Source of the DNA: a virus | Length of the DNA: 15,782 nt | Virus genome (UHGV): UHGV-0147861 | Strand: one strand, 5' to 3' | Part shown: in pieces, positions 1 through 15,782 of the stretch | How the letters are laid out: the number at the start of each line of letters is the position of its first letter | Position numbering within the stretch: position 1 is the first letter of the stretch | Notes under the pieces: generated by a model | Seen by the model: only the letters and a program-made list of their open reading frames with translations | Told to the model about the DNA's origin: nothing | Databases searched by the model: none | Made by a program: the position numbers and the translations under genes

Positions 1-2
1 CT

Positions 3-563
3 ATTACCAAAGAGCGACTGCTGACAATCAAGCAGTGGCGCGAAACATACGGACCGGGTAGCAACGTTGTACTGCCAGCAGAAGAAGCGGAAGAACTGGC
101 ACGAATTGCTCTGGCATCGCTGGAAGCAGAGCCTGTAAACCAAACTTACAACTTACCAGAATTAATCGAAGGCATGGAAGTTTCCATTGATGTAAGCACT
201 TGTGATGCTGATTTAGGTAATCGCTATTTCGGCACCGTCACCGAGGCGTTAGAACTTGATACAGCCAAGAATGGTTACATCCTCCTGGTTCAGGACGCAG
301 AGCCAAACTTCGATGTAAATGGCAACTCTCCGGTAACTCCGGATGGCTGGATAAGCTGTAGTGAGCGAATGCCGGATACCAAAACAGCCGTTCTTGTTGC
401 CAGGGAGTTTGACAGGAAAGGTGACTGGCGAATGAAATGGGCGACTTACATCCCGGGGCATCCTGACGCTAATGATGGGTGGGTAATACCTGGTGCGTCG
501 TGGATACCATCACACTGGATGCCGCTACCAGAACCGCCGCAGGAGGCGAAAAGATGGATGTAA
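3..563 (+). CDS. Phage protein with C-terminal DUF551-like domain; 5' end lies outside the window
   Basis: Reading frame is open from the window edge with no stop until TAA 561-563; track ORF 174..563 is only the portion after the first internal Met. C-terminal motif DGWISCSERMPD...SHWMPLPEPP matches the pattern I recall for DUF551 phage proteins. Confidence 0.6.
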   Translation: MTKERLLTIKQWRETYGPGSNVVLPAEEAEELARIALASLEAEPVNQTYNLPELIEGMEVSIDVSTCDADLGNRYFGTVTEALELDTAKNGYILLVQDAEPNFDVNGNSPVTPDGWISCSERMPDTKTAVLVAREFDRKGDWRMKWATYIPGHPDANDGWVIPGASWIPSHWMPLPEPPQEAKRWM

Positions 564-811
564 AAGAGAAGGTTTTGCAGGTGATGCGTTACCGGGCTGC
601 CCTGCAAGATAAAGCTCTCGGCGGGGAATATCCATTCAGGATGGCAACCTGGAATCTGCGGTTGGCAATGGAGAAGGCATTTCCTGATGAAGAATGGCGT
701 TCGGCAGATTTGCGCAAAATTCTTATGGAGCTGGCTAAAGACGGAACAGTATCCAAAGATACCCATGCCAGCCGGATTGGTCAGGCGGTATGGAGACTGG
801 AGGTGAGGTAA
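554..811 (+). CDS. Hypothetical small phage protein (85 aa)
   Basis: ATG at 554 preceded by AGGAGG at 541-546; same frame as track ORF 479..811 but avoids a long overlap with the upstream gene; stop TAA 809-811. Confidence 0.5.
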   Translation: MDVKEKVLQVMRYRAALQDKALGGEYPFRMATWNLRLAMEKAFPDEEWRSADLRKILMELAKDGTVSKDTHASRIGQAVWRLEVR

Positions 812-1092
812 TGGCTAACCTGCAACTTGCCGTTAAAGGTGAATACTTCGATGCCATGATTCGCGGGGAGAAAACGGAAGAGTATCGCCTGTGTAATGAC
901 TACTGGAATAAGCGCCTCGTTAACCGTAAGTATTACCGCCTGATTATCACAAAGGGATATCCGAAGCGCAAAGACTTCAGTCGCAGAATTGACGTCCCGT
1001 ATAACGGATATGAAATAAAAACAATCACACATCCACACTTCGGTGATAAACCGGTAAAGGTGTTCGCGATAAAAGTGAAGATTAATAGCTAA
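811..1092 (+). CDS. Small ASCH/PUA-like protein (93 aa), tentative
   Basis: ATG 811 overlaps the upstream stop (TAATG); GGAGGTGAGG at 799-808. Motif GEKTEEYR resembles the GxKxxExR signature of ASCH domains; family assignment is from memory only. Confidence 0.5.
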   Translation: MANLQLAVKGEYFDAMIRGEKTEEYRLCNDYWNKRLVNRKYYRLIITKGYPKRKDFSRRIDVPYNGYEIKTITHPHFGDKPVKVFAIKVKINS

Positions 1093-1115
1093 ATTTCAAT
1101 TAACACGGAGTAATT

Positions 1116-1409
1116 ATGTGGCGCGGTAATAATCATGGCGGAAGTCAGATGATACTTACCGAATATACGTTCGACCACAAAACCAATAAATCACGTTCAG
1201 TATATTTGCTTCGGCACAATAGCCGTGTAAGAAATACCGTTCTGGAGCAAAATCTGACCGTTGAAATGGATAATTTGGGAAACTTCAAGCCAACAATATC
1301 GCTTGATGATTTTCCGTGTGGTTTAAGCGAAAGAGAAGCAATGCTGAAATTAGCAGAATGGCTACAAAGATTAAGCATTGCTATTGAAGATAACTGGTCT
1401 GAACCTTAA
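1116..1409 (+). CDS. Hypothetical protein (97 aa)
   Basis: ORF with GGAG at 1106-1109 upstream of ATG 1116; same orientation and tight spacing with neighbours; no recognisable motif. Confidence 0.45.
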   Translation: MWRGNNHGGSQMILTEYTFDHKTNKSRSVYLLRHNSRVRNTVLEQNLTVEMDNLGNFKPTISLDDFPCGLSEREAMLKLAEWLQRLSIAIEDNWSEP

Positions 1410-1415
1410 ATTAAT

Positions 1416-1790
1416 ATGATGACACTAAAACATTTTCTTGACCGCCCATTATGGGCGGCAGCCGCAGGCTATGACTTTAATTATATGGATTGCATGTCTT
1501 ATACTGCCAATGCATACGACCATTCGTTCAGCCTGCTGTTTAATTCTTTAAGAATATTGCCGGAAACAGAAGTTGGAGAGCTTCATTTATGGATATTGGG
1601 CTTTATCGCGGCTGGAGTTGGTATTGCCGTATGGCCTTTTATTTTCTGGCTGGTGGCTGTTGTAGTGTGGTTTAAGTGCAAGACGTACCGGAGAAAGTAT
1701 TTCTTAGGTGATGGAATGACTGATATTGCCAAAATGAACATTGAAAAATGGACTAAGGAATGTGAAAAGAAATGGCGCAAAAAGAAATGA
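1416..1790 (+). CDS. Small membrane protein (124 aa)
   Basis: ORF with a long hydrophobic stretch LWILGFIAAGVGIAVWPFIFWLVAVVVWF and a lysine-rich C-terminus; no clear RBS, so the start is uncertain. Confidence 0.45.
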   Translation: MMTLKHFLDRPLWAAAAGYDFNYMDCMSYTANAYDHSFSLLFNSLRILPETEVGELHLWILGFIAAGVGIAVWPFIFWLVAVVVWFKCKTYRRKYFLGDGMTDIAKMNIEKWTKECEKKWRKKK

Positions 1791-2710
1791 CCAGAATCAC
1801 TGAAGAGCGTATATCAGAGATTATTTCCCGTATCGAAATGTATGGTCACGGTGCTGGATATACGGCAGATGAAGTATTGGCACTTGCCCAAATGGTTTTG
1901 GCGGCTTGCAAAGATGATAAAAAAATGAAGTTTATCGACTTGTTAGTGAAGGAGCTGCCTAAGTGCGGCGGGTGGCCTGATGGAATGAGTTATTGTTACC
2001 TACCCAGTGTCAATTTAATGGCACCATGCGCGACTTTTGCTTTTGGCTCAGACCACAAAAAAGACACTTTCTTTGGGCGCAATTTTTGTTGTGATATTGA
2101 GCTTCCAATTGGTGACCTTGATAGCGATGAATACCAGTCAGTTGTCACTCGCGAACAATACGAATCAGCTCTCATAGCGTCGCAGAAAGTCGAGTTCAAT
2201 GGTGATGAACTTGAAAGTAAGACTTACAGGTTGGATTTTGGGCAATGGCTGGAACAGCAACGCGGGAAAATCGATGTGGACTGTGGTTGTGTGTCCACTG
2301 AAACATTCATGCACTGGCTGCGGGTAGCTTACGAGGCTGGCAACTATCCGGATATTCCGGATAGTTCGGTGCCAGCGCCAGGAAAGGGCGTCACCGGTGA
2401 ACGTATCCGCATTAAGCCGCATGTTTATCGCGAACTGGTTAACCGTCTCCACGATACAGCGATCAAGTGTGCTGGCACCCAGCAATTACGAGAAAGAATT
2501 AGCCGTGTTTTGGGCGACGTTATTACGCCATATCATCATAAACAAGCCGAGAAAAGCGGTCTGGAAAGGTGTCGCCTTGAGGCGGCATTAAACATTAAGC
2601 CGGGGCATACGCTTGGCATTATTGATGCACTATTGGTTCATAAGATGGCCAGGGCTTTATTGCCGCTGGTGGCTGAAAAGCATGAGGTGGACCATGCCAA
2701 CGAAAGCTGA
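1772..2710 (+). CDS. Hypothetical Cys-rich protein (312 aa)
   Basis: Long ORF in the same operon-like array; an alternative start at ATG 1787 overlaps the upstream stop (ATGA). No recognised domain. Confidence 0.55.
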   Translation: MAQKEMTRITEERISEIISRIEMYGHGAGYTADEVLALAQMVLAACKDDKKMKFIDLLVKELPKCGGWPDGMSYCYLPSVNLMAPCATFAFGSDHKKDTFFGRNFCCDIELPIGDLDSDEYQSVVTREQYESALIASQKVEFNGDELESKTYRLDFGQWLEQQRGKIDVDCGCVSTETFMHWLRVAYEAGNYPDIPDSSVPAPGKGVTGERIRIKPHVYRELVNRLHDTAIKCAGTQQLRERISRVLGDVITPYHHKQAEKSGLERCRLEAALNIKPGHTLGIIDALLVHKMARALLPLVAEKHEVDHANES

Positions 2711-2978
2711 ATTACAGGTGCGCGTAGATGAGCTTGAAAAAGAGAACGCGAGCCTCAAAAAAATGCTGTCGCGGGCGGAAAGGGAATTATCAGGCAAATT
2801 ATTGCCAGAAGAACTGCCACCAGCAGATATACCTGATCGAGTGTCCTGGTGGATGAAGTATTTCCGTGCACCGTGGGAGGCGTTTTGGTGCTACGACCAT
2901 CGCAGATGGTGTGATGAACTTGATAGCAATTTTCCCTACTTTGCGGAAGGGAACACCTGCCCTCAATGCAGGGGATAG
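2694..2978 (+). CDS. Hypothetical protein with coiled-coil N-terminus and C-terminal Cys/His cluster (94 aa)
   Basis: ATG 2694 preceded by GAGGTGG at 2684-2690, same frame as track ORF 2613..2978; sequence ELQVRVDELEKENASLKKML then WCYDHRRWC...CPQC suggests a zinc-ribbon-like tail. Confidence 0.5.
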   Translation: MPTKAELQVRVDELEKENASLKKMLSRAERELSGKLLPEELPPADIPDRVSWWMKYFRAPWEAFWCYDHRRWCDELDSNFPYFAEGNTCPQCRG

Positions 2979-3313
2979 CATTTGACGAAATCGATCACCC
3001 TATCCTGAACTTCAGAAAGAAGGTCTTTTTCACGCGCCAGGACGTCAGGATATTGACGTTCTGGCCTTACCAGATGCCGGAGCTTCCCATTAAGCAGAAT
3101 GGCCTCAGAAAACACTTTTACGCTGTGCTTTATCCCCTCTGTTTCACTTTTCAGCGTCAAAATAAAGCGCAATTGCTTATTAGCCTGATTCGGATTCAAT
3201 ACACGAATTTGCAGTTCGTCTATGCTGTTCCGCAATGGGATTGATGCTACCACACTGGTGCAGTCTCTGATTGTCTGAATTGAACGGCTAACATTGAGAA
3301 CGTTATTGTGCAT
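2963..3313 (-). CDS. Hypothetical protein (116 aa), convergent with upstream array
   Basis: Minus-strand ORF filling the gap between the 2694..2978 gene and hot; weak RBS; competes with plus-strand ORF 2966..3244. Low confidence. Confidence 0.3.
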   Translation of the reverse strand: MHNNVLNVSRSIQTIRDCTSVVASIPLRNSIDELQIRVLNPNQANKQLRFILTLKSETEGIKHSVKVFSEAILLNGKLRHLVRPERQYPDVLAREKDLLSEVQDRVIDFVKCYPLH

Positions 3314-3345
3314 GTGCCTGATCCACTAACTCCTGGAGGTTTCTT

Positions 3346-3597
3346 GTGTCAGATCGAAATATAGCAGCTAAAAGCCAGGAAGAGCGAGACAAGGTGAACG
3401 TAGACCTTGCCGCCAGCGGCGTTGCTTACAAAGAACGGCTGAATATACCTGTGATTGCAGAGCAGGTGGCTCGTGAGCAACCGGAAAACCTGCGCGCCTA
3501 TTTCATGGAACGGCTACGGCACTACCGGCAGTTAAGCCTCCAGTTGCCAAAAGGGAGCGATCCGGTGTATCAGAACGAGGATGCACCAAAAAAATAA
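3346..3597 (+). CDS. hot: DNA polymerase III theta-subunit homolog (P1 Hot-like)
   Basis: GTG start with GGAGG at 3335-3339; motif [43 protein letters not shown] aligns with E. coli HolE (theta) as I recall it; 83 aa matches P1 Hot. Confidence 0.85.
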
Positions 3598-3656
3598 CGG
3601 CAAGATGGGGGAGAAATGTGATTAGCCCCCAGCGTGGCGCGCCTACAAACCCCGCT

Positions 3657-3702
3657 TTCACAAACTATGCCTTTTCAATGTATACTGTATGAATAAACAG
3701 TA
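3657..3702 (+). promoter_or_regulatory. Putative humD promoter with LexA (SOS) box
   Basis: TACTGTATGAATAAACAGTA at 3683-3702 fits the LexA consensus CTGT-N8-ACAG exactly; -35-like TTCACA 3657-3662 and -10-like TATACT 3681-3686 (18-nt spacer) overlap it, about 20 nt upstream of the humD ATG. Confidence 0.7.
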
Positions 3703-3720
3703 TCATTGAGGTAAAACGCT

Positions 3721-4110
3721 ATGGGCTTCCCTTCTCCTGCGGCGGATTATGTTGAAAGCCGAATTTCTCTTGATCAGCAGATAATTAGACATCCTTCAGC
3801 GACCTACTTCATGCGGGCAGCTGATAGCCATCACCGTGAGGGAATATTGCAGGGAGCTTTGCTGGTGGTTGATTCCTCGCTTACTCCGGTTGATGGTTCT
3901 CTGCTTGTGTGCGCTATGGAGGGTGAATATCGCATAAAGAGATACAGGAAGTATCCGCGCCAGCACCTGGAGGACTTAAGCACCGGGAAGAAAGAGGCGT
4001 TACCAGTAGATGACGATGGATACACGGGCAGCAATGCTGTTTTTGGTGTGATCACTCATGTCATCAATGATGCCCGAAGTGGGGAGTTTGATGATTGTCC
4101 GGTTATTTAA
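3721..4110 (+). CDS. humD: UmuD'-like SOS mutagenesis protein (P1 HumD-like)
   Basis: Protein begins MGFPSPAADYVESRISLDQQIIRHPSATYF, matching UmuD from its Cys24-Gly25 cleavage site onward; Ser (AADSH) and Lys (RIKRY) align with the UmuD S60/K97 dyad; C-terminal FGVITHVI conserved. Confidence 0.9.
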   Translation: MGFPSPAADYVESRISLDQQIIRHPSATYFMRAADSHHREGILQGALLVVDSSLTPVDGSLLVCAMEGEYRIKRYRKYPRQHLEDLSTGKKEALPVDDDGYTGSNAVFGVITHVINDARSGEFDDCPVI

Positions 4111-4145
4111 GCTGCAAAGGGCTGGTGCTTTATACCTGTGAAGTT

Positions 4146-4182
4146 TATAATTGTGTACACATAACGAGTACATGAGGTGTTT
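4146..4182 (+). promoter_or_regulatory. Putative phd-doc promoter/operator
   Basis: Perfect -10 TATAAT at 4146-4151 immediately followed by the 10-bp palindrome TGTGTACACA (4152-4161) and a second partial GTAC-containing site, upstream of the phd ATG; consistent with autoregulation by Phd at palindromic sites. Confidence 0.5.
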
Positions 4183-4404
4183 ATGCAATCCATTAACTTC
4201 CGTACCGCGCGCGGCAACCTTTCTGAAGTGCTCAACAATGTTGAAGCCGGGGAAGAGGTTGAAATCACCCGCAGAGGCCGTGAGCCAGCAGTAATTGTCA
4301 GCAAGGCTACTTTTGAAGCCTACAAAAAAGCGGCGCTGGATGCTGAATTTGCATCCCTGTTTGACACCCTGGACTCCACCAACAAGGAACTGGTTAACCG
4401 ATAA
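4183..4404 (+). CDS. phd: Antitoxin Phd (prevent host death)
   Basis: [73 protein letters not shown] matches my memory of P1 Phd (73 aa); ATG 4183 with GAGGTG RBS (track ORF starts 6 nt earlier at GTG). Confidence 0.92.
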
Positions 4405-4784
4405 TGAGGCATATATCACCGGAAGAACTTATTGCGCTTCATGATGCGAATATAAACCGCTACGGCGGCCTGCCGGGAATGTCTGATCCGGGTAGGGCAG
4501 AGGCCATTATCGGGAGAGTTCAGGCCAGAGTTGCCTACGAAGAGATCACCGACCTTTTCGAAGTCTCCGCCACCTACCTGGTGGCTACAGCGAGAGGGCA
4601 TATATTCAATGATGCCAATAAGCGTACCGCGCTAAACAGTGCGCTGCTATTTCTACGCCGTAACGGGGTGCAGGTATTTGATTCACCTGAACTGGCAGAC
4701 CTTACCGTAGGGACTGCGACAGGCGAGATATCTGTATCTACTGTCGCCGCCACGTTACGTAGATTGTATGGTTCTGCGGAGTAG
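4404..4784 (+). CDS. doc: Toxin Doc (death on curing), Fic-fold kinase
   Basis: [17 protein letters not shown]...[23 protein letters not shown] matches P1 Doc (126 aa) including the Fic-like HxFx(D/N)xNKR motif; start overlaps the phd stop (TAATG). Confidence 0.92.
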
Positions 4785-4788
4785 ATTA

Positions 4789-4968
4789 ATGGCACGCAAA
4801 TACAACAAATTGTCCCGTGAAGCGTTAAAGATGCTTCTTGATGGCGTGAGTCGCCGCAAGGTAAAGCAATACCTGGTTGGTAAGCAAATTGGAGTCAGGA
4901 CCGCTATTGCTGTGTTATGCCGTCAGGAAATGGTTGTGCTTAAACAGAGAATGCCGGGCAGCAGATAA
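4789..4968 (+). CDS. Small basic protein downstream of doc (PdcA-like), possible HTH
   Basis: ATG 4789 in the same frame as track ORF 4768..4968; sequence MARKYNKLSREALKMLLDGVSRRKVKQYLVGKQIGVRTAIAVL is basic and HTH-like. Position matches the post-doc genes of P1 as I remember them. Confidence 0.5.
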   Translation: MARKYNKLSREALKMLLDGVSRRKVKQYLVGKQIGVRTAIAVLCRQEMVVLKQRMPGSR

Positions 4969-4995
4969 AGCCCAATCAGTGATTAAAGGTGTGAT

Positions 4996-6039
4996 GTGAA
5001 AGCCGTAATTACTCCCTTTGTACAGAAAGAGCTTGGCCTCGCCACGTTCAAAGTGGATCAGGAGGTCAGAAAGCTGGTGGAGGCTGGCCGTAAATTTATT
5101 ATGGAGCCGGTGCCGCGTGAGTTAATCGAGCACATGGAAGACGGCCTCGTTGTTACCGAGCAAACCATGGCAACAAATGAGGCGTTGCAGCCGTTTTTTA
5201 ACAGCGATGAACTGTTTCGCCGTATTGGTGGAATTGACTCGCTGGTGGCGTGGTTGCGCAGGAAAGAGGGGCAATGCCAGGCCGCAGATCGTAGCTGGTG
5301 TGACAACCATATTGTCCACGCAGAACGAGACAATAGCGCGGTGTTGTTGTGCTGGCATCACGATAACCATTACCGGATGCGTGGTTTTAATGAGCTGAAA
5401 GAAACGCTGCACAATAATCGCGTTAACTGGATACTGGATGTCGCCCGTCAGGAAATGGGCCTTTCAAATAGCCATGATTTAAGTATTCAGGAGCTGTGCT
5501 GGTGGGCTTTCATGCGCAACATGATGCACCTGATGCCGGAAGAAGTCTGCCGCATATCAATAAATAAGATGAAGGCTACTCCGCAGGATAGCGGACCTCT
5601 GAAAGAGGCGGATATTCGCCCGTATGACGATCGCGCTACAGCATATGTTCAGATGATGGAAGAACGCGCCGCGCCGATGCGTGCAAAAGTATGCCCTGTG
5701 GATGTTGACTCCGACCCAGGTATGGCGCATTTCAAAATACCAAAACTTCAATCGCTAAAATTGCCCGAGTACATGGACTTTGTGGCTTCCCGTCCATGCT
5801 GTGGCTGTGGAGCTGCGGGAGCTGGCGCTCACATTACGCCTTATATCGTTCGTCATAGTCGATTATGCGCGCATGACATTTATGCTATTCCTCTGTGCCA
5901 GTCATGCCAGCGTGATATTGAGCGTGACCGCGATAATTGGGAGAAGACGCACGGTAGGCTGGCGATGCATCAACGATTGTTCTTTGATTACGCGCTTGGA
6001 GTCGGCGCTATCACAAGTCACTCGTCGAGCGTTAGATAA
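4996..6039 (+). CDS. pdcB: PdcB-like protein with HNH-like Cys/His clusters (347 aa)
   Basis: Long ORF with GTG start; motifs [13 protein letters not shown]...CWHHDNHY and C-terminal CCGCG...H...LCAHD...CQSCQ resemble HNH/zinc-finger nuclease signatures. Gene name inferred from position after doc. Confidence 0.65.
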
Positions 6040-6040
6040 A

Positions 6041-6083
6041 ATTGCTCTAATGTATTGCTATTTCTTTAATCGAGGGTATTATA
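6041..6083 (+). promoter_or_regulatory. C1 operator-like site overlapping putative lpa promoter
   Basis: ATTGCTCTAATGTATTG at 6041-6057 matches 14/17 of the P1 C1 operator consensus ATTGCTCTAATAAATTT (as I recall it); -35-like TTGCTA 6055-6060 and -10-like TATTAT 6077-6082 follow. Confidence 0.5.
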
Positions 6084-6127
6084 TTCCACGTTGATTAGTT
6101 GACATGGGCTAATCAGTAGGTGACAGG

Positions 6128-6580
6128 ATGTTACTTAACTGGCAGGGACGCCACTTCATGGAAATAAATCACTCACGAATAACATCGTACGAGATTGCGG
6201 ATTACATGATCCGCACTAAATCTCTTCTATCAGCGAAAGAGCTCGCAGCAATTCTTGAAAAGGAATACCCGCATCTGGATGTCGATAAGCGCGATGTTTA
6301 TCTGCGCTTAAAGGCTATCGCTGTGTCTAAGTATTCGTCTGTTTTGATTGATGACAGTACACGCCCACGTAGATTTCAGATCCACTCTCTGAATCCTGAA
6401 TTCTTTCGCCGTAGCCGCGCTCCGCGCCGGTTTGATGAAAAACTCCAGAACGAACTCTATATGACGCAGGACGAAAAGGAACGCCGGGAGCACCAGCCTT
6501 GGGTAATGGCGCGTCAACTTTTCAATAAGGTGGCCCGTCAGCACCGTCATTACGGTAATGCCACATCCGCACGTATCTGA
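6128..6580 (+). CDS. lpa: Late promoter activator (Lpa / gp10-like)
   Basis: 150-aa ORF immediately upstream of pacA, preceded by a C1 operator-like site, as in P1; basic protein; AGGTGA RBS before ATG 6128. Assignment mainly by synteny and size. Confidence 0.7.
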   Translation: MLLNWQGRHFMEINHSRITSYEIADYMIRTKSLLSAKELAAILEKEYPHLDVDKRDVYLRLKAIAVSKYSSVLIDDSTRPRRFQIHSLNPEFFRRSRAPRRFDEKLQNELYMTQDEKERREHQPWVMARQLFNKVARQHRHYGNATSARI

Positions 6581-6665
6581 TTGATTGCTTGCCCGTTCCG
6601 GGCCTTTTGACATGTGACTTTCGTTACCCTCGCGTCAAAAAGAGTTTTTACGAAAGGAAGCATAA

Positions 6666-7859
6666 GTGACCTGGGACGATCACAAGAAGAATTTTGCTCG
6701 CCTGGCGCGAGATGGTGGTTACACCATCGCACAGTATGCCGCCGAGTTTAATCTTAACCCTAATACTGCACGTCGTTATCTCCGTGCCTTCAAAGAAGAC
6801 ACCAGGACAGCGGACAGCCGCAAGCCAAATAAGCCAGTCAGGAAGCCACTAAAAAGCATGATCATTGATCACTCTAATGATCAACATGCAGGTGATCACA
6901 TTGCGGCTGAAATAGCGGAAAAACAAAGGGTTAATGCCGTTGTCAGTGCCGCAGTCGAGAACGCTAAGCGCCAAAATAAGCGCATAAATGATCGTTCTGA
7001 TGATCATGACGTGATCATCCGCGCCCACCGTACCTTACGTGATCGCCTGGAACGCGACACCCTGGATGATGATGGTGAACGCTTTGAATTCGAAGCTGGC
7101 GATTACCTGATAGATAACGTTGAAGCGCGGAAGGCCGCGCGCGCTATGTTGCGTCGGTCCGGGGCCGATGTTCTGGAAACCACTCTTCTGGAAAAGTCTC
7201 TTTCTCATCTCCTTATGCTGGAGAACGCCAGGGATACGTGTATTCGCCTGGTGCAGGAAATGCGCGATCAGCAAAAAGACGATGATGAAGGTACTCCGCC
7301 TGAATACCGTATCGCGAGCATGCTAAACAGCTGTTCCGCGCAGATAAGCAGCCTGATCAACACCATTTACAGCATCCGGAATAACTATCGAAAAGAAAGC
7401 CGGGAGGCGGAAAAGCACGCTTTGTCTATGGGGCAAGCTGGCATTGTTAAGCTGGCATACGAACGAAAGCGTGAAAATAACTGGTCAGTGCTGGAAGCAG
7501 CTGAATTCATCGAGGCGCATGGCGGGAAAGTGCCGCCCCTGATGCTGGAGCAAATCAAAGCCGATCTGCGTGCTCCTAAGACCAATACCGATGATGAGGA
7601 AAGGCAAACTGCCGTCGGTGGCCCTTCTCTTGAAGATCTGGACAAAGTTGCGCGAGAACGGGCCGCCAACCGCCGCGCCGATGCCGCATTGTGGATTGAG
7701 CAACGTAGGGAAGAAATCGCCGATATCGTTGATACAGGCGGTTATGGAGATGTTGATACTGAAGGTGTATCAAACGACCCATGGCTGGAACAAGACCTGG
7801 ACGAAGACGAGGAGGAAGACGAAGAAGTTACCCGCAAGCTATACGGGGATGATGATTAA
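6666..7859 (+). CDS. pacA: Terminase small/pac-recognition subunit PacA
   Basis: 397-aa ORF with GTG start and AGGAAG RBS; contains the pac hexamer arrays in its 5' third; acidic [10 protein letters not shown]-terminus; directly followed by pacB with a 1-nt overlap. Confidence 0.85.
6859..7017. other. pac packaging site: two arrays of TGATC(A/G) hexamers
   Basis: Four TGATCA copies at 6859-6864, 6866-6871, 6878-6883, 6893-6898 and three TGATC(A/G) copies at 6989-6994, 7001-7006, 7012-7017, about 90 bp apart; each contains a Dam GATC site. Matches the described P1 pac architecture. Confidence 0.8.
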
Positions 7860-9343
7860 TGGCCAGAAGTTGCGTAACGGATCCACGTTGGCGCGAGCTG
7901 GTGGCGCTATATCGTTATGACTGGATTGCGGCCGCTGATGTTTTGTTCGGCAAAACACCTACCTGGCAGCAGGATCTGATTATTGAGTCTGTGCAGGAAC
8001 AGGGTAGCAAGACATCTGTTTCGTCTGGTCACGGTACCGGGAAATCAGACATGACTTCTATCATGATCATGTTGTTCATAATCATGTATCCCGGTGCCCG
8101 CGCCATTATCGTTGCGAACAAAATTCAGCAGGTAATGACCGGTATATTCAAGTACATCAAGATAAACTGGGCTACTGCCACCAGCCGTTTTCCATGGCTT
8201 GCTGATTATTTTGTTCTGACAGAAACCGCTTTCTATGAGGTTACTGGTAAAGGTGTATGGACTGTAGTACCGAAGGGCTTTCGTCTGGGAAGTGAAGAAG
8301 CTCTCGCCGGTGAACACGCAGATCATCTTCTGTATATTATCGATGAAGCCTCCGGTGTCAGTGATAGAGCTTTCGGTATCATCACCGGTGCTCTTACCGG
8401 ACAGGATAACCGCATCTTATTACTGTCACAGCCTACACGCCCAAGCGGCTATTTCTACGATACTCACCATAAACTGGCCAAGCGTCCTGGTAACCCAGAT
8501 GGCGTTTATACGGCGATCACGCTTAACAGTGAGGAATCACCGCTGGTAACGCCAGAATTTATCAAAATGAAGCTGGCGGAGTACGGCGGGCGTGATAACC
8601 CTATGTACATGATTAAGGTACGCGGGCTATTCCCTAAATCACAGGACGGCTTCCTTCTTGGACGTGATGAGGTTGAACGTGCGACGCGGCGGAAAGTCAA
8701 GATTGCCAAAGGATGGGGCTGGCTTGCATGTGTGGACGTTGCTGGTGGTACAGGACGGGATAAGTCCGTTATCAATATCATGATGGTGTCCGGCCAGCGA
8801 AATAAACGCCGTGTAATCAACTATCGAATGCTGGAATACACAGACGTTACAGAAACGCAGCTTGCCGCCAAAATTTTCGCAGAATGTAATCCTGAGCGAT
8901 TCCCCAATATCACCATAGCGATAGACGGCGATGGCCTGGGTAAAGCAACGGCGGATCTGATGTACGAGTATTATGGTATTACCGTACAGCGTATACGCTG
9001 GGGTAAAAAGATGCATAGCCGTGAAGATAAGAGCCTGTACTTTGATAAACGTGCTTATGCCAATGTTCAAGCCGCAGAGGCCGTAAAATCTGGTCGTATG
9101 AGACTGGATAAGGGTAATGAAACTATTGAGGAAGCGTCGAAAATCCCTGTAGGGATTAACTCCGCAGGTCAATGGAAGGTGATGAGTAAGGAGGATATGA
9201 AGAAAAAACTCAACCTGCACTCACCAGACCATTGGGATACATATTGTTTCGCTATGCTGGCGGATTATGTTCCCCAGGATGAAGTGCTTAGCGTCGAAGA
9301 CGAAGCGCAGGTTGATGAAGCTCTGGCATGGCTTAATGAATGA
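7859..9343 (+). CDS. pacB: Terminase large subunit PacB
   Basis: 494-aa ORF; Walker A-like GHGTGKS near the N-terminus, Walker B-like [11 protein letters not shown]-terminal nuclease-like region; start overlaps the pacA stop. Confidence 0.9.
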
Positions 9344-9346
9344 ATA

Positions 9347-9363
9347 TTTGCTCTAATAAATTG
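9347..9363 (+). promoter_or_regulatory. C1 operator-like site upstream of the immI module
   Basis: TTTGCTCTAATAAATTG matches 15/17 of the C1 operator consensus; located 4 nt after the pacB stop and upstream of the c4/icd/ant region. Confidence 0.5.
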
Positions 9364-9495
9364 TGTTTTTTAGCTACCGATGCTACATTGAACCTGACCT
9401 CTTGCGCCTTGTGGCATTTTCGGTTTATGCTTATCAGGCACCTCATTAAAACGGGTGCCGGGATTGAGACCCCGGATAATGCAAAAGGCGACACA

Positions 9496-9517
9496 GACGC
9501 CAAAAGCGTCTTTTTTT
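9496..9517 (+). terminator. Possible intrinsic terminator or attenuator hairpin
   Basis: GACGC-CAAAA-GCGTC hairpin (9496-9510) followed by a run of seven T (9511-9517); the stem is short, so strength is uncertain. Confidence 0.35.
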
Positions 9518-9554
9518 GTGTCATGCCATCGCACAGCCATACGTAGCGTTTAGC

Positions 9555-9650
9555 TCAGAGATCAATGGTAGTGCTGGCTGGGCTGCCGAAAGGCAGGCCG
9601 GTTCCCTTTTGCGCCGGTAGTCTCAACCCAGTCAGTGCTACCGCCATTGA
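9555..9650 (+). ncRNA. c4: c4-like antisense RNA (immI repressor RNA), boundaries approximate
   Basis: Structured region with a GNRA-capped hairpin (CUGCC-GAAA-GGCAG, 9583-9596) and a long G-U-containing stem. Two elements are complementary to the downstream leader: 9636-9643 GCUACCGC pairs with 9665-9672 GCGGUAGC, and 9563-9571 CAAUGGUAG pairs with 9695-9703 CUGCCAUUG, bracketing the icd RBS and start codon. Confidence 0.5.
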
Positions 9651-9702
9651 GATTGAGACCTCACGCGGTAGCTCCTTAAATTAGCAAAAGGAGGCTGCCA
9701 TT

Positions 9703-9924
9703 GTGGCTACTATCCCTACCCCTGCTCATCCTGAATTTATCTGGCGCTTTTACTCCTGCCAAAAACGTCACTATCACTTCGTTATTGCACCGACAGAAGA
9801 TGAGGCACGTTCTCAGCTTCCTGACGCCCCATGTATTTTCTCTGCCCGTTTTTCCACTGATTCACACAATTCTCTCAGTTACTGGTGCCTCCCTGTTAAC
9901 GCTTCTGCTCTGGAGGGGCTATGA
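9703..9924 (+). CDS. icd: Icd-like small protein (73 aa), translationally coupled to ant
   Basis: GTG 9703 preceded by AAAGGAGG at 9687-9694; stop overlaps the ant ATG (ATGA, 9921-9924); size and position match the P1 icd gene as I recall it. The protein sequence itself is not recognised. Confidence 0.55.
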   Translation: MATIPTPAHPEFIWRFYSCQKRHYHFVIAPTEDEARSQLPDAPCIFSARFSTDSHNSLSYWCLPVNASALEGL

Positions 9925-11036
9925 GAACATCATTAGTCACCCGTAAAGAAATGATCGAGGCAATTGAACAGCACACTGCCTGTATCAGTACCAGGGATAT
10001 ACCTGGCGTTATTGCCAACTACTTCATGATCACCAAACAACTTTACCGGAGAAAGGACAAAAACGCGGTTCACCGCATTCTGCTAACCGATATCCGTGAA
10101 TACCTGCTCGAACAGGGTCATCTGAATTACGCAACCGTCGCAGCCGAAGCACGCAAGGAGGCACACAGAATGAAAGCAACTAACGTTAAATCAGAAAAAA
10201 CTCATGCACCTTCAGTTCAGGAATCGGAGCTGGTGGTTGTTCAGAATCAGTCTGATGAAATTCCCGTTCTGGAATGGCTGGGAGTGCGTGTAGTGACAAC
10301 TAAGATCCTTGCTAAGGGGTATGGGACAGATGCGGATAACATCAAGAAGAACTTTTCCCGTAATGCTGAACGTTTTTGTGAAGGCAAGCATTTCTATAAA
10401 GTTATTGGAGATGATTTGAACAATTTGCGGGTGACTTTAAGTAACTCACAAAATCCTATCTCTCCTAAAGCCCGCTCACTCATCCTCTGGACGGAACGCG
10501 GCGCAGCCCGCCACGCTAAAATGATCGAAACCGATCAGGCATGGGCATTCTTTGAAAAACTGGAAGACAGCTACTTCCGACAAAAAGAACAGCAACCGAT
10601 CGCAATCCCCCAGACGCTTCCAGAAGCTCTGCGCCTTGCTGCCGAACTGGCTGAACAAAAGCAACTTCTGGAACAGAAAGCCCATCAGCTAAATCAGCAG
10701 CTGGTGGCCGCAGCCCCCAAAGTCGATTTTGCCGACCGGGTATCAGTGGCTAAGGGGATCCTGATTGGGAATTTTGCAAAGGTCGTTGGACTTAAACAAA
10801 ATGCGCTGTTTGCCTGGTTACGGGAGAACGGCATTCTGATAGCGTCCGGCGGCCGTAAAAATGTACCGTTCCAGCAGTACATAAACGCCGGATATTTCAC
10901 AGTGAAAGAAGTGGTGCTGGATGATGAAGAGGGCTACCAGATACGGCTGACGCCCCAATTAACGGGGAAAGGCCAACAGTGGTTGACGCGTAAACTGCTC
11001 GATGCTGGCTTGTTAAAACCGGTGGCGGCTGAATAA
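9921..11036 (+). CDS. ant: Antirepressor Ant (Ant1; in-frame internal start at 10170 gives Ant2)
   Basis: 371-aa ORF with phage antirepressor-type N- and C-terminal regions (C-terminal KilA-C/ANT-like segment PKVDFADRVSVAKGILIGNFAKVVGLKQNALFAWLRENGIL). Internal ATG 10170 has AAGGAGG at 10155-10161 and would give a 288-aa product; the size ratio matches P1 Ant1/Ant2 (about 42/32 kDa). Confidence 0.8.
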   Translation: MRTSLVTRKEMIEAIEQHTACISTRDIPGVIANYFMITKQLYRRKDKNAVHRILLTDIREYLLEQGHLNYATVAAEARKEAHRMKATNVKSEKTHAPSVQESELVVVQNQSDEIPVLEWLGVRVVTTKILAKGYGTDADNIKKNFSRNAERFCEGKHFYKVIGDDLNNLRVTLSNSQNPISPKARSLILWTERGAARHAKMIETDQAWAFFEKLEDSYFRQKEQQPIAIPQTLPEALRLAAELAEQKQLLEQKAHQLNQQLVAAAPKVDFADRVSVAKGILIGNFAKVVGLKQNALFAWLRENGILIASGGRKNVPFQQYINAGYFTVKEVVLDDEEGYQIRLTPQLTGKGQQWLTRKLLDAGLLKPVAAE

Positions 11037-11068
11037 TGGAAGAATGCCCGGTTGATGCCGGGCATAAT

Positions 11069-11920
11069 TTATTGCGCGCTTTCGGGGTTGTCGTTTACTG
11101 GCTGCCCCTTCTTGGTTTTACGGCTGCGCGTAACTGATGCGGCTGACTTAACCTTTTTCTCTTCGCGAGTGATGGCAATTTGTTTTTTTACATTTTCAAT
11201 ATCTGCCAGGCGATATATTTTTGCTTGTGGCCAGCGGTCGCAGATGATCGGTTCTATGGAGTCATAAAGGCTAAATTTTGCTTTTTCGAATTCACCGTTG
11301 ATGATGATTCCATCACGGAGAGTTTCATCGCAGATAAACACGCCACACAGCGGTACATGGTAACTAACTGATTTACCATCATTGTAGTTAGGGCTACTGG
11401 AGATGTAGTGGACGCGCAGCATTGTTTCGCTAAAGCCGTGTACGCGCATACGGAATTTTTCATCCTCCGGGTACTGCTTCATTAGCTCTTTTGTTGCTTC
11501 CAGGTTCTCTATGTATTTCGCACTGTGCTCATTGATCCCCGCGCTTTTTTGGATGCGAATGTCCTTATCAATCAGATGAATAATGCGGCCAGCGGTCATG
11601 TTGACGCTGTTCACAGCTTCTGTCTGATAAGTTGTAACCTTGCGCACACCGCGAAGGATGTTAGGCACTGGATATAAAATAGTCTTTGGGATATTGAGGT
11701 CTGGGTACTGTTCCAGTTCCCGCGCCATTAAAGTCCATTTATCAATTTCAGCCTGAATGCTGTCAGTTTCTTTGAACGGTAGAACGACAACCGGGCGTAC
11801 AGGACGACCGTCGCTGGCTGTATCAACGTGTTGGGCGCGTGCAACAGCTTTTTTTAGAAAGAGATCCCTGAAGCTGACGAACTCCTGGTACAGTTGTTCG
11901 CCGTAGACATAATTTATCAT
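11069..11920 (-). CDS. c1: Primary immunity repressor C1
   Basis: 283-aa protein MINYVYGEQLYQEFVSFRDLFLKKAVARAQHVD... matches my memory of P1 C1 in sequence and length; strong RBS GGAGGAGGATCA before the ATG (minus strand). Confidence 0.93.
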   Translation of the reverse strand: MINYVYGEQLYQEFVSFRDLFLKKAVARAQHVDTASDGRPVRPVVVLPFKETDSIQAEIDKWTLMARELEQYPDLNIPKTILYPVPNILRGVRKVTTYQTEAVNSVNMTAGRIIHLIDKDIRIQKSAGINEHSAKYIENLEATKELMKQYPEDEKFRMRVHGFSETMLRVHYISSSPNYNDGKSVSYHVPLCGVFICDETLRDGIIINGEFEKAKFSLYDSIEPIICDRWPQAKIYRLADIENVKKQIAITREEKKVKSAASVTRSRKTKKGQPVNDNPESAQ

Positions 11921-12014
11921 TGATCCTCCTCCAGAATTGACATGGTCAATAACGCCCGGCTGAGAAAACCGGTCATTACTGACCTATATTATAGAGGGAT
12001 CAAACAAAAATAAT

Positions 12015-12031
12015 AGATTTATTAGTGCATT
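12015..12031 (-). promoter_or_regulatory. C1 operator-like site between coi and c1
   Basis: Plus-strand AGATTTATTAGTGCATT is the reverse complement of a 14/17 match to the C1 operator consensus; located at the coi 3' end upstream of c1. Confidence 0.4.
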
Positions 12032-12240
12032 TATTGTGAGTCTAACTGGTTAGTTGCCATGAGATATTCGATTGTGTCAGTGAGGTCATCCAGGTCGTCT
12101 TGGGTGATGCGGTACTCCTGATTGGATATCTTTGAGTAGTGTTCAGCAATGGCGCGGGCAGCGTCGGTTTCGGCAGGGTCTACAGATAAAGCGTTAGAGC
12201 AATGTCTAACGTCGTCGATGGTTGGTTGAATGAAAGCCAT
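12031..12240 (-). CDS. coi: C1 inactivator Coi
   Basis: 69-aa acidic protein MAFIQPTIDDVRHCSNALSVDPAETDAARAIAEHYSK... directly upstream of and co-oriented with c1; size and position match P1 Coi. Confidence 0.85.
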   Translation of the reverse strand: MAFIQPTIDDVRHCSNALSVDPAETDAARAIAEHYSKISNQEYRITQDDLDDLTDTIEYLMATNQLDSQ

Positions 12241-12478
12241 AATTATGCCTCACTGTATTGACAACACAGAGCCTGAAGCTCTGACCTACTGTTTCACCCA
12301 TGATCCATGCTGGGGTAATCTAACAACATTGCGCTGTGTGTAAGATGAGCAATGCATAGCTGTAATGCCGTTGTATAAGGTTTCCCTGTTTGCTCATTTC
12401 CTTCTGAGCCGCTCTACAACGCTGAAGACACATTAAATAGTGAATCCAAAGTCGTATTACGTAACGGCGGCAAAACTA

Positions 12479-12495
12479 TAATTTATTAGAGCAAT
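12479..12495 (-). promoter_or_regulatory. C1 operator (immC), 16/17 match
   Basis: Plus-strand TAATTTATTAGAGCAAT is the reverse complement of ATTGCTCTAATAAATTA, 16/17 to the consensus; upstream of coi. Confidence 0.55.
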
Positions 12496-12561
12496 TGTCA
12501 AACAACTATGAAAAACAATCCAGTTTTTAGCTGGTGGAGTGGGATTTTTCTCTCAAAATTT

Positions 12562-12578
12562 ATTGCTCTAATAATTAT
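12562..12578 (+). promoter_or_regulatory. C1 operator-like site (immC), 15/17 match
   Basis: ATTGCTCTAATAATTAT, 15/17 to the consensus, about 35 bp from the transposon terminus. Confidence 0.5.
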
Positions 12579-12613
12579 TGATTTTTGTGCGCAGCTGGAC
12601 GTAAACTCCTCTT

Positions 12614-12651
12614 GGGGGAACCGCAGAATTCGGAAAAAATCGTACGCTAAG
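12614..12651. repeat. 38-bp terminal inverted repeat of a Tn3-family (Tn1721/Tn21-group) transposon
   Basis: GGGGGAACCGCAGAATTCGGAAAAAATCGTACGCTAAG begins with GGGG and ends ...ACGCTAAG, the hallmark of Tn21/Tn1721-group IRs, and is close to the Tn1721 IR as I remember it. It is immediately flanked on the left by AT-rich P1-like DNA. Confidence 0.85.
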
Positions 12652-12802
12652 CTAACGGTGTTCTCGTGACAGCTCTTTGACTAGGCTTTCTAAGGCCATT
12701 CTGATAGCCCTGACTTCCTGAAAAGCCATGGCTAAAATTTGTGCGGCTAAAAGGGATAACCGATGGTAAAGTAAGTTATCCCTGTCGAGATACTGAAAAG
12801 CG

Positions 12803-14380
12803 TTATCCTCGTTTTTCCCAAAACTGTTTTGCCAGTTCGCTCAGAGCGCTAGTTAACTGAGCGACAGATTTCGCACTTTGCAAATTATTCTGCCCGGTCT
12901 GTACATTGGTATCAGCAGCATCGCGTATATTGATAATACTGCGGTTTATGTCTTCACTTACTGCTCCCTGCTGCTCGACCGCAGTCGCTATTTGCGCGTT
13001 CATGTCGGTAATTTCGTTAACGCGTTGGCCAATTCCATCAAGAGCTGTAGCTGCTTCCTCTGCGTGAGCTACACTCGTGTGCGCTTGCCGACTACTTTGC
13101 TCCATGACTGTAACAGCGGATTGCGCTCGCTCTTGTAGAGCGCTGATCATGCTTTGAATATCCGTTGTCGATTGCTGTGTGCGAGCAGCAAGACTGCGAA
13201 CCTCATCGGCGACAACAGCAAAACCACGCCCCTGCTCACCAGCACGCGCGGCCTCAATTGCTGCGTTGAGTGCCAACAAATTCGTTTGCTCGGCGATCCC
13301 TCGTATAACGTCAAGAACTTTTGATATCTCGTTACTTTGACCTTCAAGCTCATGAATAACCTGAGTGGCTTGCCTAATTTCACCTTCAAGGGCAGTGATT
13401 GACTGGCTTGTGTGGGCTACCAGACGCTGGCCAGATGCCGTCTCAGTGTCTGCTCTTCCGGCCGCATCTGCAGCATGCTGTGCATTGCTCGCAACCTCTT
13501 GAATGCTTGCCACCATTTGGTTTACTGCCGTTGCTATTTGATCTGTCTCTGCCTGCTGCTCAACTGTAAGTACATTGCTTGACTCAATATCCTTTAGTAG
13601 GCCTCGGGTGTGTTCGCTAAGCCGATTTGATGCATCACCTATGCGACCTACTATGGCGCCTGTTTCAGCTTGCATCATTCGTAAAGCAAACTCTATTTGG
13701 CCAAACTCATCGGTGCGCCCAGTGTAGAGGGATTGACTTAATGGGTTATTGGAAATATTCCTGGCTCTTTCAACCAGTCTTCCAAGAGGAGAGAGAATAG
13801 CCAAAACACTAACAGAGCTTAAGCTTCCTGACATTAAAGTGGCTAACAATAAGCTGCTTATTGATGTATCAGTAAGCATGCCGGCAGCCATTGCGCTTGA
13901 TATAATACTACCCCATATGAGCAAGAGTATTTTCACGGAAAAGCTAGCAGCCAATTTCGGCCTCGCGGCCTTCCCGCTTCTCAATTGAGCATATAATTTT
14001 TCCGCAGCCAAAACCTGCTCAGGTTCAGGCTTGGTCCTTACAGACTGGTATTCAACAATCGAACCATTCTTAGCTATTGGCGTTACATAAGCACTTACCC
14101 AATAGTGGTCGCCATTTTTACAGCGATTTTTTACTAGCCCCATCCATGAGCGGCCAGATTTTAATGTACTCCACATATGCTCAAATGCAGCAGGCGGCAT
14201 ATCTGGGTGTCTTACGATGTTGTGAGGCTGGCCTAATAGTTCTTCCTCAGTGAAACCACTGATTTTAATGAAGTCAGGATTAACGTACGTGATATGGCTT
14301 TGAGGGGAGGTAGTCGAAAGAATATTGGCATCTTTTGGGAGTTCTAAGTTTCGACCCGTCACTGGTAAATTCTGGCGCAT
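12803..14380 (-). CDS. Methyl-accepting chemotaxis protein, Aer-like (PAS + HAMP + MCP signalling domain)
   Basis: N-terminal PAS-like region ([31 protein letters not shown]), hydrophobic segments, and the highly conserved MCP signalling motif [42 protein letters not shown]; corresponds to the orfI chemoreceptor-like gene of Tn1721. Confidence 0.9.
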
Positions 14381-14519
14381 AAGAACCTCAAGGGTTGGCT
14401 GTTTTATTTTATTGTTTTCGGCATTAAGCCCAATTTCTTGAGCGTTACGATAAAGCTAGCATGGAAACGATAGGTGCAAGCAAGTTAAGGGTTGCATCGC
14501 GCATGTCAATCTAGGCTAT

Positions 14520-14689
14520 ACCCTAACTTGATGTCAGGCAGGGCCGCGCCGCTTCGTCAGAATAGAGTCTGCTTTCCCATTTTTTGACACATGCCCGCGA
14601 AGGTTATAGATTTCAGCCTGACAGAAATGGGCTTTGAGGCACAACGGAACAGAAAGTGCACTTAAGCCGCCTTCAACCAAGGAGACATC
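14520..14689. promoter_or_regulatory. Putative res (resolution) site region and tnpR/mcp divergent promoter region
   Basis: Intergenic region between divergent mcp and tnpR containing repeated TGTCAG/CTGACA-type half-sites (TGTCAGGC 14532-14539, CGTCAGAA 14555-14562, TTTGACAC 14583-14590, CCTGACAGAA 14617-14626), the position where Tn3-family res sites lie. Subsite boundaries not resolved. Confidence 0.55.
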
Positions 14690-15250
14690 GTGCAGGGGCA
14701 CCGCATCGGCTACGTCCGGGTCAGCAGCTTTGACCAGAACCCGGAACGCCAGCTGGAACAAACCCAGGTGAGCAAGGTGTTCACCGACAAGGCATCGGGC
14801 AAGGACACCCAGCGCCCCCAGCTCGAAGCGCTGCTGAGCTTCGTCCGCGAAGGCGATACAGTGGTGGTGCACAGCATGGATCGGCTGGCCCGCAACCTCG
14901 ATGACCTGCGTCGCTTGGTACAGAAGCTGACTCAGCGCGGCGTGCGCATCGAGTTCCTGAAGGAGGGCCTGGTGTTCACTGGCGAGGACTCGCCGATGGC
15001 CAACCTGATGCTGTCGGTGATGGGGGCCTTCGCTGAGTTCGAGCGCGCCCTGATCCGCGAGCGGCAGCGTGAGGGCATCGCCTTGGCCAAGCAGCGTGGC
15101 GCGTACCGGGGCCGCAAGAAAGCCCTGTCCGATGAGCAGGCTGCTACCCTGCGGCAGCGAGCGACGGCCGGCGAGCCCAAGGCGCAGCTTGCCCGCGAGT
15201 TCAACATCAGCCGGGAAACCCTCTACCAGTACCTCCGCACGGACGACTGA
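14690..15250 (+). CDS. tnpR: Serine recombinase resolvase TnpR
   Basis: 186-aa protein with the resolvase N-terminal catalytic motif GYVRVSSFDQNPERQ and C-terminal HTH; GTG start with AAGGAG RBS at 14679-14684; matches Tn1721-group TnpR. Confidence 0.95.
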   Translation: MQGHRIGYVRVSSFDQNPERQLEQTQVSKVFTDKASGKDTQRPQLEALLSFVREGDTVVVHSMDRLARNLDDLRRLVQKLTQRGVRIEFLKEGLVFTGEDSPMANLMLSVMGAFAEFERALIRERQREGIALAKQRGAYRGRKKALSDEQAATLRQRATAGEPKAQLAREFNISRETLYQYLRTDD

Positions 15251-15253
15251 CAC

Positions 15254-15782
15254 ATGCCGCGTCGCTTGATCCTCTCGGCCACGGAGCGGGACACCCTGCT
15301 TGCGCTGCCGGAAAGCCAGGATGACCTGATCCGCTACTACACCTTCAACGACTCCGACCTGTCGCTGATCCGCCAGCGACGCGGCGACGCCAACCGCCTC
15401 GGCTTCGCCGTGCAGCTCTGCCTGCTGCGCTACCCCGGTTACGCGCTGGGAACCGACAGCGAGCTGCCCGAGCCGGTCATCCTGTGGGTGGCGAAGCAAG
15501 TCCAGGCCGAGCCGGCGAGCTGGGCAAAGTACGGCGAGCGCGACGTGACCCGTCGCGAGCATGCCCAGGAACTGCGCACCTACCTGCAACTGGCCCCGTT
15601 CGGCCTGTCCGACTTCCGCGCCCTGGTGCGCGAGCTAACCGAGCTGGCCCAGCAGACCGACAAAGGCTTGCTGCTGGCCGGTCAGGCCCTGGAGAGCCTA
15701 CGGCAGAAACGACGCATCCTGCCGGCGCTGAGCGTGATTGACCGGGCCTGCTCGGAAGCCATTGCGCGAGCCAATCGGCGGG
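15254..15782 (+). CDS. tnpA: Tn3-family transposase TnpA, N-terminal 176 codons (3' end outside window)
   Basis: ATG 15254 four nt after the tnpR stop; translation [62 protein letters not shown]... matches the conserved N-terminus of Tn21/Tn1721-type TnpA; frame is open to the window end. Confidence 0.9.

Follow-up and report, generated by a model that had tools for sequence, protein, structure and literature searches.

The first 3.3 kb of the window (the whole stretch of DNA that was analysed, 15,782 nt) represent a known kind of variable accessory array, which, as judged from sequence comparisons, presents catalogued proteins in a new mosaic order. The window is part of a P1-like phage-plasmid. 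It is 98.8% identical to RCS47 over 78% of positions 1-3600, and the order of the flanking genes hot, humD, phd, doc, pdcB, lpa and pacAB follows that of P1. According to the account that we consider probable, positions 1-3313 correspond to the distal 3.3 kb of an accessory array between pap and hot that would be expressed early and controlled by C1.

Positions 1-3313 comprise eight genes, seven of which are co-oriented and tightly packed, while one (H) lies on the opposite strand. A preliminary description of this DNA had counted seven or eight small, packed and mostly co-oriented genes with one convergent ORF, and this picture holds. The gene models agree with the PGAP annotation of near-identical plasmids; the start of gene A was placed by comparison with a gene at 2994-3533 of the related locus L006. 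The features are as follows:

1-563, plus strand: gene A, DUF551 protein, start codon 7 nt upstream of the window
554-811, plus strand: gene B, 85 aa, 'eaa'
811-1092, plus strand: gene C, 93 aa
1116-1409, plus strand: gene D, 97 aa
1416-1790, plus strand: gene E, 124 aa
1772-2710, plus strand: gene F, 312 aa with 10 Cys, alternative ATG at 1787
2694-2978, plus strand: gene G, 94 aa
2963-3313, minus strand: gene H, 116 aa
3314-3345, no strand: divergent H-hot intergenic spacer, 32 bp, with the hot ribosome-binding site GGAGG
3346-3597, plus strand: hot, homologous to the theta subunit of DNA polymerase III, at the array's distal end
3357-3365, minus strand: candidate extended -10 promoter for H (TGCTATATT), read by eye inside the 5' end of hot

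The sequence bears out the overlapping starts that had been noted earlier. The overlaps amount to 10 nt for A/B, 1 nt for B/C, 19 nt for E/F (4 nt if the alternative start of F is used) and 17 nt for F/G; the gaps between C and D and between D and E measure 23 and 6 nt. The convergent genes G and H share 16 nt, and H and hot diverge, 32 bp apart. This arrangement suggests that B is translationally coupled to A, and overlapping stop and start codons would couple translation in the array more generally. That the eight ORFs are more than chance reading frames is confirmed by PHROG matches, purifying selection and in-frame indels in H. All eight proteins match PHROG profiles end to end (E 1e-46 to 1e-84). 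Pooled against homologous loci, with hot as control gene (0.08), the pN/pS values of A to H range from 0.13 to 0.48, i.e. the genes are under purifying selection (A 0.13; B 0.48; C 0.22; D 0.19, over nine loci; E 0.31; F 0.37; G 0.26; H 0.19). A coding signal, the lack of which had been named as a possible refutation, is present in the alignments.

The block had been regarded as unrecognised, a view that has to be given up: it takes up hypervariable region 8, which has been described for P1-like phage-plasmids as spanning pmgT to humD (PMC9603915), in the slot between pap and hot. Hot lies directly downstream in the window, as expected for a member of region 8 and the pmgT operon; the upstream end of the array falls outside the window and is seen in the collinear RCS47, L002, L004 and pEc1077-100. 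In P1, the pap-hot slot holds pmgT-pmgU-pmgV-upfM/N/O in the same orientation and with the same C1 operator, OpmgT, which for the array in the window is seen in relatives. The synteny comparison with P1 reveals a variable gene block, in which the PmgU domain and Hot are the only shared parts. Residues 195-295 of F, i.e. its C-terminal third only, are 93% identical to residues 1-101 of the annotated P1 PmgU, and Hot is 93% identical to P1 Hot. The earlier statement that none of the proteins is a characterised P1 function thus fails for this domain of F, and the alternative that all ORFs are conserved, annotated P1 genes applies to this domain alone, the others having been replaced: in place of the N-terminal part of pmgT, pmgV and upfM/N/O the window carries A-E, the N-terminal two-thirds of F, G and H. 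Moreover, the late promoter LPhot and lxr of P1 are absent from the window, and in P1 a vestige of the beginning of G persists behind pmgV. P1 pmgT, pmgU, pmgV, upfN, upfO and hot are non-essential according to CRISPRi and deletion.

Near-identical arrays are already annotated in RCS47 and many plasmids, and each of the seven complete proteins has its exact sequence in public databases. RCS47 (gp049-gp055), pEc1077-100 (NZ_CP159212), pZ1322PEC0253-2 (CP148519) and NZ_CP059910 p3 have genes, order and junctions as in the window, with 97-100% nucleotide identity over the shared segments and annotations as DUF551, eaa, ASCH and hypothetical proteins. They differ from it by whole modules, namely the middle of A, the presence of C and the Cys-rich module of F, and none of them contains 100% of positions 1-3600 (best 95%). 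The gene order is rare, since the whole stretch occurs in no complete E. coli genome (best coverage 95%). Breakpoints among the related arrays fall at gene or domain borders, and relatives harbour Ead_Ea22 and DUF1382 (lambda orf63-like) genes within the same array. These comparisons show that the array evolves by exchanging modules with lambdoid prophages and other phage-plasmids, the joints lying at the borders of genes and domains.

The lambdoid contribution is most evident at the left end, where positions 1-1082 are about 94% identical to Stx phages; A, B and C share about 90-94% DNA identity with the exo-xis segments of these phages. The homologous segment of VT2-Sakai, located between xis and exo, encodes a single protein, in which DUF551 is fused to an ASCH-like segment. 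The assignment of A as a DUF551 protein proved correct, with a PF04448 score of 75.1 bits against a gathering threshold of 22 (E=8.4e-21; aa 115-180, profile positions 1-68 of 68); A also matches phrog_60 (E=5e-59). Its sequence indicates an Ea22/EaA-type modular protein ending in DUF551. Neither A nor F matches the Ead/Ea22-like Pfam family PF13935; the two have only a short N-terminal segment in common (phrog_3323, phrog_60), and true Ead_Ea22 genes are located upstream in relatives. Mosaic joints in A lie at 136/321 and 373/515, and only the two ends of DUF551 are conserved. B matches phrog_2814 over its full length (E=6e-51), is about 94% identical at the nucleotide level to Stx-converting phages, and is found as an exact sequence in NCBI under the name 'eaa protein'.

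C (phrog_625, E=1e-47) had been described as possibly ASCH/PUA-like, and profile searches, which returned Pfam DUF551 for A and PHROG matches for all proteins, do not fully bear this out. The Pfam ASCH profile (PF04266) scores 14.1 bits, below the cutoff of 21.2, and aligns at profile positions 1-23 only; diverged homologues of C likewise remain below the threshold. On the other hand, C possesses the octapeptide GxKxxExR, which is the ASCH motif (PMC6803910), as G19-E-K21-T-E-E24-Y-R26 of the GKER subtype, invariant in five homologues. Sequence comparison finds no relative of C in the PDB; in VT2-Sakai orf4, the C-terminal part matches C with 86% identity and is joined to DUF551 in one protein. 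C would be a mini ASCH-like protein, putatively binding RNA or nucleotides or acting as a deacylase. D (phrog_1258, E=3e-49) is widespread in temperate enterobacterial phages, with tblastn matches in N15, phiKO2, P22-like and lambdoid phages. E (phrog_2638, E=8e-63), with homologues in only 16 phage records, has a single hydrophobic stretch at aa 53-89 (maximal Kyte-Doolittle value over 19 residues 2.38) and a basic C-terminal tail, in keeping with the small membrane protein that had been proposed. The exo-xis region of lambda and Stx phages and the array in the window have in common that they are early, dispensable and mosaic, and that an N-terminal segment is combined with portable C-terminal domains. 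However, the array in the window resides in a plasmid-prophage and would be controlled by C1, whereas lambda exo-xis is under the CI/PL-N system, and D-H have no counterpart in the lambda cassette.

F, correctly described as a Cys-rich protein of 312 aa, is modular: it combines an Ea22-like segment at the N-terminus, a Cys-rich alpha/beta module (aa 45-133) that is optional, a core that is invariant (KIDVDCGCVS...HWLRVAYEAGN) and the PmgU C-terminal domain. Its family has 790 members of 182-450 aa in which modules are present or absent. The AlphaFold model is confident for aa 45-133 only and mostly of low confidence, and a fold search in BFVD yielded only uncharacterised phage proteins. G (phrog_3797, E=1e-59) has the anticipated N-terminal coiled coil, followed by a C-terminal zinc-knuckle motif (C65-x2-H68...C88-x2-C91) with Cys/His residues conserved in alignment A3, rather than a classical zinc ribbon. 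Since in-frame F-G fusions (P0126, P0178) occur in two different F backgrounds, G probably works with F. A weaker lead is that the two may form a two-part module, F being an exchangeable 'head' that sits on a conserved PmgU anchor and G its zinc-knuckle partner, similar to a polymorphic effector scaffold. Frameshifts or truncations affect many of the G and H copies in databases; therefore, some of these genes may be undergoing decay in a fraction of the population.

H, a member of the phrog_2594 family, is encoded on the opposite strand, converging on G and diverging from hot. In P1-like and D6-like elements it stands head-to-head with hot across an invariant 32-bp spacer, and the spacing is identical in loci L008-L014. 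The family is almost confined to phage-plasmids; a homologue in PhiR12_1 lies beside the integrase at the prophage end and another one in SSU5 upstream of parA, both of which are moron-type positions. SSU5_031, with its 88% identical relative L018, and H both belong to phrog_2594, and L018 and H share 31% identity. The SSU5 gene is co-oriented with a partner coding for 231 aa, SSU5_032 (phrog_3307), whereas H in the window lacks a phrog_3307 partner and faces hot instead. Structure prediction for H is confident, and the fold may be a truncated GNAT-like alpha/beta one. In GNAT proteins the acetyl-CoA pyrophosphate-binding motif Q/R-x-x-G-x-G/A follows strand beta4; H lacks this motif, and alignment A4 does not show it conserved after the FIxT strand. 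The candidate H promoter at 3357-3365 was picked out by visual inspection; its -10 element was not among the results of the consensus promoter scan, and its conservation cannot be told apart from that of the hot codons (NIAAK) in which it lies. The H-hot spacer contains no -22 box of a P1-type late promoter, while the control, LPpac, was detected at 6612-6630. H is read antisense to the early accessory operon and therefore could act in the lysogenic state. It could be a regulator or inhibitor that gates the expression of hot and the early operon via transcriptional interference, or a binder of a replication or defence factor. The reading of H as an unstudied family of small, truncated GNAT-like phage-plasmid proteins that is locked with hot and perhaps serves as a lysogenic regulator or binder appears quite improbable to us.

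The control region of the array lies outside the window and is seen in relatives only. OpmgT immediately follows the stop codon of pap in RCS47 (L001 3794-3810), L002, L004 and pEc1077-100 (L023 1613-1629), and L023 has no other C1 operator before Olpa. A simple consensus scan of the plus strand of positions 1-3313, which internal promoters may escape, returned no C1 operator, sigma-70 consensus or late-promoter box. Since one C1 operator heads the array in relatives, we infer that the accessory genes form an early operon under repressor control. One rightward polycistronic unit, transcribed from a C1-operator-controlled promoter just downstream of pap, would have A to G as its tail, probably together with hot; it would stay off in the plasmid prophage and come on early upon induction or infection. 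H would be a separate, moron-like gene, which is probably expressed when the operon is repressed, because RNA polymerases transcribing it would meet those reading through from the early operon. The products would be small, non-structural proteins of the lambdoid exo-xis/'ea' kind, dispensable in the laboratory. Lambda exo-xis genes such as Ea22 affect lysogeny, and by analogy the proteins would most likely adjust host physiology or the balance between lysis and lysogeny at an early stage of development, virion morphogenesis being unlikely.

Database names point in other directions. According to the P1 names pmgT, pmgU and pmgV and the UniRef entry 'Morphogenetic protein' for F, a name propagated in RCS47 and UniRef, F and its neighbours would be morphogenetic, and F and PmgU do share the C-terminal domain. 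But pmgT, pmgU and pmgV are not needed for plaque formation, the block in the window lacks a late promoter, Pfam, PHROGs, PDB and BFVD reveal no similarity to structural proteins, and the gene content is swapped wholesale between otherwise near-identical phages, which makes this interpretation very improbable. Equally hard to credit is a toxin-antitoxin or addiction pair of G with H or F. NCBI and UniRef call G 'antitoxin PHD', G overlaps both F and H, and a genuine phd-doc pair is located 1.2 kb downstream. Yet G has no Pfam PhdYeFM (PF02604) match and hits the Phd of the window with a BLASTP E of 0.24 only; as convergent genes, G and H would not be co-transcribed, a fusion such as F-G is atypical for a toxin and its antitoxin, and G is often frameshifted with no partner seen lost alongside. 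Some ORFs, especially the antisense H, might also have arisen by chance within a regulatory spacer that precedes hot, considering that many database entries cover only the C-terminal 69 aa of H and that P1 upfM, upfN and upfO at the same spot are tiny and doubtful. This idea, to which we attach almost no probability, is for practical purposes already refuted by the pN/pS of H (0.19), its frame-preserving indels, its full-length homologues (30-45% identity) in unrelated contexts and its confident fold prediction.

It is possible, albeit unlikely, that the block is an anti-defence or host-takeover island, whose early proteins inhibit immune systems or host enzymes and whose diversity reflects an arms race. 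The block is hypervariable and located in an early operon, its proteins are small, dispensable and modular, P1/D6 elements carry several anti-defence systems elsewhere, and ASCH proteins can remove RNA modifications. However, none of the eight proteins matched any PADLOC-DB 2.0 family at E<=1, in line with the earlier finding of no known defence-system signature, although PADLOC models defence rather than anti-defence. In a DefenseFinder survey of about 1,600 P1/D6 sequences, the anti-defence systems were Dar/Ddr, Tad2, Rad, Abc2 and Mom only, and the database names of the eight proteins, which were compared as names only, match none of these. Moreover, none of the sources consulted assigns anti-defence activity to a homologue of the eight proteins, and the lambda exo-xis genes, as the closest analogues that have been studied, act on lysogeny, not immunity.

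What appeared to be an unknown block turns out to be a new mosaic arrangement of a well-known plastic slot, which is mainly a matter of bookkeeping. The labels 'pmg' for F and 'antitoxin PHD' for G are unsupported and should not be propagated. The DUF551-ASCH-like fusion yields a testable hypothesis on proteins acting together, and the F-G fusions one on partner proteins; the H family, enriched in phage-plasmids and confidently predicted, is a reasonable candidate for a small screen. The slot itself is a documented conduit for gene exchange between lambdoid prophages and phage-plasmids.

The block at positions 1-3313 comprises eight genes, on which the ORF list, the sequence and the PGAP annotation of near-identical plasmids agree.

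Genes of the block upstream of hot
1-563, plus strand: A, DUF551 protein (first 7 nt outside the window)
554-811, plus strand: B, eaa
811-1092, plus strand: C, putative ASCH-like protein
1116-1409, plus strand: D
1416-1790, plus strand: E, membrane protein
1772-2710, plus strand: F, PmgU-family protein (alternative start 1787)
2694-2978, plus strand: G, zinc-knuckle protein
2963-3313, minus strand: H, phrog_2594 protein

Neighbouring genes overlap briefly or lie no more than 23 nt apart; the convergent genes G and H share 16 nt, and H and hot diverge, 32 bp apart. Each of the eight proteins matches a PHROG family end to end (E 1e-46 to 1e-84). When each gene was compared with 14 homologous loci and the substitutions were pooled, pN/pS values of 0.13-0.48 were obtained for A-H (control hot, 0.08), and the variants of H are separated by in-frame indels. 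Because of these matches, the low pN/pS and the in-frame indels in H, A-H are to be regarded as real genes, in agreement with the preliminary description. An NCBIfam search gave no match above threshold, and a PDB sequence search with B, C, D, F, G and H returned chance-level matches only.

Megablast assigns positions 1-3600 to P1-like phage-plasmids, with Escherichia phage RCS47 as the top phage match (98.8% identity, 78% of the query); further matches are non-mobilizable plasmids of ~95 kb, which number in the hundreds and come from E. coli, Salmonella, Shigella and Klebsiella. 3' of the block, the P1 gene order is kept from hot through pacB.

Genes collinear with P1
3346-3597: hot
3721-4110: humD
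4177-4404: phd
4404-4784: doc
4996-6039: pdcB
6128-6580: lpa
6666-7859: pacA
7859-9343: pacB

In reference P1, the pap-hot interval holds pmgT, pmgU, pmgV, upfM, upfN and upfO, with the C1 operator OpmgT at its head. The region from pmgT to humD is one of eight highly variable regions among 77 P1-like phage-plasmids surveyed (PMC9603915), and pmgT, pmgU, pmgV, upfN, upfO and hot are classed as non-essential on the basis of genome-wide CRISPRi and an older survey of deletions (PMC10695390). P1 and the block have just two pieces in common, hot and the PmgU domain, which is encoded by positions 2329-2675 (residues 195-295 of F are 93% identical to PmgU). The earlier statement that no P1 function could be recognised is incomplete as regards the PmgU domain. 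All seven complete proteins are present as exact sequences in public collections, several of them on hundreds to more than 1000 contigs, under names such as 'eaa protein', 'ASCH domain-containing protein', 'hypothetical protein', 'Morphogenetic protein' and 'antitoxin PHD'. Since the slot is a published hypervariable region and its complete proteins are already in databases, the block can no longer be called unrecognised. Of 5426 complete E. coli genomes, 2801 contain fragments of 1-3600, chiefly in chromosomal prophages; only 11 carry at least 80% of it at one site, and none carries the whole stretch. The fullest coverage (95%) is found in pEc1077-100. The gene combination of the block is rare.

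A BLASTN comparison with the fetched relatives revealed breakpoints at 136/321, 373/515, 822/1110, 1791-1890/2208, ~2330, 2672-2694, 3352 and 3432, where genes or domains adjoin. A is conserved in its N-terminal segment and at both ends of DUF551, with an exchanged middle; C is a cassette that is present or replaced among relatives, and the Cys-rich module of F is gained or lost. G and H travel into D6 as one unit with the PmgU domain and the 5' end of hot.

The left part of the mosaic points to the exo-xis region of lambdoid phages. Positions 1-1082 are about 94% identical to many Stx-converting phages, and in VT2-Sakai the matching DNA is located between xis and exo. There, orf4 (locus L015, 2133-3032) encodes one 299-aa protein in which a KIDVDCGCVS motif, also found in the invariant core of F, is followed by DUF551 and then by a segment 86% identical to C. 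This orf4 is a natural fusion that joins A-, F- and C-type modules in one polypeptide. In relatives of the window, Ead_Ea22 and DUF1382 (lambda orf63-like) genes lie farther upstream in the same array. An architecture of the same kind is described in the literature on Ea22, with a variable middle between a short N-terminal segment and portable domains at the C-terminus, DUF551 among them; a pro-lysogenic effect is reported for Ea22 (PMC10834534).

A scores well over the DUF551 threshold. C reaches 14.1 bits with Pfam ASCH, below the threshold of 21.2, and has the hallmark GxKxxExR (G19, K21, E24, R26), so that we regard it as a putative ASCH-like protein. Its homologues on hand are all at least 83% identical, and a deeper profile gave nothing useful. 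ASCH proteins bind RNA or nucleotides, and according to a preprint many strip tRNA of N4-acetylcytidine. An ASCH domain in the N-terminal part of P1 PmgT was also considered, as it would make ASCH a constant of the slot; Pfam gave no match, and the idea was dropped. D is common across temperate enterobacterial phages (N15, phiKO2, P22-like and lambdoid), and E, with one 37-residue hydrophobic stretch and a basic tail, is scarce beyond P1-like elements.

The F family comprises 790 proteins of 182-450 aa without a Pfam domain. In its alignment the N-terminal segment comes in two alternative versions, one of them the A type; the core and the C-terminal module are invariant, and the Cys-rich and PmgU-start modules are optional. 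The AlphaFold model of F (mean pLDDT 49.8) is confident only at residues 45-133, the Cys-rich alpha/beta module, and a fold search in BFVD found unnamed phage proteins only as structural neighbours. The C-terminus of PmgT is an alternative frame over PmgU-coding DNA, so that P1 pmgT and pmgU read like a single F-type gene broken in two by a frameshift. In P1 (L003, NC_005856; 10489-11948) the two genes overlap by 196 nt, and an ORF in that alternative frame is also present at window 2397-2591. Furthermore, pmgV and F have an ANES-stop ending in common, and 3' of P1 pmgV the beginning of G survives as a remnant, MPTKAELQV.

The G family is small (31 clusters), and those of its contigs that are long enough to be informative (about 60-104 kb) are all P1/D6-sized. 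G has a coiled coil and a conserved C-x2-H...C-x2-C pattern, and many copies carry frameshifts. NCBI and UniRef name it 'antitoxin PHD'; this assignment was rejected, as no relationship to Phd/YefM was detectable. F and G are fused in frame in two F backgrounds, represented by P0126 (381 aa) and P0178 (285 aa), which suggests that the two proteins cooperate. The join ...LLPLVAEK/ENASLKK..., corresponding to window 2667-2748, is found in some plasmids in long and short F backgrounds (P0126, P0127, P0129, P0178); it would be explained if the DNA between two short TGAAAA(G/A) repeats had been deleted.

For H, a word-indexed search found only homologues at least 88% identical; exhaustive HMMER across 1.84 billion representatives recovered ten full-length relatives with 30-45% identity and the common motifs RSIQTIRDCT, FIxT, VKPxAE and PxxQYPE. 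These remote full-length homologues rule out that H is an ORFan or a chance ORF. The reading of H as an active GNAT was likewise rejected: the protein lacks the CoA-binding motif, and Foldseek did not support the idea. Among 50,697 phage records, just 13 contain a gene of the H family, and most of these are phage-plasmids (SSU5, an SSU5-like Klebsiella phage, D6, RCS47 and PhiR41_1). In P1-like and D6-like elements H faces hot every time, 32 bp apart, and some D6-like elements have a second paralogue in the hot-humD interval (L011 4194-4544; L014 4341-4691) that is 66% identical to the SSU5-type protein. In SSU5 (L021 5001-6157) the H-like gene is followed by its partner phrog_3307 (231 aa), and both lie upstream of parA; across SSU5-like elements (including L018 6001-7151) this partner has 231-247 aa and lies just upstream of parA. 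The partner gene was not found in the window or in the P1-like or D6-like loci. In lambdoid PhiR12_1 the H-like gene adjoins the integrase at the prophage end. The positions of the H family are moron-type.

Further differences from P1 lie outside the block. At 3598-3720, lxr, which P1 has between hot and humD, is absent; upstream of humD there are a LexA-box-like TACTGTATGAATAAACAGTA (3683-3702) and a sigma-70-like promoter (3657-3686). The pacB-c1 interval, where reference P1 has nothing, holds an extra antirepressor-type module at 9347-11036.

Antirepressor-type module
9347-9363: C1 operator
9701-9946: 81-aa ORF
9921-11036: 371-aa ORF6N + KilAC (ANT) protein

In the same place, pEc1077-100 has an annotated ash, an icd-like gene and a KilAC antirepressor. 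Just past c1/coi, where P1 has lox-cre, lies the Tn3-family transposon TnAs1 (~12601-15782); many E. coli plasmids and chromosomes have copies with 99.9-100% identity to it. The transposon carries a resolvase, the start of the transposase and a PAS/HAMP methyl-accepting chemotaxis gene (12803-14380, minus strand). The window has no lox site or half-site. Near the integrase, the D6-like loci L009 and L011-L014 have genes for a Tad2-like (PF11195) protein and a dUTPase, in line with the published finding of anti-Thoeris Tad2 in most D6 and many P1 elements; the window ORFs that were examined include neither gene.

With regard to expression, OpmgT lies directly 3' of pap in four relatives, and in the closest one, pEc1077-100, it is the sole C1 operator before Olpa. 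On the plus strand of 1-3313 no C1 operator, sigma-70 consensus or late-promoter box was found, nor was a P1-type late promoter like LPhot upstream of hot; the positive control LPpac was recovered. We infer that A-G, and probably hot, would form the tail of a single C1-repressed early operon with translationally coupled genes, and that H would be transcribed independently from the opposite strand. A possible extended -10 for H, TGCTATATT (3365-3357, minus strand), lies within the 5' end of hot; this motif was picked out by eye, and the hot coding sequence confounds any reading of its conservation. Operon read-through would be antisense to all of H, and therefore H and the operon are probably expressed reciprocally.

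By analogy only with the lambda exo-xis genes, the products might modulate host physiology or the lysis-lysogeny balance. An anti-defence role, considered in the preliminary description, is equally compatible with the layout, but no positive evidence for it was found; PADLOC defence models matched none of the block proteins, which bears out the earlier remark that a known defence signature is lacking. A morphogenetic role is unlikely, given that pmgT, pmgU and pmgV are dispensable in P1 and that a late promoter is absent.

Taken together, the block is an ordinary, already catalogued accessory region of P1-like phage-plasmids in a new mosaic arrangement. Small leads worth keeping come from the H family, from the fusions that link F to G and DUF551 to ASCH, and from database names that mislead.

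Follow-up and report, generated by a model that had tools for sequence, protein, structure and literature searches.

The DNA analysed here is a stretch of 15,782 nucleotides from the virus genome UHGV-0147861 (referred to as the window), which megablast identified as belonging to a P1-like phage-plasmid. Over positions 4100-6700 (2601 nt) it was 99.0% identical at the nucleotide level to Salmonella phage SJ46 and 98.6% identical to P1. This near-identity, together with the P1 annotation mapped onto the window, identifies the interval 4789-6039 as the genes pdcA and pdcB (Table 1). P1 and its relatives P7 and SJ46 carry the same genes in the shared order humD-phd-doc-pdcA-pdcB-lpa-pacA, and the few substitutions relative to P1 include five that are non-synonymous in pdcB and one in pdcA. 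In the P1 annotation both names are derived from "post-doc" and the function is listed as unknown, while in P7 pdcA is named fdc and pdcB is named upf95.7. Both genes are therefore already catalogued, and the fold assignment of PdcB discussed below is likewise already found in Pfam, PHROGs and RefSeq.

Table 1. Features of the window around pdcA and pdcB (positions are those of the whole window)
Feature	Position	Strand	Basis or remark
humD	3721-4110		P1 annotation mapped onto the window
phd, antitoxin gene	4183-4404	+	P1 annotation mapped; the phd-doc-pdcA cassette begins here
doc, toxin gene	4404-4784	+	stop codon 4782-4784; last codons contain the GGAG serving pdcA
pdcA	4789-4968	+	59 aa; ATG start; basic orphan ORF
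pdcB	4996-6039	+	347 aa; GTG start; YdfU/DUF968-family protein
PdcB residues 94-153, N-terminal zinc cluster (C94, C102, C119, H122)	5275-5454	+	predicted beta-beta-alpha unit
PdcB residues 161-337, Pfam DUF968 match	5476-6006	+	170.4 bits
PdcB residues 266-320, C-terminal His-Me finger with putative Cys4 zinc site and degenerate active site	5791-5955	+	motif, fold, hhalign
C1 operator Olpa and promoter Plpa	6041-6082	+	directly 3' of the pdcB stop; P1 annotation mapped
lpa, late promoter activator	6128-6580	+	Pfam BPP1_LPA, E 3e-57
pacA	6666-7859		P1 annotation mapped
pacB	7859-9343		

Both open reading frames that a preliminary description, made from the sequence alone, had placed in this interval are real and have the coordinates given there. 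The pdcA start codon lies 4 nt past the doc stop codon and is preceded at 7 nt by a GGAG located within the end of doc. An alternative in-frame ATG at 4768, which is used by P1's own annotation, would give a protein of 66 aa, but the database entries for PdcA are mostly of 59 aa. For pdcB, an AAAGG is found 6 nt before the GTG, and its homologues start with MKAVITPF at the same codon. Promoter prediction returned a site of the form TTGCTA-16-TATTAT at 6055-6082. Since the stretch from doc to lpa contains no predicted terminator-like site, Pphd transcripts reading through pdcA and pdcB would enter the C1-controlled promoter region of lpa.

The description of the first gene product as a small basic protein was borne out, since PdcA has 15 K/R against only 3 D/E residues (net charge about +12). 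It had also been described as HTH-like, and here no match to an HTH family was obtained at E <=1 in Pfam or NCBIfam, nor any relevant match among PDB sequences. PdcA matched phrog_3345, a group of unknown function (E 9e-44). All homologues that were found are at least 73% identical to it, those with a named host being from Escherichia or Salmonella, and searches of Pfam, NCBIfam, PHROGs and homologues gave no distant relative and no domain. Counts of synonymous to non-synonymous substitutions in pdcA (1:1, 1:3 and 4:4) are too few to decide on selection. The copy in pLKJULY7989 appeared divergent at 79.7% identity, but it proved to be a truncated or rearranged copy and not a distant homologue: it lies downstream of an IS26, and its homology to the window begins inside pdcA, at 4826. 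The possibility that pdcA represents a structured RNA or a terminator was rejected, as the RNA fold gave a z of +0.45, no terminator was predicted and Rfam had no entry there.

The two genes had been proposed to act as a pair of a regulator and a nuclease. Comparison of P1-like elements and plasmids shows that they are inherited separately: pdcA persists with phd-doc where pdcB is not intact, and pdcB persists with lpa-pacAB where pdcA is missing. In phage D6 the segment phd-doc-pdcA is retained at 97% nucleotide identity, and the homology stops at window position 4970, just 2 nt past the pdcA stop codon, while the D6 homologue of pdcB (orf98) is located next to ppp, at a distance of 5 kb. The segment that the IncF plasmid pCREC-629_1 shares with the window, 4101-5273, comprises phd, doc, pdcA and no more than the first 278 nt of pdcB. 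pdcA is present in 1161 PLSDB plasmids, of which 515 are conjugative or mobilizable; about 415 PLSDB plasmids encode only PdcB residues 1-114 and 852 carry a copy that covers at least 80% of the length. The phd-doc cassette found on many conjugative IncF-type plasmids is thus a fragment of P1-like DNA with an intact pdcA and a 5' stump of pdcB that covers residues 1-114 or fewer, and the copies of phd-doc-pdcA in D6 and the IncF plasmids share DNA that is about 97% identical. In pCREC-629_1 the cassette (L003, 2813-3985) adjoins a type I restriction-modification locus.

The reverse arrangement was found in the more divergent P1-like elements. Those in which PdcB is about 70% identical (loci L008-L013) retain the order pdcB-lpa-pacA-pacB-c1, and an element with PdcB at 37% identity (L007) retains pdcB-lpa, the adjacency lying at 376-1940 in L007 and at 4001-5582 in both L008 and L010. 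None of phd, doc and pdcA was found upstream of pdcB in L007 or in L008-L013. Taken together with the D6 and IncF arrangements, this means that pdcB forms part of the backbone and is tied to lpa, and that phd-doc-pdcA is an inserted cassette. On present evidence pdcA and pdcB are therefore neighbours from separate modules and not a functional unit.

PdcB belongs to a recognised protein family. Residues 161-337 match Pfam DUF968 (PF06147) with an E of 4.6e-50 and a score well above the cutoff of 27.8 bits, spanning all profile positions (1-171 of 171), and PHROG 96 matches the full length of the protein; both RefSeq and PHROG 96 carry the label "HNH endonuclease". At a threshold of E <=0.001, an exhaustive profile search returned 211 representative clusters, of which about 40 are full-length. 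These full-length relatives, of roughly 320-370 aa, align to PdcB over nearly its whole length and represent the "YdfU family" of lambdoid, Stx, SfV-like, Klebsiella and Vibrio phages; DUF968 was matched by all 35 of the aligned relatives. In tblastn, a canonical member (P0031) matched P1 pdcB over 90% of its length. Members such as YdfU of the E. coli Qin prophage, SfV Orf45 and mEp390 gp45 are collinear with PdcB end to end, and share with it an N-terminal zinc module, a helical middle region and a C-terminal His-Me finger, as well as the motifs CQ...LCWHHDN and [KR]E[ST]D and the invariant residues K250, D294 and P299. In lambdoid phage mEp390 the gene lies between rusA and Q. Three further sequences (P0049, P0088 and P0089) carry the N-terminal half of YdfU, about 160-250 aa, fused to tail-fibre or host-specificity (J-like) sequences; prophage rearrangement or chimeric assembly is a more probable origin of these than genuine domain fusion. 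It was also observed that a YdfU-family gene stands directly upstream of a late-gene regulator in very different phages, namely lpa in the P1-like elements and Q in mEp390 (L004, 3947-5316).

An AlphaFold model of PdcB was built on the family alignment (mean pLDDT 87.4). The two Cys/His clusters that had been noted in the 347-aa protein are present as described, and cysteines in both are invariant in 14 P1-like homologues that reach down to 37% identity, which marks the clusters as more than chance features. The C-terminal cluster reads C268-C-G-C271-G...C291-A-H293-D...C301-x2-C304. Of these residues C268, C271, C301 and C304, which form a putative structural zinc site, are invariant in the 14 homologues together with H293 and D294. 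In the model, strands 280-284 and 297-301 and a helix at 302-319 make up a beta-beta-alpha unit, and fold comparison supports its assignment as a His-Me finger with a Cys4 zinc site, in agreement with the nuclease-like fold that had been suggested. By hhalign the finger aligned to P1 Ref (E 5.6e-6) and to E. coli YbcO (E 2.4e-5). This relationship was visible only by fold comparison and pairwise hhalign, as searches against PDB chain sequences gave no relevant matches, whether the query was PdcB alone, the 35-sequence profile or a profile of the N-terminal half. It accords with a published classification in which DUF968 and DUF1364 (YbcO, PDB 3g27) together constitute group 7 of the His-Me finger superfamily (PMC5714182, Jablonska et al. 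2017). We consider the family and fold assignment of PdcB to be very probably correct.

The active site of this finger tells a different story in the P1-like clade. The family motif is QPCxxCG..ADDPHHxIGHGxGGMGTKAHDLFxxPLCRxCHxELH, and in 30 of the 31 proteins from outside the P1 clade histidine occupies all four positions that correspond to Y283, I284, Q305 and E309 of PdcB. In every P1-like member the HH...H...H set is replaced at these positions. Y283-I284 stand in place of the H-H pair, so that the general-base histidine at the end of strand beta1 is absent, and Q305 and E309 stand in place of H-x3-H, so that the helix metal-ligand His/Asn is absent as well; position 309 is E, A or R in the aligned P1-clade members. 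In hhalign Y283-I284 align with H112-H113 of Ref and with an A-H pair of YbcO. Ref (PDB 3plw), a RecA-dependent HNH nuclease of P1, retains its histidines, including H112 and H113, but has no counterpart to PdcB residues 1-260, while YbcO of E. coli DLP12 (PDB 3g27, DUF1364) is a single domain of 96 aa that retains the beta1 histidine and CxxCH. The P1-like clade also lacks the 7-residue glycine-rich loop (GHGxGGMG).

In a pattern scan of 167 family proteins the C..C..HH..D..H...H arrangement was complete in 63, and the full-length proteins that have the zinc cysteines without the histidine set all belong to the P1-like clade, which comprises the P1/SJ46 type, lineages of 66-81% identity, D6 orf98 (38%) and an ENA contig (37%). 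The only other non-matches were two fragments of about 110 aa that keep the HH and are cut off by the pattern. The canonical members show the opposite tendency, with the histidine set fixed (DPHH...KAHD...PLCRxCHxELH) and the zinc cysteines sometimes lost, whereas in the P1 clade the four histidines are gone and the Cys4 set is strictly kept. Among the P1-like lineages, identity in the C-terminal domain is 0.76 compared with 0.62-0.86 for other regions, and judged from these sequences the finger domain of the P1 clade is not decaying but appears as conserved as the remaining protein. For pdcB as a whole, synonymous and non-synonymous substitutions numbered 15:5 relative to P1 and 22:12 relative to pLKJULY7989.

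In sites of the colicin-type H-N-H the HH...N...H-x3-H residues supply the general base and the metal ligands. By analogy with these sites, and by homology to Ref and YbcO, the HH...H...H set of the YdfU family would have a catalytic role, and since all four histidines are replaced in the P1 clade the canonical catalytic apparatus would be gone there. It is likely, on this analogy, that PdcB has lost canonical catalysis, and the nuclease activity proposed in the preliminary description would then not apply to it.

The N-terminal cluster, C94-x7-C102...C119-W-H-H-D-N-H, was only in part as had been proposed. Of the "two HNH-like clusters" the C-terminal one is a His-Me finger, while the N-terminal unit resembles one only weakly and has no conserved general base. 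C94, C119 and W120-H125 (CWHHDNH) are invariant in the 14 P1-like homologues, and each of C94, C119 and, from the C-terminal cluster, C268 is retained by at least 90% of 35 proteins of 19-69% identity. The AlphaFold model predicts strands at 106-111 and 114-119 and a helix from residue 120. The conserved ligand positions are C94, 102 (C or H), C119 and 122 (H or C), and such alternation of cysteine and histidine is typical of metal ligands. W120, D123 and N141 are mostly conserved in the family, but a candidate general base is not: residues 103 and 121 are variable, and conservation is also lacking where strand beta1 ends. When the unit was compared with Ref by hhalign, only a 12-residue stretch matched Ref KQLPLCRWHHQHA (E 0.001). 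We read the region as a weak beta-beta-alpha unit with a four-ligand zinc-binding site; it is probably structural and possibly a relic His-Me finger. An internal duplication relating the N-terminal to the C-terminal unit was unsupported (hhalign E 0.09). The Orf/NinB family (YbcN) has been said to form the N-terminal part of DUF968 proteins in Gram-positive phages (PMC4118853). Lambda Orf/NinB and PdcB are both phage nin-region DNA-metabolism proteins with the DUF968 label in common, but an Orf/NinB-like domain in PdcB residues 157-257 was rejected, as hhalign against YbcN, a single Orf-family sequence, gave an E of 0.39 and the region is all-helical in the model.

The best account of the interval is that of neighbours from two modules: pdcA is a small, basic orphan ORF that closes the mobile phd-doc cassette, and pdcB is the first gene of a conserved backbone block, pdcB-lpa-pacA-pacB. 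PdcB is a YdfU/DUF968 protein with two predicted zinc-binding beta-beta-alpha units. The C-terminal unit is a His-Me finger with homology to Ref of P1 and YbcO of E. coli; in the P1 clade it has kept its zinc cysteines and the invariant Asp and given up the four histidines and the glycine-rich loop. Since the histidines are lost and the N-terminal unit is without a general base, PdcB is probably a zinc-dependent binder and not an active nuclease, and we envisage that it binds DNA or a partner protein without catalysis, its fold being stabilised by zinc. In this role it would be a dispensable accessory factor in DNA transactions, and neither an endonuclease nor a defence effector. Taken as a whole, this account of known P1 genes in two modules with a non-catalytic PdcB seems to us somewhat more likely than not. 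Of the functions named in the preliminary description its alternative of a nucleic-acid-binding protein appears the most plausible. That binding is the function which PdcB has retained, with DNA as the ligand assumed from the fold, is a reasonable possibility that falls short of a firm expectation.

The labels in RefSeq and PHROG 96 express the contrary view, that PdcB is an active HNH endonuclease. It would then have a rewired active site, built for example from H293/D294 of the C-terminal finger or from H121/H122/D123/N124 of the N-terminal unit, and its substrates would be intermediates of recombination or replication, as has been proposed for the nin-region nucleases. The His-Me fold itself, the invariance of H293 and D294 in the P1 clade and of CWHHDNH in the 14 homologues, and the position of lambdoid relatives next to rusA are all consistent with it, and a recombination role, including that of a nuclease, has been proposed for group 7, although without experiments (PMC5714182). 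With H293-D294 and the N-terminal HHDN conserved, a non-canonical active site might be conceivable. Nevertheless, with the four histidines replaced throughout the clade, we regard an active PdcB as unlikely. A literature search found no functional studies of YdfU or DUF968 proteins. Of much lower probability is the proposal of a two-gene unit for defence or anti-defence, tied to the addiction module, in which pdcA is the regulator and pdcB the nuclease. Accessory genes often cluster near toxin-antitoxin modules, pdcA and pdcB are neighbours on one strand, no terminator is predicted from doc to pdcB, and a non-essential pdcB is compatible with an accessory role. Against this, the PADLOC-DB v2 models of defence proteins gave no family at E <=1 for PdcA or PdcB, searches of PdcA gave no HTH signal, the residues of the nuclease site are degenerate and the two genes are inherited separately. 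Furthermore, pdcB belongs to the backbone, where it is syntenic with lpa-pacAB, and its relatives are found in lambdoid nin regions and not in defence islands. Published work indicates that pdcB is dispensable: knockdown by CRISPRi classed it as non-essential (PMC10695390), a kanR insertion in the gene was tolerated (PMC10067587) and a pdcB insertion mutant formed stable lysogens (PMC10999674). A defence or anti-defence function is, in our opinion, very improbable.

A further alternative concerns pdcA only and leaves pdcB aside. Its start 4 nt after the doc stop codon, with the GGAG located in doc, the D6 cassette boundary 2 nt past its stop codon, and the several hundred conjugative or mobilizable plasmids in which an intact pdcA accompanies phd-doc and pdcB is truncated would all suit a third functional component of phd-doc, translationally coupled to doc, for example a small basic protein that binds nucleic acids and modulates the operon or Doc. 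That pdcA may be the third gene of the phd-doc cassette is a fair hypothesis, since it is tightly coupled to doc and retained with the cassette, but the evidence is weak since all copies descend from nearly identical DNA. At 73% identity or more, co-occurrence reflects descent and does not count as independent evidence. In addition, PdcA was without distant homologues or a domain in the searches made, its substitution counts do not demonstrate purifying selection, and phd and doc alone are sufficient for addiction. A functional third component is therefore quite improbable, and we retain the description of pdcA as an orphan ORF at the end of the cassette.

Returning to PdcB as a non-catalytic binder, what is at stake is little, as these are catalogued and dispensable P1 genes. 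The modest new point is that the annotation "HNH endonuclease" is probably incorrect across the whole clade. Since the catalytic histidines are absent the product name is probably misleading, and it touches the 852 full-length copies of PdcB in PLSDB plasmids. Among P1-like phage-plasmids, few genes are as conserved as pdcB (PMC9603915). We tentatively suggest that these elements may keep a catalytically dead descendant of a Ref/YbcO-type His-Me finger nuclease, under purifying selection and always directly upstream of lpa. If so, such a pseudo-nuclease might act through binding, for instance to DNA that is branched or damaged, or it might compete with a nuclease of the host or phage or serve as its decoy, and the RefSeq name would be wrong for the entire clade. 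For studying the activity of the family, the better targets are the canonical YdfU proteins found in lambdoid and Stx phages, which have an intact site and are encoded next to rusA and Q. For work on phd-doc in IncF plasmids, an intact pdcA followed by a pdcB stump marks the cassette as a fragment of P1-like DNA.

Elsewhere in the window, an isrK-like sRNA (9438-9516) and a C4 antisense RNA (9561-9648) were both detected above the Rfam gathering scores, and are followed by an ORF of 371 aa (9921-11036, + strand) for an antirepressor with ORF6N and ANT/KilAC domains. The segment 9438-11036 (+ strand) corresponds to an immI-like antirepressor module beside immC, lying between pacB and a c1-like ORF (11069-11920, - strand); in the P1 map c1 presumably follows pacB directly. 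An ORF of 525 aa at 12803-14380 (- strand) contains PAS, HAMP and MCP-signalling domains and encodes an Aer-like chemotaxis or aerotaxis receptor, which is unusual cargo for a P1-like phage-plasmid.

Follow-up and report, generated by a model that had tools for sequence, protein, structure and literature searches.

The stretch of DNA that we analyzed (the window: 15,782 nucleotides of virus genome UHGV-0147861) holds a complete immI-type cassette at positions 9344-11068, between the terminase gene pacB and the gene for the C1 repressor. The cassette comprises a predicted C1 operator, two putative P1-like promoters, an IsrK/a1b1 leader with its terminator, a c4 antisense RNA, icd, nested ant1/ant2 and a terminator hairpin (Table 1). 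Each of the parts that a first-pass annotation had placed between pacB and c1, namely the operator, c4, icd and ant1/ant2, was found there.

Table 1. Features of the pacB/c1 region in the window, with strand and the evidence for each assignment.
Feature	Position	Strand	Basis
pacB (terminase B), left neighbor	7859-9343	+	ORF list; matches annotated pacB of RCS47 and P1; junction comparison
Putative C1 repressor operator TTTGCTCTAATAAATTG, equivalent of Oc4/Op51	9347-9363	+	15/17 to consensus ATTGCTCTAATAAATTT; 16/17 to P1 OrepL
Putative C1-repressible promoter TTGTGT-17 nt-TACATT	9361-9389	+	Proposed as positional equivalent of P1 P2c4/P51a (TTGTAT-17-TATCTT)
Putative constitutive promoter TTGCGC-18 nt-TATGCT	9402-9431	+	Proposed as functional equivalent of P1 P1c4/P51b
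IsrK-type leader RNA (immI a1b1 leader)	9438-9516	+	Rfam isrK RF01394, 59 bits vs gathering 50
a1 TTGAGAC, in hairpin loop of leader	9464-9470	+	Exact complement of c4 a'
b1 GCAAAAGG, in leader	9481-9488	+	Exact complement of c4 b'
Intrinsic terminator hairpin of leader, followed by T run	9495-9511	+	Terminator scan
c4 antisense RNA	9561-9648	+	Rfam C4 RF01695, 75 bits vs gathering 45, E=2e-13
c4 recognition sequence b' CCTTTTGC, loop of hairpin 2	9605-9612	+	Complementary to b1/b2
c4 recognition sequence a' GTCTCAA, single-stranded junction	9620-9626	+	Complementary to a1/a2
c4 target region in icd-ant mRNA	9653-9694	+	a2 TTGAGAC (9653-9659), b2 GCAAAAGG (9684-9691)
icd, 73 aa, GTG start	9703-9924	+	ORF list; PGAP calls the homologue Icd-like protein
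ant1, 371 aa	9921-11036	+	Pfam ORF6N 117-201, ANT 259-360; segment identities to P1 Ant1
ant2, 288 aa, putative in-frame internal start	10170-11036	+	ATG is ant1 codon 84; SD AAGGAGG at 10155-10161
9-bp G+C-rich hairpin between convergent ant and c1	11044-11065		Terminator scan
c1 repressor gene, right neighbor	11069-11920	-	ORF list; RCS47 comparison; 281/283 aa identical to P1 C1.100

The pacB stop codon (TGA, 9341-9343) lies 3 bp from the operator, and at the other end c1, on the minus strand and ending at 11069, is convergent with ant. In P1 (NC_005856), pacB ends at 93206 and c1 occupies 93231-94082, with 24 bp between them; in the window this spacer is replaced by a mosaic insertion of 1.7 kb. 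The immI region of P1 itself is found at 48140-49731, about 44 kb from pacB/c1, with kilA and repL after it; P7 has a like distance and the same immI-kilA order. The first-pass annotation thus gave the P1 order correctly, with immI far from immC and followed by kilA-repL, and it was also right that kilA and repL are absent nearby: the N-terminal part of kilA, repL, simB and rlfA were all undetectable in the 15.8-kb window, where similarity to KilA was confined to the KilAC domain of Ant. The cassette occupies the pacB/c1 position rather than the sim/kilA-repL position of immI in P1 and P7, and an immI-type circuit lies no more than about 30 bp from the end of c1 and about 1.5 kb from the immC operators.

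Three sites that resemble the C1 operator with two or fewer mismatches occur in the window, where chance alone predicts 0.01, and the string joining the pacB stop to the operator was identical in 27 IMG/VR loci. The predicted operator overlaps the putative upstream promoter, as in immI. Both promoters were proposed purely by positional homology to the annotated P1 promoters and to phage D6, and a consensus promoter scan flagged neither of them (9361-9389 and 9402-9431). Between the putative constitutive promoter and the IsrK-type 5' end lie 6 nt, and D6 keeps the hexamer spacing of this promoter (TTGCGC-18-TATATT) though the upstream DNA is unrelated.

The leader fits the IsrK/c4-a1b1 type: it scores above gathering with the covariance model, forms two hairpins at its 5' side and contains an intrinsic terminator; its fold gave z=-5.5. 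P1's own leader scored 51 bits with the c4-a1b1 model (RF03163), above gathering, and 35 bits with isrK, below gathering. An open reading frame that overlies the operator and leader (9340-9546, JL22 gp120) was rejected as a gene; leaders of the 673R5 type carry 1-nt indels that would break it.

The a' and b' sequences of c4 are exactly complementary (7 and 8 nt) to four target sites within the cassette, a1 and b1 in the leader and a2 and b2 ahead of icd, and b2 overlaps the icd Shine-Dalgarno sequence (AAGGAGG, 9688-9694). We counted the pairs in an alignment of the IsrK-type clade only (A2); a joint alignment of P1-type and IsrK-type leaders (A1) was left out, because the two clades are out of register in c4. 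Across 22 sequences, each of the 27 internal pairs of c4 was 100% paired, and 9 of these pairs showed double changes. Pairing was likewise 100% for a'-a2 and b'-b2 across 22 related leaders, with compensatory double changes at 7 of the 15 pairs, and in these leaders every cell (100%) had a1/b1 paired with the c4 loops, again with compensatory changes. Pairs changed on both sides came to 16 for the c4 helices, a'-a2 and b'-b2, and to 8 for a1-a' and b1-b', while slid controls were 25-49% paired.

Among about 80 related loci there were 13 loop combinations, each with exactly matching targets, and five different c4 specificity types were present at the pacB/c1 site. The c4 of the window has 2+3 mismatches to the P1 targets and 3+5 to those of P7, whereas P1 and P7, which are reported to be heteroimmune (PMC6906374; PMC12197685), differ from each other by only 1+2. 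The cassette c4 of RCS47 departs from that of the window in b' (0+1 mismatch), and the cassette c4 of 673R5 in both a' and b'. A length of 77 nt has been reported for c4 of P1 and P7. The "ash family protein" CDS that PGAP calls in this region was rejected as a gene, as it lies over the c4 RNA.

Over residues 10-73, Icd shares 78% identity with its P1 counterpart, and its stop codon overlaps the ant start in the sequence ATGA (9921-9924), which implies that translation of icd and ant may be coupled. A second open reading frame (9701-9946, JL22 gp121) was rejected as a gene because it is in the wrong frame of icd. Homology of Ant1 to its P1 counterpart does not run the full length of the protein. 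Residues 1-83 are 64% identical to the P1 Ant1 N-terminus and residues 226-371 (146 aa), the KilAC/ANT domain, are 85% identical, but the center (residues 111-225, 18%) is non-homologous and carries an ORF6N domain; in P1 Ant1, Pfam detected the ANT domain and no ORF6N. The putative ant2 start is offset by 249 nt (codon 84), exactly as annotated for P1 ant2. At the level of sequence, the cassette thus shows the coupled icd and nested in-frame ant1/ant2 of an immI-type module. The hairpin beyond ant, which stands in place of a small hairpin in the 24-bp spacer of P1, is likely a terminator for ant and is possibly bidirectional.

We propose a mechanism by analogy with immI of P1 and P7, in which all steps are inferred except for the pairing with its covariation and the ATGA overlap. 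The constitutive promoter (about 9402-9431) would transcribe leader, c4, icd and ant, with many transcripts ending at the IsrK-type terminator (9495-9518). Transcripts that read through would be processed and c4 cut out, and its exposed a' and b' would pair with a2 and b2, as both complementarity and covariation suggest. Because b2 overlaps the icd ribosome-binding site, this pairing would block icd translation, and because the ant start overlaps the icd stop, synthesis of Ant1 and Ant2 should depend on that translation. A fall in C1 would add transcription from the second promoter, which with its overlapping C1 operator spans 9347-9389, and this could outrun c4 and free Ant, and Ant would by analogy bind and inactivate C1. 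The leader copies of a1 and b1 can pair with the c4 loops and may act in cis, while the RNA folds or is processed, or serve as a decoy in trans.

Since residues 111-225 of Ant are unrelated to P1 Ant1, activity against C1 is an extrapolation, and since the leader has a stronger terminator than P1 does, closer to that of IsrK, regulation may follow the scheme described for Gifsy-1 IsrK (PMC4825925) and not that of P1. Neither P1 nor P7 nor the canonical immI of relatives has the c4 recognition sequences of this cassette, so we would expect the cassette and their c4 RNAs to be mutually blind. As a prophage, the element would gain one more immunity specificity; on infection, it would bring in a further antirepressor, beyond silencing by a resident P1-type prophage. 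The cassette is likely to be an independently addressed antirepressor and immunity channel.

In an alternative reading, the cassette is an antirepressor switch that serves as an inter-phage weapon and not as part of P1 immunity: its Ant would be directed chiefly against different repressors from C1, such as those that resident lambdoid prophages make, or against some other target in the host or in phages. The ORF6N and KilAC portion resembles Ant/Roi of Stx lambdoid phages (71% nucleotide identity over 10320-10910), and leaders and c4 RNAs of the IsrK-C4 type also sit beside antirepressor/antiterminator genes in Stx phage P13771 and Gifsy-1 (PMC4825925). However, Ant1 retains the P1-specific N-terminal extension (64%), the Ant2 start position and a KilAC domain 85% identical to that of P1 Ant1; a predicted C1 operator lies on the upstream promoter; and the cassette is fixed beside c1 in hundreds of P1-like plasmids. 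We consider a main target other than C1 unlikely.

The pacB-cassette-c1 order was found in 270 PLSDB plasmids (defined by at least 80% coverage of window 8900-11500) and the P1-type junction in 314, which puts the cassette in about 46% of scoreable P1-like plasmids; P1-like plasmids in PLSDB number about 700 in all. In IMG/VR, 47 of 76 scored loci had pacB-c4/icd/ant-c1. An "ant" insertion between pacB and c1 had been noted in pTZ20_1P, as in RCS47, by Venturini et al. in 2019 (PMC6906374). Given these counts, the earlier mention in print and the presence of the same layout in RCS47, JL22 and 673R5, the arrangement is ordinary within the family and already known, and it differs from textbook P1. 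The first-pass annotation had allowed for this outcome if reference genomes of the P1 family shared the order, and that proviso was half borne out: P1 and P7 are without it, whereas JL22, 673R5, the RefSeq genome of Punavirus RCS47 and many plasmids have it. No match to the window as a whole was found among the IMG/VR, phage or plasmid records; the window joins the cassette with a Tn1721-type insertion at 12613/12614.

The near 50:50 split between presence and absence, together with the fact that P1 and P7 are fully functional without the cassette, would fit a passenger with no current function (decaying or tolerated), or an ancestral state that P1 and P7 have lost. So would the absence of transposon ends or a target duplication by which the insertion might be dated. 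In 9150-11250 we found no IS ends, target duplication or convincing flanking repeats, and the weak 19-nt direct (74%) and 11-nt inverted matches there were chance-like. By eye, the 24-bp spacer of P1 held no convincing cassette remnants. Whether the state is ancestral or derived has no bearing on the function of the cassette. Against a passenger, all of the ORFs are intact, the RNA pairs are kept by compensatory changes at three sites per recognition sequence and five specificity types occur at the one site, which argues for continuing selection and not decay. We regard this explanation as improbable.

Relatives of the window carry the cassette in addition to a canonical immI. RCS47, JL22 and 673R5 each have the pacB/c1 cassette plus c4-icd-ant1/2-kilA-repL, and the same holds for p03_3013-2, which of the complete relatives comes closest (99.9% identity over 9000-12616): its icd-ant-kilA-repL lies at 21.2-24.3 kb, with a canonical c4 of a different type from that of the cassette. 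All 13 of the sampled PLSDB plasmids with at least 94% coverage of the cassette query had two or more matching places. The cassette shares only 70-81% DNA identity with canonical immI, over about half of its own length, and its leader and c4 belong to another lineage. From these relatives we infer that the source element, of which the window spans only 15.8 kb, probably has a canonical immI as well. The absence of the N-terminal part of kilA, repL, sim and rlfA from that 15.8 kb is what a true relocation of a single immI from the sim/kilA-repL position to the pacB/c1 spacer would leave, but we reject relocation as very improbable, because every complete relative examined with the cassette also has the canonical locus, the sampled plasmids agree, and the two loci differ in identity and lineage as above. 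The mosaic rearrangement suggested by the first-pass annotation therefore holds insofar as a 1.7-kb insertion places an immI-type circuit close to c1/immC, but immI itself has very probably not moved. We are confident that the pacB/c1 spacer holds, at 9344-11068, a self-contained second antirepressor cassette of the immI type, additional in relatives to canonical immI-kilA-repL.

A wider reading, which we offer tentatively and hold to be somewhat less probable than its contrary, is that the number of immI-type cassettes varies among P1-like phage-plasmids, from one to three or more, and that several fixed sites can take them: the canonical site, pacB/c1 and places downstream of cre and of ref. 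Every cassette would have its own c4 "address" from a pool of at least five a' and at least eight b' sequences, and compensatory change would keep the three sites of each sequence matched. Such cassettes would form an RNA-coded, diversifying system of immunity and anti-immunity that decides invasion, co-residence and induction, with pacB/c1 as a hot spot and the IsrK sRNAs of prophages as the a1b1 decoy/leader of the same system. The layout itself is of little weight, being the RCS47-type arrangement of nearly half of the scoreable plasmids. What is gained is annotation: public records give "ant", "Roi", "hypothetical" or "ash family protein" and miss the c4 RNA, leader and operator. P1-like phage-plasmids are important carriers of resistance genes, and if the extra cassettes, with their distinct c4 specificities, function in the predicted way, superinfection immunity among these elements would be under their control, as would co-residence and cross-induction, and the diversity of heteroimmunity in the family would go far beyond the classical pair of P1 and P7.

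Compared with known systems, the cassette is closest to that of RCS47 (FO818745/NC_042128), pTZ20_1P (MN510447), JL22, vB_EcoM-673R5 and the PLSDB plasmids, in which site, junctions and gene order are the same. As in RCS47, the left junction reads pacB stop, ATA and operator, the right junction reads hairpin and c1 stop, and the content between them is collinear. Identity is 99.6-99.9% to pE148-2 and p03_3013-2, 96.5% to pTZ20_1P, 95.5% to RCS47, 90.5% to JL22 and 86.6% to 673R5, and a single collinear alignment over 9300-11100 gave 95.6% for RCS47, 90.9% for JL22 and 87.2% for 673R5. RCS47 is annotated only with ant, JL22 with Roi and hypothetical ORFs, and PGAP records with the ash-family CDS over c4; c4 RNA, leader and operator are annotated in none of these.

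With immI of P1 and P7 (Oc4/Op51, P51a/b, a1-b1, c4, a2-b2, icd, ant1/ant2) the cassette shares the order of parts, the c4 fold (RF01695), a pair of target boxes both upstream and downstream, with b2 covering the ribosome-binding site of icd, a predicted C1 operator on the upstream promoter, a 73-aa Icd, the ATGA icd-ant overlap and the Ant2 start at codon 84. Unlike them, it lacks a downstream kilA-repL and has different recognition sequences; its leader is of the IsrK type, has a strong terminator and is followed by c4 only after about 20 more nt, and the center of its Ant is swapped for an ORF6N domain.

A second c4-icd region in D6 and D6-like plasmids (MF356679, 75.0-75.5 kb) is 86% identical in DNA to window 9394-9851, a stretch that runs from the promoter through the IsrK-type leader, c4 (in which a' and b' are identical) and the targets into the 5' part of icd. 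In D6, however, no P1-type C1 operator lies upstream, and the downstream gene encodes a Rha-family protein unrelated to the cassette Ant. In the isrK-orf45-anrP region of the Salmonella prophage Gifsy-1 and in its Stx-phage counterparts, an isrK leader precedes a short ORF whose translation is coupled (AUGA) to that of an antirepressor gene, and in Stx phage P13771 a C4 RNA lies 25 nt after isrK. In the published Gifsy-1 model, a short IsrK activates translation in trans and c4 RNA is not invoked; Hfq binding and trans-activation of the downstream antirepressor have been described for Gifsy-1 IsrK only (PMC4825925). Unlike Gifsy-1, the cassette has a full c4 between leader and icd, plus a predicted P1 C1 operator. 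The cassette is mosaic: its operator is P1-type, its leader and c4 are D6/lambdoid-type, and its Ant has an ORF6N center.

Judged from its sequence, the window derives from a P1-like phage-plasmid. Megablast gave 94-98% identity to SJ46, RCS47, JL22, P1, and P7, and in the left part lie humD, phd, doc, pdcB, and lpa among other P1-backbone genes, followed by pacA. In reference P1, 24 bp separate the pacB stop from the c1 stop, and kilA-repL comes next after immI (48140-49731). P7 shares the immI-kilA order, and SJ46 shares the direct pacB/c1 junction. In the window, a segment at 9344-11068 stands in place of the 24-bp spacer. The first-pass annotation had given the P1 order correctly, and the operator, c4, icd, and ant1/ant2 that it named here were all recovered by operator matching, Rfam, and ORF calls. 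It was also right that the layout is a mosaic difference from the reference and that kilA/repL are not nearby: the window contains neither the N-terminal part of kilA nor repL, simB, or rlfA. A search of the segment's flanks revealed no transposon ends or target duplications.

The proposal that immI itself had moved did not survive. The same segment occupies the identical site in RCS47 (95.5%), JL22 (90.5%), and vB_EcoM-673R5 (86.6%), and all three also have a canonical c4-icd-ant1/2-kilA-repL locus. The synteny comparison suggested earlier was split, with P1 and SJ46 uninterrupted at pacB/c1 and these three carrying the cassette. The closest complete relative found, plasmid p03_3013-2 (99.9% identity over 9000-12616), keeps icd-ant-kilA-repL at 21.2-24.3 kb, and 13 of 13 sampled PLSDB plasmids with the cassette had at least two matching places. 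Relocation was rejected, since complete relatives hold the cassette in addition to the canonical locus. Pac-proximal cassettes are not rare: 270 PLSDB plasmids had pacB-cassette-c1 (at least 80% of window 8900-11500 covered) versus 314 with an uninterrupted P1-type junction, and in IMG/VR, pacB lay upstream and c1 downstream at 47 of the 76 scored loci, which were those encoding a relative of the cassette Ant. Because Venturini et al. also described an ant insertion between pacB and c1, citing RCS47 as an example (PMC6906374), this layout is a known, common variant of P1-like phage-plasmids and not a new rearrangement.

Cassette relatives were also seen at three or more other sites in P1-like contigs: downstream of and convergent with cre (loci L024, L026, L079, L080, L082), downstream of ref (L028, L037, L044, L056), and at the canonical site with kilA-repL (L068). 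Several contigs had two cassettes and IMGVR_UViG_2698536372_000019 had three (L065, L072, L088). The c4 types differed on every contig where all cassettes could be typed.

Features of the window, with the basis of each assignment
Feature	Position	Strand	Remarks
pacA	6666-7859		ORF list
pacB	7859-9343		ORF list
1.7-kb segment	9344-11068		between pacB and c1
C1 operator, putative, 17-bp	9347-9363		consensus match 15/17; P1 OrepL match 16/17
isrK-family RNA	9438-9516		Rfam, 59 bits, gathering 50
a1	9464-9470		leader hairpin loop; exact complement of a'
b1	9481-9488		exact complement of b'
C4 antisense RNA	9561-9648		Rfam, 75 bits, gathering 45
b', CCTTTTGC	9605-9612		loop of c4 second hairpin, Rfam structure
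a', GTCTCAA	9620-9626		single-stranded c4 junction, Rfam structure
a2	9653-9659		exact complement of a'
b2	9684-9691		exact complement of b'; overlaps icd Shine-Dalgarno
icd	9703-9924		73 aa; 78% identical to P1 Icd
ant1	9921-11036		371 aa
hairpin, 9-bp	11044-11065		separates ant from convergent c1
c1	11069-11920	minus	ORF list
coi	12031-12240	minus	ORF list
PAS/HAMP methyl-accepting chemotaxis gene	12803-14380	minus	in Tn1721/TnAs1-type segment
resolvase	14690-15250	plus	in Tn1721/TnAs1-type segment

The cassette parts and their complementarity are directly observed. The icd stop and ant start overlap as ATGA, and ant1 codon 84 is an in-frame ATG preceded by AAGGAGG, with the P1 ant2 start at exactly the same offset. 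The whole leader folded far better than its shuffles (z=-5.5). Among about 80 related loci there were 13 a'/b' combinations, and in 13 of 13 the a1, b1, a2, and b2 boxes had changed to match. When 22 distinct leaders were aligned in register, pairing reached 100% of cells in the c4 helices, a'-a2, and b'-b2, with changes on both sides at 16 pairs; a1-a' and b1-b' pairing was 100% as well. When partners were slid by 1-3 columns as a control, 25-49% of cells paired. Taken together, these comparisons argue strongly for selection on the antisense circuit.

In its sequence, the cassette is itself a mosaic. Positions 9344-9393, with the operator and first promoter, are P1-type; the putative first promoter TTGTGT-17-TACATT aligns with P1 P2c4 TTGTAT-17-TATCTT. 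Positions 9394-9851, spanning the putative second promoter, leader, c4, targets, and the 5' part of icd, share 86% identity with phage D6 in its second c4-icd region, where the recognition sequences are identical. The remaining icd and ant codons 1-83 have about 70% identity to P1. The middle of ant shows 71% likeness to Ant/Roi genes of Stx lambdoid phages and is an ORF6N domain by Pfam, which makes no ORF6N call in P1 Ant1, while the last 146 codons (KilAC domain) have 85% protein identity to P1 Ant1. The window contains 3 operator-like sites versus 0.01 expected. By blastn, the only P1 match for 9343-9372 was the OrepL/PkilA region, the kilA-repL operator/promoter (L004 2507-2536, 87% over 30 bp). 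The match takes in both the operator and its flanks, a hint that sequences containing operators may have acted as a recombination joint. Upstream of its second c4-icd region, D6 has a weak third C4-like match (L006 3616-3695, 40 bits, below gathering).

The pacB/c1 site alone harbored 5 specificity types, and all four combinations of a' alleles (GTCTCAA, GTTCCAA) with b' alleles (CCTTTTGC, CCTTTGAC) exist there. The boxes are interleaved on the DNA as a1 b1 ... b' a' a2 b2 (columns 28-34, 45-52, 172-179, 187-193, 220-226, and 251-258 of the leader alignment; window 9464-9691), so a single crossover cannot give all four combinations, which implies that conversion recurred or that triple compensatory changes arose independently. 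P1 and P7, which are reported to be heteroimmune (PMC6906374; PMC12197685), differ in recognition by only 1+2, and the window c4 has 2+3 mismatches to P1 targets and 3+5 to P7 targets. The canonical c4 of relatives was always of another type than the cassette's: P7-type in RCS47 and a further type in p03_3013-2. By these comparisons, the recognition sequences are private to the cassette.

In P1 immI, Ant translation depends on icd translation, falling C1 increases transcription from the C1-controlled promoter, and Ant1/Ant2 inactivate C1. The c4 RNA of P1/P7 comes from the icd-ant transcript itself and blocks the icd ribosome-binding site (PMC12197685). We infer c4 processing, repression, C1 binding, and Ant activity by this analogy: cassette c4 would be made on the icd-ant transcript and block the icd ribosome-binding site, tying Ant translation to that of icd, and a drop in C1 would raise transcription from the C1-controlled promoter, after which Ant1/Ant2 would inactivate C1. 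What is least certain is the effect of the exchanged Ant centre. The target of Ant could be C1, as the conserved Ant1 extension, KilAC domain, and operator suggest; a repressor other than C1 is the rival candidate. Because its recognition sequences are private, the cassette should form an independent channel, which would give the prophage one more immunity specificity as well as one more antirepressor, out of reach of silencing by a resident P1-type prophage whose c4 types are different.

Public annotations mislabel the cassette locus. In PGAP annotation, the c4 RNA is covered by a CDS for a 39-aa "ash family protein" (window 9565-9684, homologous to L009 9666-9785). In JL22, one annotated ORF spans the operator and leader and another, out of frame, stands in for icd (L007 1497-1703, 1858-2103), and RCS47 has ant alone annotated. 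Beyond c1, the P1 backbone ends at 12613, about 35 bp past the operator-like site 12562-12578. From 12614 on, the sequence is a Tn1721/TnAs1-type transposon end that opens with the inverted-repeat-like GGGGGAACCGCAGAATTCGGAAAAAATCGTACGCTAAG, and this segment (12614-15782) occupies the position of cra and cre in relatives. No IMG/VR, phage, or plasmid record was found that pairs this insertion with the pacB/c1 cassette.

The cassette leader also connects immI to isrK, an Hfq-binding sRNA of Gifsy-1 (PMC4825925). We compared the leaders at window 9438-9516, P1 (L004 918-1012), and Stx phage P13771 (L090 1500-1687). The Gifsy-1-type IsrK RNA and the immI a1b1 leader appear to be the same element, because the cassette's isrK RNA has the a1/b1 boxes, the P1 leader scores 51 bits as c4-a1b1 and weakly (35 bits) as isrK, and in P13771 a C4 RNA lies 25 nt downstream of isrK. 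P13771 also has a strong sRNA-Xcc1 (RF02221) match (L090 2523-2606, 80 bits) inside the annotated "antB2" ORF, just upstream of an antiterminator gene. The nucleotide-conserved "orf45" of Gifsy-1, with its ~80-nt processed RNA (STnc1160), may be homologous to c4, and activation by IsrK there may be titration of STnc1160; P1, icd, and c4 go unmentioned in the Gifsy-1 paper (PMC4825925). Neither the annotations nor the literature found describe the cassette as a second, complete immI bearing a c4 address of its own, or c4 addresses as highly diversified; these points are a lead that goes beyond the original observation. Like P1/P7 immI, the cassette has the RNA, icd, ant1/ant2, and operator, but it differs in genomic position and in homology over the full length of Ant; in functional terms, "immI-type cassette of the RCS47 kind" describes it best.

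Follow-up and report, generated by a model that had tools for sequence, protein, structure and literature searches.

An extra copy of the phage IsrK/C4 antisense-RNA immunity system in a P1-like phage-plasmid

The closest described relatives of the locus analysed here are the immI regions of phages P1 and P7 (c4-icd-ant1/2), the immunity region of phage P4 (seqA, the CI RNA or seqB, and seqC), the isrK-orf45(STnc1160)-anrP region of Gifsy-1 in Salmonella, and the isrK-C4 modules of Stx/lambdoid prophages. P4 seqA and CI have been described as structural homologs of IsrK and C4, respectively (PMC3632133), and the scheme of contacts made by the segments a' and b' is restated in Additional file 1 of PMC2864571. 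In P4 literature quoted by two sources (PMC4825925, PMC3632133), CI is described as acting mainly through premature transcription termination, which shuts off the replication genes. In Gifsy-1, compensatory mutants demonstrated that the middle hairpin of IsrK pairs with the 3' end of orf45, and IsrK provided in trans raises translation of the downstream antirepressor 139-fold (PMC4825925); judged by position, the partner of IsrK would fall in the a' region of the C4-position RNA. The locus described here, in a window of 15,782 nucleotides (the whole stretch of DNA analysed, from virus genome UHGV-0147861), belongs as an ordinary member to this known IsrK/C4 family of phage immunity systems based on antisense RNA, and is a supernumerary copy carried by a P1-like phage-plasmid.

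The module is an insertion of approximately 1.7 kb between pacB and c1 of the phage-plasmid (Table 1), and CP056619 has an empty site where the module sits in the window. The icd-like product is 78% identical to P1 Icd over amino acids 10-73, and its relatives begin with ATG where the window has GTG. The antirepressor product is 54% identical to P1 Ant1, with conservation of the N-terminal and C-terminal parts, and the start codon of its gene overlaps the icd stop codon in the sequence ATGA, as in icd/ant1 of P1. The antirepressor is presumed to act on the c1 product, which in turn presumably controls the operator at 9347. Five C1 operator-like sites were found in the window, compared to 0.09 expected; the site next to pacB is homologous to Op51/Oc4 of P1, and aligns with the Op51-P51a/b region of P1 and P7. 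Since a simple consensus promoter scan called no promoter upstream of the module (its sole match was a weak site in the leader, 9653-9682), the promoter region was placed by alignment to the annotated P1 promoters, and contains a candidate -10 element ATGCTA at about 9380-9385, a candidate -35 element TTGCGC (9402-9407) and a candidate -10 element TATGCT (9426-9431). Two open reading frames that overlap the module are probably not genes: one encoding 68 aa (9340-9546) lacks family hits and shares its span with the operator, the promoter region and the isrK-like RNA, and one encoding 81 aa with a TTG start (9701-9946, annotated in JL22) is in a different frame from the conserved icd. A 351-aa open reading frame on the minus strand (14534-15589) was also rejected, being without family hits and antisense to the TnAs1 resolvase gene.

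Table 1. Coordinates of the module and of neighbouring features in the window.
Feature	Position	Strand	Properties
C1 operator-like site TTTGCTCTAATAAATTG	9347-9363	+	directly 3' of pacB stop codon; 15/17 match to C1 operator consensus
Putative promoter region	9363-9431	+	homologous by alignment to P1 tandem promoters P51a/P51b
isrK / P4 seqA-like RNA	9438-9516	+	Rfam RF01394, 59 bits (gathering threshold 50), E 1e-10
a1, UUGAGAC	9464-9470	+	in 8-nt loop AUUGAGAC of isrK hairpin 2; exact complement of a'
b1, GCAAAAGG	9481-9488	+	exact complement of b'
C4 antisense RNA	9561-9648	+	Rfam RF01695, 75 bits (gathering threshold 45), E 2e-13
C4 closing stem, 17 bp	5' arm 9566-9582, 3' arm 9627-9643	+	Rfam alignment, covariation
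b', CCUUUUGC (DNA CCTTTTGC)	9605-9612	+	in 12-nt loop of hairpin 2; partners b2 and b1
a', GUCUCAA (DNA GTCTCAA)	9620-9626	+	single-stranded junction between hairpin 2 and 3' arm; partners a2 and a1
a2 hairpin, upper part	9648-9663	+	predicted UGAG/CUCA stem closing loop AUUGAGAC, with a2 inside
a2, UUGAGAC (DNA TTGAGAC)	9653-9659	+	exact complement of a'
GCGGUAGC	9665-9672	+	sense copy of C4 5' arm, 4-5 nt 3' of a2
Leader hairpin	9667-9699	+	CUCCUU (9672-9677) pairs with Shine-Dalgarno AAGGAG (9688-9693) in MFE structures
b2, GCAAAAGG	9684-9691	+	overlaps Shine-Dalgarno AAAGGAGG (9687-9694)
icd-like gene	9703-9924	+	GTG start, 73 aa; NCBIfam NF033153
Antirepressor gene	9921-11036	+	371 aa; Pfam ANT/KilAC 5e-31, ORF6N 4e-18
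c1 repressor gene	11069-11920	-	NCBIfam NF041318 phage_rep_C1, 611.6 bits, full length

The RNA just 5' of the icd-like gene belongs to the C4 family, because it scores above the curated gathering threshold of RF01695 over the full length of the model (positions 1-87 of 87). Its region has a minimum free energy (MFE) of -46.4 kcal/mol (z -5.6), and the MFE structure reproduces the C4 fold, a long closing stem around two hairpins, the first of them capped by a GAAA tetraloop at 9588-9591. The three helices are 98.5-99.9% paired in 55 loci, with compensatory changes in 18 of 27 pairs, of which the closing stem (helix 1, 99.9% paired) contributes 11 of its 17. By alignment to the annotated 77-nt c4 of P1, mature C4 is predicted to span 9567-9645 (79 nt). 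Maturation by RNase P, as reported by Hartmann et al. (1995), would be consistent with the acceptor-like stem and with the conservation of ...CCNCCA at the 3' end.

Upstream of C4, an isrK-like RNA matches RF01394 over its full length, and P4 as well as 11 of 12 further loci combine the two RNA families in the same way. It is predicted to fold into hairpin 1, hairpin 2 with a1 in the loop, a single-stranded segment containing b1, and an intrinsic terminator (9495-9511) followed by a U-run. Its a1 and b1 are identical to a2 and b2 of the icd leader, and so constitute a second set of targets 5' of C4; a1 covaries with a' among 74 unique loci.

Two exact complementarities link unpaired parts of C4 to the leader, a':a2 (7/7) and b':b2 (8/8), both of which had been missed by an earlier note on this DNA. 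The a2 and b2 motifs each occur exactly twice in the 15.8-kb window, once in the isrK-like RNA and once in the leader, and the complement of each occurs once, in C4. Both a' and b' occupy the same model positions as the complements of the annotated a2 and b2 of P1, in the c4 junction and the loop of hairpin 2. The contact helices are short (7 and 8 bp), and b2 is partly buried in the leader hairpin.

A pattern scan of viral contigs based on isrK recovered only six loci, and was replaced by a pattern of the Shine-Dalgarno/start region, which recovered 120. Among 55 diverse loci, compensatory changes were found in 13 of the 15 contact pairs (6/7 for a':a2; 7/8 for b':b2, which is 94% paired). 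Taken together, the C4 fold and both contacts are 97.1% paired with 31 of 42 pairs compensatory, and have a covariation score of 0.613, compared to 0.202 for shuffled and at most 0.096 for slid alignments. The 74 unique C4-plus-leader loci contain 20 types of a' and 33 types of b' loop in 53 combinations, indicating that the two positions reassort freely, and within each locus a' and b' always match their own a1/a2 and b1/b2. Helix scores are accordingly higher for cognate than for non-cognate partners (7.0 versus 4.4 for a2; 9.45 versus 5.2 for b2). The sum of opening and duplex energies, a crude estimate that ignores kissing-loop geometry and Hfq, predicts net values of -5.7 kcal/mol for a':a2, -2.2 for b':b2, -7.6 for a':a1 and -6.9 for b':b1. 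The predicted cost of opening is approximately zero for a' and 6.4 kcal/mol for b2, whose partial burial in the leader hairpin accounts for the small net value of b':b2. P1 homology, covariation and predicted accessibility energetics thus identify b' in the loop of hairpin 2 and a' in the junction 3' of hairpin 2 as the antisense determinants.

The specificity of the module, read from these segments, is neither P1-type nor P7-type. P1 has CUGUCAA as a' and UCACUAAC as b', and P7 has CUGCUAA and UCACAAUC; the a' and b' of the window differ from both. Cross-pairing with the P1 and P7 leaders is limited to six contiguous pairs at most, apart from one 7-bp run consisting mostly of G-U pairs, and none of it is located at a2 or b2. 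An expectation of the earlier note, that the elements it had named would classify the locus as P1-type or P7-type, therefore fails. The C4 of the window is closer to P4 CI and the C4 RNAs of Stx phages. Its site is not between sim and kilA-repL, and an Rfam scan of the window gave no match to the c4-a1b1 motif. Close relatives carry the module in addition to a canonical immI of P1/P7 type located elsewhere, and because its a'/b' type differs from those of P1 and P7, no interference is expected between the module and a canonical immI that shares its genome.

Family membership, fold, the covarying complementarities and gene content directly support a complete IsrK/C4-type RNA immunity module, in which processed C4 very likely blocks the icd leader through a' and b'. 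The processing, promoter, mature ends, outcome of repression and decoy role may be reconstructed from the homologous systems. Transcription would probably begin in the C1-controlled promoter region just 3' of pacB. Transcripts that end at the terminator near 9516 would yield an isrK/seqA-like small RNA bearing a1 and b1, and read-through transcripts would continue across C4 and the leader into icd and ant. As for P1/P7 c4 and P4 CI, RNase P and 3' trimming would excise from the latter transcripts a stable RNA of approximately 79 nt (9567-9645), which would retain the 17-bp closing stem while exposing b' in the loop of hairpin 2 and a' in the junction. Pairing of b' with b2, over the Shine-Dalgarno sequence, and of a' with a2, in the loop of a small hairpin, would block translation of icd. 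Synthesis of the antirepressor would also be blocked, because ant appears to be translationally coupled to icd, probably with Rho-dependent polarity as in P1 and P4. The isrK-like RNA, which presents identical a1 and b1 segments in a more accessible context, should compete for C4 as a decoy or activator, and the sequences of a' and b' would set the specificity of all these contacts. Should the C1 operator be functional, the operon would also be transcriptionally repressed in lysogens, and C4 might then play a secondary part. Homologous modules reportedly work in different ways: P1 by translational block and Rho-dependent termination, P4 by terminating transcription, and Gifsy-1 by silencing in cis that is relieved by IsrK. 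The output of this module may accordingly differ from the one outlined here.

A further conserved helix may add a layer to this mechanism, with which it is compatible. The earlier note had matched GCTACCGC, which is located at 9637-9644 rather than 9636-9643, to GCGGTAGC (9665-9672), and these two segments do match perfectly, with 8/8 Watson-Crick pairs. When the leader (9649-9705) was shuffled by mononucleotides, the probability of at least one 8-nt Watson-Crick complement anywhere in C4 was 0.045, so the match is marginal when taken alone. Among the 55 loci, the helix is 96.1% paired with compensatory changes at six of eight positions, to which the upper GAG/CUC stem of the a2 hairpin adds three of three pairs. 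The pair is therefore real and conserved, but it is best interpreted as a hairpin formed in cis that displays a2, and not as the trans contact that had been claimed. In an unprocessed read-through transcript, 9637-9644 and GCGGUAGC would enclose a2 in an 8-nt loop identical to the one that presents a1 in isrK (AUUGAGAC), and the choice between two mutually exclusive folds would determine the yield of mature C4 versus display of the target. Such a conformational switch is a tentative proposal, and less likely than not. It is consistent with the fixed spacing of 4-5 nt between GCGGUAGC and a2, with the stability of the isolated hairpin (9636-9673; -18.9 kcal/mol, z -6.0), and with an alternative precursor fold only 4.5 kcal/mol above the MFE. 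On the other hand, the C4 fold is more stable and is the first to form during transcription, the helix is weak in P1 and P7 (the best contiguous run being 5 bp), and it discriminates only moderately between cognate and non-cognate partners (8.07 versus 6.22). Lacking a U-run, it is no intrinsic terminator, a role also ruled out by its 20-nt loop. GCGGUAGC has two possible partners: the 3' arm of C4, with which it would make up the lower a2-hairpin stem, and GCUGCC (9694-9699), with which it would pair in the leader hairpin. The latter hairpin is specific to the lineage of the window and replaced by a different small hairpin in other lineages; constraint by another partner, such as GCUGCC or the small hairpin, could also give rise to three-way covariation. 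The 5' and 3' strands of the C4 closing stem and the GCGGUAGC-type leader segment covary three ways across the whole IsrK/C4 family, and there is some chance that the precursor toggles between a C4 fold competent for maturation and the hairpin that displays a2. If so, C4 would be both a trans antisense RNA and a cis switch governing how much repressor is made relative to the target exposed. This reading goes beyond the published a'/b' scheme; Weinberg et al. (2010) gave no more than a hint of it, concerning loci with a terminator-like downstream hairpin. As an extension of a model that is 35 years old, the conserved alternative helix is modest and open to testing.

Regulation could instead follow the logic of Gifsy-1, in which case the long transcript would be silent mainly through pairing of a1/b1 with a'/b' in cis, the short isrK RNA would be the key regulator that switches on icd-ant translation in trans, and free C4 would have little part. 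The isrK-C4 front end does resemble those of Gifsy-1, P4 and Stx phages rather than that of P1, the most favourable predicted energies are those of a':a1 and b':b1, and both pairing in cis and activation in trans were shown for Gifsy-1 by compensatory mutants (PMC4825925). Nevertheless, this arrangement is rather improbable: the icd-like gene has its own strong Shine-Dalgarno sequence, which b2 overlaps, and a2 and b2 are conserved and covary as tightly as a1 and b1, which together argue for selection on the binding of C4 to the leader. Furthermore, P1 and P4, which also have a2 and b2 (seqC in P4), repress by means of a processed RNA.

The earlier note rightly placed a C4-family antisense RNA just 5' of the icd-like gene, with complements at the ribosome-binding site, but its choice of antisense determinants was mistaken. 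It proposed that CAAUGGUAG and GCUACCGC of C4 pair in trans with CUGCCAUUG, which includes the start codon, and GCGGUAGC, respectively, and so block ribosome binding. All of these sequences are present (CAATGGTAG at 9563-9571 and CTGCCATTG at 9695-9703 form 9 bp, two of them G-U, and an extension gives 10 bp), the Shine-Dalgarno sequence AAAGGAGG (9687-9694) does lie between the two leader segments, ahead of the GTG at 9703, and the helix of 9637-9644 is conserved and covarying, as noted above. However, CAAUGGUAG is mostly within the 5' arm of the nearly invariably paired closing stem and GCUACCGC is the distal part of its 3' arm, so neither is free to pair in the folded RNA: their predicted unpaired probability is approximately zero, each would cost about 12 kcal/mol to open, and net trans pairing is unfavourable (+6.3 kcal/mol for 9637-9644, +11.6 for 9563-9571). 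The first four bases of CAAUGGUAG (9563-9566) are 5' of the mature end expected from P1 c4, and the annotated P1 targets are elsewhere. The start-codon pair is not above chance in the leader shuffles, which gave probabilities of 0.147 for a Watson-Crick plus G-U run of at least 10 and 0.33 for at least 9. It is 79% paired in the 55 loci, with two-sided changes at two of 10 positions in only one or two sequences each; because the survey pattern fixes its target sequence, this covariation could be assessed only by changes in C4 and in four loci without the motif. It has no lineage specificity (7.19 cognate versus 7.08 non-cognate), and its target is absent in APSE-1, Kp4865-1, P1 and P7, all of which retain a'/a2 and b'/b2. 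Neither pair forms when mature C4 is co-folded with the leader, a method that cannot represent loop-loop contacts and is hence uninformative for a' and b', for which opening and duplex energies were used instead. Trans pairing by the closing-stem arms is thus highly improbable, and C4 very probably blocks the ribosome site of icd/ant through its hairpin-2 loop and junction segment.

This analysis corrects the RNA annotation of the approximately 1.7-kb insertion: in the records of the P1-like elements JL22, RCS47, 673R5 and D6, the RNAs of the module are unannotated, and in some of these the icd-like gene is missed or placed in the wrong frame. Some P1-like plasmid prophages possess two C4/antirepressor circuits of different specificities, which bear on superinfection immunity, coexistence of related phage-plasmids, and induction; such prophages often carry resistance genes. 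The loop of hairpin 2 and the junction that follows it, from which immunity specificity can be read, are the correct handle for typing.

Among known systems, Gifsy-1 has the same succession of isrK with a terminator, read-through into a C4-position RNA, and an antirepressor gene. In contrast to the window, its C4 region is read as a 45-codon ORF translationally coupled to anrP, and IsrK is an activator; the window has a separate icd-like ORF between C4 and ant, with its own Shine-Dalgarno sequence and a2/b2 around it. The isrK-C4 modules of Stx/lambdoid prophages, annotated as 'isrK Hfq binding RNA' and 'C4 antisense RNA' in the record of phage F039, share the two RNAs, their order and spacing, the leader and start region, and the modular variation of a' and b', and are followed by Rha/Ant-type regulators. 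Their host replicons are lambdoid prophages that have integrated, not a plasmid prophage of the P1 kind, and their isrK has its own strong consensus promoter (TTGACT-17-TATATT) where the window has a C1 operator region. Beyond the P1-like group, the best of the distant matches at the DNA level is P4 CI (73% over about 190 nt); P4 also pairs isrK and C4 in Rfam, and has the same GGAGGCUGCCAUNAUGGCUAC Shine-Dalgarno/start region, the same logic of a'/a2 and b'/b2, and the same covarying helix between the 3' arm and a downstream segment (GCUAUCGCC:GGCGAUAGC in P4). P4 is a satellite phage, whereas the cargo of the window is a P1-type icd-ant, carried by a P1-like plasmid and apparently controlled by a C1 operator.

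The c4-immI regions of P1 and P7 share with the window the Rfam family and three-helix fold of C4, the placement of a' in the junction and b' in the hairpin-2 loop, of a2 just 3' of C4 and b2 over the icd Shine-Dalgarno sequence, and of second targets a1 and b1 upstream, as well as an icd that overlaps an Ant1-like antirepressor gene and an upstream region with a C1 operator and P51-like promoters. They differ in location (between sim and kilA, not between pacB and c1) and in a'/b' specificity, and P1 c4 has no blastn similarity to the C4 of the window. The a1 and b1 of the window are in an isrK-type RNA with its own terminator instead of a c4-a1b1 motif, its leader and first nine Icd codons are P4/Stx-like, its Ant has an ORF6N middle domain, and in its relatives the module is additional to canonical immI.

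The structured region is a C4 antisense RNA by its full-length Rfam match, as the earlier note had proposed from the c4-like arrangement, and the genes placed beside it are present downstream: an icd-like ORF and an Ant1-like antirepressor gene, joined like their P1 counterparts by an ATGA overlap of icd stop and antirepressor start. Within the closing stem, C4 folds into two hairpins, the first capped by a GAAA tetraloop and the second by a 12-nt loop; an 8-nt single-stranded junction directly follows the latter. This fold was recovered by ViennaRNA (-46.4 kcal/mol, z -5.6). The element is a further member of a well-known system, whose RNA families have curated Rfam entries and whose RNAs already carry annotation in some Stx phage records.

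Features of the module. Net energies are site-opening cost plus duplex energy, for a mature C4 (9567-9645) with ends carried over from the annotated P1 c4; helix scores are for the best contiguous helix, cognate vs non-cognate.
Feature	Position	Strand	Details
pacB	7859-9343		
C1 operator-like site	9347-9363		directly after pacB
isrK RNA	9438-9516		Rfam RF01394, 59 bits vs gathering 50; intrinsic terminator at its end
C4 antisense RNA	9561-9648		Rfam RF01695, full length, 75 bits vs gathering 45, E 2e-13
C4 closing stem, 17 bp	9566-9582 with 9627-9643		
a' : a2	9620-9626 with 9653-9659		net energy -5.65 kcal/mol; helix score 7.00 vs 4.39
b' : b2	9605-9612 with 9684-9691		net energy -2.17 kcal/mol; helix score 9.45 vs 5.21
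a' : a1	9620-9626 with 9464-9470		net energy -7.58 kcal/mol
b' : b1	9605-9612 with 9481-9488		net energy -6.92 kcal/mol
First pair of the earlier note, GCTACCGC with GCGGTAGC	9637-9644 with 9665-9672		net energy in trans +6.31 kcal/mol; helix score 8.07 vs 6.22
Second pair of the earlier note, CAATGGTAG with CTGCCATTG	9563-9571 with 9695-9703		net energy in trans +11.56 kcal/mol; helix score 7.19 vs 7.08
icd Shine-Dalgarno, AAAGGAGG	9687-9694		GTG at 9703, eight bases on
icd-like ORF	9703-9924	+	78% identity to P1 Icd from residue 10; NCBIfam Icd-like
Antirepressor, 371 aa	9921-11036		KilAC/ANT and ORF6N domains; 54% identity to P1 Ant1, N- and C-terminal parts conserved
c1 repressor gene	11069-11920	opposite	NCBIfam phage_rep_C1, 611.6 bits
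C1 operator-like sites, other four	6041-6057, 12015-12031, 12479-12495, 12562-12578	+, -, -, +	1-3 mismatches to ATTGCTCTAATAAATTT

In the P1 record, c4 is annotated as 77 nt, with a2 (TTGACAG) directly 3' of it, b2 (GTTAGTGA) on the icd Shine-Dalgarno, and a1 and b1 upstream. As read from the P1 sequence, the hairpin-2 loop is the b2 complement (UCACUAAC) and the junction following hairpin 2 is that of a2 (CUGUCAA); neither lies within the closing stem of P1, and P7 departs from P1 at exactly this loop and junction. The window has exact complements at the same model positions: b' (CCUUUUGC, hairpin-2 loop) with b2 (GCAAAAGG), which overlaps the Shine-Dalgarno, and a' (GUCUCAA, junction) with a2 (UUGAGAC). 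Both targets recur upstream, as a1 in the 8-nt loop of hairpin 2 of the isrK-like RNA and as b1 in the single-stranded stretch ahead of its terminator. No further copies of either target string were found in the 15.8-kb window, and the a' and b' strings occur once each, within C4. The order a1, b1 - C4 (a', b') - a2, b2 is shared with P1, isrK replacing the c4-a1b1 motif of P1.

C4 was detected by Rfam in every one of sixteen phage sequences, comprising the window and 15 loci from annotated phage records (P1, P7, P4, D6, JL22, RCS47, 673R5, several Stx phages, phiP27, APSE-1 and a Klebsiella phage among them), and isrK was above threshold in all except P1, P7 and 673R5. In P1 and P7 the c4-a1b1 motif takes the place of isrK; the 673R5 locus possesses matching a1 and b1 upstream of C4, yet its isrK region falls below the Rfam gathering score that the 11 other loci of the same search pass. 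Scanning viral contigs for the conserved Shine-Dalgarno/start region yielded 120 additional loci, with C4 upstream in every usable one. After deduplication, 74 distinct C4-plus-leader sequences carried 20 a' variants and 33 b' loop variants in 53 combinations, and in all 74 the sites agree within the locus, a' with a1 and a2 and b' with b1 and b2. In a 55-sequence alignment (A1), pairing reaches 97.1% for the C4 fold together with a':a2 and b':b2, and 31 of the 42 pairs carry compensatory changes. The covariation score of this structure, 0.613, compares with 0.202 for shuffled sequences and no more than 0.096 when the registers are slid.

The earlier note had assigned the antisense role to two other elements. 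Every string that it quoted exists in the window, GCTACCGC one base to the right of where it had been put, and the complementarities are genuine: 8 bp without mismatch for the first pair, and for the second, over the GTG start, 9 bp including two G-U, or 10 bp with one further G-U. Of shuffled leaders (9649-9705) compared with the structured region, 4.5% had an 8-nt Watson-Crick complement anywhere and 14.7% a wobble-tolerant run of at least 10 pairs, so neither pair is compelling by statistics alone. The elements are not antisense determinants; both are arms of the C4 closing stem, paired with each other. Because opening that stem costs about 12 kcal/mol, both pairs are unfavourable in trans, and plain co-folding, the check that had been suggested, yields neither. 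The second pair is 79.3% paired in the 55-sequence alignment with an invariant core, and two-sided changes occur at only 2 of 10 positions, each in one or two sequences; its target is missing in APSE-1, Kp4865-1, P1 and P7, where a'/a2 and b'/b2 are kept. The first pair reaches 96.1% pairing, and 6 of its 8 positions show compensatory changes; it is therefore a real conserved helix. The observation is partly confirmed, and its interpretation was correct in kind and wrong in particulars.

The first pair would make sense in cis, as the lower stem of a predicted hairpin (9636-9673; -18.9 kcal/mol, z -6.0) composed of lower stem GCUACCGC/GCGGUAGC, upper stem UGAG/CUCA and loop AUUGAGAC, which displays a2 and is identical to the a1-displaying loop of isrK hairpin 2. 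Covariation extends to the GAG/CUC pairs of the upper stem. In the precursor, a gap of just 4.5 kcal/mol separates this fold from the more stable C4 fold, and the two are mutually exclusive. A cis switch between them is plausible, unproven and on balance somewhat improbable. The family-wide covariation of the 3' arm of the closing stem with the leader segment beside a2 is the sole point that goes past textbook knowledge. The leader also contains a predicted cis anti-Shine-Dalgarno hairpin, CUCCUU (9672-9677) with AAGGAG (9688-9693), in the lineage of the window, D6, RCS47, JL22 and survey locus L114; outside this lineage, the stretch from a2 to b2 holds a small hairpin unrelated to it.

The elements had also been offered as a handle for P1-type or P7-type classification. 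The a' and b' of the window match neither type, and no meaningful cross-pairing with the P1 and P7 leaders was found. JL22, RCS47, 673R5, D6 and Ro157c2YLVW each possess a canonical P1/P7-like c4-icd-ant1 locus in addition to a module of the window type. Because of this additional locus in its relatives and its non-P1/P7 a' and b', the window module constitutes a second, separately specified C4 circuit. The canonical c4 of RCS47 is P7-type. That of JL22 (ON018986.2, 43227-44029) is a naturally recombinant immunity type in which P1-type a'/a2 (CUGUCAA/UUGACAG) is combined with P7-type b'/b2 (UCACAAUC/GAUUGUGA), and a' and b' are therefore shown to reassort. At survey locus L110 (1195-2114 of IMGVR_UViG_2737471848_000016), three C4-leader modules stand in tandem within about 900 nt, each with a distinct a'/b' specificity and its own matching a2/b2; the array is made up of antisense units whose specificities are independent. 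Survey locus L034 has two copies.

The nearest records are the P1-like phages JL22 (97.5%), RCS47 (94.5%) and 673R5 (86%). Matches of P1 and P7 are confined to the last 42 bases of pacB, and plasmid CP056619, with c1 directly after pacB, represents an empty site. Five C1 operator-like sites were identified in the window against 0.09 expected, and the surroundings of the site after pacB align with Op51/P51a/P51b of P1. One further site is upstream of lpa/pacA, and three lie between c1/coi and a transposon, where P1 presumably carries its Op99 cluster. This Tn3-family TnAs1-type transposon, with genes for a PAS-domain methyl-accepting chemotaxis protein (12803-14380, -) and a resolvase (14690-15250, +), is inserted just past coi and the c1 operators, and accounts for the more than 5000 plasmids that match the window. 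P1 homology ends near 12613 (~12.6 kb); cre, present in CP056619, was not seen in the window. The annotation of the JL22 record (L004, 2662-2907) gives an out-of-frame 81-aa TTG ORF (9701-9946, +; gp121, hypothetical protein) in place of the conserved icd frame, and in the RCS47 record icd is unannotated at the module. A 68-aa ORF after pacB (9340-9546; JL22 gp120), which overlaps operator, promoter and isrK sequence, is probably no gene.

The analysis itself establishes the RNA families, the fold, the covarying complementarities, the genes present and the operator-like site. By analogy with P1/P7, P4 and Gifsy-1, transcription would begin at a C1-controlled promoter region, terminated transcripts giving the isrK-like RNA and read-through transcripts yielding, after processing, a C4 some 79 nt long. 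By pairing with a2/b2, this RNA would cover the icd Shine-Dalgarno and thereby keep the antirepressor from being made, through translational coupling and probably Rho polarity as well. The isrK-like RNA may compete for C4.

The module is a mosaic with its junction inside the first nine icd codons: the operator/promoter region and the icd-ant body are related to P1 immI, and the isrK-C4-leader front end is of the type of P4 and Stx phages. A 39-codon ORF (9565-9684, +), running from an AUG within the C4 5' arm through C4 and a2 to UAG at 9682-9684, matches the position of Gifsy-1 'orf45', which is reported to be translated; here it has no obvious Shine-Dalgarno. Gifsy-1 offers an experimental precedent: compensatory mutants demonstrate pairing of the IsrK middle hairpin with a partner described as the 3' end of orf45 (PMC4825925), which maps by position to the a' region, and translation of the antirepressor increases 139-fold when IsrK is provided in trans (PMC4825925). 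IsrK is equivalent to seqA of P4, and C4 to its CI (PMC4825925, PMC3632133).

Follow-up and report, generated by a model that had tools for sequence, protein, structure and literature searches.

The stretch of DNA analyzed here (hereafter the window, 15,782 nucleotides) comes from a P1-like (Punavirus) phage-plasmid, recognized from its open reading frames and their homology by humD, phd/doc, a DUF968 gene, lpa, pacA and pacB. A module composed of an ash-like ORF of 39 aa, an icd-like gene and the antirepressor gene ant occupies the interval between pacB and c1 (~9565-11036). In reference P1, c1 lies only 24 bp past pacB, whereas the icd/antirepressor module belongs to the lineage described here, and some sibling loci (L013, L015 and L018) carry a second copy of ant near mat.

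The immunity region immC follows (Table 1). Its four ORFs c1, coi, imcB and imcA are open and lie on one strand, the last three being upstream of c1. The primary repressor C1 differs from the C1.100 protein of P1 by 2 aa and is found as an exact protein on more than 1000 contigs, and the exact Coi protein is also very common in P1-like contigs. The five 17-bp C1 operators, Oc1a to Oc1e, are all found at conserved positions with 0-1 mismatch each relative to P1. Beyond them, the right-hand part of the window is occupied by a transposon.

Table 1. Coordinates of the features of the window and of its continuation in the source contig (positions are those of the window unless stated otherwise).
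Feature	Position	Strand	Evidence or remarks
pacA	6666-7859		ORF and homology
pacB	7859-9343		ORF and homology
icd-like gene, 73 aa	9703-9924		
ant, 371 aa	9921-11036		ORF6N and ANT domains
c1, primary immunity repressor, 283 aa, intact	11069-11920	-	NCBIfam NF041318 phage_rep_C1, 611.6 bits (cutoff 500), full length
Pc1 and bivalent operator Oc1ab (former Op99a/b)	11988-12031	-	Pc1 hexamers identical to P1; Oc1a 0 and Oc1b 1 mismatch
coi, C1 inactivator, 69 aa, intact	12031-12240	-	67/69 aa identical to P1 Coi
Operator Oc1c, within coi	12187-12203		identical to P1
imcB, 31 aa, intact	12206-12301	-	identical to P1 ImcB
imcA, 37 aa, intact	12320-12433	-	1 aa difference vs P1 ImcA, no stop codon
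P1coi promoter (former P99d), with Oc1d at 12479-12495	12472-12501	-	-10, -35 and operator identical to P1
C1 operator Oc1e (former Op99e)	12562-12578	+	ATTGCTCTAATAATTAT, 1 mismatch vs P1 Oc1e
P4cre promoter	12578-12607	+	-35 TTGATT, -10 TAAACT, hexamers identical to P1; now faces the transposon, not loxP-cra-cre
Target-site duplication CTCTT, left copy	12609-12613		same pentamer directly after IRR
IRL, 38-bp terminal inverted repeat of Tn1722/Tn1721	12614-12651	+	GGGGGAACCGCAGAATTCGGAAAAAATCGTACGCTAAG
Hairpin, 10-bp stem, then UUUU; likely weak terminator	12748-12783	-	ViennaRNA fold of the minus strand, ~20 nt past the mcp stop
mcp/orfI, PAS-domain methyl-accepting chemotaxis-like passenger gene, 525 aa	12803-14380	-	Pfam PAS_9/HAMP/MCPsignal; NCBIfam PAS and MCP-family
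mcp-tnpR intergenic region, putative place of res	14381-14689		position only; identical to other copies
tnpR, serine resolvase, 186 aa	14690-15250	+	Pfam Resolvase and HTH_7
tnpA, 5' part	15254-15782	+	full protein 988 aa; leaves the window, ends at window-equivalent 18220 (contig 18423)
IRR	window-equivalent 18216-18253 (QBCI01000147.1 18419-18456)		source contig
Target-site duplication CTCTT, right copy	window-equivalent 18254-18258 (QBCI01000147.1 18457-18461)		source contig
loxP	window-equivalent 18267-18300		source contig; identical to P1
Mobile-element ends in other loci, located within imcA or in the Oc1d-Oc1e interval	L002 ~9327; L004 ~10356; L010/L017 ~9882; L012 ~9886; L014 ~9713		positions in the respective loci

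Base-level alignments with P1, SJ46 and pRHBSTW-00313_2 revealed that P1-family homology, comprising c1, coi, imcB, imcA and the operators, runs gap-free up to position 12613 (...GGACGTAAACTCCTCTT) and ends exactly there. Past this position, P1 continues with CAGACCTA and then loxP, whereas the window continues with the inverted repeat. After mapping of the P1 annotation by a constant offset (window position + 82162 = P1 coordinate), the breakpoint falls between P1 coordinates 94775 and 94776, with 6 bp separating it from the -10 hexamer of P4cre on one side and 8 bp from the left loxP arm on the other. The insertion site thus lies on the outer border of immC, in the 13-bp gap between this hexamer and loxP, and we infer that it coincides approximately with the predicted +1 of P4cre. 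A preliminary description of this DNA had placed the start of a 38-bp Tn3-family inverted repeat at 12614, with a C1 operator-like site about 35 bp away and the coi start about 370 bp away. All three statements proved accurate: the repeat matches the left end (IRL) of Tn1721/Tn1722, the operator is Oc1e at a distance of 36 bp, and the start codon of coi (position 12240) lies 374 bp from the repeat.

Since the transposon leaves the window within tnpA, its other end was located on the source contig, GenBank WGS entry QBCI01000147.1 (L032; assembly GCA_003123085.1; 34,066 bp), on which all 15,782 bases of the window align to 204-15985 without a mismatch. This contig was reached by exact-protein lookup with PacA, the window proteins having been ranked by rarity; the locus obtained in this way ended about 400 bp before the right end, and the 68-aa ORF at 9340-9546, used in the same way, extended the view to contig position 19749. 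Coi was unsuited to exact-protein lookup because it is too common (27,642 blocks). On the source contig, the right junction reads ...CTTAGCGTACGATTTTTTCCGAATTCTGCGGGCTCCCC / CTCTT / CGGATCTG / ATAACTTCGTATAGCATACATTATACGAAGTTAT, the last segment being loxP, followed by cra and cre.

The complete element is 5,640 bp long, is organized in the order IRL-mcp-tnpR-tnpA-IRR and lacks a resistance gene. Tn1722, the 5.6-kb basic ("minor") transposon of Tn1721, belongs to the Tn21/Tn501 subgroup of the Tn3 family and bears the NCBI label "TnAs1 family". As the element is 5.6 kb long and lacks both tetR/tetA and a third inverted repeat, with cra and cre found directly after IRR, we identified it as Tn1722 and not as full Tn1721. 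Its two 38-bp ends are identical at 35/38 positions, and IRL does not differ from the Tn1721/Tn1722 left end of SJ46, of MH445380 or of thousands of plasmids. Likewise, the 3.2 kb of transposon sequence contained in the window match Tn1721/Tn1722 copies of thousands of enterobacterial plasmids at 100% identity. The passenger gene mcp/orfI is annotated as aer/MCP in relatives, and the TnpR protein is identical to the Tn1721 resolvase annotated in relatives such as SJ46. The full TnpA protein, taken from the source contig, matches NCBIfam NF033527 transpos_Tn3 at 1289.2 bits (cutoff 500) over profile positions 2-954 of 954 and contains the Pfam domains DUF4158 and DDE_Tnp_Tn3. With all of its ORFs and both ends intact, this Tn1722 is apparently functional, and its sequence is compatible with transposition activity.

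Comparison with the Tn1722 copy of MH445380 (L007) gave 100% identity within the window and 5625/5640 identical positions over the whole element, all 15 differences being located past the end of the window, in the 3' portion of tnpA (QBCI01000147.1 15986-18456); this clustering might point to a mosaic or recombinant gene. A 351-aa ORF on the minus strand (14534-15589), antisense to tnpR and to the start of tnpA, lies in a stretch of 59-67% GC, is not called as a gene in any of the contigs analyzed and is almost certainly a high-GC artefact.

The pentamer CTCTT, proposed earlier from the left flank alone as the candidate 5-bp target, recurs directly after IRR as a perfect duplication, for which a chance match at a fixed position has a probability of ~1/1024. 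The same description had called for the other transposon end to be searched for a matching repeat and for the flanks to be aligned with an uninterrupted P1-family region, and both comparisons bore out an insertion at this pentamer. Removal of the element together with one copy of CTCTT rebuilt an empty site that is identical over 2700/2700 bp to four independent transposon-free sibling contigs (L021/L030, L022 and L025). An 80-bp probe spanning the rebuilt site was found exactly in seven loci, in which CTCTT is single-copy. In the source contig, the 8 bp between the pentamer and loxP read CGGATCTG (QBCI01000147.1 18462-18469), instead of CAGACCTA in P1 (94776-94783), SJ46 and CP056619; the 34-bp loxP is identical to that of P1 despite this difference.

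The same contig was found in at least two samples. Exact scans of the viral_contigs, genome_contigs and metagenome_contigs collections with a 37-mer covering the left junction (12597-12633) gave no match, and BLAST searches with the junction sequence found no spanning record among phages, PLSDB plasmids or complete E. coli genomes. Candidates for the same allele were SJ46 and the PLSDB records (n=4) in which at least 80% of window positions 11000-15782 are covered; the four inspected carry the transposon elsewhere. The other locations were between ref and mat in SJ46, after cre in CP056619, behind IS1 in NZ_CP070027 and inside imcA in NZ_CP135674. The remaining PLSDB candidate, NZ_CP069684.1 (H23), is covered by the BLAST search, in which no PLSDB record spanned the junction. 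A 6-bp flank, CCTCTT, seemingly common to many Tn1721 matches was discarded as a gapped chance match to an IS26-blaSHV-12-deoR context (CCTCTTT/GGGGG).

On the right of the insertion, the loxP-cra-cre region with its LexA-boxed P2coi promoter is conserved in the source contig and shifted by 5,645 bp, so that the divergent immC/lox-cre control region is split by that distance. The LexA box (ACCTGTAAATCCATACAGTT) and the hexamers of P2coi, P3cre, P2cre and P1cre are identical to those of P1, as are the first 270 aa of Cre, and Cra carries 1 substitution. In the P1 record, P2coi lies beyond loxP, points toward coi and overlaps a LexA site at 41-68, and Oc1e, which overlaps the -35 of P4cre, is described as one that "may control expression of cra and cre". 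The link between the SOS response and Coi, the inactivator of C1, has been presented as acting through the LexA-overlapped P2coi (PMC4713147). P2coi, P4cre and the LexA site are annotations in the P1 record, and no direct functional test of them was found in the accessible literature.

Placed on this map, the insertion breaks only two links, P2coi-coi and P4cre-cra-cre, and its predicted effect, for instance a weaker SOS induction, is probably mild. To reach coi, now 5.6 kb away, transcripts initiated at P2coi would need to traverse the entire transposon in antisense to tnpA and tnpR, and the SOS input to Coi is therefore probably lost or weakened. The C1-controlled P1coi/Oc1d would still serve imcA-imcB-coi-c1, whereas the C1-controlled P4cre would now fire into IRL, antisense to mcp, and leave cre to its three proximal promoters (P3cre, P2cre and P1cre). 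As for mcp, it is oriented toward immC, on the same strand as coi and c1. A consensus terminator scan between mcp and IRL found none and missed the mcp hairpin because of its 12-nt loop; this hairpin, followed past the mcp stop by a short U-run (UUUU) in the folding model, probably limits read-through toward immC.

How the junction arose can be settled from its two ends. Recombination or deletion between two transposon copies, or a chimera of assembly, could be imagined from the window, which holds only one end, and from the absence of the same junction in any curated collection. Yet a single contig holds both ends, the 5-bp duplication is perfect, P1 sequence is contiguous on either side and the empty site is rebuilt exactly, all of which refutes this reading and makes it vanishingly improbable. 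We therefore favor the entry of a complete Tn1722 into a P1-like phage-plasmid by simple Tn3-family transposition (probability of about 0.9), the regulatory effects outlined above being part of the same explanation. The preliminary description went further, proposing that the transposon had inserted into immC and disrupted or displaced part of the immunity control region, with lysogeny destabilized or the element locked into a plasmid state. A genuine transposition beside immC stands, but the disruption does not: the working immC is not disrupted, and each known immunity element is intact on its own side. Among the immunity-related elements, displacement holds for P2coi only. It is true that the insertion lies less than about 100 bp from immC promoters, and that mcp is transcribed toward coi without a strong canonical terminator having been found. 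Against this, immC operators, promoters and ORFs are all conserved, a hairpin and U-run follow mcp, and lpa is as intact as the genes and sites for cyclization and packaging. Genuine cases of immC disruption look different, such as Tn1722 inside imcA in NZ_CP135674.1 or IS1/IS5 in imcA elsewhere. Loss of immunity control is consequently very improbable, and the proposed lock in a plasmid state is without support given that loxP, cra, cre, pacA and pacB are intact.

If transposition beside immC is accepted, the question becomes whether separation of the two promoters matters. Tn1722 could be a neutral passenger, P2coi and P4cre contributing so little that their separation has no measurable consequence; we consider this at slightly less than even odds. 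Such neutrality would fit the intact core of immC and the three intact proximal cre promoters, as well as the recovery of the contig from at least two samples, from which we conclude that the plasmid is maintained. It would also fit the behavior of SJ46/P1-CTX, which has a Tn1721-family insertion elsewhere and stays inducible and infective (PMC11117986). It is harder to reconcile with the conservation of the undivided region: a 400-bp empty-site probe showed the stretch from Oc1e through loxP to the LexA box to be unbroken in 682 of the 705 matching PLSDB plasmids (~97%), and the LexA box is identical in 18/18 loci containing it. These observations suggest that the conserved arrangement is under constraint. 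At the other extreme, the removal of P2coi from coi might render the element SOS-refractory, or much less responsive, and shift it to a stable plasmid lifestyle, an outcome that we regard as unlikely. Were it true, this allele and its 100%-identical empty-site siblings would provide a clean natural experiment on the LexA-to-Coi induction route of P1, long assumed and barely tested. For the Tn1722 insertion beside immC, of which 34 kb of plasmid was assembled, the most likely net phenotype predicted from sequence is normal immunity and plasmid maintenance in an element that is still packageable, with a DNA-damage inducibility that is unchanged or somewhat reduced.

Several mobile elements have been inserted in the same neighborhood. 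In other P1-like plasmids and in chromosomal P1 remnants, Tn1722-, IS1- and IS5-type ends are found inside imcA or between Oc1d and Oc1e (equivalent to window 12326-12528; Table 1), which designates the few hundred bp upstream of coi as a recurrent landing zone for mobile elements. These other alleles lose P1coi/Oc1d or the lox side, unlike the insertion described here. In L017 (9550-9882; GCA_949281865.1, within the 2.86-Mb contig CASDNS010000056.1), an IS5-type end (GGAAGGTGCGAA) abuts imcA and the interruption measures only ~330 bp, far short of a complete IS5; the element may be a truncated or miniature form.

Compared with the immC/lox-cre region of P1 (NC_005856), none of the annotated elements is missing and each has 0-1 mismatches, order and spacing being retained on either side of the insertion; the differences are the split at 94775/94776 by 5,645 bp, the altered spacer and the added icd/ant module. 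The element itself has the gene order, 38-bp inverted repeats and 5-bp duplication of the Tn1722 of Tn1721, with 99.7-100% nucleotide identity to annotated copies. The full Tn1721 inserted after cre in CP056619.1 possesses a tetR-tetA-pecM extension and a third inverted repeat, both of which are lacking here, and the Tn1722 copy of MH445380 is located next to ref. The insertions of Tn1722, IS1 or IS5 within imcA (NZ_CP135674.1, NZ_CP070027.1, CP055919.1 and RCS47) likewise lie a few hundred bp upstream of coi; in NZ_CP135674.1, IRL abuts imcA. These insertions break imcA and/or remove P1coi, Oc1d and Oc1e, whereas the one described here spares them all.

A close precedent is the Tn1721-blaCTX-M-27 element of the P1-like phages SJ46/P1-CTX, which has inverted repeats and is flanked by a duplication of 5-6 bp; transposition from one P1 phage to another was demonstrated in the laboratory, the phages remaining inducible and transducing (PMC5241659, PMC11117986). 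In SJ46/P1-CTX the element occupies a site between ref and mat, has duplicated TATGA(A) and contains an mcp gene interrupted by an ISEcp1-blaCTX-M-27 module. The insertion described here separates P4cre from loxP, has duplicated CTCTT and is free of resistance cargo. Insertions of the Tn1721 family are thus known from P1-like phages, and the present allele is set apart only by its insertion site and its lack of resistance cargo. A cargo-free Tn1722 can settle between immC and loxP without destroying the genes for immunity, cyclization or packaging. Elements of the Tn1721 family often carry ESBL or tetracycline-resistance genes, and the site described here adds one more landing site for their traffic into transducing phage-plasmids.
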